A DNA stretch of 39,090 nt from Erysipelotrichaceae bacterium (GCA_031271635.1 JAISVG010000044.1:1-39090), one strand, 5' to 3'. Positions 1 through 39,090 are shown, counted from the stretch's first letter. Made by a program: numbers and translations. The notes: generated by a model from the sequence alone, not told the origin.

Positions 1-83
1 ATGCGGATACCTTAATTCTTGGTACTCTTGAAGAAAATAAAAAGAATCCCGTATTATACTTCCTCTTCCTTACGACTTACTAA
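1..83 (+). CDS. 3' end of an unidentified CDS entering from the left edge (26 codons then TAA)
   Basis: Frame 3 is open from the window edge to TAA at 81-83 (..ADTLILGTLEENKKNPVLYFLFLTTY*). It is too short to assign a family. Confidence 0.2.
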   Translation, partial: ADTLILGTLEENKKNPVLYFLFLTTY

Positions 84-111
84 TTGACAAAATCCTACTT
101 TTGAGTATAAT
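84..111 (+). promoter_or_regulatory. sigma-70-type promoter of the tRNA gene
   Basis: Consensus TTGACA at 84-89, a 16-nt spacer, then consensus TATAAT at 106-111. The predicted start 7-8 nt downstream coincides with tRNA position 1 (119). Confidence 0.6.
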
Positions 112-118
112 ATCTACT

Positions 119-193
<75 letters not shown>

Positions 194-203
194 CTAAAGT
201 GTT

Positions 204-234
204 AGGATAAGTCTTAGTGATTTGTCCTTTTTTT
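204..234 (+). terminator. intrinsic terminator after the tRNA
   Basis: 10-bp stem AGGATAAGTC / GATTTGTCCT (two G:U pairs), 5-nt loop, followed by a T-run up to 234. Confidence 0.6.
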
Positions 235-493
235 GTTTTATTGATCTTTATTCTTTGTTAATAGCAACGATACAAACGATGCATTAAGAACTTTAAAGCG
301 TTGTCAGCAACCTTGCTTAGAGAATTAATAATACCGAACAAACACCATTGCTTAAAAAAAGAACCATTCTTTTAGTTTTATGACCCTGCTATTTTGCTTT
401 GACGCTCTTGATAATTGTGAAAATCTAAAATTAGTATTTATAATCAGCGTGGAATTATTTTTAAATAGTATAATGTGAAAAAGGGAGGTTTCT

Positions 494-1036
494 ATGCCAG
501 AATTAAAAGGTACGAAAACAGAAAAAAATCTATTAAAAGCATTCGGAGGAGAAAGCGAAGCTCGAAATAAATATACTTTCTTCGCTTCAAAAGCTAAAAA
601 AGAGGGTTATGAACAAATCGCCGCTATTTTCTTAGAGACTGCTGATAATGAAAAAGAACATGCTGAATTATGGTTTAAAGCACTCCATGGTGGTGCCGTC
701 CCCAGCACCAAAGAGTGTCTTAGCATGGCCGCGGATGGCGAAAACTATGAGTGGTCTGAAATGTATAAAGAAATGGCGAAAGACGCTAAAGAGGAAGGTT
801 TTCCTGAACTTGCCGCACAATTTGAAGGAGTCGCTGGTGTTGAGGCAAAACACGAAGCTAGATATCGTAAGTTTATTGAGAATTTAGAGGCCGGTGTTGT
901 CTTTAAACGTGACGATGTAGTCGTTTGGAAATGCCGTAACTGTGGTCATATCCATGTTGCGAAAGCCGCCCCACTTTTATGTCCCGTTTGTAAACATCCA
1001 CAAGCATACTTTGAACTCTTCGTCCAAAATTACTAA
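494..1036 (+). CDS. rbr: rubrerythrin (ferritin-like diiron domain plus C-terminal rubredoxin-like CxxC..CxxC)
   Basis: 180-aa ORF with SD AAGGGAGG at 481-488. It has an ExxH-containing four-helix region (EARNKY.., [18 protein letters not shown]) and a C-terminal CRNCGH..CPVCKHP. Confidence 0.9.
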
Positions 1037-1037
1037 A

Positions 1038-2795
1038 TTATCGTACACTTAATTTTTTAATAAAATCTTTTAAAGTCATTTTAATTTGGTCACTCGATTG
1101 ATAAGCACGGACCATAATGGTTTTTGATTTTAGTTCTTCATCACCAACAACGATGGTGTAGGGAACTTTATCAAGCTGGACTTTTCTTAAACGATAACCA
1201 AGTTTCTCATCACTATCATCGACCGTAACCCTAAAACCGGCTTGATCAAGTTTACGATGAATCATGCGAGCATATTTTCCTTGAAAGGTCGGATTTACCG
1301 GTAAAATTGTTGCCTGTACGGGAGTCATCCAGACGGGGAAGTTGCCCTTTAATTCTTCAAGTAAGTAGGCAATAAAGCGTTCTGAGGTGGAAGTAATCGC
1401 ACGGTGAAGCACTACGGGGCGAACCTTCTTTCCTTCCTTATCAATATAGAAAAGATCGAATTTCTCCGGAAGTAAAAAATCTAATTGGCAAGTAGATAAG
1501 GTAATTTCATGACCTAAGGCGGTTTTAATTTGTACGTCAAGTTTTGGGCCATAAAAGGCTGCTTCGCCCTTAGCCTCTTCAAAGGGAAGTTTTAGTTTCG
1601 TTAAGACATTTCTTAGCTTTGTTTCTGCCTTCTTCCACATTTGATCATCATCATAGTATTTCTCTTTATCAGCTGGATCACGAAGCGAAAGACGGAAAGA
1701 ATAGTTGACAATTTTTAAATCCTGATAGACTTCAAGAATTAACTGCACAACGTTTTTAAATTCGCTTTCAATTTGATCAGGACGTGCGAAAATATGAGCA
1801 TCATTCATGCACATTGAGCGGACCCGTTCAAGACCAAGCAGGGCTCCACTGGCCTCATAGCGGAAGTCTTGGGCTAATTCTCCGAGCCGAACTGGTAAAT
1901 CACGATATGAATGAAGCGAATTCTTATAGACTAACATATGATGCGGGCAGTTCATCGGCCGTAACACTAATTCTTCATTCTCCATTTTCATCACGGGAAA
2001 CATGCTGTCTTTATAATGGGCTAAATGACCAGAAATACGGTATAGTTCAGTACTAGCAAGAACTGGGGTATAAACATGTTCATAACCAAGAGCAATTTCT
2101 TTATCTTGAATATATCTTTCAAGTAATCTTTTTACAGTTGCCCCTCGAGGAAGCCAGATGGGGAGACCAGGACCAATTAACGGATCAAAAGTAAAGATAC
2201 GAAGTTCTTTTCCAAGACGGCGGTGATCCCGTTCCTTACGTTCTTCAAGAAGTTTTAAATAGGCATCAAGGGCTTCTTTAGTGAAGAAACTCGTTCCATA
2301 GATACGGGTTAGCATTTTTTCTTTGCTATTACCGTGGAGATAGGCTCCCGCTAGGTTCAAGAGTTTAAAATGCTTGATCTTTCCGGTATCGCTAAGATGT
2401 GGGCCCCGACATAAGTCGGTAAAGTTCCCTTCAATAAAGATGGAAATTGGACCAGTTGCTTTTTCAATCAATTCGAGTTTATAAGGGTTATCCTTAAAAA
2501 TTATTTGGGCTTCTTCTTTCGTGACTTCTTTTCTAAAGAAACTTTTTCCTTCTTTTGATATTTCTTTCATTTTGGCTTCAATTTTTTCTAAATCAGCCTC
2601 AGTTAGAGTTACTCCTTGAAAATCAATATCATAATAAAAACCTTCGCTAGTGTTAGGACCAATTACAAGTTTTGCCTGAGGATAGATAGTTTCAATCGCG
2701 TGTGCCATTAAGTGGGCAGTTGAGTGTCTTAAAACATCAAGCGCGGCGTTTTCATCTAAATGATGAACTTCTTTGTCATGTAATTTAATTTCCAT
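1038..2795 (-). CDS. thrS: threonine--tRNA ligase (short form without an N-terminal TGS domain)
   Basis: 585 aa. The editing-domain motif RHSTAHLMAHAI sits at residue ~23. Class II catalytic core (RPMNCPHH, FRYEASGAL.GL.RVR, NDAHIF) and a C-terminal anticodon-binding domain. Confidence 0.95.
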   Translation of the reverse strand: MEIKLHDKEVHHLDENAALDVLRHSTAHLMAHAIETIYPQAKLVIGPNTSEGFYYDIDFQGVTLTEADLEKIEAKMKEISKEGKSFFRKEVTKEEAQIIFKDNPYKLELIEKATGPISIFIEGNFTDLCRGPHLSDTGKIKHFKLLNLAGAYLHGNSKEKMLTRIYGTSFFTKEALDAYLKLLEERKERDHRRLGKELRIFTFDPLIGPGLPIWLPRGATVKRLLERYIQDKEIALGYEHVYTPVLASTELYRISGHLAHYKDSMFPVMKMENEELVLRPMNCPHHMLVYKNSLHSYRDLPVRLGELAQDFRYEASGALLGLERVRSMCMNDAHIFARPDQIESEFKNVVQLILEVYQDLKIVNYSFRLSLRDPADKEKYYDDDQMWKKAETKLRNVLTKLKLPFEEAKGEAAFYGPKLDVQIKTALGHEITLSTCQLDFLLPEKFDLFYIDKEGKKVRPVVLHRAITSTSERFIAYLLEELKGNFPVWMTPVQATILPVNPTFQGKYARMIHRKLDQAGFRVTVDDSDEKLGYRLRKVQLDKVPYTIVVGDEELKSKTIMVRAYQSSDQIKMTLKDFIKKLSVR

Positions 2796-2797
2796 TT

Positions 2798-3628
2798 TTA
2801 CTCCTTAAAACCATATGCTGCGGCGCCATAAAGGCCGGCATCATCAAATAAAACCGAGGGAACAATCCTTAATTTTGAATCATTAGTAAGCCGCGGGAAG
2901 AAGAGATCCTTATTATGAAGCACTCCTCCAGTTAGAACCACAATATCGGGACGAAAGGCATAACTAATAAAGTCTAAGAATTCCCTAAAAAGGCTAATCC
3001 AATCTTCAAAAACTCTTACTGCGAGAAGGTTTCCACTTCGTACTTCATTAAAAAAATCTTTGGCAGTACTAAGGTCTAACTGATTTAATTTCGCTAAAGT
3101 CACTAAGCCACGGCCACTAGCTATCTTCTCGAATTCGTAAAATGTATCCTGATACTTAAATAAAGTATGTCCAATTTCATCACTCGAAGGAATGAAGTTT
3201 TGATGCATAAAAAGCGCCCCTCCGACCCCAGTTGAAATGGTGATAAAATAAACGCGATCAAAATCTTTTCCTTCTCCAATTAGGGCTTCAGCATAACCAG
3301 CGACGACCGCATCATTTAAAACATAGGCGGTGAGATTAAACTCATCACGGAAGTTCTTCACAAAATCAATGTTTGATAAGAATAAGTTTGGTAATTCCTC
3401 AATAAAACCATCAAGACGAACCCGTCCTGCCACTCCTAAGACAACACATTTTATCTCAGGAACAAGCGCAATTAGCTTTACTGTTAAGTCATTAATACTC
3501 TGAATAAAGGCCTCCTTTGAGGTATTAACAGTGGGAATTTTAATGATCGATACTGGTTGATAGTCAGCATTAAAAAGCGCGACTCGAGTATTTGTTCCTC
3601 CAATATCAAAAGCAATAACGTGTGACAT
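2798..3628 (-). CDS. ROK/glucokinase-like sugar kinase lacking the Cys-rich zinc motif
   Basis: 276 aa with N-terminal FDIGGTNTRVALF phosphate-1 motif, TISTGVGGA and DEIGH. No CxCGxxGC motif was seen. Sits directly between pfkA and thrS. Confidence 0.65.
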   Translation of the reverse strand: MSHVIAFDIGGTNTRVALFNADYQPVSIIKIPTVNTSKEAFIQSINDLTVKLIALVPEIKCVVLGVAGRVRLDGFIEELPNLFLSNIDFVKNFRDEFNLTAYVLNDAVVAGYAEALIGEGKDFDRVYFITISTGVGGALFMHQNFIPSSDEIGHTLFKYQDTFYEFEKIASGRGLVTLAKLNQLDLSTAKDFFNEVRSGNLLAVRVFEDWISLFREFLDFISYAFRPDIVVLTGGVLHNKDLFFPRLTNDSKLRIVPSVLFDDAGLYGAAAYGFKE

Positions 3629-3632
3629 ATTG

Positions 3633-4592
3633 CTACTTTAAGGTATCGAGTAATTGATATAAGGCGGTGCGATCTGGCTTTTTTAATGTCAGAGATTCTT
3701 CAATATCATAATCCCGGATTTGATTGTTAACCATGCCAATACAACGACCTGATTGGCCGCGAATCAAAATTTCAGCGGCACGACTTCCTAGTCTTGAAGC
3801 AAGGACACGGTCAAAGGCGGTTGGCGAGCCACCACGTTGTAACCTTCCTAAGACTTCAGCTTTGGTCTCAAAACCAGTTTCTTGAGTAATATGGTCGGCA
3901 AGTTCATGAACATCAACGAGATTCTCACTCACTAGCATGATAGCGTGTCGTTTTTTCTTCCGTTTTAATTCACTTAAGATTTTAATAATATCAACTTCTT
4001 CGGGTCGATGAGTATAGTCCATAACTAATTCAACTCCTTCAGCAATACCAGAAAAAATTGCCAAATCACCACATTGTCGTCCCATGACTTCAATTAAGGA
4101 GCAGCGTTGGTGAGAGGAAGTAGTATCGCGGAGTTTATCAATACAATCAATGATGGTATTTAAACAAGTATCAAAACCAATGGTATAATCAGTTGAGGCA
4201 ACATCATTATCAATAGTTGCCGGAAGGGCAACGGTTGGGAAGCCAAGACGCGAGAGCGCTAAGGCGCCCTGATAGGTTCCATCGCCACCAATACAGACTA
4301 AAGAATCAATTTTATGCTTTCTTAAGTTATCAATCGCTTTTTGTTGTACGGCAAGTTCTTTAAACTCGGGGAGTCTGGTCGAACCAATAATGGTGCCGCC
4401 GCGATTGATGATATCTTTGACACTATCGCGATCCGCCATTTTAATGCTGCCATCGACAAGACCTTTAAATCCAAAACTAACCATATACATTTTTAGGTTA
4501 TGCTTTAAACCGGTGCGGACGACCGCACGGATTGCGGCGTTCATGCCCGGAGAATCGCCACCACTTGTGAGAACTGCCATTGACTTAATCAT
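3633..4592 (-). CDS. pfkA: ATP-dependent 6-phosphofructokinase
   Basis: 319 aa with LTSGGDSPGMNAAIRAVV, IGGDGTYQGA and PATIDND motifs. SD GAGGT lies 8 nt upstream of the ATG. Confidence 0.95.
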   Translation of the reverse strand: MIKSMAVLTSGGDSPGMNAAIRAVVRTGLKHNLKMYMVSFGFKGLVDGSIKMADRDSVKDIINRGGTIIGSTRLPEFKELAVQQKAIDNLRKHKIDSLVCIGGDGTYQGALALSRLGFPTVALPATIDNDVASTDYTIGFDTCLNTIIDCIDKLRDTTSSHQRCSLIEVMGRQCGDLAIFSGIAEGVELVMDYTHRPEEVDIIKILSELKRKKKRHAIMLVSENLVDVHELADHITQETGFETKAEVLGRLQRGGSPTAFDRVLASRLGSRAAEILIRGQSGRCIGMVNNQIRDYDIEESLTLKKPDRTALYQLLDTLK

Positions 4593-4633
4593 GCTTCTTT
4601 ACCTCTATCAAATTATATCATTAAGTTTTTAAC

Positions 4634-5620
4634 TTAAAGGTTTGAATTCTTGATTATTTCATCATCAAGGGCTTTTAAGAAGCTATTTAGCTCTTCAAGA
4701 CTCAGAAGTGTCGCCCCACTAGCCTGTTTATGGCCACCACCCTTAAATTTTTTCGCCACTTCACTAATGGGATAACGTTTACTCCTAATGGAAACGCGGT
4801 AGCAGTTATCCTTCTTGTCTTCAGTAATGGAGCACCAAACTTCAATTTCCTTAATATTTGAAAACATATTGACATAAACTTTACCAAGTTCGGAGGTAAT
4901 GCCAATTCGTGTTAGATCATCTTCTTTTAAAATGTAGTAAGCCACCCCATGTTTCGTTAACTGATATGAATCTAGAATAAACTTCTGGACTGCTAAATCT
5001 TTCAGTTCTTTTTCAAACATTAGTTGGTAAATCTCGCTGATGTTGATATTGCTACTTAAAAGTAAAGCCGCGACTTCAAAAGTTCGCTTCGTGGTGCTTG
5101 AAAAACGGAAACCACCAGTATCACCGACTAAGGCACTATAAAAATAGCTTGCAGCCGCCTTCGAAAACTGGTATTTACGCCCCATATTAGCGAGAAGAGT
5201 GACAACAAACTCTGCAGCCGCCGCAAAGCTTGTATCGACTAAATCTAAGTCACCAAAGCCCGGTTCATGGGGATGATGATCAATTTTAACAATTTTGTCG
5301 GCTTTCGTAAAACGCGGATCACTGACTCTTTCAAGACTTCCCACATCAATCACAATAGCTAAGAAGGTGTTTTGTTCAAACCACGAATCCTTTAGTTCTT
5401 CCATTTTAGGATAAAGTCGTCCGGTAAAAGTGACATGGTTATCACCGACAAAATGAATCTCCTTTGCCTTGAAATTGTCTTTTAACCAGCTCACCAGTCC
5501 CATCTGTGATCCAAGAGCATCAAAATCTGGAATCGCATGACGGAAGACGACAATTTTGTCATATTGCTTAATAAGTTTAAGGAGTTGTTTGCTCACTTTT
5601 TGATAATTATTTTGGTTCAT
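4634..5620 (-). CDS. nrnA: DHH/DHHA1 phosphoesterase (NrnA-type oligoribonuclease / pAp phosphatase)
   Basis: Motifs DFDALGS, IDHHPH (DHH) and KGGGHKQASGA (DHHA1). I chose the start at the internal ATG 5620 (MNQNNYQ..) because AGGAG lies 7 nt upstream. The ORF-track start at 5650 would extend further into ackA. Confidence 0.8.
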   Translation of the reverse strand: MNQNNYQKVSKQLLKLIKQYDKIVVFRHAIPDFDALGSQMGLVSWLKDNFKAKEIHFVGDNHVTFTGRLYPKMEELKDSWFEQNTFLAIVIDVGSLERVSDPRFTKADKIVKIDHHPHEPGFGDLDLVDTSFAAAAEFVVTLLANMGRKYQFSKAAASYFYSALVGDTGGFRFSSTTKRTFEVAALLLSSNINISEIYQLMFEKELKDLAVQKFILDSYQLTKHGVAYYILKEDDLTRIGITSELGKVYVNMFSNIKEIEVWCSITEDKKDNCYRVSIRSKRYPISEVAKKFKGGGHKQASGATLLSLEELNSFLKALDDEIIKNSNL

Positions 5621-6818
5621 TTTGTTGCTCCTGATATAGTTGATAGGCATCTTTTGCGATCATTAATTCTTCGTCAGTGGGAATGACATAGATTTTCACT
5701 TTTGATTTTGGTGTTGAAAGTTTCATGAAAGTGCCACGAGTCTTTTTATTGAGTTCAAGATCGATATCGAGCTTGTAGGCTTCCTCAAGACTCCTCACAA
5801 CCCGTTCCCGGTATTCTGGTGAATTCTCACCAATACCAGCCGAAAAGACAATGACATCCGCCCCGCCAAGTCTTCCATAATATTGTGAGATAAAATCTGC
5901 GCTTCTTCTTACAAATAATTCATCAGCAATAATGGCGTTTTTGTCGCCTCTAGCCTCAGCTTCTAAGACATCACGAGAATCAGAAGAAAGCATCGAAACT
6001 CCAGCAAGTCCAGACTTTCGGTTAAGGAGCTGGAAAGTTGCTTCATTAGTAAGACCTTCAAGCTTTTGGAGGTAATAATAAACACTTGGATCCATATCGC
6101 CACTTCTAGTTCCCATCATGATCCCACCAAGTGGTGTTAAACCCATTGAGGTTGCAATACTTTTTCCATCTTTAATCGCACAGATTGAAGCACCGCTTCC
6201 AATATGACAAGAAATGAGCTTGTATGACTTTTTATTGCGGATGATCTTTTGCTCTACTATCTTGGCAAGATATTGATGGCTAGTACCATGAGCCCCGTAT
6301 CTTCTTAATTGATGTTTCATTGCTAAATCATAAGGAATCGGGAATAAATAATCAGCCTCTTCCATTGTTTGATGAAAGGAAGTATCAAAGACAAAGACTT
6401 GAAAAAGGTTCGGAAGAATCGCCTCAAAGGCCGTCGCACAGTTTAATTCGGGTTCATTATGAAGTGGGGCTAAAGGAATTAGGGACGCCACCTGTGCCTT
6501 ACTTGTCGTCGTGATTGGTGCGGAACGCTTGAATAAACTGCCACCTTGGACAACACGATGGCCCGCCGCTTTAATATCATGATAACTCTTAATGATTTTC
6601 TTTGAGATTAAAGTATCAAGCAACATTTGAAGAGCAAAGCCATGACTAGGAACTTGAAGGTGCTTTTCCTCCTTAGTGCCATTAATCTTCAGTGTAAAAA
6701 TACCACTTTCAAGATCAATTCTTTCAAAAAGACCGCCACAGATGACTGTGCCTCGTGGCATATTATAGAGTTTAAATTTGAGGGAACTACTGCCCGCATT
6801 GATTGAGATGATTAACAT
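5607..6818 (-). CDS. ackA: acetate kinase
   Basis: 403 aa with INAGSSSLKF, GHRVVQGG, RYGAHGTSH and SCHIGSGASI motifs. SD AAAGGA lies upstream. Confidence 0.95.
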   Translation of the reverse strand: MLIISINAGSSSLKFKLYNMPRGTVICGGLFERIDLESGIFTLKINGTKEEKHLQVPSHGFALQMLLDTLISKKIIKSYHDIKAAGHRVVQGGSLFKRSAPITTTSKAQVASLIPLAPLHNEPELNCATAFEAILPNLFQVFVFDTSFHQTMEEADYLFPIPYDLAMKHQLRRYGAHGTSHQYLAKIVEQKIIRNKKSYKLISCHIGSGASICAIKDGKSIATSMGLTPLGGIMMGTRSGDMDPSVYYYLQKLEGLTNEATFQLLNRKSGLAGVSMLSSDSRDVLEAEARGDKNAIIADELFVRRSADFISQYYGRLGGADVIVFSAGIGENSPEYRERVVRSLEEAYKLDIDLELNKKTRGTFMKLSTPKSKVKIYVIPTDEELMIAKDAYQLYQEQQNEPK

Positions 6819-6874
6819 GTTTTTCCTTTCACACTTTATTATATCTAAATTATTCTAATAAATTAGAATGAAGT

Positions 6875-6900
6875 TAAAAACACCGCTTTTGAGGCGGTGT
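6875..6900 (-). terminator. intrinsic terminator of the lipoprotein operon
   Basis: Perfect 7-bp stem ACACCGC/GCGGTGT (6880-6886 / 6894-6900) with a 7-nt loop. On the minus strand it is followed by TTTTT, 26 nt after the stop of the 6927 gene. Confidence 0.65.
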
Positions 6901-6926
6901 TTGTTGATGAATCTTAATTCAACCAA

Positions 6927-7712
6927 TTAGTAATTGGTGGGGTCTTGATTATTAACACGAACAAAGATATCGCCTTCTTCATCAAGAACAATTCGCGAGT
7001 TAAGACCGGAAGCGGCATGATGATAGAATTCTCCAACTTCAGCATTCGCGCTGGTTCGATGTTCATAACCAAGAGCGACCAGATCTTCGTTCCATTTAGT
7101 GATGATACCGGCTTTATCGGCTTCAACAACATCCATAACTTTAACTCCAAAGAAGATGCCTTCTTCTTCCCAAGAACCAAAGACGAAAGCTGAATAATAA
7201 TTAGTCGTTAAATCAATTTCAGGAATCGGAGCATCAGGGAAACTATTTTCAAGGAGGGTACTCGGCCAGTTCATATAATAGACATAAGCGGTGATCATTA
7301 AGGTGTCTTCTTCGCCATAAGTAATGAGGGCAATAATGAAATTACCTGCTTCATTTTGAATTTGACCAAAGACTAAATCACCTTGATCTTCAACACTCCA
7401 TTCATTCTCTTCCATGAACGTAATATATTCTTCAATTGTTTCATCATAACTAACGGTGGTAGTGATTTCAACTTCAAGACGACCGAATTTTCCTTCTTCT
7501 TCTGAAACAACCGCGGTTACGACCATTCCTTCAAAGTAATAGTATGGGAGAGCATTACCTTCACCCCAATACTTATTAAAGATATCTAGTTCCGCTTGAG
7601 TCCAAGCAGTTGGTACTACTGGCGGCGGCGGGACATCGGGTTCGCAAGCTACAAGGGAGGTACCAAGCGTTACGCTTGCTCCAAGCACCATTAATAACTT
7701 ATTTAATCTCAT
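6927..7712 (-). CDS. lipoprotein, unknown function (paralog of the next gene)
   Basis: Signal peptide plus lipobox (..LGTSLVAC). SD AAGGAGG lies 5 nt upstream. Shares blocks with the 7723 gene: W-T..E, KY.G..N.LP.Y.F.G, TTTV.YDE, IT(A/S)YV...P(S/T). Confidence 0.7.
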   Translation of the reverse strand: MRLNKLLMVLGASVTLGTSLVACEPDVPPPPVVPTAWTQAELDIFNKYWGEGNALPYYYFEGMVVTAVVSEEEGKFGRLEVEITTTVSYDETIEEYITFMEENEWSVEDQGDLVFGQIQNEAGNFIIALITYGEEDTLMITAYVYYMNWPSTLLENSFPDAPIPEIDLTTNYYSAFVFGSWEEEGIFFGVKVMDVVEADKAGIITKWNEDLVALGYEHRTSANAEVGEFYHHAASGLNSRIVLDEEGDIFVRVNNQDPTNY

Positions 7713-7722
7713 TTCGACCTCC

Positions 7723-8547
7723 TTACATGTAACGAATCGTTAAAACATGTGAACCGTAGTCATCAAGTGCAATCGGTTCAAAATAGACTCGAGCGCCACC
7801 TTTTTGATAGACTTCAATCGTACTTCCATCATTTAATTGAAGATTAGTTACCGCAAAACCAGCGGCAGTCATGACTTCAATATATTTGGTTCGACCATTA
7901 ATAGCATTTTCTTCACTATTGTAACCAACTTGGGCAAGCATTTCACAGCCACGGACTCTTAAACTTGAACCATAGAACGGGGAAGTATAACCTTCACAAC
8001 CTATGGTTTCAATGTCGATTGGAACAAATAATTCATGTAAGAAAGAAGCATTCATGAAATTTGTGGGATAAGCGGCCCAAACAACATAGGATGTAATCGA
8101 AATGTAGCTATCTTCATCTGGTTCAACAAACATTAATAGCGTGCCAATATCTCCATTATCAAAGATTGAAATCACCACAATCCCTGCGGAGGTTTCTTGC
8201 ATAGTATAAGTAGGTTCGCCATACTCATCAAGAAATTCATCCCCAGCAAGATATTCAAGATACGCATCAACTCCTTCATCATAATCAACAGTTGTGGTTA
8301 AACTAAGTCCGATTACAGGAATATAGCCTGGGTCAACCGTAATCGCGGCAATTTTACGACCTGCAAAATTATAAGCCGGTAAACGATTGTTGTCGCCAAG
8401 ATACTTATCTTGAAGGTTGTTCTCTTTGGTCGTCCATTCAAGAGAAAGTAGCGGTTTCTCAGGAGGAACAACAGGATCACATGCGGCCATAGTGGCCACA
8501 ATTGAGAGACTAGCTAGACTGGTGAGTAATAGATTTCTTATTCGCAT
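7723..8547 (-). CDS. lipoprotein, unknown function (paralog of the previous gene)
   Basis: Signal peptide plus lipobox (..IVATMAAC). SD AAGGAG lies 5 nt upstream. Paralogy as described for 6927-7712. Confidence 0.7.
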   Translation of the reverse strand: MRIRNLLLTSLASLSIVATMAACDPVVPPEKPLLSLEWTTKENNLQDKYLGDNNRLPAYNFAGRKIAAITVDPGYIPVIGLSLTTTVDYDEGVDAYLEYLAGDEFLDEYGEPTYTMQETSAGIVVISIFDNGDIGTLLMFVEPDEDSYISITSYVVWAAYPTNFMNASFLHELFVPIDIETIGCEGYTSPFYGSSLRVRGCEMLAQVGYNSEENAINGRTKYIEVMTAAGFAVTNLQLNDGSTIEVYQKGGARVYFEPIALDDYGSHVLTIRYM

Positions 8548-8583
8548 AATTTCTCCTTTTTCTTAATAAAATAAGATTTATAA

Positions 8584-8612
8584 ATTGTAGCACAACAAAA
8601 ATATTTTTACAA
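8584..8612 (-). promoter_or_regulatory. promoter of the lipoprotein operon
   Basis: On the minus strand: TTGTAA (8612-8607), 17-nt spacer, extended -10 TGCTACAAT (8592-8584). Confidence 0.5.
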
Positions 8613-8667
8613 GAGGAAGCATTTTTCTTGCTTTATTAATGTCCATTATTGGAGTATAATTATTAAC

Positions 8668-11244
8668 ATGAAATACATGTCGAGCAATGAAATAAGAGAA
8701 ATGTGGCTGGACTTTTTTAAGAGTAAACAGCATCAAATAATTAAAAGTGCCTCCTTGATTCCGATTAATGATCCGAGTCTTCTTTGGATTAATTCTGGAA
8801 TAGCGGCGCTTAAAAAATACTTTGATGGTGAAAAAATCCCCCCATCAAGAAGATTAACCGATGTTCAAAAATGTATTCGGACCAATGATATTGAAAATGT
8901 TGGGAAAACCGACCGTCATCAGACTTTTTTTGAGATGATGGGCAATTTTTCAATTGGTGATTACTTCCGTAAAGAAGCCATTGAATTTGCCTTTGAAATT
9001 CTTACTAGTCAAACGTATTTTGCCTTTGAAATCGATAAAATCTATGTTACTTTTCATCCCAGCGATGAGGAAACTCGTCAACACTGGTTACGTCTTGGAT
9101 TAAAGGAAGATCATGTCATCCCGCTTGCTGGTAATTACTGGGAAATTGGTTCTGGTCCCGCTGGTCCGAACACCGAAGTCTTTTATGATCGCGGTCTTAA
9201 ATATGATCCAAATAATTTTGGGACCAAGTTACTAAAAGAAGAAATTGAAAACGATCGTTATATTGAAATCTGGGGCATTGTTTTTTCCCAGTTTAATGCT
9301 GTGGAAGGCGTTTCAAGAGAACAGTATCAGGAACTGCCCTTCAAAAACATTGATACCGGAGCGGGCCTTGAACGCTTTGCCTGTATTCTTCAGGGAACGG
9401 AATCAAATTTTGAAACCGACTTATTCTGGCCTATTATTAAGAAAATCGAAACTTTCTCAAAAGGAAGTTACTTTGATAATAAGGTCGCGTATCGCGTTAT
9501 TGCGGACCATACACGCGCGTGTGTATTTGCCTTATCTGATGGCGAAATCTTTGCTAAAGATGGTCGCGGCTATGTTTTAAGAAGACTTTTAAGACGGGCG
9601 ATGGTGTTTGCTAAGAAACTGGGAATCACGCGCCCCTTTTTAAGTGAATTAGTAACGAGTGTCATCACCGTGATGCAGCATTTTTATCCCGAACTAAAAG
9701 AACACGAGGCGAAGGTTAAACAATTAATCCTTGGTGAAGAAATCAGGTTTTTAAAAACCTTATCTAGTGGCCAAGAACTCTTAGACCAAATGATTGAGCG
9801 GCATGAAATAGTTGATGGGGCTGCCGTCTTTAAACTTCACGATACTTTTGGCTTCCCTTTTGAACTAAGTCAAGAACTGCTGCTTGAAAAAGGTCTTAGT
9901 TTTGATGTTAGTGAATTTCAAGCCTTGATGATTAAGCAAAAAGAAATGGCGCGCAATGCGAGAAATGAAATCGATTCAATGGGAAAACAGGCTCCTGATT
10001 ATTTGGCCTTTAAAACACCAAGCGAATATCTTGACCAAAAGCAGGTTCGGGCGTTAGTGACCGGACTCTTCATGAACGAAACTGCAGTCACCGAACTTGA
10101 TGAAAGTGGTGTTGTTGCGACTGACTATACTAATTTTTATGCTGAAAGTGGCGGTCAAGTAAGTGATCTTGGAACGATTAAAGGTCAAGATTTCTTAGCG
10201 GAAGTACCTGCAGTTTTTAAAGCTCCAAATGGGCAGCATTTCCACCGTATTAATGTCTTGTTTGGAACCATTAAGATTAAAGATAAAGTTCTGCTTCAAG
10301 TTGATTATCACCACAAAAATCTCGTGCGACGTCATCACTCGGCCGCTCACTTACTTCAAGGGGCCTTGGACCAAGTTCTAGGAATCTCAGCACGACAGAT
10401 GGGATCTAGTGTCACAAGCGAGTATTTACGCTTTGACTTTGGTTTTGATCGTGCTTTAACAAAAAAAGAATTATTTGATATTGAATATTTAGTAAATGAA
10501 GTTGTCGCCGCGAAACTTAAGGCCGAAATCAAAGTGATGGATCTTGAAGCGGCAAAGCAACAAGCGACAAAACATGTTTTTGATGATAAATATCAAGATC
10601 AAGTTCGTGTCGTGACCTTTAAAAATGTGTCTTCAGAATTCTGTGGCGGCTCTCATGTCAGTAATACTGAAGAAATTGGTCTTTTTAAAATTGTAAACGA
10701 AACCTCAATCGCAAGTGGAGTTCGCCGCATTGAAGCAAAAGCCTCACTCGCGGCATATCAATTCGTGCTTGAAGAAGAGGCCCACCTTAATCATGTCAGA
10801 ACCGAACTAAACGTGAAAAGTAATGCTGAACTTGCCTCAAAACTCACGGCTCATAAAAAGGAGCAACTGCGACTTGAAGCTGAGATTGTTACTTTAGAAA
10901 CTATTATTGCTAATAACTTAAAAGAAGCGGTAAAAAAGTCTTTAGTTATTAAAGATGGAATCAAGCTTTATTGTTACTTTACTAACCAAAAACTTGAACT
11001 TCTTAAGAACATGGTTGACGAACTTAAAAACGATTCTCAAGTAGTGGTGTTTCTTGCTAGTACGATGAACCGTCAAACGACTTTTCTTTTAGCTAGTAGT
11101 AATGATTTAGCTAAGGCAAGAAGTCTTTTTGAGTCACTAAAAGAAACATATTCGTTACTTGGCGGTGGGCGACCAACCTTCGTTCAAGGTAGCACTACTA
11201 AGGATCTAACTGGTATTGAAGCGAGGATTCTAGCGCTTTTATGA
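8668..11244 (+). CDS. alaS: alanine--tRNA ligase
   Basis: 858 aa with FF..KQH, RTNDIENVG.T.RH.TFFEM.GNFS.GDYF, the HSAAHLL editing motif and CGG(S)H. A TATAAT at 8655-8660 lies only 7 nt upstream of the ATG and there is no well-spaced SD. Confidence 0.95.
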   Translation: MKYMSSNEIREMWLDFFKSKQHQIIKSASLIPINDPSLLWINSGIAALKKYFDGEKIPPSRRLTDVQKCIRTNDIENVGKTDRHQTFFEMMGNFSIGDYFRKEAIEFAFEILTSQTYFAFEIDKIYVTFHPSDEETRQHWLRLGLKEDHVIPLAGNYWEIGSGPAGPNTEVFYDRGLKYDPNNFGTKLLKEEIENDRYIEIWGIVFSQFNAVEGVSREQYQELPFKNIDTGAGLERFACILQGTESNFETDLFWPIIKKIETFSKGSYFDNKVAYRVIADHTRACVFALSDGEIFAKDGRGYVLRRLLRRAMVFAKKLGITRPFLSELVTSVITVMQHFYPELKEHEAKVKQLILGEEIRFLKTLSSGQELLDQMIERHEIVDGAAVFKLHDTFGFPFELSQELLLEKGLSFDVSEFQALMIKQKEMARNARNEIDSMGKQAPDYLAFKTPSEYLDQKQVRALVTGLFMNETAVTELDESGVVATDYTNFYAESGGQVSDLGTIKGQDFLAEVPAVFKAPNGQHFHRINVLFGTIKIKDKVLLQVDYHHKNLVRRHHSAAHLLQGALDQVLGISARQMGSSVTSEYLRFDFGFDRALTKKELFDIEYLVNEVVAAKLKAEIKVMDLEAAKQQATKHVFDDKYQDQVRVVTFKNVSSEFCGGSHVSNTEEIGLFKIVNETSIASGVRRIEAKASLAAYQFVLEEEAHLNHVRTELNVKSNAELASKLTAHKKEQLRLEAEIVTLETIIANNLKEAVKKSLVIKDGIKLYCYFTNQKLELLKNMVDELKNDSQVVVFLASTMNRQTTFLLASSNDLAKARSLFESLKETYSLLGGGRPTFVQGSTTKDLTGIEARILALL

Positions 11245-11666
11245 TGGTTTTAGGCTTAGATTTAGGAACAAAGACGTTGGGAGTTGCGATTAATGATCCT
11301 GGCACTACCTTTTGTCATCCCTTAACCACGATTAGATTTAAAAGCAGTATGGTTAATACCAGTCTTGTAGTTTTAAAAGACATTGTTAAAGAGCATCAAG
11401 TTCAAGTAGTAGCCTTAGGCTATCCCCTAAACATGCAAGGAACCGAGTCCTTTATGTCACGACAAGTTTTAGCATTTAAAGCCCTTCTTGAGACCGAACT
11501 CGGGTTAAAAGTAGTCTTAATTGATGAACGTCTCACTTCTATCATGGCGAATAAAAATCTCCGTGCTGCCGAGGCGTCTTTAGCGCGGAGGAAAGAATGT
11601 GTTGATGAAGTTGCTGCTTGTTTAATTCTTGATACATATTTGAGGAGTGTTAATTATGAACCATAA
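11241..11666 (+). CDS. ruvX: YqgF/RuvX putative pre-16S rRNA nuclease / Holliday junction resolvase-like
   Basis: 141 aa with LGLDLGTKTLGVA at the N-terminus and DERLTS. ATGA overlap with the alaS stop. Conserved alaS-ruvX synteny. Confidence 0.9.
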   Translation: MMVLGLDLGTKTLGVAINDPGTTFCHPLTTIRFKSSMVNTSLVVLKDIVKEHQVQVVALGYPLNMQGTESFMSRQVLAFKALLETELGLKVVLIDERLTSIMANKNLRAAEASLARRKECVDEVAACLILDTYLRSVNYEP

Positions 11667-11892
11667 CCATGTGCTTGTGGCAATTGATGGTATTGACCAT
11701 GAATTTGAAGTGATTTTTAGTGTTAAAGTTGCGGATAGTAATCTTGAGATTTTTTATATGACACCACTATTAGATCCTGGGACCATTTTGGCTTTTAAAG
11801 TATTAAACGATAGTTTTGTCATCCTTAATGATGAAGAAGAAACCCTCGCACAAGAAATCTATCTACAATATCAAAAGGAGTTTAATGAGTAA
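11656..11892 (+). CDS. DUF1292-family small acidic protein (YrzB-like)
   Basis: 78 aa. SD GAGGAG at 11642-11647 lies 8 nt before ATG 11656. The position after ruvX and the acidic C-terminal half fit DUF1292. The family call is from memory of the pattern. Confidence 0.6.
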   Translation: MNHNHVLVAIDGIDHEFEVIFSVKVADSNLEIFYMTPLLDPGTILAFKVLNDSFVILNDEEETLAQEIYLQYQKEFNE

Positions 11893-12958
11893 GAAACTTT
11901 TCTTCACTACTGTTTCGTTTGCTGCCACCTTGGTCCTTGTTTCGGTGGTCGCAAATATTCCCGTGGTGCGAAGTTTCCTTACGGGACCATTAACACTTGA
12001 GGTTTATAACGAGAAAAAGGAATTGGTTCATGAGACCACAGTTAGATATGGGAGTAGTTACAAGATTCCACAGGTTTACTATGATTCCCTGCCTAAGACT
12101 TATGTTGAAACAATTTATTTTAATACCTTAAAAGGGTGGGACCAAGATCTCACCATGATTAAGCGTCCCCTTAAAGTATTCCCACTTTACGAAGCTAAAG
12201 AGATGTTGGAGATTAGATATGATAAAGTTTATTTCGATATTCAAGGCTTTAAAGAAGAGTATCAGAATAATTACGAAATTACAAAGTTAGTGATTCCAGG
12301 TACCATTACCCACGAAGGCACTAACAAACGTCTGGCCACCGTAAAAACCAATGCTTTTTTAGATAATCCTTTTCTTGAACATATTGAGTTCTTACCATTT
12401 CAAAAAGAAGCCGAGTACCGCAAAGTAATTATTGAAAGCAAAGCTTTTATCAAGATGGCTCGTTTAAAAACTATTATTTTTTCCGAAAATGTAAAGGATT
12501 TAGGACATCAAGCTATTATCAATAATCTCTTGCTAGAAAAGATTGTTTTTAAGGCGACATCATTTGAAAGTATTGGACATGAAGTTTTCTCAAACCTCCC
12601 GGCATTAAAAGAAATAGTGTTACCTAGTGATATCGAAGCGATTTCTAACAATATGTTTTATAAGTGCAGTAGTCTTACTAATATTGGGTATCTAAGAAAG
12701 TTATTGCGACTTAGTTATAGTATCTTTAATCTTTGTGAGAAGATGGAGTGGTTTATCATTCCTTCTGGCGTTACTTTTGAACAACCAACAAAGGTGTTTT
12801 TAGGATCGCCATCGAGTCTAGTTTTATTTGTCGTTGAAAATGACGATGTGAGAAATCTTAGTTCTGACTGGAATAAAAATGGGATAAATAATCTTAGATG
12901 TTATTATGAAGGAGAATGGTATTTTGATGAGGCCTTACAAGCTCCGGTACCTAAATAG
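11885..12958 (+). CDS. membrane-anchored BspA-type leucine-rich-repeat surface protein
   Basis: Start at ATG 11885 (MSKKLFFTT..) with AAGGAG upstream. N-terminal TM helix, a segment resembling a Listeria-Bacteroides repeat (..LKGWDQD..VFPLYEA), then LRR_5-like repeats (aF..c..L..i.lP..i..I...aF). C-terminus is EWYFDEALQAPVPK. Confidence 0.7.
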   Translation: MSKKLFFTTVSFAATLVLVSVVANIPVVRSFLTGPLTLEVYNEKKELVHETTVRYGSSYKIPQVYYDSLPKTYVETIYFNTLKGWDQDLTMIKRPLKVFPLYEAKEMLEIRYDKVYFDIQGFKEEYQNNYEITKLVIPGTITHEGTNKRLATVKTNAFLDNPFLEHIEFLPFQKEAEYRKVIIESKAFIKMARLKTIIFSENVKDLGHQAIINNLLLEKIVFKATSFESIGHEVFSNLPALKEIVLPSDIEAISNNMFYKCSSLTNIGYLRKLLRLSYSIFNLCEKMEWFIIPSGVTFEQPTKVFLGSPSSLVLFVVENDDVRNLSSDWNKNGINNLRCYYEGEWYFDEALQAPVPK

Positions 12959-12960
12959 TA

Positions 12961-14061
12961 ATGAAACGACGTATTAGTGGCGTGTTAATTTCGATCTTTG
13001 CGGTTGTTTCCCTTTGCCTTGGGAGTTTTATGATTATGATCACAACTGGCTCCCTATATGACATTTTTAATATTAGTGTGACCGCTTCTTTTTATGATTA
13101 TGAAGCAAATCTAATCTATGAAGAAACCGGAATTCGATACGGACAAGGTGTGAATTCATTACCTGATGTCAGCGCCCTTAAACGTCCTGACTTAAACGGC
13201 TCCCGTTATGAATTTAGTCGCTGGGATAAATCACATAGTAATTTAAGAATTGATACGGCCTTTTTCCCGCTTTATGAGGCTGATTTCTTATTTGAATTTA
13301 TCCTTCGGGGACAGCGATATGATTTTTCAGGTATTGATTCTGAGTATCAAGGAACCATTAAAGAATTTGTGTTTCCTGATGTAATTCAAGTTGCAGGGGC
13401 GAAACGACATCTTCACGTTATTGATAGTGACTCCTTTAATGGTGATACAAGCATTGAATCAATTGCTTTTCAGGTCCCAGGGAATAGTTTTGACCGTGAA
13501 GAATATGTCGTTCGTTTAGGTTATAACACCTTTGCATACGCTCAAGCACTGCGAGAAATTATCTTTCCCTCAACAATGTTTTTTGAATATGCGGCCTCCA
13601 GTAACTTTGCGCATACTGAAAATCTAGAGAGAGTGGTTTTCCCGATGAATCTTGATGTCATCAGCGATTTAGCTTTTAATGATTCAGGAATTATCTCTTT
13701 GGAGAATGTCGATCATATAAAAACTATTAAGAGACAGGCTTTTGGCAATACCAAAAGGTTTAAAGGTACTTATTTTAGGAATTTGAGTTTTTTAGGAGAC
13801 AATGCGTTTTATAATGCCTCCGCTCTTGAATGGCTGATTATTCCTAAGGACTGTCGGTTTGAAAACGAGAACATGCATATTGGATATAACGCTAATCCGG
13901 AATTGCAACTCTTCATTGATGATATTCGCGGTGATGCTTATGTTGATTCACTACCAAGTGAAAACTGGAAGAAGCGTAATAGTAATGAGACTTTTGCAGT
14001 CTATTATCAAAACGAATGGTATTTTGACCAAACTCTTAATCGTCCAGTACCACTTATTTAA
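12961..14061 (+). CDS. membrane-anchored BspA-type leucine-rich-repeat surface protein (tandem paralog)
   Basis: Same architecture as 11885-12958: TM helix, YEFSRWDKS..FFPLYEA, LRR_5-like repeats and C-terminal EWYFDQTLNRPVPLI. Confidence 0.7.
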   Translation: MKRRISGVLISIFAVVSLCLGSFMIMITTGSLYDIFNISVTASFYDYEANLIYEETGIRYGQGVNSLPDVSALKRPDLNGSRYEFSRWDKSHSNLRIDTAFFPLYEADFLFEFILRGQRYDFSGIDSEYQGTIKEFVFPDVIQVAGAKRHLHVIDSDSFNGDTSIESIAFQVPGNSFDREEYVVRLGYNTFAYAQALREIIFPSTMFFEYAASSNFAHTENLERVVFPMNLDVISDLAFNDSGIISLENVDHIKTIKRQAFGNTKRFKGTYFRNLSFLGDNAFYNASALEWLIIPKDCRFENENMHIGYNANPELQLFIDDIRGDAYVDSLPSENWKKRNSNETFAVYYQNEWYFDQTLNRPVPLI

Positions 14062-14968
14062 CTTTAATCCAAGTATCTAAGTATTTTGCGTCTTTTTCTG
14101 GAAGTACCAAACGTTCGCCCCAGGCACGATCAACTTCATTAAGATTCTTACTAACTCCAGCACTTGGAGTAAAGGTTAGTTCACCAAAATAAAGGACATT
14201 ATTAAGGATATAAAAATCAACGCGGACAAACGGAATTCCTGTGGACAAAGCTCGTGCTAGTTGGTAGAGTTCTGATAAATTAGGCGGGGGAACTAGTTTA
14301 AAATCAGGAGGAGCTTTCTTACCATCAGAATTAATTCGGAGGAGATTCCATGCAGGATCTACCAGATATTTTGTGGCTTTTCCAGTTTCAGCATCACGGT
14401 TTTGACAAACCATTGTCGCGACTGGTTCCCCATTAATGCAATAGACTTTAAGATCATCAGGTAGTTCGCCATTTTCAAGGAGAAGCGGCTCAACGAGAAT
14501 CTTTCTTTTGATATTTCGGTATTGAATTTCAGCCCCACTAGCAGCGATACTGTAGTCTTTGCGCATGAATCTTGCCATTTTCTGACGGGCTTTCTTTTGG
14601 TCTAACTCATCTTTATTAAAACAGATAATATTGGTGGCATAGCCGTGGTTAGTCTTCATCGCAAATTGTTGTGGAAGAGCTTTAAAATCAATGTCTTTGG
14701 CCTGTTCATAGACAGCAAGATTTTTAATCACATAACGTTCAAAACCATTTTTAATCAGTAATTCCTTGATTAAAACTTTGTCACTACACTGACTCATAAA
14801 TTCATGATCGGAGTAAAGTTTGAGCCACATTAATTTTTCACTAAACAAGGTTGGATGTTTTAAATTTAACTTTCGTTTCATTACGAAGCGATATAGAAGT
14901 CTGGTCGCCCATGTAAAGGAAAATAAGGTCACGAACCTGACAATAAATTTCCCGATTTTCCGTTTCAC
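14054..14968 (-). CDS. TupA-like ATP-grasp family protein
   Basis: 304 aa. The N-terminal block KRKLNLKHPTLFSEKLMWLKLY..SDKVLIKE matches the characteristic start of the TupA-like ATP-grasp family, recalled from memory. The start is GTG at 14968, 6 nt after a TATAAT, so the start is uncertain. Confidence 0.65.
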   Translation of the reverse strand: MKRKIGKFIVRFVTLFSFTWATRLLYRFVMKRKLNLKHPTLFSEKLMWLKLYSDHEFMSQCSDKVLIKELLIKNGFERYVIKNLAVYEQAKDIDFKALPQQFAMKTNHGYATNIICFNKDELDQKKARQKMARFMRKDYSIAASGAEIQYRNIKRKILVEPLLLENGELPDDLKVYCINGEPVATMVCQNRDAETGKATKYLVDPAWNLLRINSDGKKAPPDFKLVPPPNLSELYQLARALSTGIPFVRVDFYILNNVLYFGELTFTPSAGVSKNLNEVDRAWGERLVLPEKDAKYLDTWIKVK

Positions 14969-15000
14969 GATGTTATTATAGCAGAAAATAGTCCCACTAA

Positions 15001-15552
15001 TTAGATGAGAACAATTAGTGAAATAACTCCAGAGAAGAGGACGAGGAATAATGGTGACATCTCTTTTTTCTTGATGAGGCGGTGACCAAAGTAAAGGATG
15101 AGAATGATGGGGTAAACTTTGATTAAATCTTGATAACTTGAACTTTCCACCAAGAAGAGATCTTTAATCATTATTACTCCAACCATTAAGATTAAACTAA
15201 TGACCACTGGTCTTAAGAAGGCAAAGAGTTGTTCTACTACTTCTTTTTTAAGAATTCTTTTTAGCAGGAGCGTAATAACAATCGTTCCGAGAATTGAAGG
15301 AAGAACCATTCCTAATACCGCGATAATCGAACCAAAAACCCCGCCGACATTACTTCCAACGAATGTTGCGATATCAGTGGCAAAAGGGCCAGGAAGAAGC
15401 TCACTGATGGAAAGGAAGTCATAAATGGCTTCTAGCGTCATAAGATTACTACTAACGAGTTCATCAATGAGAAAGGGGATCATGGCTTGACCACCGCCAA
15501 TCGTCATAATGGAGACTTTAAAAAAGACCCAAAAAAGCATTAGGTACTTCAT
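15001..15552 (-). CDS. chromate transporter (CHR) family protein, half-size, second of a pair
   Basis: 183 aa, polytopic, with a FKVS..T.GGGQAMIP motif. 4-nt overlap with the upstream partner. Confidence 0.8.
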   Translation of the reverse strand: MKYLMLFWVFFKVSIMTIGGGQAMIPFLIDELVSSNLMTLEAIYDFLSISELLPGPFATDIATFVGSNVGGVFGSIIAVLGMVLPSILGTIVITLLLKRILKKEVVEQLFAFLRPVVISLILMVGVIMIKDLFLVESSSYQDLIKVYPIILILYFGHRLIKKKEMSPLFLVLFSGVISLIVLI

Positions 15553-16115
15553 AATAAAGACCTCGTTTTCTTAAATAAAGAAAGCACAATGAAAATCAGG
15601 AGCGTGCCAAGAATATAAAAGATAAAGGAAACTGTGATGTCAAGAATCGTAAAAAGAATCACTAAAGCGATGACAAGAATCATTAAGACGATATTAAGCC
15701 ATTTTAGTTTTAGTTGCTTAATCATCTGACAGGCCGTGCTAATCAGAATAATTGAGAAGGCACACTTCATTCCTAAAAGGAAATAATTAATCCATTCAAA
15801 GCCGAGGATGTAATTATAAAGAAGAGTTAAAAGACTGATGATAATGAGGCTTGGGAGGGTGATCCCAAGTAAAGAAACAAAGGCTCCAAAAACCCCTTTG
15901 ATGGTAAAACCAACATTTAGGGCTAGATTAATCGACATTGGTCCTGGGATGCTTTGCGAGATGGTGAGGATTTTTACAAAATCATTTTCGCTTAGGATGC
16001 CTTTTTTTGTCACAACTTCTTTCTTGATAAATGGGAGCATTATGTGCCCTCCACCTAAAGTAAGAAAAGAAATTCGAAAAAAAAGTAAAAAGAGAATCAG
16101 CGACTTATTTTTCAT
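15549..16115 (-). CDS. chromate transporter (CHR) family protein, half-size, first of a pair
   Basis: 188 aa, polytopic, with a FFRISFLTLGGGHIMLPF motif. Confidence 0.8.
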   Translation of the reverse strand: MKNKSLILFLLFFRISFLTLGGGHIMLPFIKKEVVTKKGILSENDFVKILTISQSIPGPMSINLALNVGFTIKGVFGAFVSLLGITLPSLIIISLLTLLYNYILGFEWINYFLLGMKCAFSIILISTACQMIKQLKLKWLNIVLMILVIALVILFTILDITVSFIFYILGTLLIFIVLSLFKKTRSLL

Positions 16116-16122
16116 AAAGTTC

Positions 16123-16151
16123 TTGATTATACCTCCGACCTATGATATTAT
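16123..16151 (+). promoter_or_regulatory. greA promoter
   Basis: TTGATT at 16123-16128, 17-nt spacer, extended -10 TGATATTAT at 16143-16151. SD AAAGGAGG lies downstream. Confidence 0.5.
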
Positions 16152-16181
16152 AACAAAAGACTTAAAAAGGAGGACAAAGAA

Positions 16182-16898
16182 ATGATAACGAAAACACAAG
16201 CGCCACAAGAGGCGAAAATTGATTCAGTGTTTCTATCTTTAAGGCCCGTAAAAGAAAAAATGGCCGCGGATCTTAAAAAAGAATTAAAGCCCCTTCTTAT
16301 GAAAATGGATGATTTGACACAAAACGGTTTATTCTTGACTCATGAGTATTCAAAGACCTTACAAAATGAATACCGCAATATTATTGATGTCCAAATTCCG
16401 ACGACAAAAGAAGAACTAAAGGCCGCAAGAGAAAACGGTGATCTATCGGAAAATGCCGATTATACTTTTGCAAGAGAAAAACTCGGACGACTTGAAGGAC
16501 GAGTTCTTGATATTGATGCGATTTTTAAAGATCACGTGGCAAAAGATATTGCCAGCGAACGAAAACAAATCGCTGATGAGGTTTTGAAACTACTAGATAA
16601 GTATCAACCCCATTTTAAGAGCAAAGGGAAGCATAACGAATTCGCTGCTTGTCAAGCTGAGGTGAGTGATTTTATTGCTCCAGCAGCTTGCGTGACTTCA
16701 AGAGTTAAAATTCTTCTTAAAGGAGTGAAAGTTGATTACATGCTCGTTACTTCGGTAGAAACTGACACCATTAACGGCAAGATTTCGGCTTCAAGTTCTT
16801 TAGGTAAAGCTCTTTTAGGAAAGAAAGTTGGCGAAAAGACCACTTACAAAAACCCGAAGGGTGAAGACATTACAATTACGTTATTAGAGATTAATTAA
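16182..16898 (+). CDS. greA: GreA-family transcript cleavage factor, atypically long (238 aa)
   Basis: Coiled-coil tip motif AARENGDLSENADY and C-terminal domain GKISASSSLGKALLGKKVGE..ITLLEI. About 48 extra N-terminal residues and a roughly 50-aa insert between the two domains. Confidence 0.75.
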   Translation: MITKTQAPQEAKIDSVFLSLRPVKEKMAADLKKELKPLLMKMDDLTQNGLFLTHEYSKTLQNEYRNIIDVQIPTTKEELKAARENGDLSENADYTFAREKLGRLEGRVLDIDAIFKDHVAKDIASERKQIADEVLKLLDKYQPHFKSKGKHNEFAACQAEVSDFIAPAACVTSRVKILLKGVKVDYMLVTSVETDTINGKISASSSLGKALLGKKVGEKTTYKNPKGEDITITLLEIN

Positions 16899-16918
16899 TC
16901 ATTTAGTTGCAAATAAAG

Positions 16919-16945
16919 AGTATTAAGTAATTTAATACTTTTTTT
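16919..16945 (+). terminator. intrinsic terminator after greA
   Basis: Perfect 8-bp stem AGTATTAA/TTAATACT with a 5-nt loop, followed by TTTTTT. Confidence 0.6.
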
Positions 16946-16982
16946 GTTTAGATGACTCGCTATTAGAAGATAGTGGGTAGAT

Positions 16983-17504
16983 ATGTTTAAAATTATTATT
17001 GCGATTGTAGCACTGACGATTGTCGGGATTGTGGTTTTATTAGCGGTTGATCCAAATCAAGCGACTCCGCTTGAACCACTAACGGAGGTAAGTCTAGCAT
17101 CAGTTACTATTGAAGGCGAAGTGATGCGACAAGGAAGTTATCCATATAAGGAAAACTATACTTTAGGTAATTTGATTAATGATGCTGGTGGGATCACCAC
17201 TAATGCTGATGAACTAGCCTTCTTTTATGATTTAGCTTTGTCAAAAGGCACTACTTATTACATTGCCCCAAAATACGATGTTAATGATGTTTGTGGCGAC
17301 GCCCCAATTGTTAAGGTCAATGTTAATGCTGATAGTGCGACGGATCTTGCAACGATTAATGGAATTTCATCTTCGATTGCTAGTGCGATTGTCTCGTACC
17401 GGGCGAGTAACCGCATTGATTCACTTGAAGAACTAATTGAAGTTAAAGGTATCGGAAGTGCGACTTATAATAAAGTAAGAAATTATGTAATCCTTCATGT
17501 CTAA
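16983..17504 (+). CDS. comEA: ComEA-type DNA receptor (TM anchor, SLBB-like region, helix-hairpin-helix)
   Basis: 173 aa with an N-terminal TM helix and a C-terminal HhH (VNVNADSATDLATINGIS..IA..IV.YR...LEELIEVKGIG..TY). Confidence 0.85.
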   Translation: MFKIIIAIVALTIVGIVVLLAVDPNQATPLEPLTEVSLASVTIEGEVMRQGSYPYKENYTLGNLINDAGGITTNADELAFFYDLALSKGTTYYIAPKYDVNDVCGDAPIVKVNVNADSATDLATINGISSSIASAIVSYRASNRIDSLEELIEVKGIGSATYNKVRNYVILHV

Positions 17505-19489
17505 TGCTGCTCGCGCTTTTTCTTAGTCTTGTGGCAGGAATTCTTCTTTCGTCTGAAGGAATAATTCTGTCGCTTTTTCTCCTTGGTCTTCCGCTCGTCA
17601 TCTTGGTACGGAAAAAACGTTACTCTGGTCTTTTTATTATTGGAACTGGTTTTGCGGTTGGGATTCTTTTAAGATATCTTCCCTTTGAACTGACACATCA
17701 GGGTCGCATATACGGGGTTATTATTAAAAGAAGCGAGGACTATTTTGTGATTAAGTCGCTATTTAAGCGTTATTACATCCAAAGACCAGATCATTCTTTT
17801 GAAGTGGGAGATTTCATTTTGCTTCAAGGTACGAAAGCGACTTTTAATTTTACTACCTATGAATCACGTTTTAACTTTAATGAGTATCTTAACGGACTAG
17901 GAGTGACTAATTCAATTGAAGTTCAAGAACTTTCTTTAATTCTAAAGAGTGTTTTTCGCTCTCATGCTCTTAGTAGTTTTCTCGAGGGTCTGTTTTATGG
18001 TCCGGGTCATGGAATTATTAACGGAATGTTTTTTGGGACCACAAACGATGTGGTAACTGCTGTTTATGATATCGAACTAGGAAGAATCTTTTCTGAGACA
18101 GGTCTCTTGCATTTATGCTTTGTTTTAGTTATTGATCGGGCTTTAGGGCGTTTTAAAAAAGGAAAGGTTGCTTTTCTTATTAAGTTTTGTTTGGTTCTAT
18201 TTTTGTGGTACTTAAATCCGGCATCATTCGCCCTAATGCGCATGCTTTTCCTCTATCTCAGCATACTTTATTGCAAGCAGCAGCGTCATCCAAGAACTTT
18301 GACTCTGAATCTTTCTTTTGGCATCATGATGCTCTTATATAATCCCTTTCTTGTTAATGATTTAGCCTTTGGTTTTACATATTTTGTTATTATTTTTCGC
18401 GAGTTTTTTCATCCTCGTGGCTTAGTTTTTAGAAGAATAAAGCGGCTACTGTTTCTTTTTGTAGTGACAACTCCTCTCTTAGTTTATTATCAAGGAGTCA
18501 TTAATATTTTTGGTCTCATTTTTGTGATTCCACTCCAAATAATGATCCTTGGGGGCGTTATTCTAAGCATCTTATCCTTAGTTTTGCCGTTAAATTTCGT
18601 AATAGTCTCCTATGAAAAACTCTTTTTAAGGACGATTAGCTTTGTTGGGGGAGTGGATGGGAGGATATACTTTCCTGAGTTGACTCTTACGGGATTAGTT
18701 TTTCTGATTCTAGGAGTTTTGGGAGTTATATACGCGATTGAGAGTAGAAATAAGCGGCAAAAACGCGCTATTTTTGGAATTATAACGATGCCACTTTTAA
18801 TAACATTTCTTCCACTTAATCACTTATACGAGAGCAAAGTTGTCTTTATTAATGTCGGTCAGGGTGATGCTACCTTGATTCGTCACCGCGACTTGACAAT
18901 CCTCATTGATACTGGAGGAAATCAGAGCTTTGAAATCGCAGATGAAATAATTATTCCATTTCTTAAAAAAGAAGGCGTTTTTGCGCTTGATTATTTAATT
19001 ACTACTCATGATGACTTTGATCATAATGGCGGTGTAATGAGTTTAACGAAAAAGTTTCCCGTGCACCATTTTTACTCACGCCATAATTTCATGCCGATTT
19101 ATTATCGCGGAACCATTTTTCTTCAGAATCACAATCACTTAGCATCACAAGACGAAAATGATAGTTCGCTGGTTTTGTCTTTTAGACTTAGCCGTACTAA
19201 TTTCCTCCTGCTAGGTGATGCCAGGGCTTCCGTTTTAGAAACAATCATGATGATGACGCCTACTTTAACGGCAGATGTTCTAAAGCTTAGTCATCATGGT
19301 GCTCGAAACGGAACTTCAACTAAACTTCTTGATTTATTAAAGCCAGACGAGGTGATTATTAGTGTTGCTGCGATCAACCGGTATGGACATCCTGATGAGG
19401 ATCTTCTTCTTGAACTAAAGAAACGTCACATTAAAACTCATCTCACTTCCAAGTCGGGGAGTATTGAGTATTCTTACTATTTTGGCTAA
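17504..19489 (+). CDS. comEC: ComEC/Rec2 DNA internalization channel with C-terminal metallo-beta-lactamase domain
   Basis: 661 aa with a polytopic competence domain, then VVFINVGQGDA.LI, THDDFDHNGG and LKLSHHG. The start shares 1 nt with the comEA stop. Confidence 0.9.
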   Translation: MLLALFLSLVAGILLSSEGIILSLFLLGLPLVILVRKKRYSGLFIIGTGFAVGILLRYLPFELTHQGRIYGVIIKRSEDYFVIKSLFKRYYIQRPDHSFEVGDFILLQGTKATFNFTTYESRFNFNEYLNGLGVTNSIEVQELSLILKSVFRSHALSSFLEGLFYGPGHGIINGMFFGTTNDVVTAVYDIELGRIFSETGLLHLCFVLVIDRALGRFKKGKVAFLIKFCLVLFLWYLNPASFALMRMLFLYLSILYCKQQRHPRTLTLNLSFGIMMLLYNPFLVNDLAFGFTYFVIIFREFFHPRGLVFRRIKRLLFLFVVTTPLLVYYQGVINIFGLIFVIPLQIMILGGVILSILSLVLPLNFVIVSYEKLFLRTISFVGGVDGRIYFPELTLTGLVFLILGVLGVIYAIESRNKRQKRAIFGIITMPLLITFLPLNHLYESKVVFINVGQGDATLIRHRDLTILIDTGGNQSFEIADEIIIPFLKKEGVFALDYLITTHDDFDHNGGVMSLTKKFPVHHFYSRHNFMPIYYRGTIFLQNHNHLASQDENDSSLVLSFRLSRTNFLLLGDARASVLETIMMMTPTLTADVLKLSHHGARNGTSTKLLDLLKPDEVIISVAAINRYGHPDEDLLLELKKRHIKTHLTSKSGSIEYSYYFG

Positions 19490-19508
19490 TTCTAGGTATA
19501 ATTTACTT

Positions 19509-20423
19509 ATGAAAATAGTCTATCTTACAAATCAATTTGATCTTCTCAAAAAAGAGATTTTAGATGATTTAAAGAAGAATTATTCATCCTTAGAACAAGT
19601 TTATCTTCACGGTGATGATTTAAATAACATCAACAACACATTAAGTGAAGGCACTATTTTTTTAAATGACATTGTTTATATAATTGATAATCCCTATTTT
19701 CTTTTTGAAAAAGACAGTATCGCGACGGAACTTTTCTTAAAACTAGCCGCGCTTCCAGAACTCAATATTATTATCCTTTTCGATACAATTGTTGAAGCTA
19801 GTTTGCTGATTCCTTTGAAGAAGAGTTTTAACCTGATGACGAAGCGCTACGAGAAAGAAGTAGTCCATGAATATATTAAAACTTATTTGTTCCAAAACGG
19901 TGTTACCATTGATCCTAATGCTGTTTCATTATTCTATGATTTTTTAAGTGAAAACATGCTCCTTTTAATGAGCGAACTACAAAAAATCACCACTTATAAA
20001 GATCACCTAACTACTAGTGATATTCAAGAAATTGTAAGTGATGTTTCTAATATTCGTGTTTATGAACTGACGAATGCCATTATGGAACAACAATTCTATT
20101 TAGCGTACGTGAGGTTTCAAAAATTGATGCGACTGCAATTTTCCGTTGAGGCTTTAGTAACAATTCTTTATAATGAGTTTCGAAAATACTTACTTGTAAA
20201 AGAAATGATTGAAAAAAAGTACTCTTATGAAGCAATTATTGAAGCGTTAAATGTTAAGGCTTTACCACTTAGTAAATTAAACGCTAACGCGATTAAGATT
20301 ACTACTTTAAAGCGCATGATTCAAGCACTTAATGAACTTGAATTTCAAATAAAAAGTGGCCAGATTGGCCACTTAATGGGGATCGAACTTTTTATTCTAA
20401 ATCTTTCAACTATAATGAGTTAA
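19509..20423 (+). CDS. holA: DNA polymerase III delta subunit (probable)
   Basis: 304 aa from ATG 19509 (MKIVYLTN..). Size and the conserved comEC-holA / rpsT (convergent) synteny of Firmicutes support the call. Sequence motifs are weak by eye. Confidence 0.65.
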   Translation: MKIVYLTNQFDLLKKEILDDLKKNYSSLEQVYLHGDDLNNINNTLSEGTIFLNDIVYIIDNPYFLFEKDSIATELFLKLAALPELNIIILFDTIVEASLLIPLKKSFNLMTKRYEKEVVHEYIKTYLFQNGVTIDPNAVSLFYDFLSENMLLLMSELQKITTYKDHLTTSDIQEIVSDVSNIRVYELTNAIMEQQFYLAYVRFQKLMRLQFSVEALVTILYNEFRKYLLVKEMIEKKYSYEAIIEALNVKALPLSKLNANAIKITTLKRMIQALNELEFQIKSGQIGHLMGIELFILNLSTIMS

Positions 20424-20670
20424 CAAGATTAGCTAGTGTTGATTTTTGACGAGCCGCGGTCTTATAGTGTTGGACGTGTTTTGAAACTGACTTATCAATT
20501 AAACTATTGGCTTTGGCGAGTTCAACTAAAGCGAGTTCCTTGTCGTTTTTAGTAACTGCAAGGCGGACCCTTTTTGCTTGAGTTCTCATTTTAGATTTAA
20601 AAGATGAATTTCTTAAATTTGCCGCTTTTGAAGTACGGTCGCTTTTTACTTGGGATTTGTTTACTTTCAT
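20410..20670 (-). CDS. rpsT: 30S ribosomal protein S20
   Basis: Basic 86-aa protein (K..KSDRTSKAANLRNSSFKSKMRT..K.). SD AAGGAG lies 5 nt before the second ATG (20670); the first ATG is at 20673. The 3' end overlaps holA by 14 nt. Confidence 0.9.
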   Translation of the reverse strand: MKVNKSQVKSDRTSKAANLRNSSFKSKMRTQAKRVRLAVTKNDKELALVELAKANSLIDKSVSKHVQHYKTAARQKSTLANLVNSL

Positions 20671-20692
20671 CATTGCTCCTTATGCTTTGTTA

Positions 20693-20721
20693 ATTTTAGC
20701 AGAAAACTAAAACTATATCAA
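20693..20721 (-). promoter_or_regulatory. rpsT promoter
   Basis: On the minus strand: TTGATA (20721-20716), 17-nt spacer, extended -10 TGCTAAAAT (20701-20693). Confidence 0.5.
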
Positions 20722-20730
20722 TCAATATCT

Positions 20731-22731
20731 TTATTTCTTTGTAAGAGAATATTTTACTTCACGGTAGAAGTCAATGACATTCGTCAATTGACCAATCATA
20801 TTATCAGAGATACTAATATTAAAAGTTTCTTCAACATCACTAATGAGTTGGATATAGGAAAGCGAATCTCCTCCAAAATCAGTGATAAAATGTCCGGTAT
20901 TAGTAATCTTTTCCGGAGGTAAAATAAGAATCTTTGAGAAGATAATCTTTAAAGGCTTGATATATTTTTCTTCATCTTCTGGAAGAATGACTACTAAGTC
21001 GCTTGTTGTGGTATTCTCGTCAGCGCTGATGTATTCATTTGGCATGGCAAGAATTAGTTTTCGTAGTTCGTTACGACGGACTTTAAGAGAACTAGAAAGT
21101 GGAATCTCGATGTTGGTGAAGAGAACCCGATTCGGTTTTAGATGCAAAGGCAGTTTATTTGTGACACTGAAGATGCTGGTTTTTAAGACTTCAAACTCTT
21201 CGTTTGTAAGATCTTTCTTTTGATTAATTACTAAGACAATTTCCTCGGTATTCGGAAGATAACTAATTCCTAATACGGAAAGTCTTGTAATATCTTTAAT
21301 ATCCTTATAGAAAGCCTCAACTTCATCAGGATAGACGTTTTCCCCGTTTTCCTTAATAATGATTTCCTTAATTCTTCCTTTGATAAAGTAGTTACCATGT
21401 TGGTCCATCATTGCCATATCACCAGTTGCGAAAAAGCCGTCTTGGTCAAGAGGTACCGCGGTATTAACATTATTAATGATTTCTCCTGAATGGAGGTAGG
21501 TTGATTTGACGAGTAATTCTCCAATTCCTTCAGCATTAGGATTCTTAATCCGATATTCAGTGCCGTAGAAAGGGCGGCCAATGGAGTTGAGGCAACGGCC
21601 GGCGATGGTATTAGAAAAATCGACACTAGTAATGCCGCATTCCGTCATTCCAAAGCCGTTATGAAGCGGATAACCAAGGCCATTAATGGTCTCTAAAGTA
21701 TTACTTGATAAGTAACCACCTCCTGAGATGCAAAAGCGAAGATGAGTTCCCAGAATACTCGCCTGCACTTTCTTGGTAATGGGCTTAAAGGCCGCAATAT
21801 TGGCCTTTAGTAAGGAGATTTTCCCTAAATTATATTTAATGATATTATTTACTAATTGCTTTTTAACTGGTTTTTCAAGATCTAAAGTTCGATTTAAGGT
21901 TTGAACAACGCTATCCCAGAAAAGCGGGACACTAAAGACGTGAGTCACTTTTAGTTCCTTACAGGCTCCTACTAAATCTTTTGGTTGGAACTGAGCCGGG
22001 AAGATGATTGTTTTACCATAAAACGTAAACCAAAGCATAATCGCTACAAAGCCAAAAATATGATGGAAAGGTAGTGAAGCTAAGATTCTTAAATCCCCAG
22101 TTTTCCTGGGGAAAACAATATCAGCTGAGAACTCACCCATCTTTTTAGCCGCAAAAACTTGTTGCACGATACTGGCTTCATCATGAACAATGAGTTTTGG
22201 GGTTCCCGTTGTTCCTGAGGTGACAAAGAGAATTGAAGCTCCTGGTACATAAGAATAAGCCACATTAGCATTAGCGATTTTTTCAACATCACTAAGCGAA
22301 TATGAAGCTACTTTATAGGTATCTTTAGCGTTAGTAAAAAGAAGCGAACACTTTGTTGTTATTAAAAGATTATTGGTAATGTCTTTACTGGCTCTGGCAT
22401 CAATAAGAATTGGGGTATAACCATTTAAGACAATCGCCCATAAAAGATAGATAAAATCACCAGAATTACTGTATTTTAGTCCCACTGGTTTATTAATAGG
22501 ATAGGCTTCTAAAACAACTTTAATCTTGGGCAGTAAGACCTCCATCCGTTTCTCAAAGGCTCGGTAAGTAGTGGCAGTATCCTTACCATTAAGGTCTCTT
22601 TCAATAAAAATGGTTCCAGAACCATCGTTTGAAACCATTGTTTGATAAATCCCTCGGTAAGTTTGATCTTGGCTTAGTAAACCAAGGTTAATGTTGATAT
22701 AATCAATCGCGCGTTTATTTCGTTTTTTCAT
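20731..22731 (-). CDS. stand-alone adenylation (AMP-binding) enzyme fused to a C-terminal phosphopantetheine carrier domain
   Basis: 666 aa from ATG 22731 (SD AGGA upstream). Adenylation core motifs are FVTSGTTGTPK, GFGMTECG, ATGDMA, GRIKEIIIKENGENVYPDEVE and a late LKVRR Lys. The C-terminal ~75 aa carry FGGDSLSYIQL, the carrier Ser motif. Confidence 0.8.
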   Translation of the reverse strand: MKKRNKRAIDYININLGLLSQDQTYRGIYQTMVSNDGSGTIFIERDLNGKDTATTYRAFEKRMEVLLPKIKVVLEAYPINKPVGLKYSNSGDFIYLLWAIVLNGYTPILIDARASKDITNNLLITTKCSLLFTNAKDTYKVASYSLSDVEKIANANVAYSYVPGASILFVTSGTTGTPKLIVHDEASIVQQVFAAKKMGEFSADIVFPRKTGDLRILASLPFHHIFGFVAIMLWFTFYGKTIIFPAQFQPKDLVGACKELKVTHVFSVPLFWDSVVQTLNRTLDLEKPVKKQLVNNIIKYNLGKISLLKANIAAFKPITKKVQASILGTHLRFCISGGGYLSSNTLETINGLGYPLHNGFGMTECGITSVDFSNTIAGRCLNSIGRPFYGTEYRIKNPNAEGIGELLVKSTYLHSGEIINNVNTAVPLDQDGFFATGDMAMMDQHGNYFIKGRIKEIIIKENGENVYPDEVEAFYKDIKDITRLSVLGISYLPNTEEIVLVINQKKDLTNEEFEVLKTSIFSVTNKLPLHLKPNRVLFTNIEIPLSSSLKVRRNELRKLILAMPNEYISADENTTTSDLVVILPEDEEKYIKPLKIIFSKILILPPEKITNTGHFITDFGGDSLSYIQLISDVEETFNISISDNMIGQLTNVIDFYREVKYSLTKK

Positions 22732-22750
22732 AAAATTCCTTTCTAGTATA

Positions 22751-22778
22751 ATTATATTCATGTTTATTATTATTTCAA
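22751..22778 (-). promoter_or_regulatory. promoter of the adenylation-carrier gene
   Basis: On the minus strand: TTGAAA (22778-22773), 16-nt spacer, TATAAT (22756-22751). Confidence 0.45.
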
Positions 22779-22804
22779 GCGACATGTTTATATGAGATAA
22801 TAAG

Positions 22805-23737
22805 ATGGTGAAAGCAATACGAATTCTCTTTTTTGGAACTCCATGTTTAGCCGCTAAGCTCCTTGAAGCTTTAATTATTAACGATTATCAAATTGTTGGA
22901 GTCATCACGAAAGCTGATGCAAAAAGTACTCGTAGTAAAGATTTACTTCCCACTCCAACCAAAGAAATTGCCCAAAAATACCAGATTCCAGTGTTCACTC
23001 CAAGAAGAATTAAGGATGATTACCAGTTCATTATTGATTTAAAAATTGATCTTATTATTTGTATTAGTTACGGACAAATCATTCCTGAAGCAGTCTTGAA
23101 ACTGCCTCGATATGGGGCACTAAATTTTCATGGATCATTACTACCAAAGCTTCGTGGTGCCGCCCCGCTTCAGCGGGCGATTGAACAAGGAATGAAAGAA
23201 ACTGGCTTTACTCTCATGGAAATGGTAAAAGAAATGGATGCGGGGATGATGTATGATAAAGTCGTTATTCCTTTCCTTCAAAATGAGATTTATACTGACT
23301 TTTTAAAACGTATCGAACCAATAGTGGTCGATTTCGCCTTAAAATCAATCCCATGTTATTTGAAAGGAAAGTACCAAGGAGTACCTCAAGATATTAATCA
23401 AGTGACTTTTGCCCCAATGCTCCAAAAAGAAGAGCAGCATCTTAGTCCGGCGGTTTTAAAGCAAGATTTCGTCAATAAAGTTCGTGCTTTTACTGACCTC
23501 CCTGGTGTTTATTTGCTATATGGCTTAAAACGCTTAAAAATCTTTAGTGTTGAAGTTCATGATGATACCTTAGGACAGCCGGGTCTTGTTCGTGAAGTTA
23601 CTAAAACAGGCTTAATTCTTCAGGTTAAAGATGGTACCATCTTAATTAAAGAAGTGCAGATTGAGGAAAAATCACGCGTTAAGGCTCTCGATTTTTATCA
23701 TGGCCACCGCGATGTGGTTGGTAAATTTCTTACCTAA
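22805..23737 (+). CDS. fmt: methionyl-tRNA formyltransferase
   Basis: 310 aa with IRILFFGTP, NFHGSLLPKLRGAAPLQRAI and a C-terminal beta-barrel domain. Confidence 0.9.
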   Translation: MVKAIRILFFGTPCLAAKLLEALIINDYQIVGVITKADAKSTRSKDLLPTPTKEIAQKYQIPVFTPRRIKDDYQFIIDLKIDLIICISYGQIIPEAVLKLPRYGALNFHGSLLPKLRGAAPLQRAIEQGMKETGFTLMEMVKEMDAGMMYDKVVIPFLQNEIYTDFLKRIEPIVVDFALKSIPCYLKGKYQGVPQDINQVTFAPMLQKEEQHLSPAVLKQDFVNKVRAFTDLPGVYLLYGLKRLKIFSVEVHDDTLGQPGLVREVTKTGLILQVKDGTILIKEVQIEEKSRVKALDFYHGHRDVVGKFLT

Positions 23738-26100
23738 TGAAAACAGTTTTAAAATTAAGTGTCCATCAGCTGGTCGATTTTTTGCTCCGTAAAGGCAGCA
23801 TTGATGATCGCATTTTTAATCAAAACACTATGAATGAAGGAAGTCGCCTTCATCTCATCTATCAAAGTCAAGCCACCCAGGATGTTTTAATTGAAAGATA
23901 TCTACAAGAAAACTTTGATCTTCTTGACTATCAAATTACTCTTAGCGGAAAAGCCGACCTCATCCGCGATGTTAGCAAGAAGATTCCAATGATCGAAGAA
24001 GTTAAAACTTCGCGCGGCGATACCAGTGAATACGCTAAAGAGAATCTTGACTGGCATTTAGGGCAGGCAAAATGCTATGCCTATATGTACGCAAAAGAGC
24101 ATCAACTCTTGGAGATTAAAGTAAAATTAGTCTATATTTCACAGGATACGAAAGCGGAAGTCTATACACATATTGAACTTTTTGACTTTGAAACTTTAAG
24201 ACAAGACATTTATCAATTTTTAACGGACTACCTTAATTATTTTTTAGAGATTGAAGCCCAAAAGGCGCTTCGTGATCAAAGTTTAATGAAGTTAAAGTTT
24301 CCCTTTCCTTATTACCGTGAAGGACAGGCAGAATTAATGCGAGTCGTGGATGACGCCTTAATTAATAAGGAAGATCTTTTTATTGAAGGCGCGACAGGAA
24401 GCGGAAAAACTATTTCAACACTTTATCCCGCTATTAAGAATCTTTATGGTACGGTCGAGCGGAAGATCTTTTTCTTAACCGCCAAGAATTCCGGAATCGA
24501 AGCCGCTGAAAAGGCGCTGCTGATTCTTGGCGCTGCTGGCTTTAAGGGGAAAACAGTTTCCATTCGTTCTAAGGAAAAGACCTGCCCTTTTAAAGATCGA
24601 CTCTGTAATCCTGATGACTGCGAACTAGCGCTTAACTATTATGAAAAAATTAATCAAGTCGTTTTGAAAACTTTTGCTAAATATGATCTTATTACTCCTG
24701 ATAAGATCATGGAGATTGCAGTTGAAACAGCAGTCTGTCCCTTTGAACTGCAACTTGATCTTTCTACTTATGCCGATGTGATTCTTTGTGACTATAACTA
24801 CTTTTTTGATCCGATTGTCTTTTTTCAGCGGCATTTCCTCGATGATTATAGTGATGATCTTATTTTAGTTGATGAGGCCCATAATCTTAAAAGACGAAGT
24901 GAGGACATGTTTTCAATTGAGTTTCCGCTTTCGTTAATTCATCATGTTGTTCAAGATTTTCCGCTGATTGAGGATCCAGTCCTTGTTAGGTCGATAAAGA
25001 GTCTTCTGACTCACTTTAAAAAACTAACTGCTTTATACTGTGATGAATATACTGTGCTTGAGACCTTTGATCCAAAACTCATGACTCGAATCGAAACTTT
25101 CAATAAAAATTTTATCGAATATGGAAAGGAGAAGCATCAAAAACGGATTAAGTCTTTGGTTGACTTATTCTTTGTCACGAATCGTTTTATTAAGATTAAT
25201 GAACTCGCCACAACGACCTCCTTTATTCGTTATGCGAGAGTCACGATCAGCGAGGCTACTTTTTGTATTAACTGTCTTAGTAGTAAAGATCATCTTAAAA
25301 AACTCATTGAAGGTGCTGGTGCGACAATCTTCTTTTCCGCAACTCTTTCTCCAATTGAATACTATAAGGAAGTCCTTGGTGGTAAGAGTAGTGATTCTTA
25401 CTATGCGGTAACGTCGCCCTTTTCAAAAGATCGTTTTAAAGTATTCTTTGCGACTGGTCTTGATTTAAGATATCATTACCGTGACCAGTATCTCGAGGCG
25501 GTTGCAGATTATATTAAAATTGCGATTTCAAAGCGAACCGGCAACTACATTGCTTATTTTCCTAGTTTTGAATATTTAAACAAAGTGCTCCCATATTTAA
25601 TAGCGTTAAAGATAAAACTGGTAGTTCAAAGTCAAAAAATGACCCTCAGTGAGCAAAGCGCCTTTCTTGCTCATTTTGAACCTCATCCGGAGATCACTAC
25701 TTTAGGACTTTGTATTACGGGCGGCATCTTTTCTGAAAGTATTGACCTCATTGAAGAACGACTCGCTGGAGTAATTATTGTGGGACTAAGTCTTCCTAAT
25801 GTTAAAGATTTTCAGGTTCAAGCTCAGATCAAACATTTTAAAGATCAAGGTTTAAATGAATATCAATTTGCCCTCTGGTATCCGACGGTAGCGAAGTTAC
25901 TTCAAACTATTGGTCGGGTGATTCGTAGTGAGAAAGACTCCGGTTTTGCGCTTTTAATTGACCAAAGGTTCCGTGATCGCTCTCACTATCAATACATTAC
26001 CAAGCGCTTTTCTAACTATGCTTTTGTCAGTAACGAGGAAGATTTTTCGCAGTCATTGTCCGGTTTTCTTGAAACATTAGAACTCGCTAGTGATGAGTAA
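23737..26100 (+). CDS. PD-(D/E)XK nuclease domain fused to an XPD/DinG-family Fe-S DNA helicase
   Basis: 787 aa. The N-terminal ~190 aa carry GKADLI .. IEEVKTS .. [10 protein letters not shown] (D..ExK..QxxxY). Then Walker A GATGSGKT, four Cys ([17 protein letters not shown]), [11 protein letters not shown], the DEAH box (VDEAHNL) and motif [13 protein letters not shown]. Confidence 0.8.
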
Positions 26101-26117
26101 AAATAGGATATAATAAT

Positions 26118-27920
26118 TTGGTGGATAAAAAATTCATTCGTAATTTCTCTATTATTGCCCATATCGATCACGGGAAATCAACAATCGCGGATCGCATTTT
26201 AGAGTTTACACATACCGTTTCATCTCGAGAAATGAAATCACAGCTTCTTGATTCCATGGACCTTGAACGCGAACGCGGTATTACCATTAAGCTTAATGCT
26301 GTAAGAGTTTTATACACTTATCACGATGATGAATATGTCTTTAACTTAATTGATACTCCAGGACACGTGGATTTTTCTTATGAAGTCTCCCGCTCGCTTG
26401 CGGCCTGTGAAGGTGCGCTTTTAATTGTCGATGCGACCCAAGGAGTGGAAGCTCAGACCCTTTCGAATGTCTATCTTGCTATCGATAATAATCTCACCAT
26501 TATTCCAGTGATTAATAAGATTGATCTTCCTTCCGCGGATGTCAATATGGTAAAACAACAGATTAAGGATAAAATCGGACTTAATCCCGATGACTGTGTC
26601 CTCGTCTCGGCAAAGATGGGAACTAATATTGCCGCTATTTTGGAGCAGATTGTGATGAAAATCCCCGCTCCTAAAGGTCAAGATCAAGGGCCACTAAAGG
26701 CTTTAATCTTTGATTCTTATTATGATTCATATCGTGGCGTGATTCCGCTAGTCAGGATTTTTGATGGTGAAATTCGTGTTGGAGACGAGATTCTCCTTTA
26801 TTCAAATCAGAAAAAATATTTAGTAACGGAATTAGGTGTTAGAACTCCAAAAGAAGTTAAGGTCGATGTTTTAAGAAGTGGTGAAGTTGGTTTTATCAGT
26901 GCTCAGATTAAAGATATTAAGGATATTCGTGTTGGAGATACGATTACTCTTGCCGCAATGCCGACTACGGACCCTTTTCCTGGTTATAAAATTATGCAGC
27001 CAATGGTCTATTCTGGTGTTTATCCCGTTGATAATAAAAAGTATAACGATTTAAGAGACGCTCTTGCGAAATTAGCCCTTAATGATGCCAGTCTTCGCTT
27101 TGAACCAGAAACTTCTTCAGCCTTAGGATTTGGCTTTAGAATGGGCTTTTTAGGCCTCCTCCATATGGATGTGATCCAGGAGCGGCTCGAACGCGAATAC
27201 GATATTAACCTCATTTTAACTTCACCCTCGGTTATTTATGAAATTGAACTCACAACCGGTGTCTTGATTAAACTTGATAATCCATCTAAACTTCCCGATT
27301 TAACCAAAATTAAGGAGATTCGTGAACCTTTTGTGAGAGCAGAGATTGTCTTACCAAAAGAATATGTTGGGGTGATTATGGAGTTATGCCAGAAAAGACG
27401 GGGCGTATATCTTGATTTAGTATATCTTGATGATTATCGCAGTGAACTTATTTATGAATTACCACTAAGTGAAATTATTTACAATTTTTTTGATCAGTTA
27501 AAAAGTCTCTCTAAAGGTTATGCTACCTTAGATTATGAGCCGCTTTCATATCGAGCTTCCAATCTTGCAAAGATGGATATTCTTCTTAATGGTGAAGTAG
27601 TTGACGCCTTATCAACCATCGTTTATAAGCCGACGGCCTTTAATCGCGCGAATGCCATGTGTTTAAAACTTAAAAACATCATTCCTAGGCAACAATTTGA
27701 AATTCCGATTCAAGCCGCGATTAATCATAAGATTATTGCCCGCGCGGATGTAAAAGCGGTTAGAAAAGATGTCTTAGCAAAATGTTATGGTGGTGATATC
27801 ACTAGAAAAAAGAAACTTCTTGAAAAGCAAAAAGAAGGAAAAAAGCGGATGAAGGCAATTGGTAGCGTGGAAGTACCACAAGAAGCATTTATGTCAATTC
27901 TTTCTTTAGATGATGATTAA
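26118..27920 (+). CDS. lepA: elongation factor 4
   Basis: 600 aa with [28 protein letters not shown] and the LepA-specific C-terminal domain. No upstream in-frame ATG, so the start is TTG 26118 or GTG 26121. Confidence 0.95.
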
Positions 27921-27952
27921 AGCAGTAAAATCTACTATTTTTATACTAATTA

Positions 27953-27961
27953 TGCTAAAAT
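27953..27961 (+). promoter_or_regulatory. extended -10 element abutting the 27968 start codon
   Basis: TGCTAAAAT at 27953-27961 lies 6 nt before ATG 27968. No SD is present. Confidence 0.4.
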
Positions 27962-27967
27962 GACGAT

Positions 27968-29299
27968 ATGGCCAATCTTGATATTGCAGTGCGTTTTACC
28001 GATGATCTTTATGCTACTAAGGCTGAAGTAAAGCAGGAATTAAGATTGATTTCAGTTGATTCACTATGGCCAAATATCCTTGCATATCGCGCCTTTTTTA
28101 ACCGGGAACTTGAAATTTTTAATCATCGTGGAGCGAGTTTTTCGCTTAATCTAAACCCCGGTTTTTTAGGTCGACTTAGCGAACTGGATTTAAAGATTTT
28201 GAAACTAACATTATTAGGAGAGTCTCATCAAACCACGCTTTATGAACTGGTTTTAAAGGAAGTGGCCCGTTATCACCAGCAAGTAATTAGTAGTGACTTT
28301 GCCGTTAAAGTAAAAACTAATCAGGTCACGGCGATAAATCGTGAGCAAATCCCCATTATAAATTATGGCTTTGCCTTAAATGATTTATTAAGTGAAGTAA
28401 AACCACTTAGTGAAGAAACTATTAAACTTGTTGCAGCAAAGTTTCTTCTTGATGATCCTAAGACACTTCAGTACCGCCTCCACGAACTCGAAACTCAAAC
28501 TCTTAATAATCTTGAAGCAGCAACGGTACCAGCGCATTTAATTCGTGATGTTATCACTAAAACGCTTGATTTTGTTAGTCAAGAAAAACTCCCATTTTCG
28601 TTAAGAATCATGGTACTTCAGTTTATCATCTTATATACCAAACCCTTTACCTATAATAGCGAGGAGTTATCACTATTACTAATGAAGCTTGGAGCAGCCT
28701 CGCTCCTTGGAACTCCTCTTGGGGCCTTGCTTCCCTTTGAAGGGCTTCTTTTTGAACTAGAGGATTTAAAGCCGGCTTTTGAAGCGACCATGATAAATAG
28801 CGATTTAACCTATTATCTTGATGCTGTGACCAAGATACTACTAAGTGCCTGTGATCAAGCTACTAACGCCTTAGCGGCGTTTCCCACCTTAGTTTCTGAA
28901 AACCCCGCCCCTTTAATGGAGAATCAGCCAGAAGAAAGCGTTCCTACAGTAAAAGAGACAGCAGTTCCTAAAGAAGGTCAAACTGTAAGTTATTTAGTGG
29001 ATGTGGCCCTCCCGCGGATTCCCATTGGTTATAGTAAGATGGAAGCGGAAAACTTAGTTTTACATCTTCTTGAAATCGAGCCGAAAATGAAAAAGATGGA
29101 AGCAAAATTTTATGCTCATCACTGCACAAAAGGGAAATATTACACTATTTCACAATTTAAGCATTATAATAATTGTGTTTACGAAACCGCGAGGACTTCA
29201 ATGGATCACTTAGTTGAGATGGGGTATTATTCAAAACAACAGATTAAGAATAAGTTCGTTTACACCCCGATTAACAAACGGAAGGAAGGAGTAGTATGA
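27968..29299 (+). CDS. hypothetical protein; Fic-fold-like with a degenerate active-site motif and a C-terminal winged-helix-like domain (tentative)
   Basis: 443-aa ORF. My by-eye alignment places ..LQFIILYTKPFTYNSEELSLLLMKL.. on the Fic core ..IHPFxDGNGRxxRLL.. The C-terminus YYTISQFKHYNNCVYETARTSMDHLVEMGYY resembles the wHTH found at the end of many Fic proteins. Coding status is solid but the family call is tentative. Confidence 0.45.
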   Translation: MANLDIAVRFTDDLYATKAEVKQELRLISVDSLWPNILAYRAFFNRELEIFNHRGASFSLNLNPGFLGRLSELDLKILKLTLLGESHQTTLYELVLKEVARYHQQVISSDFAVKVKTNQVTAINREQIPIINYGFALNDLLSEVKPLSEETIKLVAAKFLLDDPKTLQYRLHELETQTLNNLEAATVPAHLIRDVITKTLDFVSQEKLPFSLRIMVLQFIILYTKPFTYNSEELSLLLMKLGAASLLGTPLGALLPFEGLLFELEDLKPAFEATMINSDLTYYLDAVTKILLSACDQATNALAAFPTLVSENPAPLMENQPEESVPTVKETAVPKEGQTVSYLVDVALPRIPIGYSKMEAENLVLHLLEIEPKMKKMEAKFYAHHCTKGKYYTISQFKHYNNCVYETARTSMDHLVEMGYYSKQQIKNKFVYTPINKRKEGVV

Positions 29300-29553
29300 T
29301 TGTTAAACTTGCAGCGAGCGACGCCTCAATTTGGATTGTAATTTTTTTAATTGCTTTCTTTGGAGGGATTGCCCTTCTGACCTTTATTTTGTATCGTGTC
29401 TTACGTTTAAATAAAAAAGACCGGCTTCATAAAAAATCTGAAGACGAAATTGCAAGAGAAGAATTAAATCGCGTTCTTGAACCAATTAAGGACAAAGAGA
29501 TCCAAAAACAGATGAATGAATATCAAAAAGAGAATCAGTCTAAGTCCGAATAA
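29296..29553 (+). CDS. small single-pass membrane protein with a charged C-terminal tail
   Basis: 85 aa. ATGA overlap with the preceding stop. One TM helix (IWIVIFLIAFFGGIALLTFILY) followed by a Lys/Glu-rich tail. Confidence 0.55.
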   Translation: MIVKLAASDASIWIVIFLIAFFGGIALLTFILYRVLRLNKKDRLHKKSEDEIAREELNRVLEPIKDKEIQKQMNEYQKENQSKSE

Positions 29554-30649
29554 CGCCCTTTATCTTCATTTACCTTTTTGCCGTTTAATGTGTTCTTATT
29601 GTGCTTATCCTAAAGTTTTGTTGCATGATAAATTCGTGCGTCCTTATTTAGAAGCTTTAAAACAAGAACTAGTTAGCTTAAACATTAAACCCTCGACCAT
29701 TAAAAGTATTTATCTTGGCGGCGGGACTCCCAATGCTTTAAGTGATGATGATCTTAAAACTCTTCTTATGATGCTTAAACCTTACTATCATTATGGGGTC
29801 GAATATACCATTGAAATGAATCCGGAACTAGTGACTACTTCCCAATTAGAGTTGCTACAACGTTTTCACATTAATCGTCTTTCAATAGGAGTTCAGACCT
29901 TTAATGAGAAGTATCTTCAAGAGATTAAGCGTCACCATAATTATCGCCTAGTTAAAACGGTCATCAAAACAGCGCGAGATCATCACTTTAACAACATCTC
30001 TCTTGACCTCATGTATGGCTTTAAGAACCAAAGCGAAGCCGAATTATTAGAAGATTTAGCAAAACTAATCAGTCTCAAGGTCGAACATGTTTCTTTATAT
30101 CCCTTAATGATTGAACCTGGTACCGTATTTGGAATTAATAAATACCCCGAGATGGATGAAACCACCTTCTATCGTTATTATCACTTGGTTCGTAAAACCT
30201 TAAAACAAGCTGGTTTTCATCATTATGAAGTGGTGAATTTTGCTAAAGACTCGCGCTTCTATTCAAGACATAATCTTACTTATTGGACCCTTCAACCCTA
30301 TTATGGAGTGGGTTTAGGCGCCGCTAGTTATGTAAAAGAGAAAAGAAGTAATAATACCCATAACTTAACGAAGTATCTAAAAGGTGATTTTAAGGAGTAC
30401 GAAACCTTAGAAACCAAGAAAGAGGCAATGGAGAATTATGTGATTTTTGGCCTACGATTACGAAAAGGGATTAGTATTAAAGCCTTTGAAGCGTTTTTTT
30501 CAGTTTCTTTTAATGACATTTGCGGGACAATAGCCGAAAAACTTATCGAACAAAAGCTCCTTTATCGGAGAGGGCAATATTTAAGAGTGCCAGTAAAACA
30601 GTTACTACTACTTGATTATATCGGGCGAGAATTTATTCTTGATGATTAA
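29516..30649 (+). CDS. hemW: radical SAM HemW-type heme chaperone (HemN-like)
   Basis: 377 aa with LYLHLPFCRLMCSYCAY (CxxxCxxC), YLGGGTP and a HemN_C-like tail. Conserved lepA-hemW neighbourhood. The 5' end overlaps the previous ORF by 38 nt. Confidence 0.85.
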   Translation: MNIKKRISLSPNNALYLHLPFCRLMCSYCAYPKVLLHDKFVRPYLEALKQELVSLNIKPSTIKSIYLGGGTPNALSDDDLKTLLMMLKPYYHYGVEYTIEMNPELVTTSQLELLQRFHINRLSIGVQTFNEKYLQEIKRHHNYRLVKTVIKTARDHHFNNISLDLMYGFKNQSEAELLEDLAKLISLKVEHVSLYPLMIEPGTVFGINKYPEMDETTFYRYYHLVRKTLKQAGFHHYEVVNFAKDSRFYSRHNLTYWTLQPYYGVGLGAASYVKEKRSNNTHNLTKYLKGDFKEYETLETKKEAMENYVIFGLRLRKGISIKAFEAFFSVSFNDICGTIAEKLIEQKLLYRRGQYLRVPVKQLLLLDYIGREFILDD

Positions 30650-30665
30650 ATCCCAGAAAACAAAT

Positions 30666-30693
30666 TTGCTTTTAAAATTTTGCATGCTATAAT
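30666..30693 (+). promoter_or_regulatory. promoter of the Fic/Doc-family gene
   Basis: TTGCTT at 30666-30671, 16-nt spacer, extended -10 TGCTATAAT at 30685-30693. Confidence 0.5.
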
Positions 30694-30746
30694 GTATTTG
30701 TGAAACAAATCTATTGTTTTTTTCCAAAAATGTTTCACATATATTG

Positions 30747-31673
30747 ATGATGGAAACTAAATTAGTAACGTTGGTAAATGAAAGAGTCAAGTTGCGGCAA
30801 AGACTTGAAAGCCTTTTGTATGGAACGGTGGAGATCAGAATTAAGGATGATAAAAAATATCTTTATGTTCATTACCGTGAAAACGGTCTTGCTTATACTA
30901 AATATGCTGGGGTGTATAACGAAGAACTTTATCGTTTGATTCTAAAAAACAACATTGAGGCGAGAAACCTTAAAAAAGCGCTGAGAGAGATTAATAAAAC
31001 TTTAAAAACCTTTAATTATGTCGCAAAAGAATTGAGCGAAAAAATTAAAGTAAATATCGATTTTGTGAGAAAACATCTAGTAGAAACCGTCTATAAGCAA
31101 GTGGTTTTAGAGGATATTGCCGCAACATATCTTGACACTGAAACAATTATTGATGGCGGTAAAGTAAATGGTCTTGTAGCTACAGACGTTTTGAAAATCC
31201 TTAACTTAAAACACGCTTGGGACTTTGTTCTAAATGAAAATATCATTACTTTAGTGACTAGTTTTGAAATTCTTTGTGATATTAATCGACTTGTTACCGA
31301 AGGTTTCTATTATAATGCTGGAACAATACGCAGCGTTCCAGTATCAATCGGGGGAACTTCGTGGCAACCACCAGTACCAATAAAACAAGTGGTAATCGAG
31401 GAACTAAATCAAATTCTTAGTTCTAAAATATTGTTAGAGGATAAAGCAATTGCGTTACTTTTATATGTTATGAAGCGACAGATTTTTCTTGATGGTAATA
31501 AAAGGACGGCTGTCATTTTTGCGAATCACTTATTAATTTCAAAGGGTTTCGGAATTATTGCTATTTCTGAGTCCTTAGTGCCGCAATATAAAGTGCTTCT
31601 AATTTCCTATTATGAGGGCAAGGATGAAACTATTAAAACCTTTTTGAAACAGCATTGCCTTGTAAGAATTTAA
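30747..31673 (+). CDS. Fic/Doc-family protein with a variant motif (QIFLDGNKRT)
   Basis: 308 aa from ATG 30747 (MMETKL..; the TTG start at 30714 is unlikely). Has GTIRSVPVSIGG and a Doc-like core FLDGNKRTAVIFANHLL, with Gln (CAG, 31479-31481) where the catalytic His is expected. Confidence 0.7.
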   Translation: MMETKLVTLVNERVKLRQRLESLLYGTVEIRIKDDKKYLYVHYRENGLAYTKYAGVYNEELYRLILKNNIEARNLKKALREINKTLKTFNYVAKELSEKIKVNIDFVRKHLVETVYKQVVLEDIAATYLDTETIIDGGKVNGLVATDVLKILNLKHAWDFVLNENIITLVTSFEILCDINRLVTEGFYYNAGTIRSVPVSIGGTSWQPPVPIKQVVIEELNQILSSKILLEDKAIALLLYVMKRQIFLDGNKRTAVIFANHLLISKGFGIIAISESLVPQYKVLLISYYEGKDETIKTFLKQHCLVRI

Positions 31674-31911
31674 GGGGAAAATATTCGATGATTAGTGGAT
31701 TTTGGTTTTAATGTCTTAATCACTAACATATTTGATAACTAAATGAAGAAATGAGGGCTTTGTTTATTATGTTAATGAGGGGCGATTCTTCTTCTTAATA
31801 CGAAAAAGATGGAAATAGCGATAATTAAGATTTATTTATCTTGTTAAACTGCTACAATATGATAGTTATGTTGAATCATGACTTTTGATGACTATTAAGG
31901 AGGAAAATGAG

Positions 31912-34812
31912 ATGTTGGAACTAAAAAGCATTAAAAAAGACTATCAAGTTGGCGATGGTGTTGTTCATGCCCTTAAAGGTCTTAGTTTTGTGCTTCGTAA
32001 AAATGAGTTTGTGGCCATTTTAGGGCCTTCTGGCTGTGGTAAAACCACCTTACTTAATATTATCGGTGGTCTTGATAAGGCTACTGATGGTGACCTTGTG
32101 ATTAATGGTCTTAGTACCAAACATTATAAGGACCGCGATTGGGATGTCTACCGTAACCATCGCATTGGTTTTATTTTCCAAAGTTATAATTTGATTCCGC
32201 ATCAAAATGTCTTAAGTAACGTCGAACTAGCCTTGACTATTTCTGGCATGGGAAAAGAAGAACGGATTCAAAAAGCTAAAGAGGCCTTAGACCGTGTGGG
32301 ATTAAGCGATAAATACTATAAGAAGCCAAATCAACTATCTGGTGGTCAATGTCAACGTGTTGCGATCGCAAGAGCCCTCGTTAATAACCCAGAAATCCTT
32401 CTTGCTGATGAACCAACCGGCGCGCTTGATACTACTACTTCCGAACAAATCATGGATTTAATTGCCGAAATCGCCAAAGAACGACTCGTTATTATGGTGA
32501 CCCACAACAGCGAACTTGCGAAACGTTATGCGAACCGCACGATTCGGTTATTAGATGGGGAATTAGTTAGTGATAGTAATCCGATTCAGAGTGCGGAACA
32601 AGCAAGGATTAGGGAAGAAGACGCCGCTGAGATTCAAGCTTTAAAAGTGAGCAAAGAAAAAGCAAAAATGTCACTGGTTACTTCTTTTAAACTCTCGATT
32701 AATAACTTAGTTTCGAAGCGTCGTCGTTCAATTTTAACTAGTATTGCCTCTTCGATTGGCATTATTGGGATTTCTTTAGTGCTCGCGATTTCTTATGGCG
32801 TTCAAAACTATATTAATAAGATGCAAAATGATATGCTTGCTGGCTATCCGATCACCGTGAGCGAGACGACCTTTGACATTAACCAACTAGAGGCGGCCTT
32901 TACGACTCAAGATCAAATTGATATTGTTGCGAAAGGCGATTATGTGAATATTTCACAAATGATGGAAGAGCTTTATGCTCGCTTTGAAGAAATGGACGAC
33001 TTCATGATTGAAAATAACATTTCTAAAACTTATGTTGATTTCTTATCACAGATGTCACAAGATGCTTATGCGGCCTTAGAATATGATTACGGTCTTAATT
33101 TGGCCGCTAATTTTTATACGGATTTTAATGATTCATCAATTGCTTATCCTGAAGGTCGTAATACCTCGCTTGCGACGATTAAATCGATGTACACCTCGAT
33201 TACTGAAAATATTATGGGCTTTGATCAGTTTTCTTCATTAATTAGCATGCTGGCAAATCCTTTTAGACAGGCTCCGGATACCACTAACCCAACGACAGAG
33301 TCATATATGCTCTCTCAATATGAAGTTCTTTATAAAACTAATGAAACTGGCATTGCAAAGGCTGCGGATGAAATCATGATTGTTGTCAATAAGAATCGTG
33401 AGGTAACTGATTTAATGCTGGGGCAACTTGGTTATTATTCACAAGAAGAATTTGTCGATATTATTAACCGGATTGTGGATCCTAATTATGTCTCATCTTT
33501 AGAAATATCGCCGCAAATTGCGTATGAAACACTAACAAACAAAGGTTTTACCTATTTTCCAAATGACAGTATTTATACCTATACGCCACAGAAACTAAGT
33601 GGTGGCATTGGGGAGGCCTTTTCTTATCAGCCATATAAGACTGATTTAACTAATGGTAAGCCGCTTAAGGTGGTGGGAATTTTAGAACCTAAAGAGGGTC
33701 TTAATTACGGGATGCTCGCTTCAGGTTTTTATTATACAAGCGCTCTTGCGGAAGAAATGATTCAGGAGAACTATGATAGCGAAGTCGCAAAGTATCTTCG
33801 TGGCACAGCCCCAGACGGAACCACGGTCACCAAACGAGAAAGTCTTTCAGGTAGTGTCGCTTTAATTAGAAAAGGTGATCTCGTTGAATACCCATCAGGT
33901 TCAGGAAACTATATCCCGGCCCCAGCAGATGTTCTGGTTCCGGTTCAAGGTCAGGTTATTTCATATACTTATCAGTTTTCAATTAATGAGATTGTTGATC
34001 AAAATGCGATTGGAGTGCTGGGGTCAACTTCACTTGCGGGCTTACTTTCTTCCGTAATGCCCTCAGAAACAACCACTACTGATGGTCCAGCCTTAGTAAT
34101 GACAGCAATCAGCATGACCTCGCTTGGAGGCAATGTTAATGCTAAAATCATCAAAGATGATGCTGGGAAGATTCTTGAATGGGATATTATTCTTGAAGCC
34201 GATGGTCAGGCTTTCCCCATTCCACGAAGTATTGCCATTTATAACCATAACTTTGAACAAAAAGAACTAGCGCTTCAATACTTAGACATCTGGAATAGTG
34301 ACAAGGTGCTTGAGATTGGTGGCGTCTTAGTACCTAAAACCGAGCGTGAAGATATTACCTATTTGGATACTTTATCTTTAATCTTCGGGATGATTAAAAC
34401 CGTCATTGATATTGTTACGATTGCCTTAATTGGCTTTACCTCGCTGGCGCTTTTTGTCTCTTGTGTGATGATTGCGATTATTACTTATATTTCGATTGTC
34501 GAACGCACTAAGGAAATTGGGGTGATTCGTTCCTTAGGAGGTCGCAAAAAAGATGTCTCCGCCTTATTTGTTTGTGAAACAGCTATTATTGGCTTAGCAG
34601 CGGGAGCAATTGCGATCGGCTTTACTTATTTTGCTTCGCTCATTATTAATCTTATTACCACTCATTATGCCGGTGTTACCATCGCGGTTTTTCCGTGGTT
34701 CTACGCCCTAATGATGCTCAGTTTATCAATTCTTCTCACCCTAGTATCCGGCTTTATTCCCTCACGAAGTGCGGCGAAAAAAGACCCAGTTGAAGCATTA
34801 AGAAGCGAATAG
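31912..34812 (+). CDS. fused ABC transporter: MacB/LolD-type ATPase plus FtsX-type permease with a large extracytoplasmic domain
   Basis: 966 aa from ATG 31912 (SD AAGGAGG 8 nt upstream). Has GPSGCGKTT, LSGGQCQRVAIARAL and LLADEPTGALD, then a TM helix, a roughly 560-aa external domain and a C-terminal FtsX three-helix bundle. Confidence 0.85.
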   Translation: MLELKSIKKDYQVGDGVVHALKGLSFVLRKNEFVAILGPSGCGKTTLLNIIGGLDKATDGDLVINGLSTKHYKDRDWDVYRNHRIGFIFQSYNLIPHQNVLSNVELALTISGMGKEERIQKAKEALDRVGLSDKYYKKPNQLSGGQCQRVAIARALVNNPEILLADEPTGALDTTTSEQIMDLIAEIAKERLVIMVTHNSELAKRYANRTIRLLDGELVSDSNPIQSAEQARIREEDAAEIQALKVSKEKAKMSLVTSFKLSINNLVSKRRRSILTSIASSIGIIGISLVLAISYGVQNYINKMQNDMLAGYPITVSETTFDINQLEAAFTTQDQIDIVAKGDYVNISQMMEELYARFEEMDDFMIENNISKTYVDFLSQMSQDAYAALEYDYGLNLAANFYTDFNDSSIAYPEGRNTSLATIKSMYTSITENIMGFDQFSSLISMLANPFRQAPDTTNPTTESYMLSQYEVLYKTNETGIAKAADEIMIVVNKNREVTDLMLGQLGYYSQEEFVDIINRIVDPNYVSSLEISPQIAYETLTNKGFTYFPNDSIYTYTPQKLSGGIGEAFSYQPYKTDLTNGKPLKVVGILEPKEGLNYGMLASGFYYTSALAEEMIQENYDSEVAKYLRGTAPDGTTVTKRESLSGSVALIRKGDLVEYPSGSGNYIPAPADVLVPVQGQVISYTYQFSINEIVDQNAIGVLGSTSLAGLLSSVMPSETTTTDGPALVMTAISMTSLGGNVNAKIIKDDAGKILEWDIILEADGQAFPIPRSIAIYNHNFEQKELALQYLDIWNSDKVLEIGGVLVPKTEREDITYLDTLSLIFGMIKTVIDIVTIALIGFTSLALFVSCVMIAIITYISIVERTKEIGVIRSLGGRKKDVSALFVCETAIIGLAAGAIAIGFTYFASLIINLITTHYAGVTIAVFPWFYALMMLSLSILLTLVSGFIPSRSAAKKDPVEALRSE

Positions 34813-34813
34813 T

Positions 34814-37123
34814 TTAGTGTTGTCGTTTCTTACGATACTCTAAAACACCAAGCAGAACTAGGCCCAAAGTAAGCGCTGAAACCATTAGAACGATAATTAA
34901 TGGTGAACTTCCTTTTGAGGGATCACCAGTTAAAGTATAAACGGGAGTCGTAATCGTAAGCGCGTAGAAATACTCTAATCTTTCAAGGTAAGTGGAACCA
35001 TCATTTTCATCAATGACTAAAGTCGCTAGATAAGTTCTCTCATTATCTGCAAGAGCGTAATAATGTTCATATGCCATAATGGCTGAGTCATAATCATCAC
35101 AAGTAAGTGCTTCAATTAAGCTTTGAACATTTTGGACAAAAGGCGAAAGTGCAGCATATTCACTAACTGTCGCATCATATTTCTTGTTGTCACTAGCGGT
35201 GATCCGTCTTAATTCAAAATACGGAACGACAGTCTCTCCAGTATTAAAAGTTAAATCCACGGTTTGAAGCCTAGTTCCATCAATTTCTTTAGAAAAGATG
35301 ATGCTAATATTAGTGGTTCCTGCTACCAGAAAAGTATAAAGATTGTTTCCTAAGGAAGTCATTGGTACTCCAGGCCAAGTCGCTTGACGACCATCAGGTC
35401 CCCAGACATAGGCATAGGGTTCTTGATCAGAATCAAGCCATGCGGTATCATTCGTGCTCATGAAGACGCGAACGCGGCTCTCTGGAATCACATAACCACC
35501 ATCATTCGCGTTCAGGGTAATCCCTTGATTTGTTAGTACTTTTAAGACAATCGTGCCCTTATTAGGAATTTTAAGAATATTAGTTTCTAAAGAAGCCGGA
35601 GCACCATCATTTAAGATGACAGAACCACTAAGGGCGAAAGTACCGCCAATTAGTTCAATGTCGATACTAACTGAGGACATGTTATGAATGACAAGGGAAC
35701 TTTCGTTATCTTTTGTCATTGTATAGGTTACAAGACTGTTCATCCGACTTCCCGTAATATTAATAGGTTGGAGTTTTCCATTATATAGTTCGGGATAGCT
35801 ATTCTTTAAGGCTAAAATCTTTTTATAGTGATTAAAGATAGAGTTAGGATCATTTCGATCTTGGTCGGCAGTGTTATTGCTGATAGTTTTAGTAGTGGTA
35901 CCAGCATTCATGTAATCAGTACTTACTGTGCGTCCACTTTCCCAAGGCATTGGAGTACGGTATCCCTGGTCAGCAAAGCCATCTGAAGTTCCCGTCATAC
36001 CGAGTTCATCACCATAATAAATGAAAGGATTACCCGGCATCAAGATTTGTAGTGATCCTGCCATTTTTGAGTTGACCATTGAACCATAATTATTTCTTCC
36101 GGTATCATGATTGTTGATAAAATAAGCCTCAATCGCATCAGGATTATTGTTTCTAATCTCAGTTTGAAACCATCTTAAGTAATTAGGGAGACCCTTACGG
36201 TCGGTACCATTAATAGCATTTCCAATTTTGCCATTAGTCGAAAAATTAAAACTCGAGTCAATGCTTCCATTATAAGAAGCGATTTTGCGATCATCAGTCC
36301 AGTTTTCACAGACAACATAAGTATTAGGATAGTCTTGTTTTAATGCGGTGGTAAATTCAAGGAGCCATTCCTTATTCTTTTCTGTGTCATCATTGGACCA
36401 TTTATCACCCTCATAGCTTTTCGTATAGATATGCATGGTGGCATCCATTCTAAACCCATGAATTCCTTTATTAAGCCAGTATTTGCCGATGTTAATGAAT
36501 TCTTGTCTTACCTCAGGATTATCAAAATTGAAATCCGGCATTCGACCCGAGAAGATTCCTTCATAGTAAACGCCATCGATATTATGCGGATGACGGGTTG
36601 TTTTGGTACTGGAGTAATTATACCAAGTCTTGTACTTTGAAGCACCATTATTCTGAAAGGCCTCTTTTCCTTCAAGGAACCACGGATGAGCGTTTGCCGA
36701 ATGATTCATAACTAAATCCATAATGAGATTAATGTCACGACTCTGACATTCACTGATGAGACGGTCAAGATCATATTTTACGCCATCAATAGTAGGTTCG
36801 TAAATTGGTTTGATGCTGTAATAATCAAGAACATCATAACCGTGGTAGGTAGTCGAGGGATGAGCTGGCGAAAGCCAGATGCCCGTAATTCCAAGGTCAT
36901 CAAGATAATCAAGTTTATCGATAATGCCCTTAAAGTCGCCGACACCATCACCATTACCATCCGCAAAGGAATAGACAAGAAGTTGGTAGTAGGAGTCGTA
37001 TCTCTCATCTATTGGAGTCGCAGCACTAGTTTTAGTAGGCGTCACTAAAGTAGTATTTTTAGCACAAAAGATGGTTCCAAGTAAAAGTAACCCAAGACTT
37101 AAATACGGCGTGATTTTTTTCAT
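34814..37123 (-). CDS. GH13 alpha-amylase-family glycosidase with signal peptide, putative starch-binding module and C-terminal TM anchor
   Basis: 769 aa. The four GH13 regions are DLVMNH, GFRMDATMH, VCENW and FINNHD. Also has an N-terminal signal sequence, a later YAYVWG..ATWPGVPM module, and a C-terminal hydrophobic helix plus KKRQH. SD GGGGAG lies upstream. Confidence 0.9.
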   Translation of the reverse strand: MKKITPYLSLGLLLLGTIFCAKNTTLVTPTKTSAATPIDERYDSYYQLLVYSFADGNGDGVGDFKGIIDKLDYLDDLGITGIWLSPAHPSTTYHGYDVLDYYSIKPIYEPTIDGVKYDLDRLISECQSRDINLIMDLVMNHSANAHPWFLEGKEAFQNNGASKYKTWYNYSSTKTTRHPHNIDGVYYEGIFSGRMPDFNFDNPEVRQEFINIGKYWLNKGIHGFRMDATMHIYTKSYEGDKWSNDDTEKNKEWLLEFTTALKQDYPNTYVVCENWTDDRKIASYNGSIDSSFNFSTNGKIGNAINGTDRKGLPNYLRWFQTEIRNNNPDAIEAYFINNHDTGRNNYGSMVNSKMAGSLQILMPGNPFIYYGDELGMTGTSDGFADQGYRTPMPWESGRTVSTDYMNAGTTTKTISNNTADQDRNDPNSIFNHYKKILALKNSYPELYNGKLQPINITGSRMNSLVTYTMTKDNESSLVIHNMSSVSIDIELIGGTFALSGSVILNDGAPASLETNILKIPNKGTIVLKVLTNQGITLNANDGGYVIPESRVRVFMSTNDTAWLDSDQEPYAYVWGPDGRQATWPGVPMTSLGNNLYTFLVAGTTNISIIFSKEIDGTRLQTVDLTFNTGETVVPYFELRRITASDNKKYDATVSEYAALSPFVQNVQSLIEALTCDDYDSAIMAYEHYYALADNERTYLATLVIDENDGSTYLERLEYFYALTITTPVYTLTGDPSKGSSPLIIVLMVSALTLGLVLLGVLEYRKKRQH

Positions 37124-37800
37124 TTGCTCCCCTTTAAAATAAATGAATTAAGTATTACTTTAAAGTATATCATAGCTTTTTTATTTTGAAGAAGAAATAA
37201 CACTGTATTCACGCTGCTGCGTGGCACGAAAAGGATGTTTATGTATTTTAATGAAGGCGAAGGCGCTTGTTGCTGGTGCGGTAGCATTAAAGAGTGCATA
37301 GCGAATAAGCGTAATTAAATGCGAAATAATGGTACTTTGATAAATCGTCTCTGGCGAGTGCTACTGCCTATTATTACGGGGAAAAGTATTATATTATCTC
37401 ATCTTTGACACTTCGTCCTCAAATATTCCCACCATATCGATCAATACTGGATTTAAAAATGTGGCAATAATTATTTCTTGTTTTTATTTAAAATAGTATT
37501 AGTAAAGTCGTTTCGATCAAGACTCTTAGACCTTCGCCTAGTCCATACTCGGCTAATTGATATAATCCGAACATAAACTTTGAAACAACGATGTTCGTCG
37601 CCTGGGCAAAGACAAAGTTTTATGTTGCAATTCTAGAATATTCCGTCTTTCATTTGTCTATCGATTAGTTTTCTTTAGTTACTGAGACCGTTTAGTCTTT
37701 TTATTCTTTTGCTGTTTCAAAAATTCAAGAGAATGCGAAAAAGGAATAGAGTATTAGTGCCGAAGATGAAATGTATAAATGTTATTTTAGTTTTGTAGTT

Positions 37801-37824
37801 TAAGAAATCTGTCACTTATATTGT
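37801..37824 (+). repeat. left copy of a 24-bp inverted repeat
   Basis: TAAGAAATCTGTCACTTATATTGT matches the reverse complement of 38752-38775 at 22 of 24 positions. Confidence 0.85.
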
Positions 37825-37870
37825 AGCCATTCCATACTCTATAGAAAACGGTATACGATCAGATAAGGAG

Positions 37871-38152
37871 TTGACAGTCGGAGGTCTCTTCTTGTCTGGA
37901 CTTCAAGCGGCTGCAACATTTGGAATTGCATTCATGGGCGGTAGAGCAGGACTATTTGGAAAGAATTTAGCAGGCGTCAGTCCGATACGCTTTCTAATTA
38001 ATGCAGTTAAACACACAGGAAGAATTACAACAATCCAAAAGATTGTTTATGCAACACAACTTTGGTCCTCTAGTTTTATAGCAAGAGTCCTATTTATGAC
38101 ACTACCAGCAGCAGGCATTCGAGCTTTAATTGAAAAACTAATTAATGAGTGA
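37871..38152 (+). CDS. small hypothetical protein with a Gly/Ala-rich hydrophobic N-terminus (glycine-zipper-like)
   Basis: 93-codon ORF that opens just after an in-frame TAG. The start is TTG directly abutting AAGGAG, which is poor spacing; the next Met is at codon 22. Its stop overlaps the next ORF by 4 nt. Coding status is uncertain. Confidence 0.35.
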   Translation: MTVGGLFLSGLQAAATFGIAFMGGRAGLFGKNLAGVSPIRFLINAVKHTGRITTIQKIVYATQLWSSSFIARVLFMTLPAAGIRALIEKLINE

Positions 38153-38658
38153 TAAAATTGTTGATGATGAGAATAGAAAGAAGTAAATATATTCAGAAAT
38201 GTCTTATTTTGTCGGCAGGATTGTTAGTGCTTCCGTTTCTACTTTTATACTTTCTGACATTATATAAATTCGGGTTCGACTGGACTGCATTCGGGATTTT
38301 TATCGGACCAGTTGCTGGAATAATGTTTGTTCTTCCTATACTCTATTTCATATTGATTAAATGCAATAAATGTTACTACTTAATAACCTCTGACTCCATA
38401 AAAATGTTTAAAAAAGATCAGGAACTATTTACAATCCTTAATACTAATATTGGTGCGATGAGATACATTAGATTTAGCCAGGCATTTTTAATGCAGTTTG
38501 GGGCTGGATATTTAAATATAGAGTATAAAGATGCAGAAGGACAAATTAGACCAACCTTTATTCTTCCAAATGGTATTAAGATCTACTCAATTTCGATGTC
38601 ACCCAAACAAGCAAAGCAAGTAGCAAAAATCATCAATAGAGATTTCTTGTCTAGTTAA
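38149..38658 (+). CDS. membrane protein with two TM helices and a bacterial PH (bPH_2/YdbS-like) domain; candidate immunity protein
   Basis: 169-codon ORF; the real start may be ATG 38164 or 38167. Two hydrophobic helices are followed by YYLITSDSIKMF..I..MRYIRFSQAFLMQFGAGYLNIEY, which is typical of bPH domains. Confidence 0.55.
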   Translation: MIKLLMMRIERSKYIQKCLILSAGLLVLPFLLLYFLTLYKFGFDWTAFGIFIGPVAGIMFVLPILYFILIKCNKCYYLITSDSIKMFKKDQELFTILNTNIGAMRYIRFSQAFLMQFGAGYLNIEYKDAEGQIRPTFILPNGIKIYSISMSPKQAKQVAKIINRDFLSS

Positions 38659-38751
38659 AAAAGCAAGCAACCATATAGTTAGTGTTTCGCATCAGAACCA
38701 TTTTAATTGTACTAGATCAGATTTTTTGAATTTAATATAACGGAAACGTCC

Positions 38752-38775
38752 ATAATATAAGTAACAGATTTCTTA
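38752..38775 (-). repeat. right copy of the 24-bp inverted repeat
   Basis: The reverse complement reads TAAGAAATCTGTTACTTATATTAT. It ends 1 nt before the RHS reading frame opens. Confidence 0.85.
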
Positions 38776-38776
38776 G

Positions 38777-39090
38777 TATAATAATAGTGAATACTTCTAC
38801 CAAAGAAATATTCAAGGTGACGTAGTAGCTATCTATGACACCACTGGTTCTTTGAAAGCTAAATATACTTATGATGCCTATGGTAATCACACTATTACTA
38901 ACTATGATGTCAGTCAATTAGGAGATCTTAATCCTTTTAGATACAGGGGTTATTATTATGATGTTGAAACTAGTCTTTATTATCTTCAAAGTAGATACTA
39001 TGATCCTAAGATCGGAAGATTTATTAGTAAAGATCATCTTAATTATCTTGATCCTAAAACCATTGGTGGTCTTAACCTCTATGCATATTG
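38777..39090 (+). CDS. RHS/YD-repeat core C-terminal fragment, start-less (orphan module), continuing beyond the window
   Basis: The frame opens right after TAG 38774-38776 and is open to the window end. The translation ..YFYQRNIQGDVVAIYD..YTYDAYGN..NPFRYRGYYYDVETSLYYLQSRYYDPKIGRFISKD..NLYAYC is the canonical end of the RHS core. There is no in-frame ATG or GTG in 104 codons, only a TTG at 38852. Confidence 0.75.

Follow-up and report, generated by a model that had tools for sequence, protein, structure and literature searches.

The window, an ordinary chromosomal contig that is complete at 39,090 nt, ends in what is very probably the left edge of an RHS orphan toxin–immunity array, made up of a dead toxin stub with a live immunity gene and, behind these, the core fragment of the next module. 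A 24-nt inverted repeat brackets the first module, and both of its arms lie on two independent homology breakpoints, 2–5 nt away. This repeat looks like the scar of a past rearrangement or mobilisation and not like a proven genetic switch. The reading that we prefer, tentatively and with a probability of roughly 0.4, is that a small non-autonomous cassette was mobilised or inserted once in the past and that the arms are its terminal repeats. Nothing points to present-day activity of the repeat, and an active switch is unsupported. The contig breaks inside the RHS core, and the toxin of the second module lies beyond its end. The features of the locus are collected in Table 1.

Table 1. Features at the end of the window, with positions counted from its first nucleotide.
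Feature	Position	Strand	Remarks
Non-coding stretch	37124..37800	.	Amylase gene start to left arm; covered by six-frame translation, tblastn and Rfam
Left arm	37801..37824	+	TAAGAAATCTGTCACTTATATTGT; inner edge meets 5' breakpoint of toxin remnant
ORF1, predicted 5'-truncated RHS C-terminal toxin-domain remnant	37826..38152	+	Frame open from 37799; mechanical ORF 37871-38152
Promoter-like site	38130..38158	+	TTGAAA-17-TAAAAT, upstream TG; 10/12 match; within 3' end of toxin remnant
ORF2, predicted intact cognate immunity-type gene	38164..38658	+	164 aa, two predicted TM helices, conserved C-terminal domain
Spacer	38659..38751	.	93 nt, immunity stop to right arm
Right arm	38752..38775	-	Reverse complement TAAGAAATCTGTTACTTATATTAT; outer edge meets 5' breakpoint of RHS core fragment
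5'-truncated RHS core fragment, start of next orphan module	38777..39090	+	No ATG; runs off contig end

The two arms, 927 bp apart, matched at 22 of 24 positions and differed at positions 13 and 23. The arm sequences, coordinates and 22/24 identity given in an earlier note on this DNA were exact on re-check, and the similarity does end at both outer edges as it had described. The outer 12 nt of the arms were identical and both mismatches fell in the inner half; the longest exact shared run was 12 nt, which makes an assembly artefact through shared k-mers unlikely. The repeat finder lengthened the arms inward to 31 nt at 84% identity. Because the added 7 nt matched at just 4 of 7 positions and local alignment of the arm neighbourhoods, with gaps allowed, ended at 22 nt, the inverted repeat is a sharply bounded 24-mer. 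Its internal dyad symmetry was weak by inspection (6 of 10 symmetric pairs), and one of the mismatches sits at its centre. No clear target-site duplication was observed, as the left flank TTTGTAGTT and the right flank GTATAATAA differ; a duplicated TA is conceivable solely in that the outer TA is palindromic and part of the repeat, and it is therefore uninformative.

Exactly one inverted 24-mer pair with two or fewer mismatches was present on the real contig, and no third copy of the 24-mer was found on it with up to 3 mismatches allowed. A second copy of this specific 24-mer appeared in 0 of 100 shuffles. Some inverted 24-mer pair with two or fewer mismatches was present in 7 of 150 Markov-matched random contigs (about 5%); with the partners no more than 2 kb apart, the count was 1 of 150 (about 0.7%). 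The earlier expectation of far fewer than 0.1 chance matches thus holds if the distance is restricted (1/150 within 2 kb) and fails for any pair on the contig (7/150). Taken alone, the repeat is only moderately improbable, especially when many windows are screened.

The frame to the right of the left arm was compared with known proteins. The open frame 37799-38149, searched exhaustively and without a profile, yielded 15 proteins, with homology starting from query residue ~11, and in all of these except the window's own 72-aa call the ORF1-like sequence was C-terminal. The homologues showed a Gly-rich glycine-zipper/TM part of ~100–150 aa ahead of the ORF1-like part, and this is missing from ORF1. 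Ahead of the glycine-zipper/TM part, P0129, P0130, P0132 and P0136 showed the RHS core end ('...GLNLYAYCGNNPVM..DP.GH'). ORF1 aligned to the C-terminal domain after '...NPVM..DP.GH' in these four proteins and in P0138, and of this domain just the C-terminal ~105 aa remain in the window. [quoted passage not shown] In the window the homology opened at 'IPYSIENGIRSDK', from 37829, upstream of the TTG start that defines the mechanical ORF1, which indicates a truncated piece of a gene. By this homology, ORF1 is predicted to be the 5'-truncated stub of an RHS C-terminal membrane-toxin domain and not an intact gene. No Pfam or NCBIfam family matched ORF1, and a word-indexed homology search with the toxin stub returned the self match only.

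ORF2 had four full-length homologues at 50–54% identity, and their starts aligned with ATG 38164, which is the conserved start of ORF2 inside the mechanical ORF 38149-38658. With this start there is no true overlap of ORF1 and ORF2. Of the exactly two overlapping ORFs reported before, both frames are present mechanically, but the first is a truncated piece and the overlap disappears with the true start of the second. No relative of ORF2 was matched in Pfam, NCBIfam or the PDB. An ORF2-like gene stood directly after an ORF1-like toxin in locus L022 and was fused to one in L021. Since toxin and ORF2 thus adjoin in three independent loci (the window, L021 and L022), the ORF1-like toxin and ORF2 are predicted to be a cognate toxin/immunity pair, and ORF2 would have an immunity function.

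Further ORF2 homologues were lone genes in unrelated contexts, after ksgA (L003) and beside spoVA genes (L004 and L005). The upstream DNA homology in L003 and L005 retained just the last ~25–40 nt of the toxin gene, including the TTGAAA box, and the ATTGAAAAA box and the ATG were kept upstream of these lone homologues. There is evidence in this family that lone immunity genes spread without the toxin. The promoter-like site inside the toxin stub was the best such site of the region, and ORF2 is probably expressed on its own from this predicted promoter, independently of the toxin. Behind ORF2, no terminator was predicted in the 93-nt spacer and no homology to relatives was found there.

The reading frame that follows the right arm passed the NCBIfam model TIGR03696 (RHS repeat-associated core) with 57 bits over profile positions 1–62 of 76, the cut-off being 32.5 bits. 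The fragment has 104 codons without an ATG, and its frame opens directly behind a stop. For this fragment 122 homologues were found, the best relatives being at most 64% identical. As 24 of the 125 homologue alignments begin exactly at its first codon (38777), the RHS fragment too is 5'-truncated. The toxin/immunity context beside an RHS fragment, proposed before from the DNA, was confirmed by the homologues, by TIGR03696 and by the cognate pairing. Also confirmed was the opening of the RHS frame 1 nt past the right arm, at 38777 behind TAG 38774-76. A second stop that closes this frame, TAA 38762-64, lies inside the right arm, and the TAG straddles its edge.

The left neighbour of the locus was 677 nt of non-coding sequence, followed by an amylase gene on the opposite strand. 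No main full-length rhs gene lies upstream on this contig, and the remainder of its 39 kb showed no RHS remnant. Its 28 large ORFs were housekeeping or ordinary genes, including thrS, pfk, ackA, alaS, ruvX, greA, comEA, comEC, holA, lepA and hemN, together with Fic, a MacB-like ABC transporter and the amylase. None of the 28 encoded a recombinase, transposase or integrase, in agreement with the earlier note. The clusters looked up for the window proteins were single-member in five cases and held a second start-variant call in two, and all members came from the same contig. Look-ups of the exact products of ORF1, of ORF2 in every start variant and of the amylase gave no record. The same organism is present in SRR14710911, in which a Logan contig of 4,328 bp is 100% identical to positions 26730-31057.

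The positions of the arms relative to the gene breakpoints were obtained from tblastn with 147 probe proteins. Toxin homology began at 37829, with no alignment earlier, and the left arm ends at 37824; RHS homology began at 38777, behind the right arm, which ends at 38775. No RHS, toxin or immunity remnant was detected in the non-coding stretch left of the repeat by six-frame translation or by tblastn with the same probes, and the missing halves of the truncated toxin and RHS genes left no remnant left of the repeat or elsewhere on the contig. It is this coincidence with breakpoints, and not the repeat statistics, that makes chance an unlikely explanation. Chance similarity in AT-rich DNA, picked by screening many windows, agrees with the 7 of 150 random contigs that held some such pair and with the recurrence of the same 21-mer by coincidence in unrelated genes worldwide. 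The single random contig with a pair within 2 kb argues against it, and it leaves unexplained why both arms stand so close to two independently defined breakpoints; we consider it highly improbable.

The breakpoints are also compatible with a one-off scar that involved no mobile element. Here ~24 nt would have been copied in inverted orientation as junction filler by illegitimate recombination or template switching, and the functionless copy would have gained two substitutions later. Both arms lie exactly at breakpoints, the sequence was unique in all searches, and there was neither a clear target-site duplication nor an enzyme on the contig. The presence of comEA and comEC may also make uptake and illegitimate integration of foreign modules plausible. 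However, a templated inverted insertion of 24 nt is a rare event in bacteria, and such a scar explains neither why the same filler stands at two junctions 927 bp apart nor why the identical half of the arms is the outer one, as in terminal inverted repeats. We therefore hold a one-off scar to be rather unlikely.

The consequence of an inversion was followed in silico. Flipping 37825-38751 gave no gene fusion, and the RHS frame stayed closed by the stops in the arm. The open frame of the toxin stub gained just 17 start-less codons of antisense RHS. The flipped junctions read ...TATATTGT joined to GGACGTTTCC... and ...GGAATGGCT joined to ATAATATAAG..., and with alternative spans ...CACTTATATTGT joined to GGACGTTTCCG... 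and ...GGAATGGCT joined to ATAATATAAGTAAC... As the promoter-like site is inside the segment, a flip should not switch the immunity gene.

These results bear on an active inverton, in which a recombinase encoded elsewhere would flip the segment and so make the immunity cassette phase-variable. The geometry fits, with an imperfect inverted repeat of 24 nt around ~0.9 kb, a size within that of invertible elements already known. With the contig end just 315 nt away, a recombinase could sit just beyond. Against this, no invertase was present in 39 kb, a flip created no fusion and left the RHS frame closed, and the promoter-like site is internal. The dyad symmetry is weak, the central mismatch falls where crossover sites normally need identity, and a comparable repeat was present in no relative, so an inverton appears quite improbable. 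The invertible segment suggested in the earlier note therefore keeps its geometry, but there was no invertase on the contig, the inversion was inert in silico and the promoter-like site moves with the segment.

Some further candidates for the repeat were rejected. The 24-mer was considered as a translated, shufflon-like junction (KKSVTYI in the frame of the toxin stub and on the minus strand at the right arm); this was discarded because a stop precedes the left arm by one codon, stops in the right arm close the RHS frame, and the minus strand upstream of the right arm is antisense RHS. An ancestral inversion that restores a gene was rejected, as the cassette has no RHS-like coding sequence on its minus strand. 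A dif/Xer-type site was rejected on inspection, there being no 11-6-11 arm/spacer architecture. To our knowledge the 24-mer does not resemble Bacillus dif either.

Further copies of the 24-mer, for which the earlier note had proposed a search, were found neither on the contig nor in the genome, metagenome, viral or plasmid collections. The genome-representative scan gave two single matches in unrelated MAGs, the metagenome and viral scans gave twelve single matches and no true copy, and plasmids gave noise only. Nearly all metagenome and viral matches were the SNF2-helicase motif DRAHRIGQ-KKSVTYI-DLIAE with unrelated flanks, and these outside matches were rejected as a coding coincidence. Because none of these scans gave a true copy, the 24-mer is not a widespread operator, and it is not the end of a known element either.

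The related loci showed other boundaries. Orphan arrays of relatives were bounded by direct repeats of RHS-core DNA, of 213 nt at 83% identity in L022 and of ~120 nt at ~87% in L021. A bracketing inverted repeat was found in none of L021, L022, L018/L019 and the lone immunity loci. In the relatives, orphan modules often had truncated toxins and immunity genes standing alone. The literature searched contained no description of an orphan module bracketed by an inverted repeat, and the bracket in the window, a single instance, remains a curiosity.

A cassette-exchange site would delimit exchangeable toxin/immunity modules by means of the 24-mer, in an orientation that alternates along the array, similarly to the dif modules that depend on Xer or to the integron-like arrays of rAID-1. 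Each arm does mark the 5' boundary of one of two consecutive modules, and the recombinase-associated orphan-immunity arrays of rAID-1, with their repetitive intergenic sequences, provide a precedent (bioRxiv 10.1101/471110). But only two copies, in inverted orientation, precede the contig end, and the contig holds no recombinase. The motif was missing from every collection searched, related arrays use direct RHS-core repeats, and the 11-6-11 architecture is lacking. Such a site seems very doubtful. Of the module-swap junction proposed in the earlier note, the position of the arms at module boundaries stands, whereas the motif is not conserved and related arrays carry direct repeats instead.

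The repeat might also be a regulatory element acting in place, either as an operator pair for one protein or as a 24-bp long-range helix that closes around the cassette mRNA on a read-through transcript and serves as an RNase III site or stabilising clamp. Both the MFE and the centroid fold of 37785-38790 paired the arms, and a transcript would meet no predicted terminator between the immunity gene and the right arm. The pairing is, however, trivial, as it follows from the complementarity of the arms. Around the arms, and also upstream of the left one, scans for Rfam families, terminators and promoters stayed at chance level; the repeat belongs to no Rfam family and is not conserved in relatives, and its coincidence with the breakpoints is left unexplained. 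This reading is accordingly highly improbable.

The terminal repeats of a non-autonomous cassette, our preferred reading, gave the best geometric fit. It is favoured because the identical half of the arms is the outer one, a polarity like that of terminal inverted repeats with the cassette inside, because captured DNA is expected to have a cargo edge that cuts a gene, and because an adjacent deletion would account for the missing RHS half. Of the small non-autonomous cassette already considered in the earlier note, this geometry with its perfect outer 12 nt is retained, but there was no duplication beyond the palindromic TA, the 24-mer had no second copy on the contig or in the collections searched, and the contig encodes no transposase or other enzyme for it. 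The reading also needs extra events, namely the capture of a truncated gene and then an adjacent deletion, as the upstream RHS half is missing from the left flank. Lone ORF2 homologues and related arrays do without bracketing inverted repeats, and the modest improbability of the repeat by itself weighs against this reading as well.

We infer a mobilisation event of the following kind. A non-autonomous cassette of ~975 bp with inverted-repeat ends (37801-38775) would have been mobilised in trans by an enzyme encoded elsewhere, and would have placed the toxin stub with the immunity gene ahead of the RHS fragment. An adjacent deletion may afterwards have taken away the sequence left of the cassette. 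The present locus would then consist of module 1, a dead toxin stub with an intact immunity gene, and of module 2, beginning right of the repeat with the RHS-core fragment. The immunity gene would be transcribed from its own promoter inside the toxin stub, and its product would guard the cell against this type of toxin delivered by neighbouring cells. The toxin stub and the start-less RHS fragment would be silent.

It is a different and unlikely claim that recombination or transposition acts at the 24-mer as a working site, making the toxin stub with the immunity gene a discrete mobile or invertible unit. If it were so, Bacillota would have a means to move or re-orient orphan immunity cassettes inside RHS arrays, inverted sites at module boundaries would follow a logic like that of rAID-1, integrons or dif modules, and copies would be expected at further module junctions beyond the contig end. 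An active repeat would be a new mobilisation route for immunity cassettes in Gram-positive gut-type bacteria. Orphan immunity genes matter because with them bacteria survive the toxins that neighbours deliver. Their acquisition and shuffling are well understood in two cases only, homologous recombination in Proteobacteria and arrays linked to a recombinase in Bacteroidales. Solid gains of the analysis are an unannotated RHS toxin/immunity pair, identified in three independent loci, and the evidence on lone immunity genes of this family.

The locus was finally compared with known systems. Invertons carry short imperfect inverted repeats around a few hundred to ~1000 bp (bioRxiv 10.1101/2023.03.11.532203). 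The window shares with Hin, Gin, fimS and the Bacteroides and Clostridioides switches the short imperfect inverted pair around a segment; unlike them, it has no invertase nearby and no orientation-dependent promoter or coding logic. MITEs are usually shorter than 600 bp, non-coding and multi-copy, with target-site duplications. The element in the window resembles MITE-like elements in its short terminal inverted repeats with best conserved outer tips, in the absence of an internal transposase and in its association with a toxin system, but it measures 975 bp, carries a gene, is single-copy in the data searched and has no clear duplication. Correia repeat-enclosed elements, which are MITE-like, flank T6SS clusters in Neisseria (PMC10210955).

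The rAID-1 arrays of Bacteroidales have a 5' XerD-family recombinase, many co-directional genes and repetitive intergenic motifs (Ross et al., bioRxiv 10.1101/471110). Common to both are orphan immunity genes, in part accompanied by remnants of toxins, and short repeats that suggest cassette acquisition, whereas the window has no recombinase on the contig, a single inverted repeat pair and a Bacillota-type genome. In the classical model of orphan rhs-CT/rhsI modules, homologous recombination with the main rhs gene activates the orphans (Koskiniemi et al. 2014, PMC3967940). The locus agrees with such modules in the start-less fragment of the last part of the Rhs core, the variable C-terminal toxin, the small immunity gene next to it and the displaced truncated modules in arrays. 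It differs in that no main rhs lies upstream on this contig, where the neighbour is an amylase gene, and in that module 1 is without the core fragment and half of the toxin. Known Rhs arrays, like L021 and L022, have direct repeats of core DNA for homologous recombination, whereas the window has a 24-nt inverted repeat, with a single core fragment ahead of the contig end. An RHS orphan module, an orphan immunity gene and a short inverted repeat are each of a known kind, and the toxin/immunity pair, which neither Pfam nor NCBIfam covers, is a family member not described before.

In unrelated genomes, lone immunity genes of the ORF2 type remain preceded by the final ~25-40 nt of an ORF1-type toxin gene (L003:9985-10036 and L005:509-546). 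Inside this retained toxin-gene end, the −35-like ATTGAAAAA box is conserved across both loci and window 38110-38163. The conserved box at lone immunity genes suggests that a putative internal promoter travels with the immunity gene once the toxin is gone. In the protein collection, ORF1 was found and ORF2 was not, with all start variants tried.

Worldwide, the repeat-arm 21-mer AAGAAATCTGTNACTTATATT recurred solely where it encodes KKSVTYI within motif VI of SNF2 helicases (motif matches L001, L002, and L006-L017), in the context DRAHRIGQ-KKSVTYI-DLIAE. An exact-motif scan can therefore return a match list filled wholly by a conserved protein motif.

In relatives carrying an orphan RHS module, three copies of a palindromic motif, TTTGTTTCACGTGAAACA, were observed at L018:12600-12760 (and L019:3916-4061). 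These copies lie within a 3.6-kb stretch without called genes, flanked by the orphan RHS module on one side and by parB/parA/trmE/gidA on the other. This position puts the stretch close to the likely replication origin of that relative.

The window is a complete contig of 39,090 bases. Its end (39090) falls within the RHS core fragment, which suggests that the assembly broke at a repeated or strain-variable locus; a tRNA-Met gene adjoins the contig start (window 119-193). Further features are collected in the table. The small open frame is supported by no homology and could be random, and the stretch around it is otherwise non-coding. The leucine-rich-repeat pair and the Fic-domain protein are set amid otherwise housekeeping genes, and their presence fits a host-associated Bacillota organism.

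Additional features of the window
Feature	Position	Strand	Remark
Small open frame MFMYFNEGEGACCWCGSIKECIANKRN	37235-37318	+	27 aa, 4 Cys; between amylase gene and left repeat arm
Two neighbouring BspA-type leucine-rich-repeat proteins	11816-14061	+	
Fic-domain protein	30714-31673		

Residues 29-231 of the ORF1-like toxin homologue P0129 (L021:622-2016), comprising the RHS-core end and the glycine-zipper/TM part of the toxin family, matched residues 2675-2864 of PDB 8fjp_A, the mosquito salivary gland surface protein 1 (E = 3.8e-16). This match outranked every bacterial Rhs structure, and it hints that the N-terminal half of the toxin may be a membrane-insertion module that it shares with SGS proteins.
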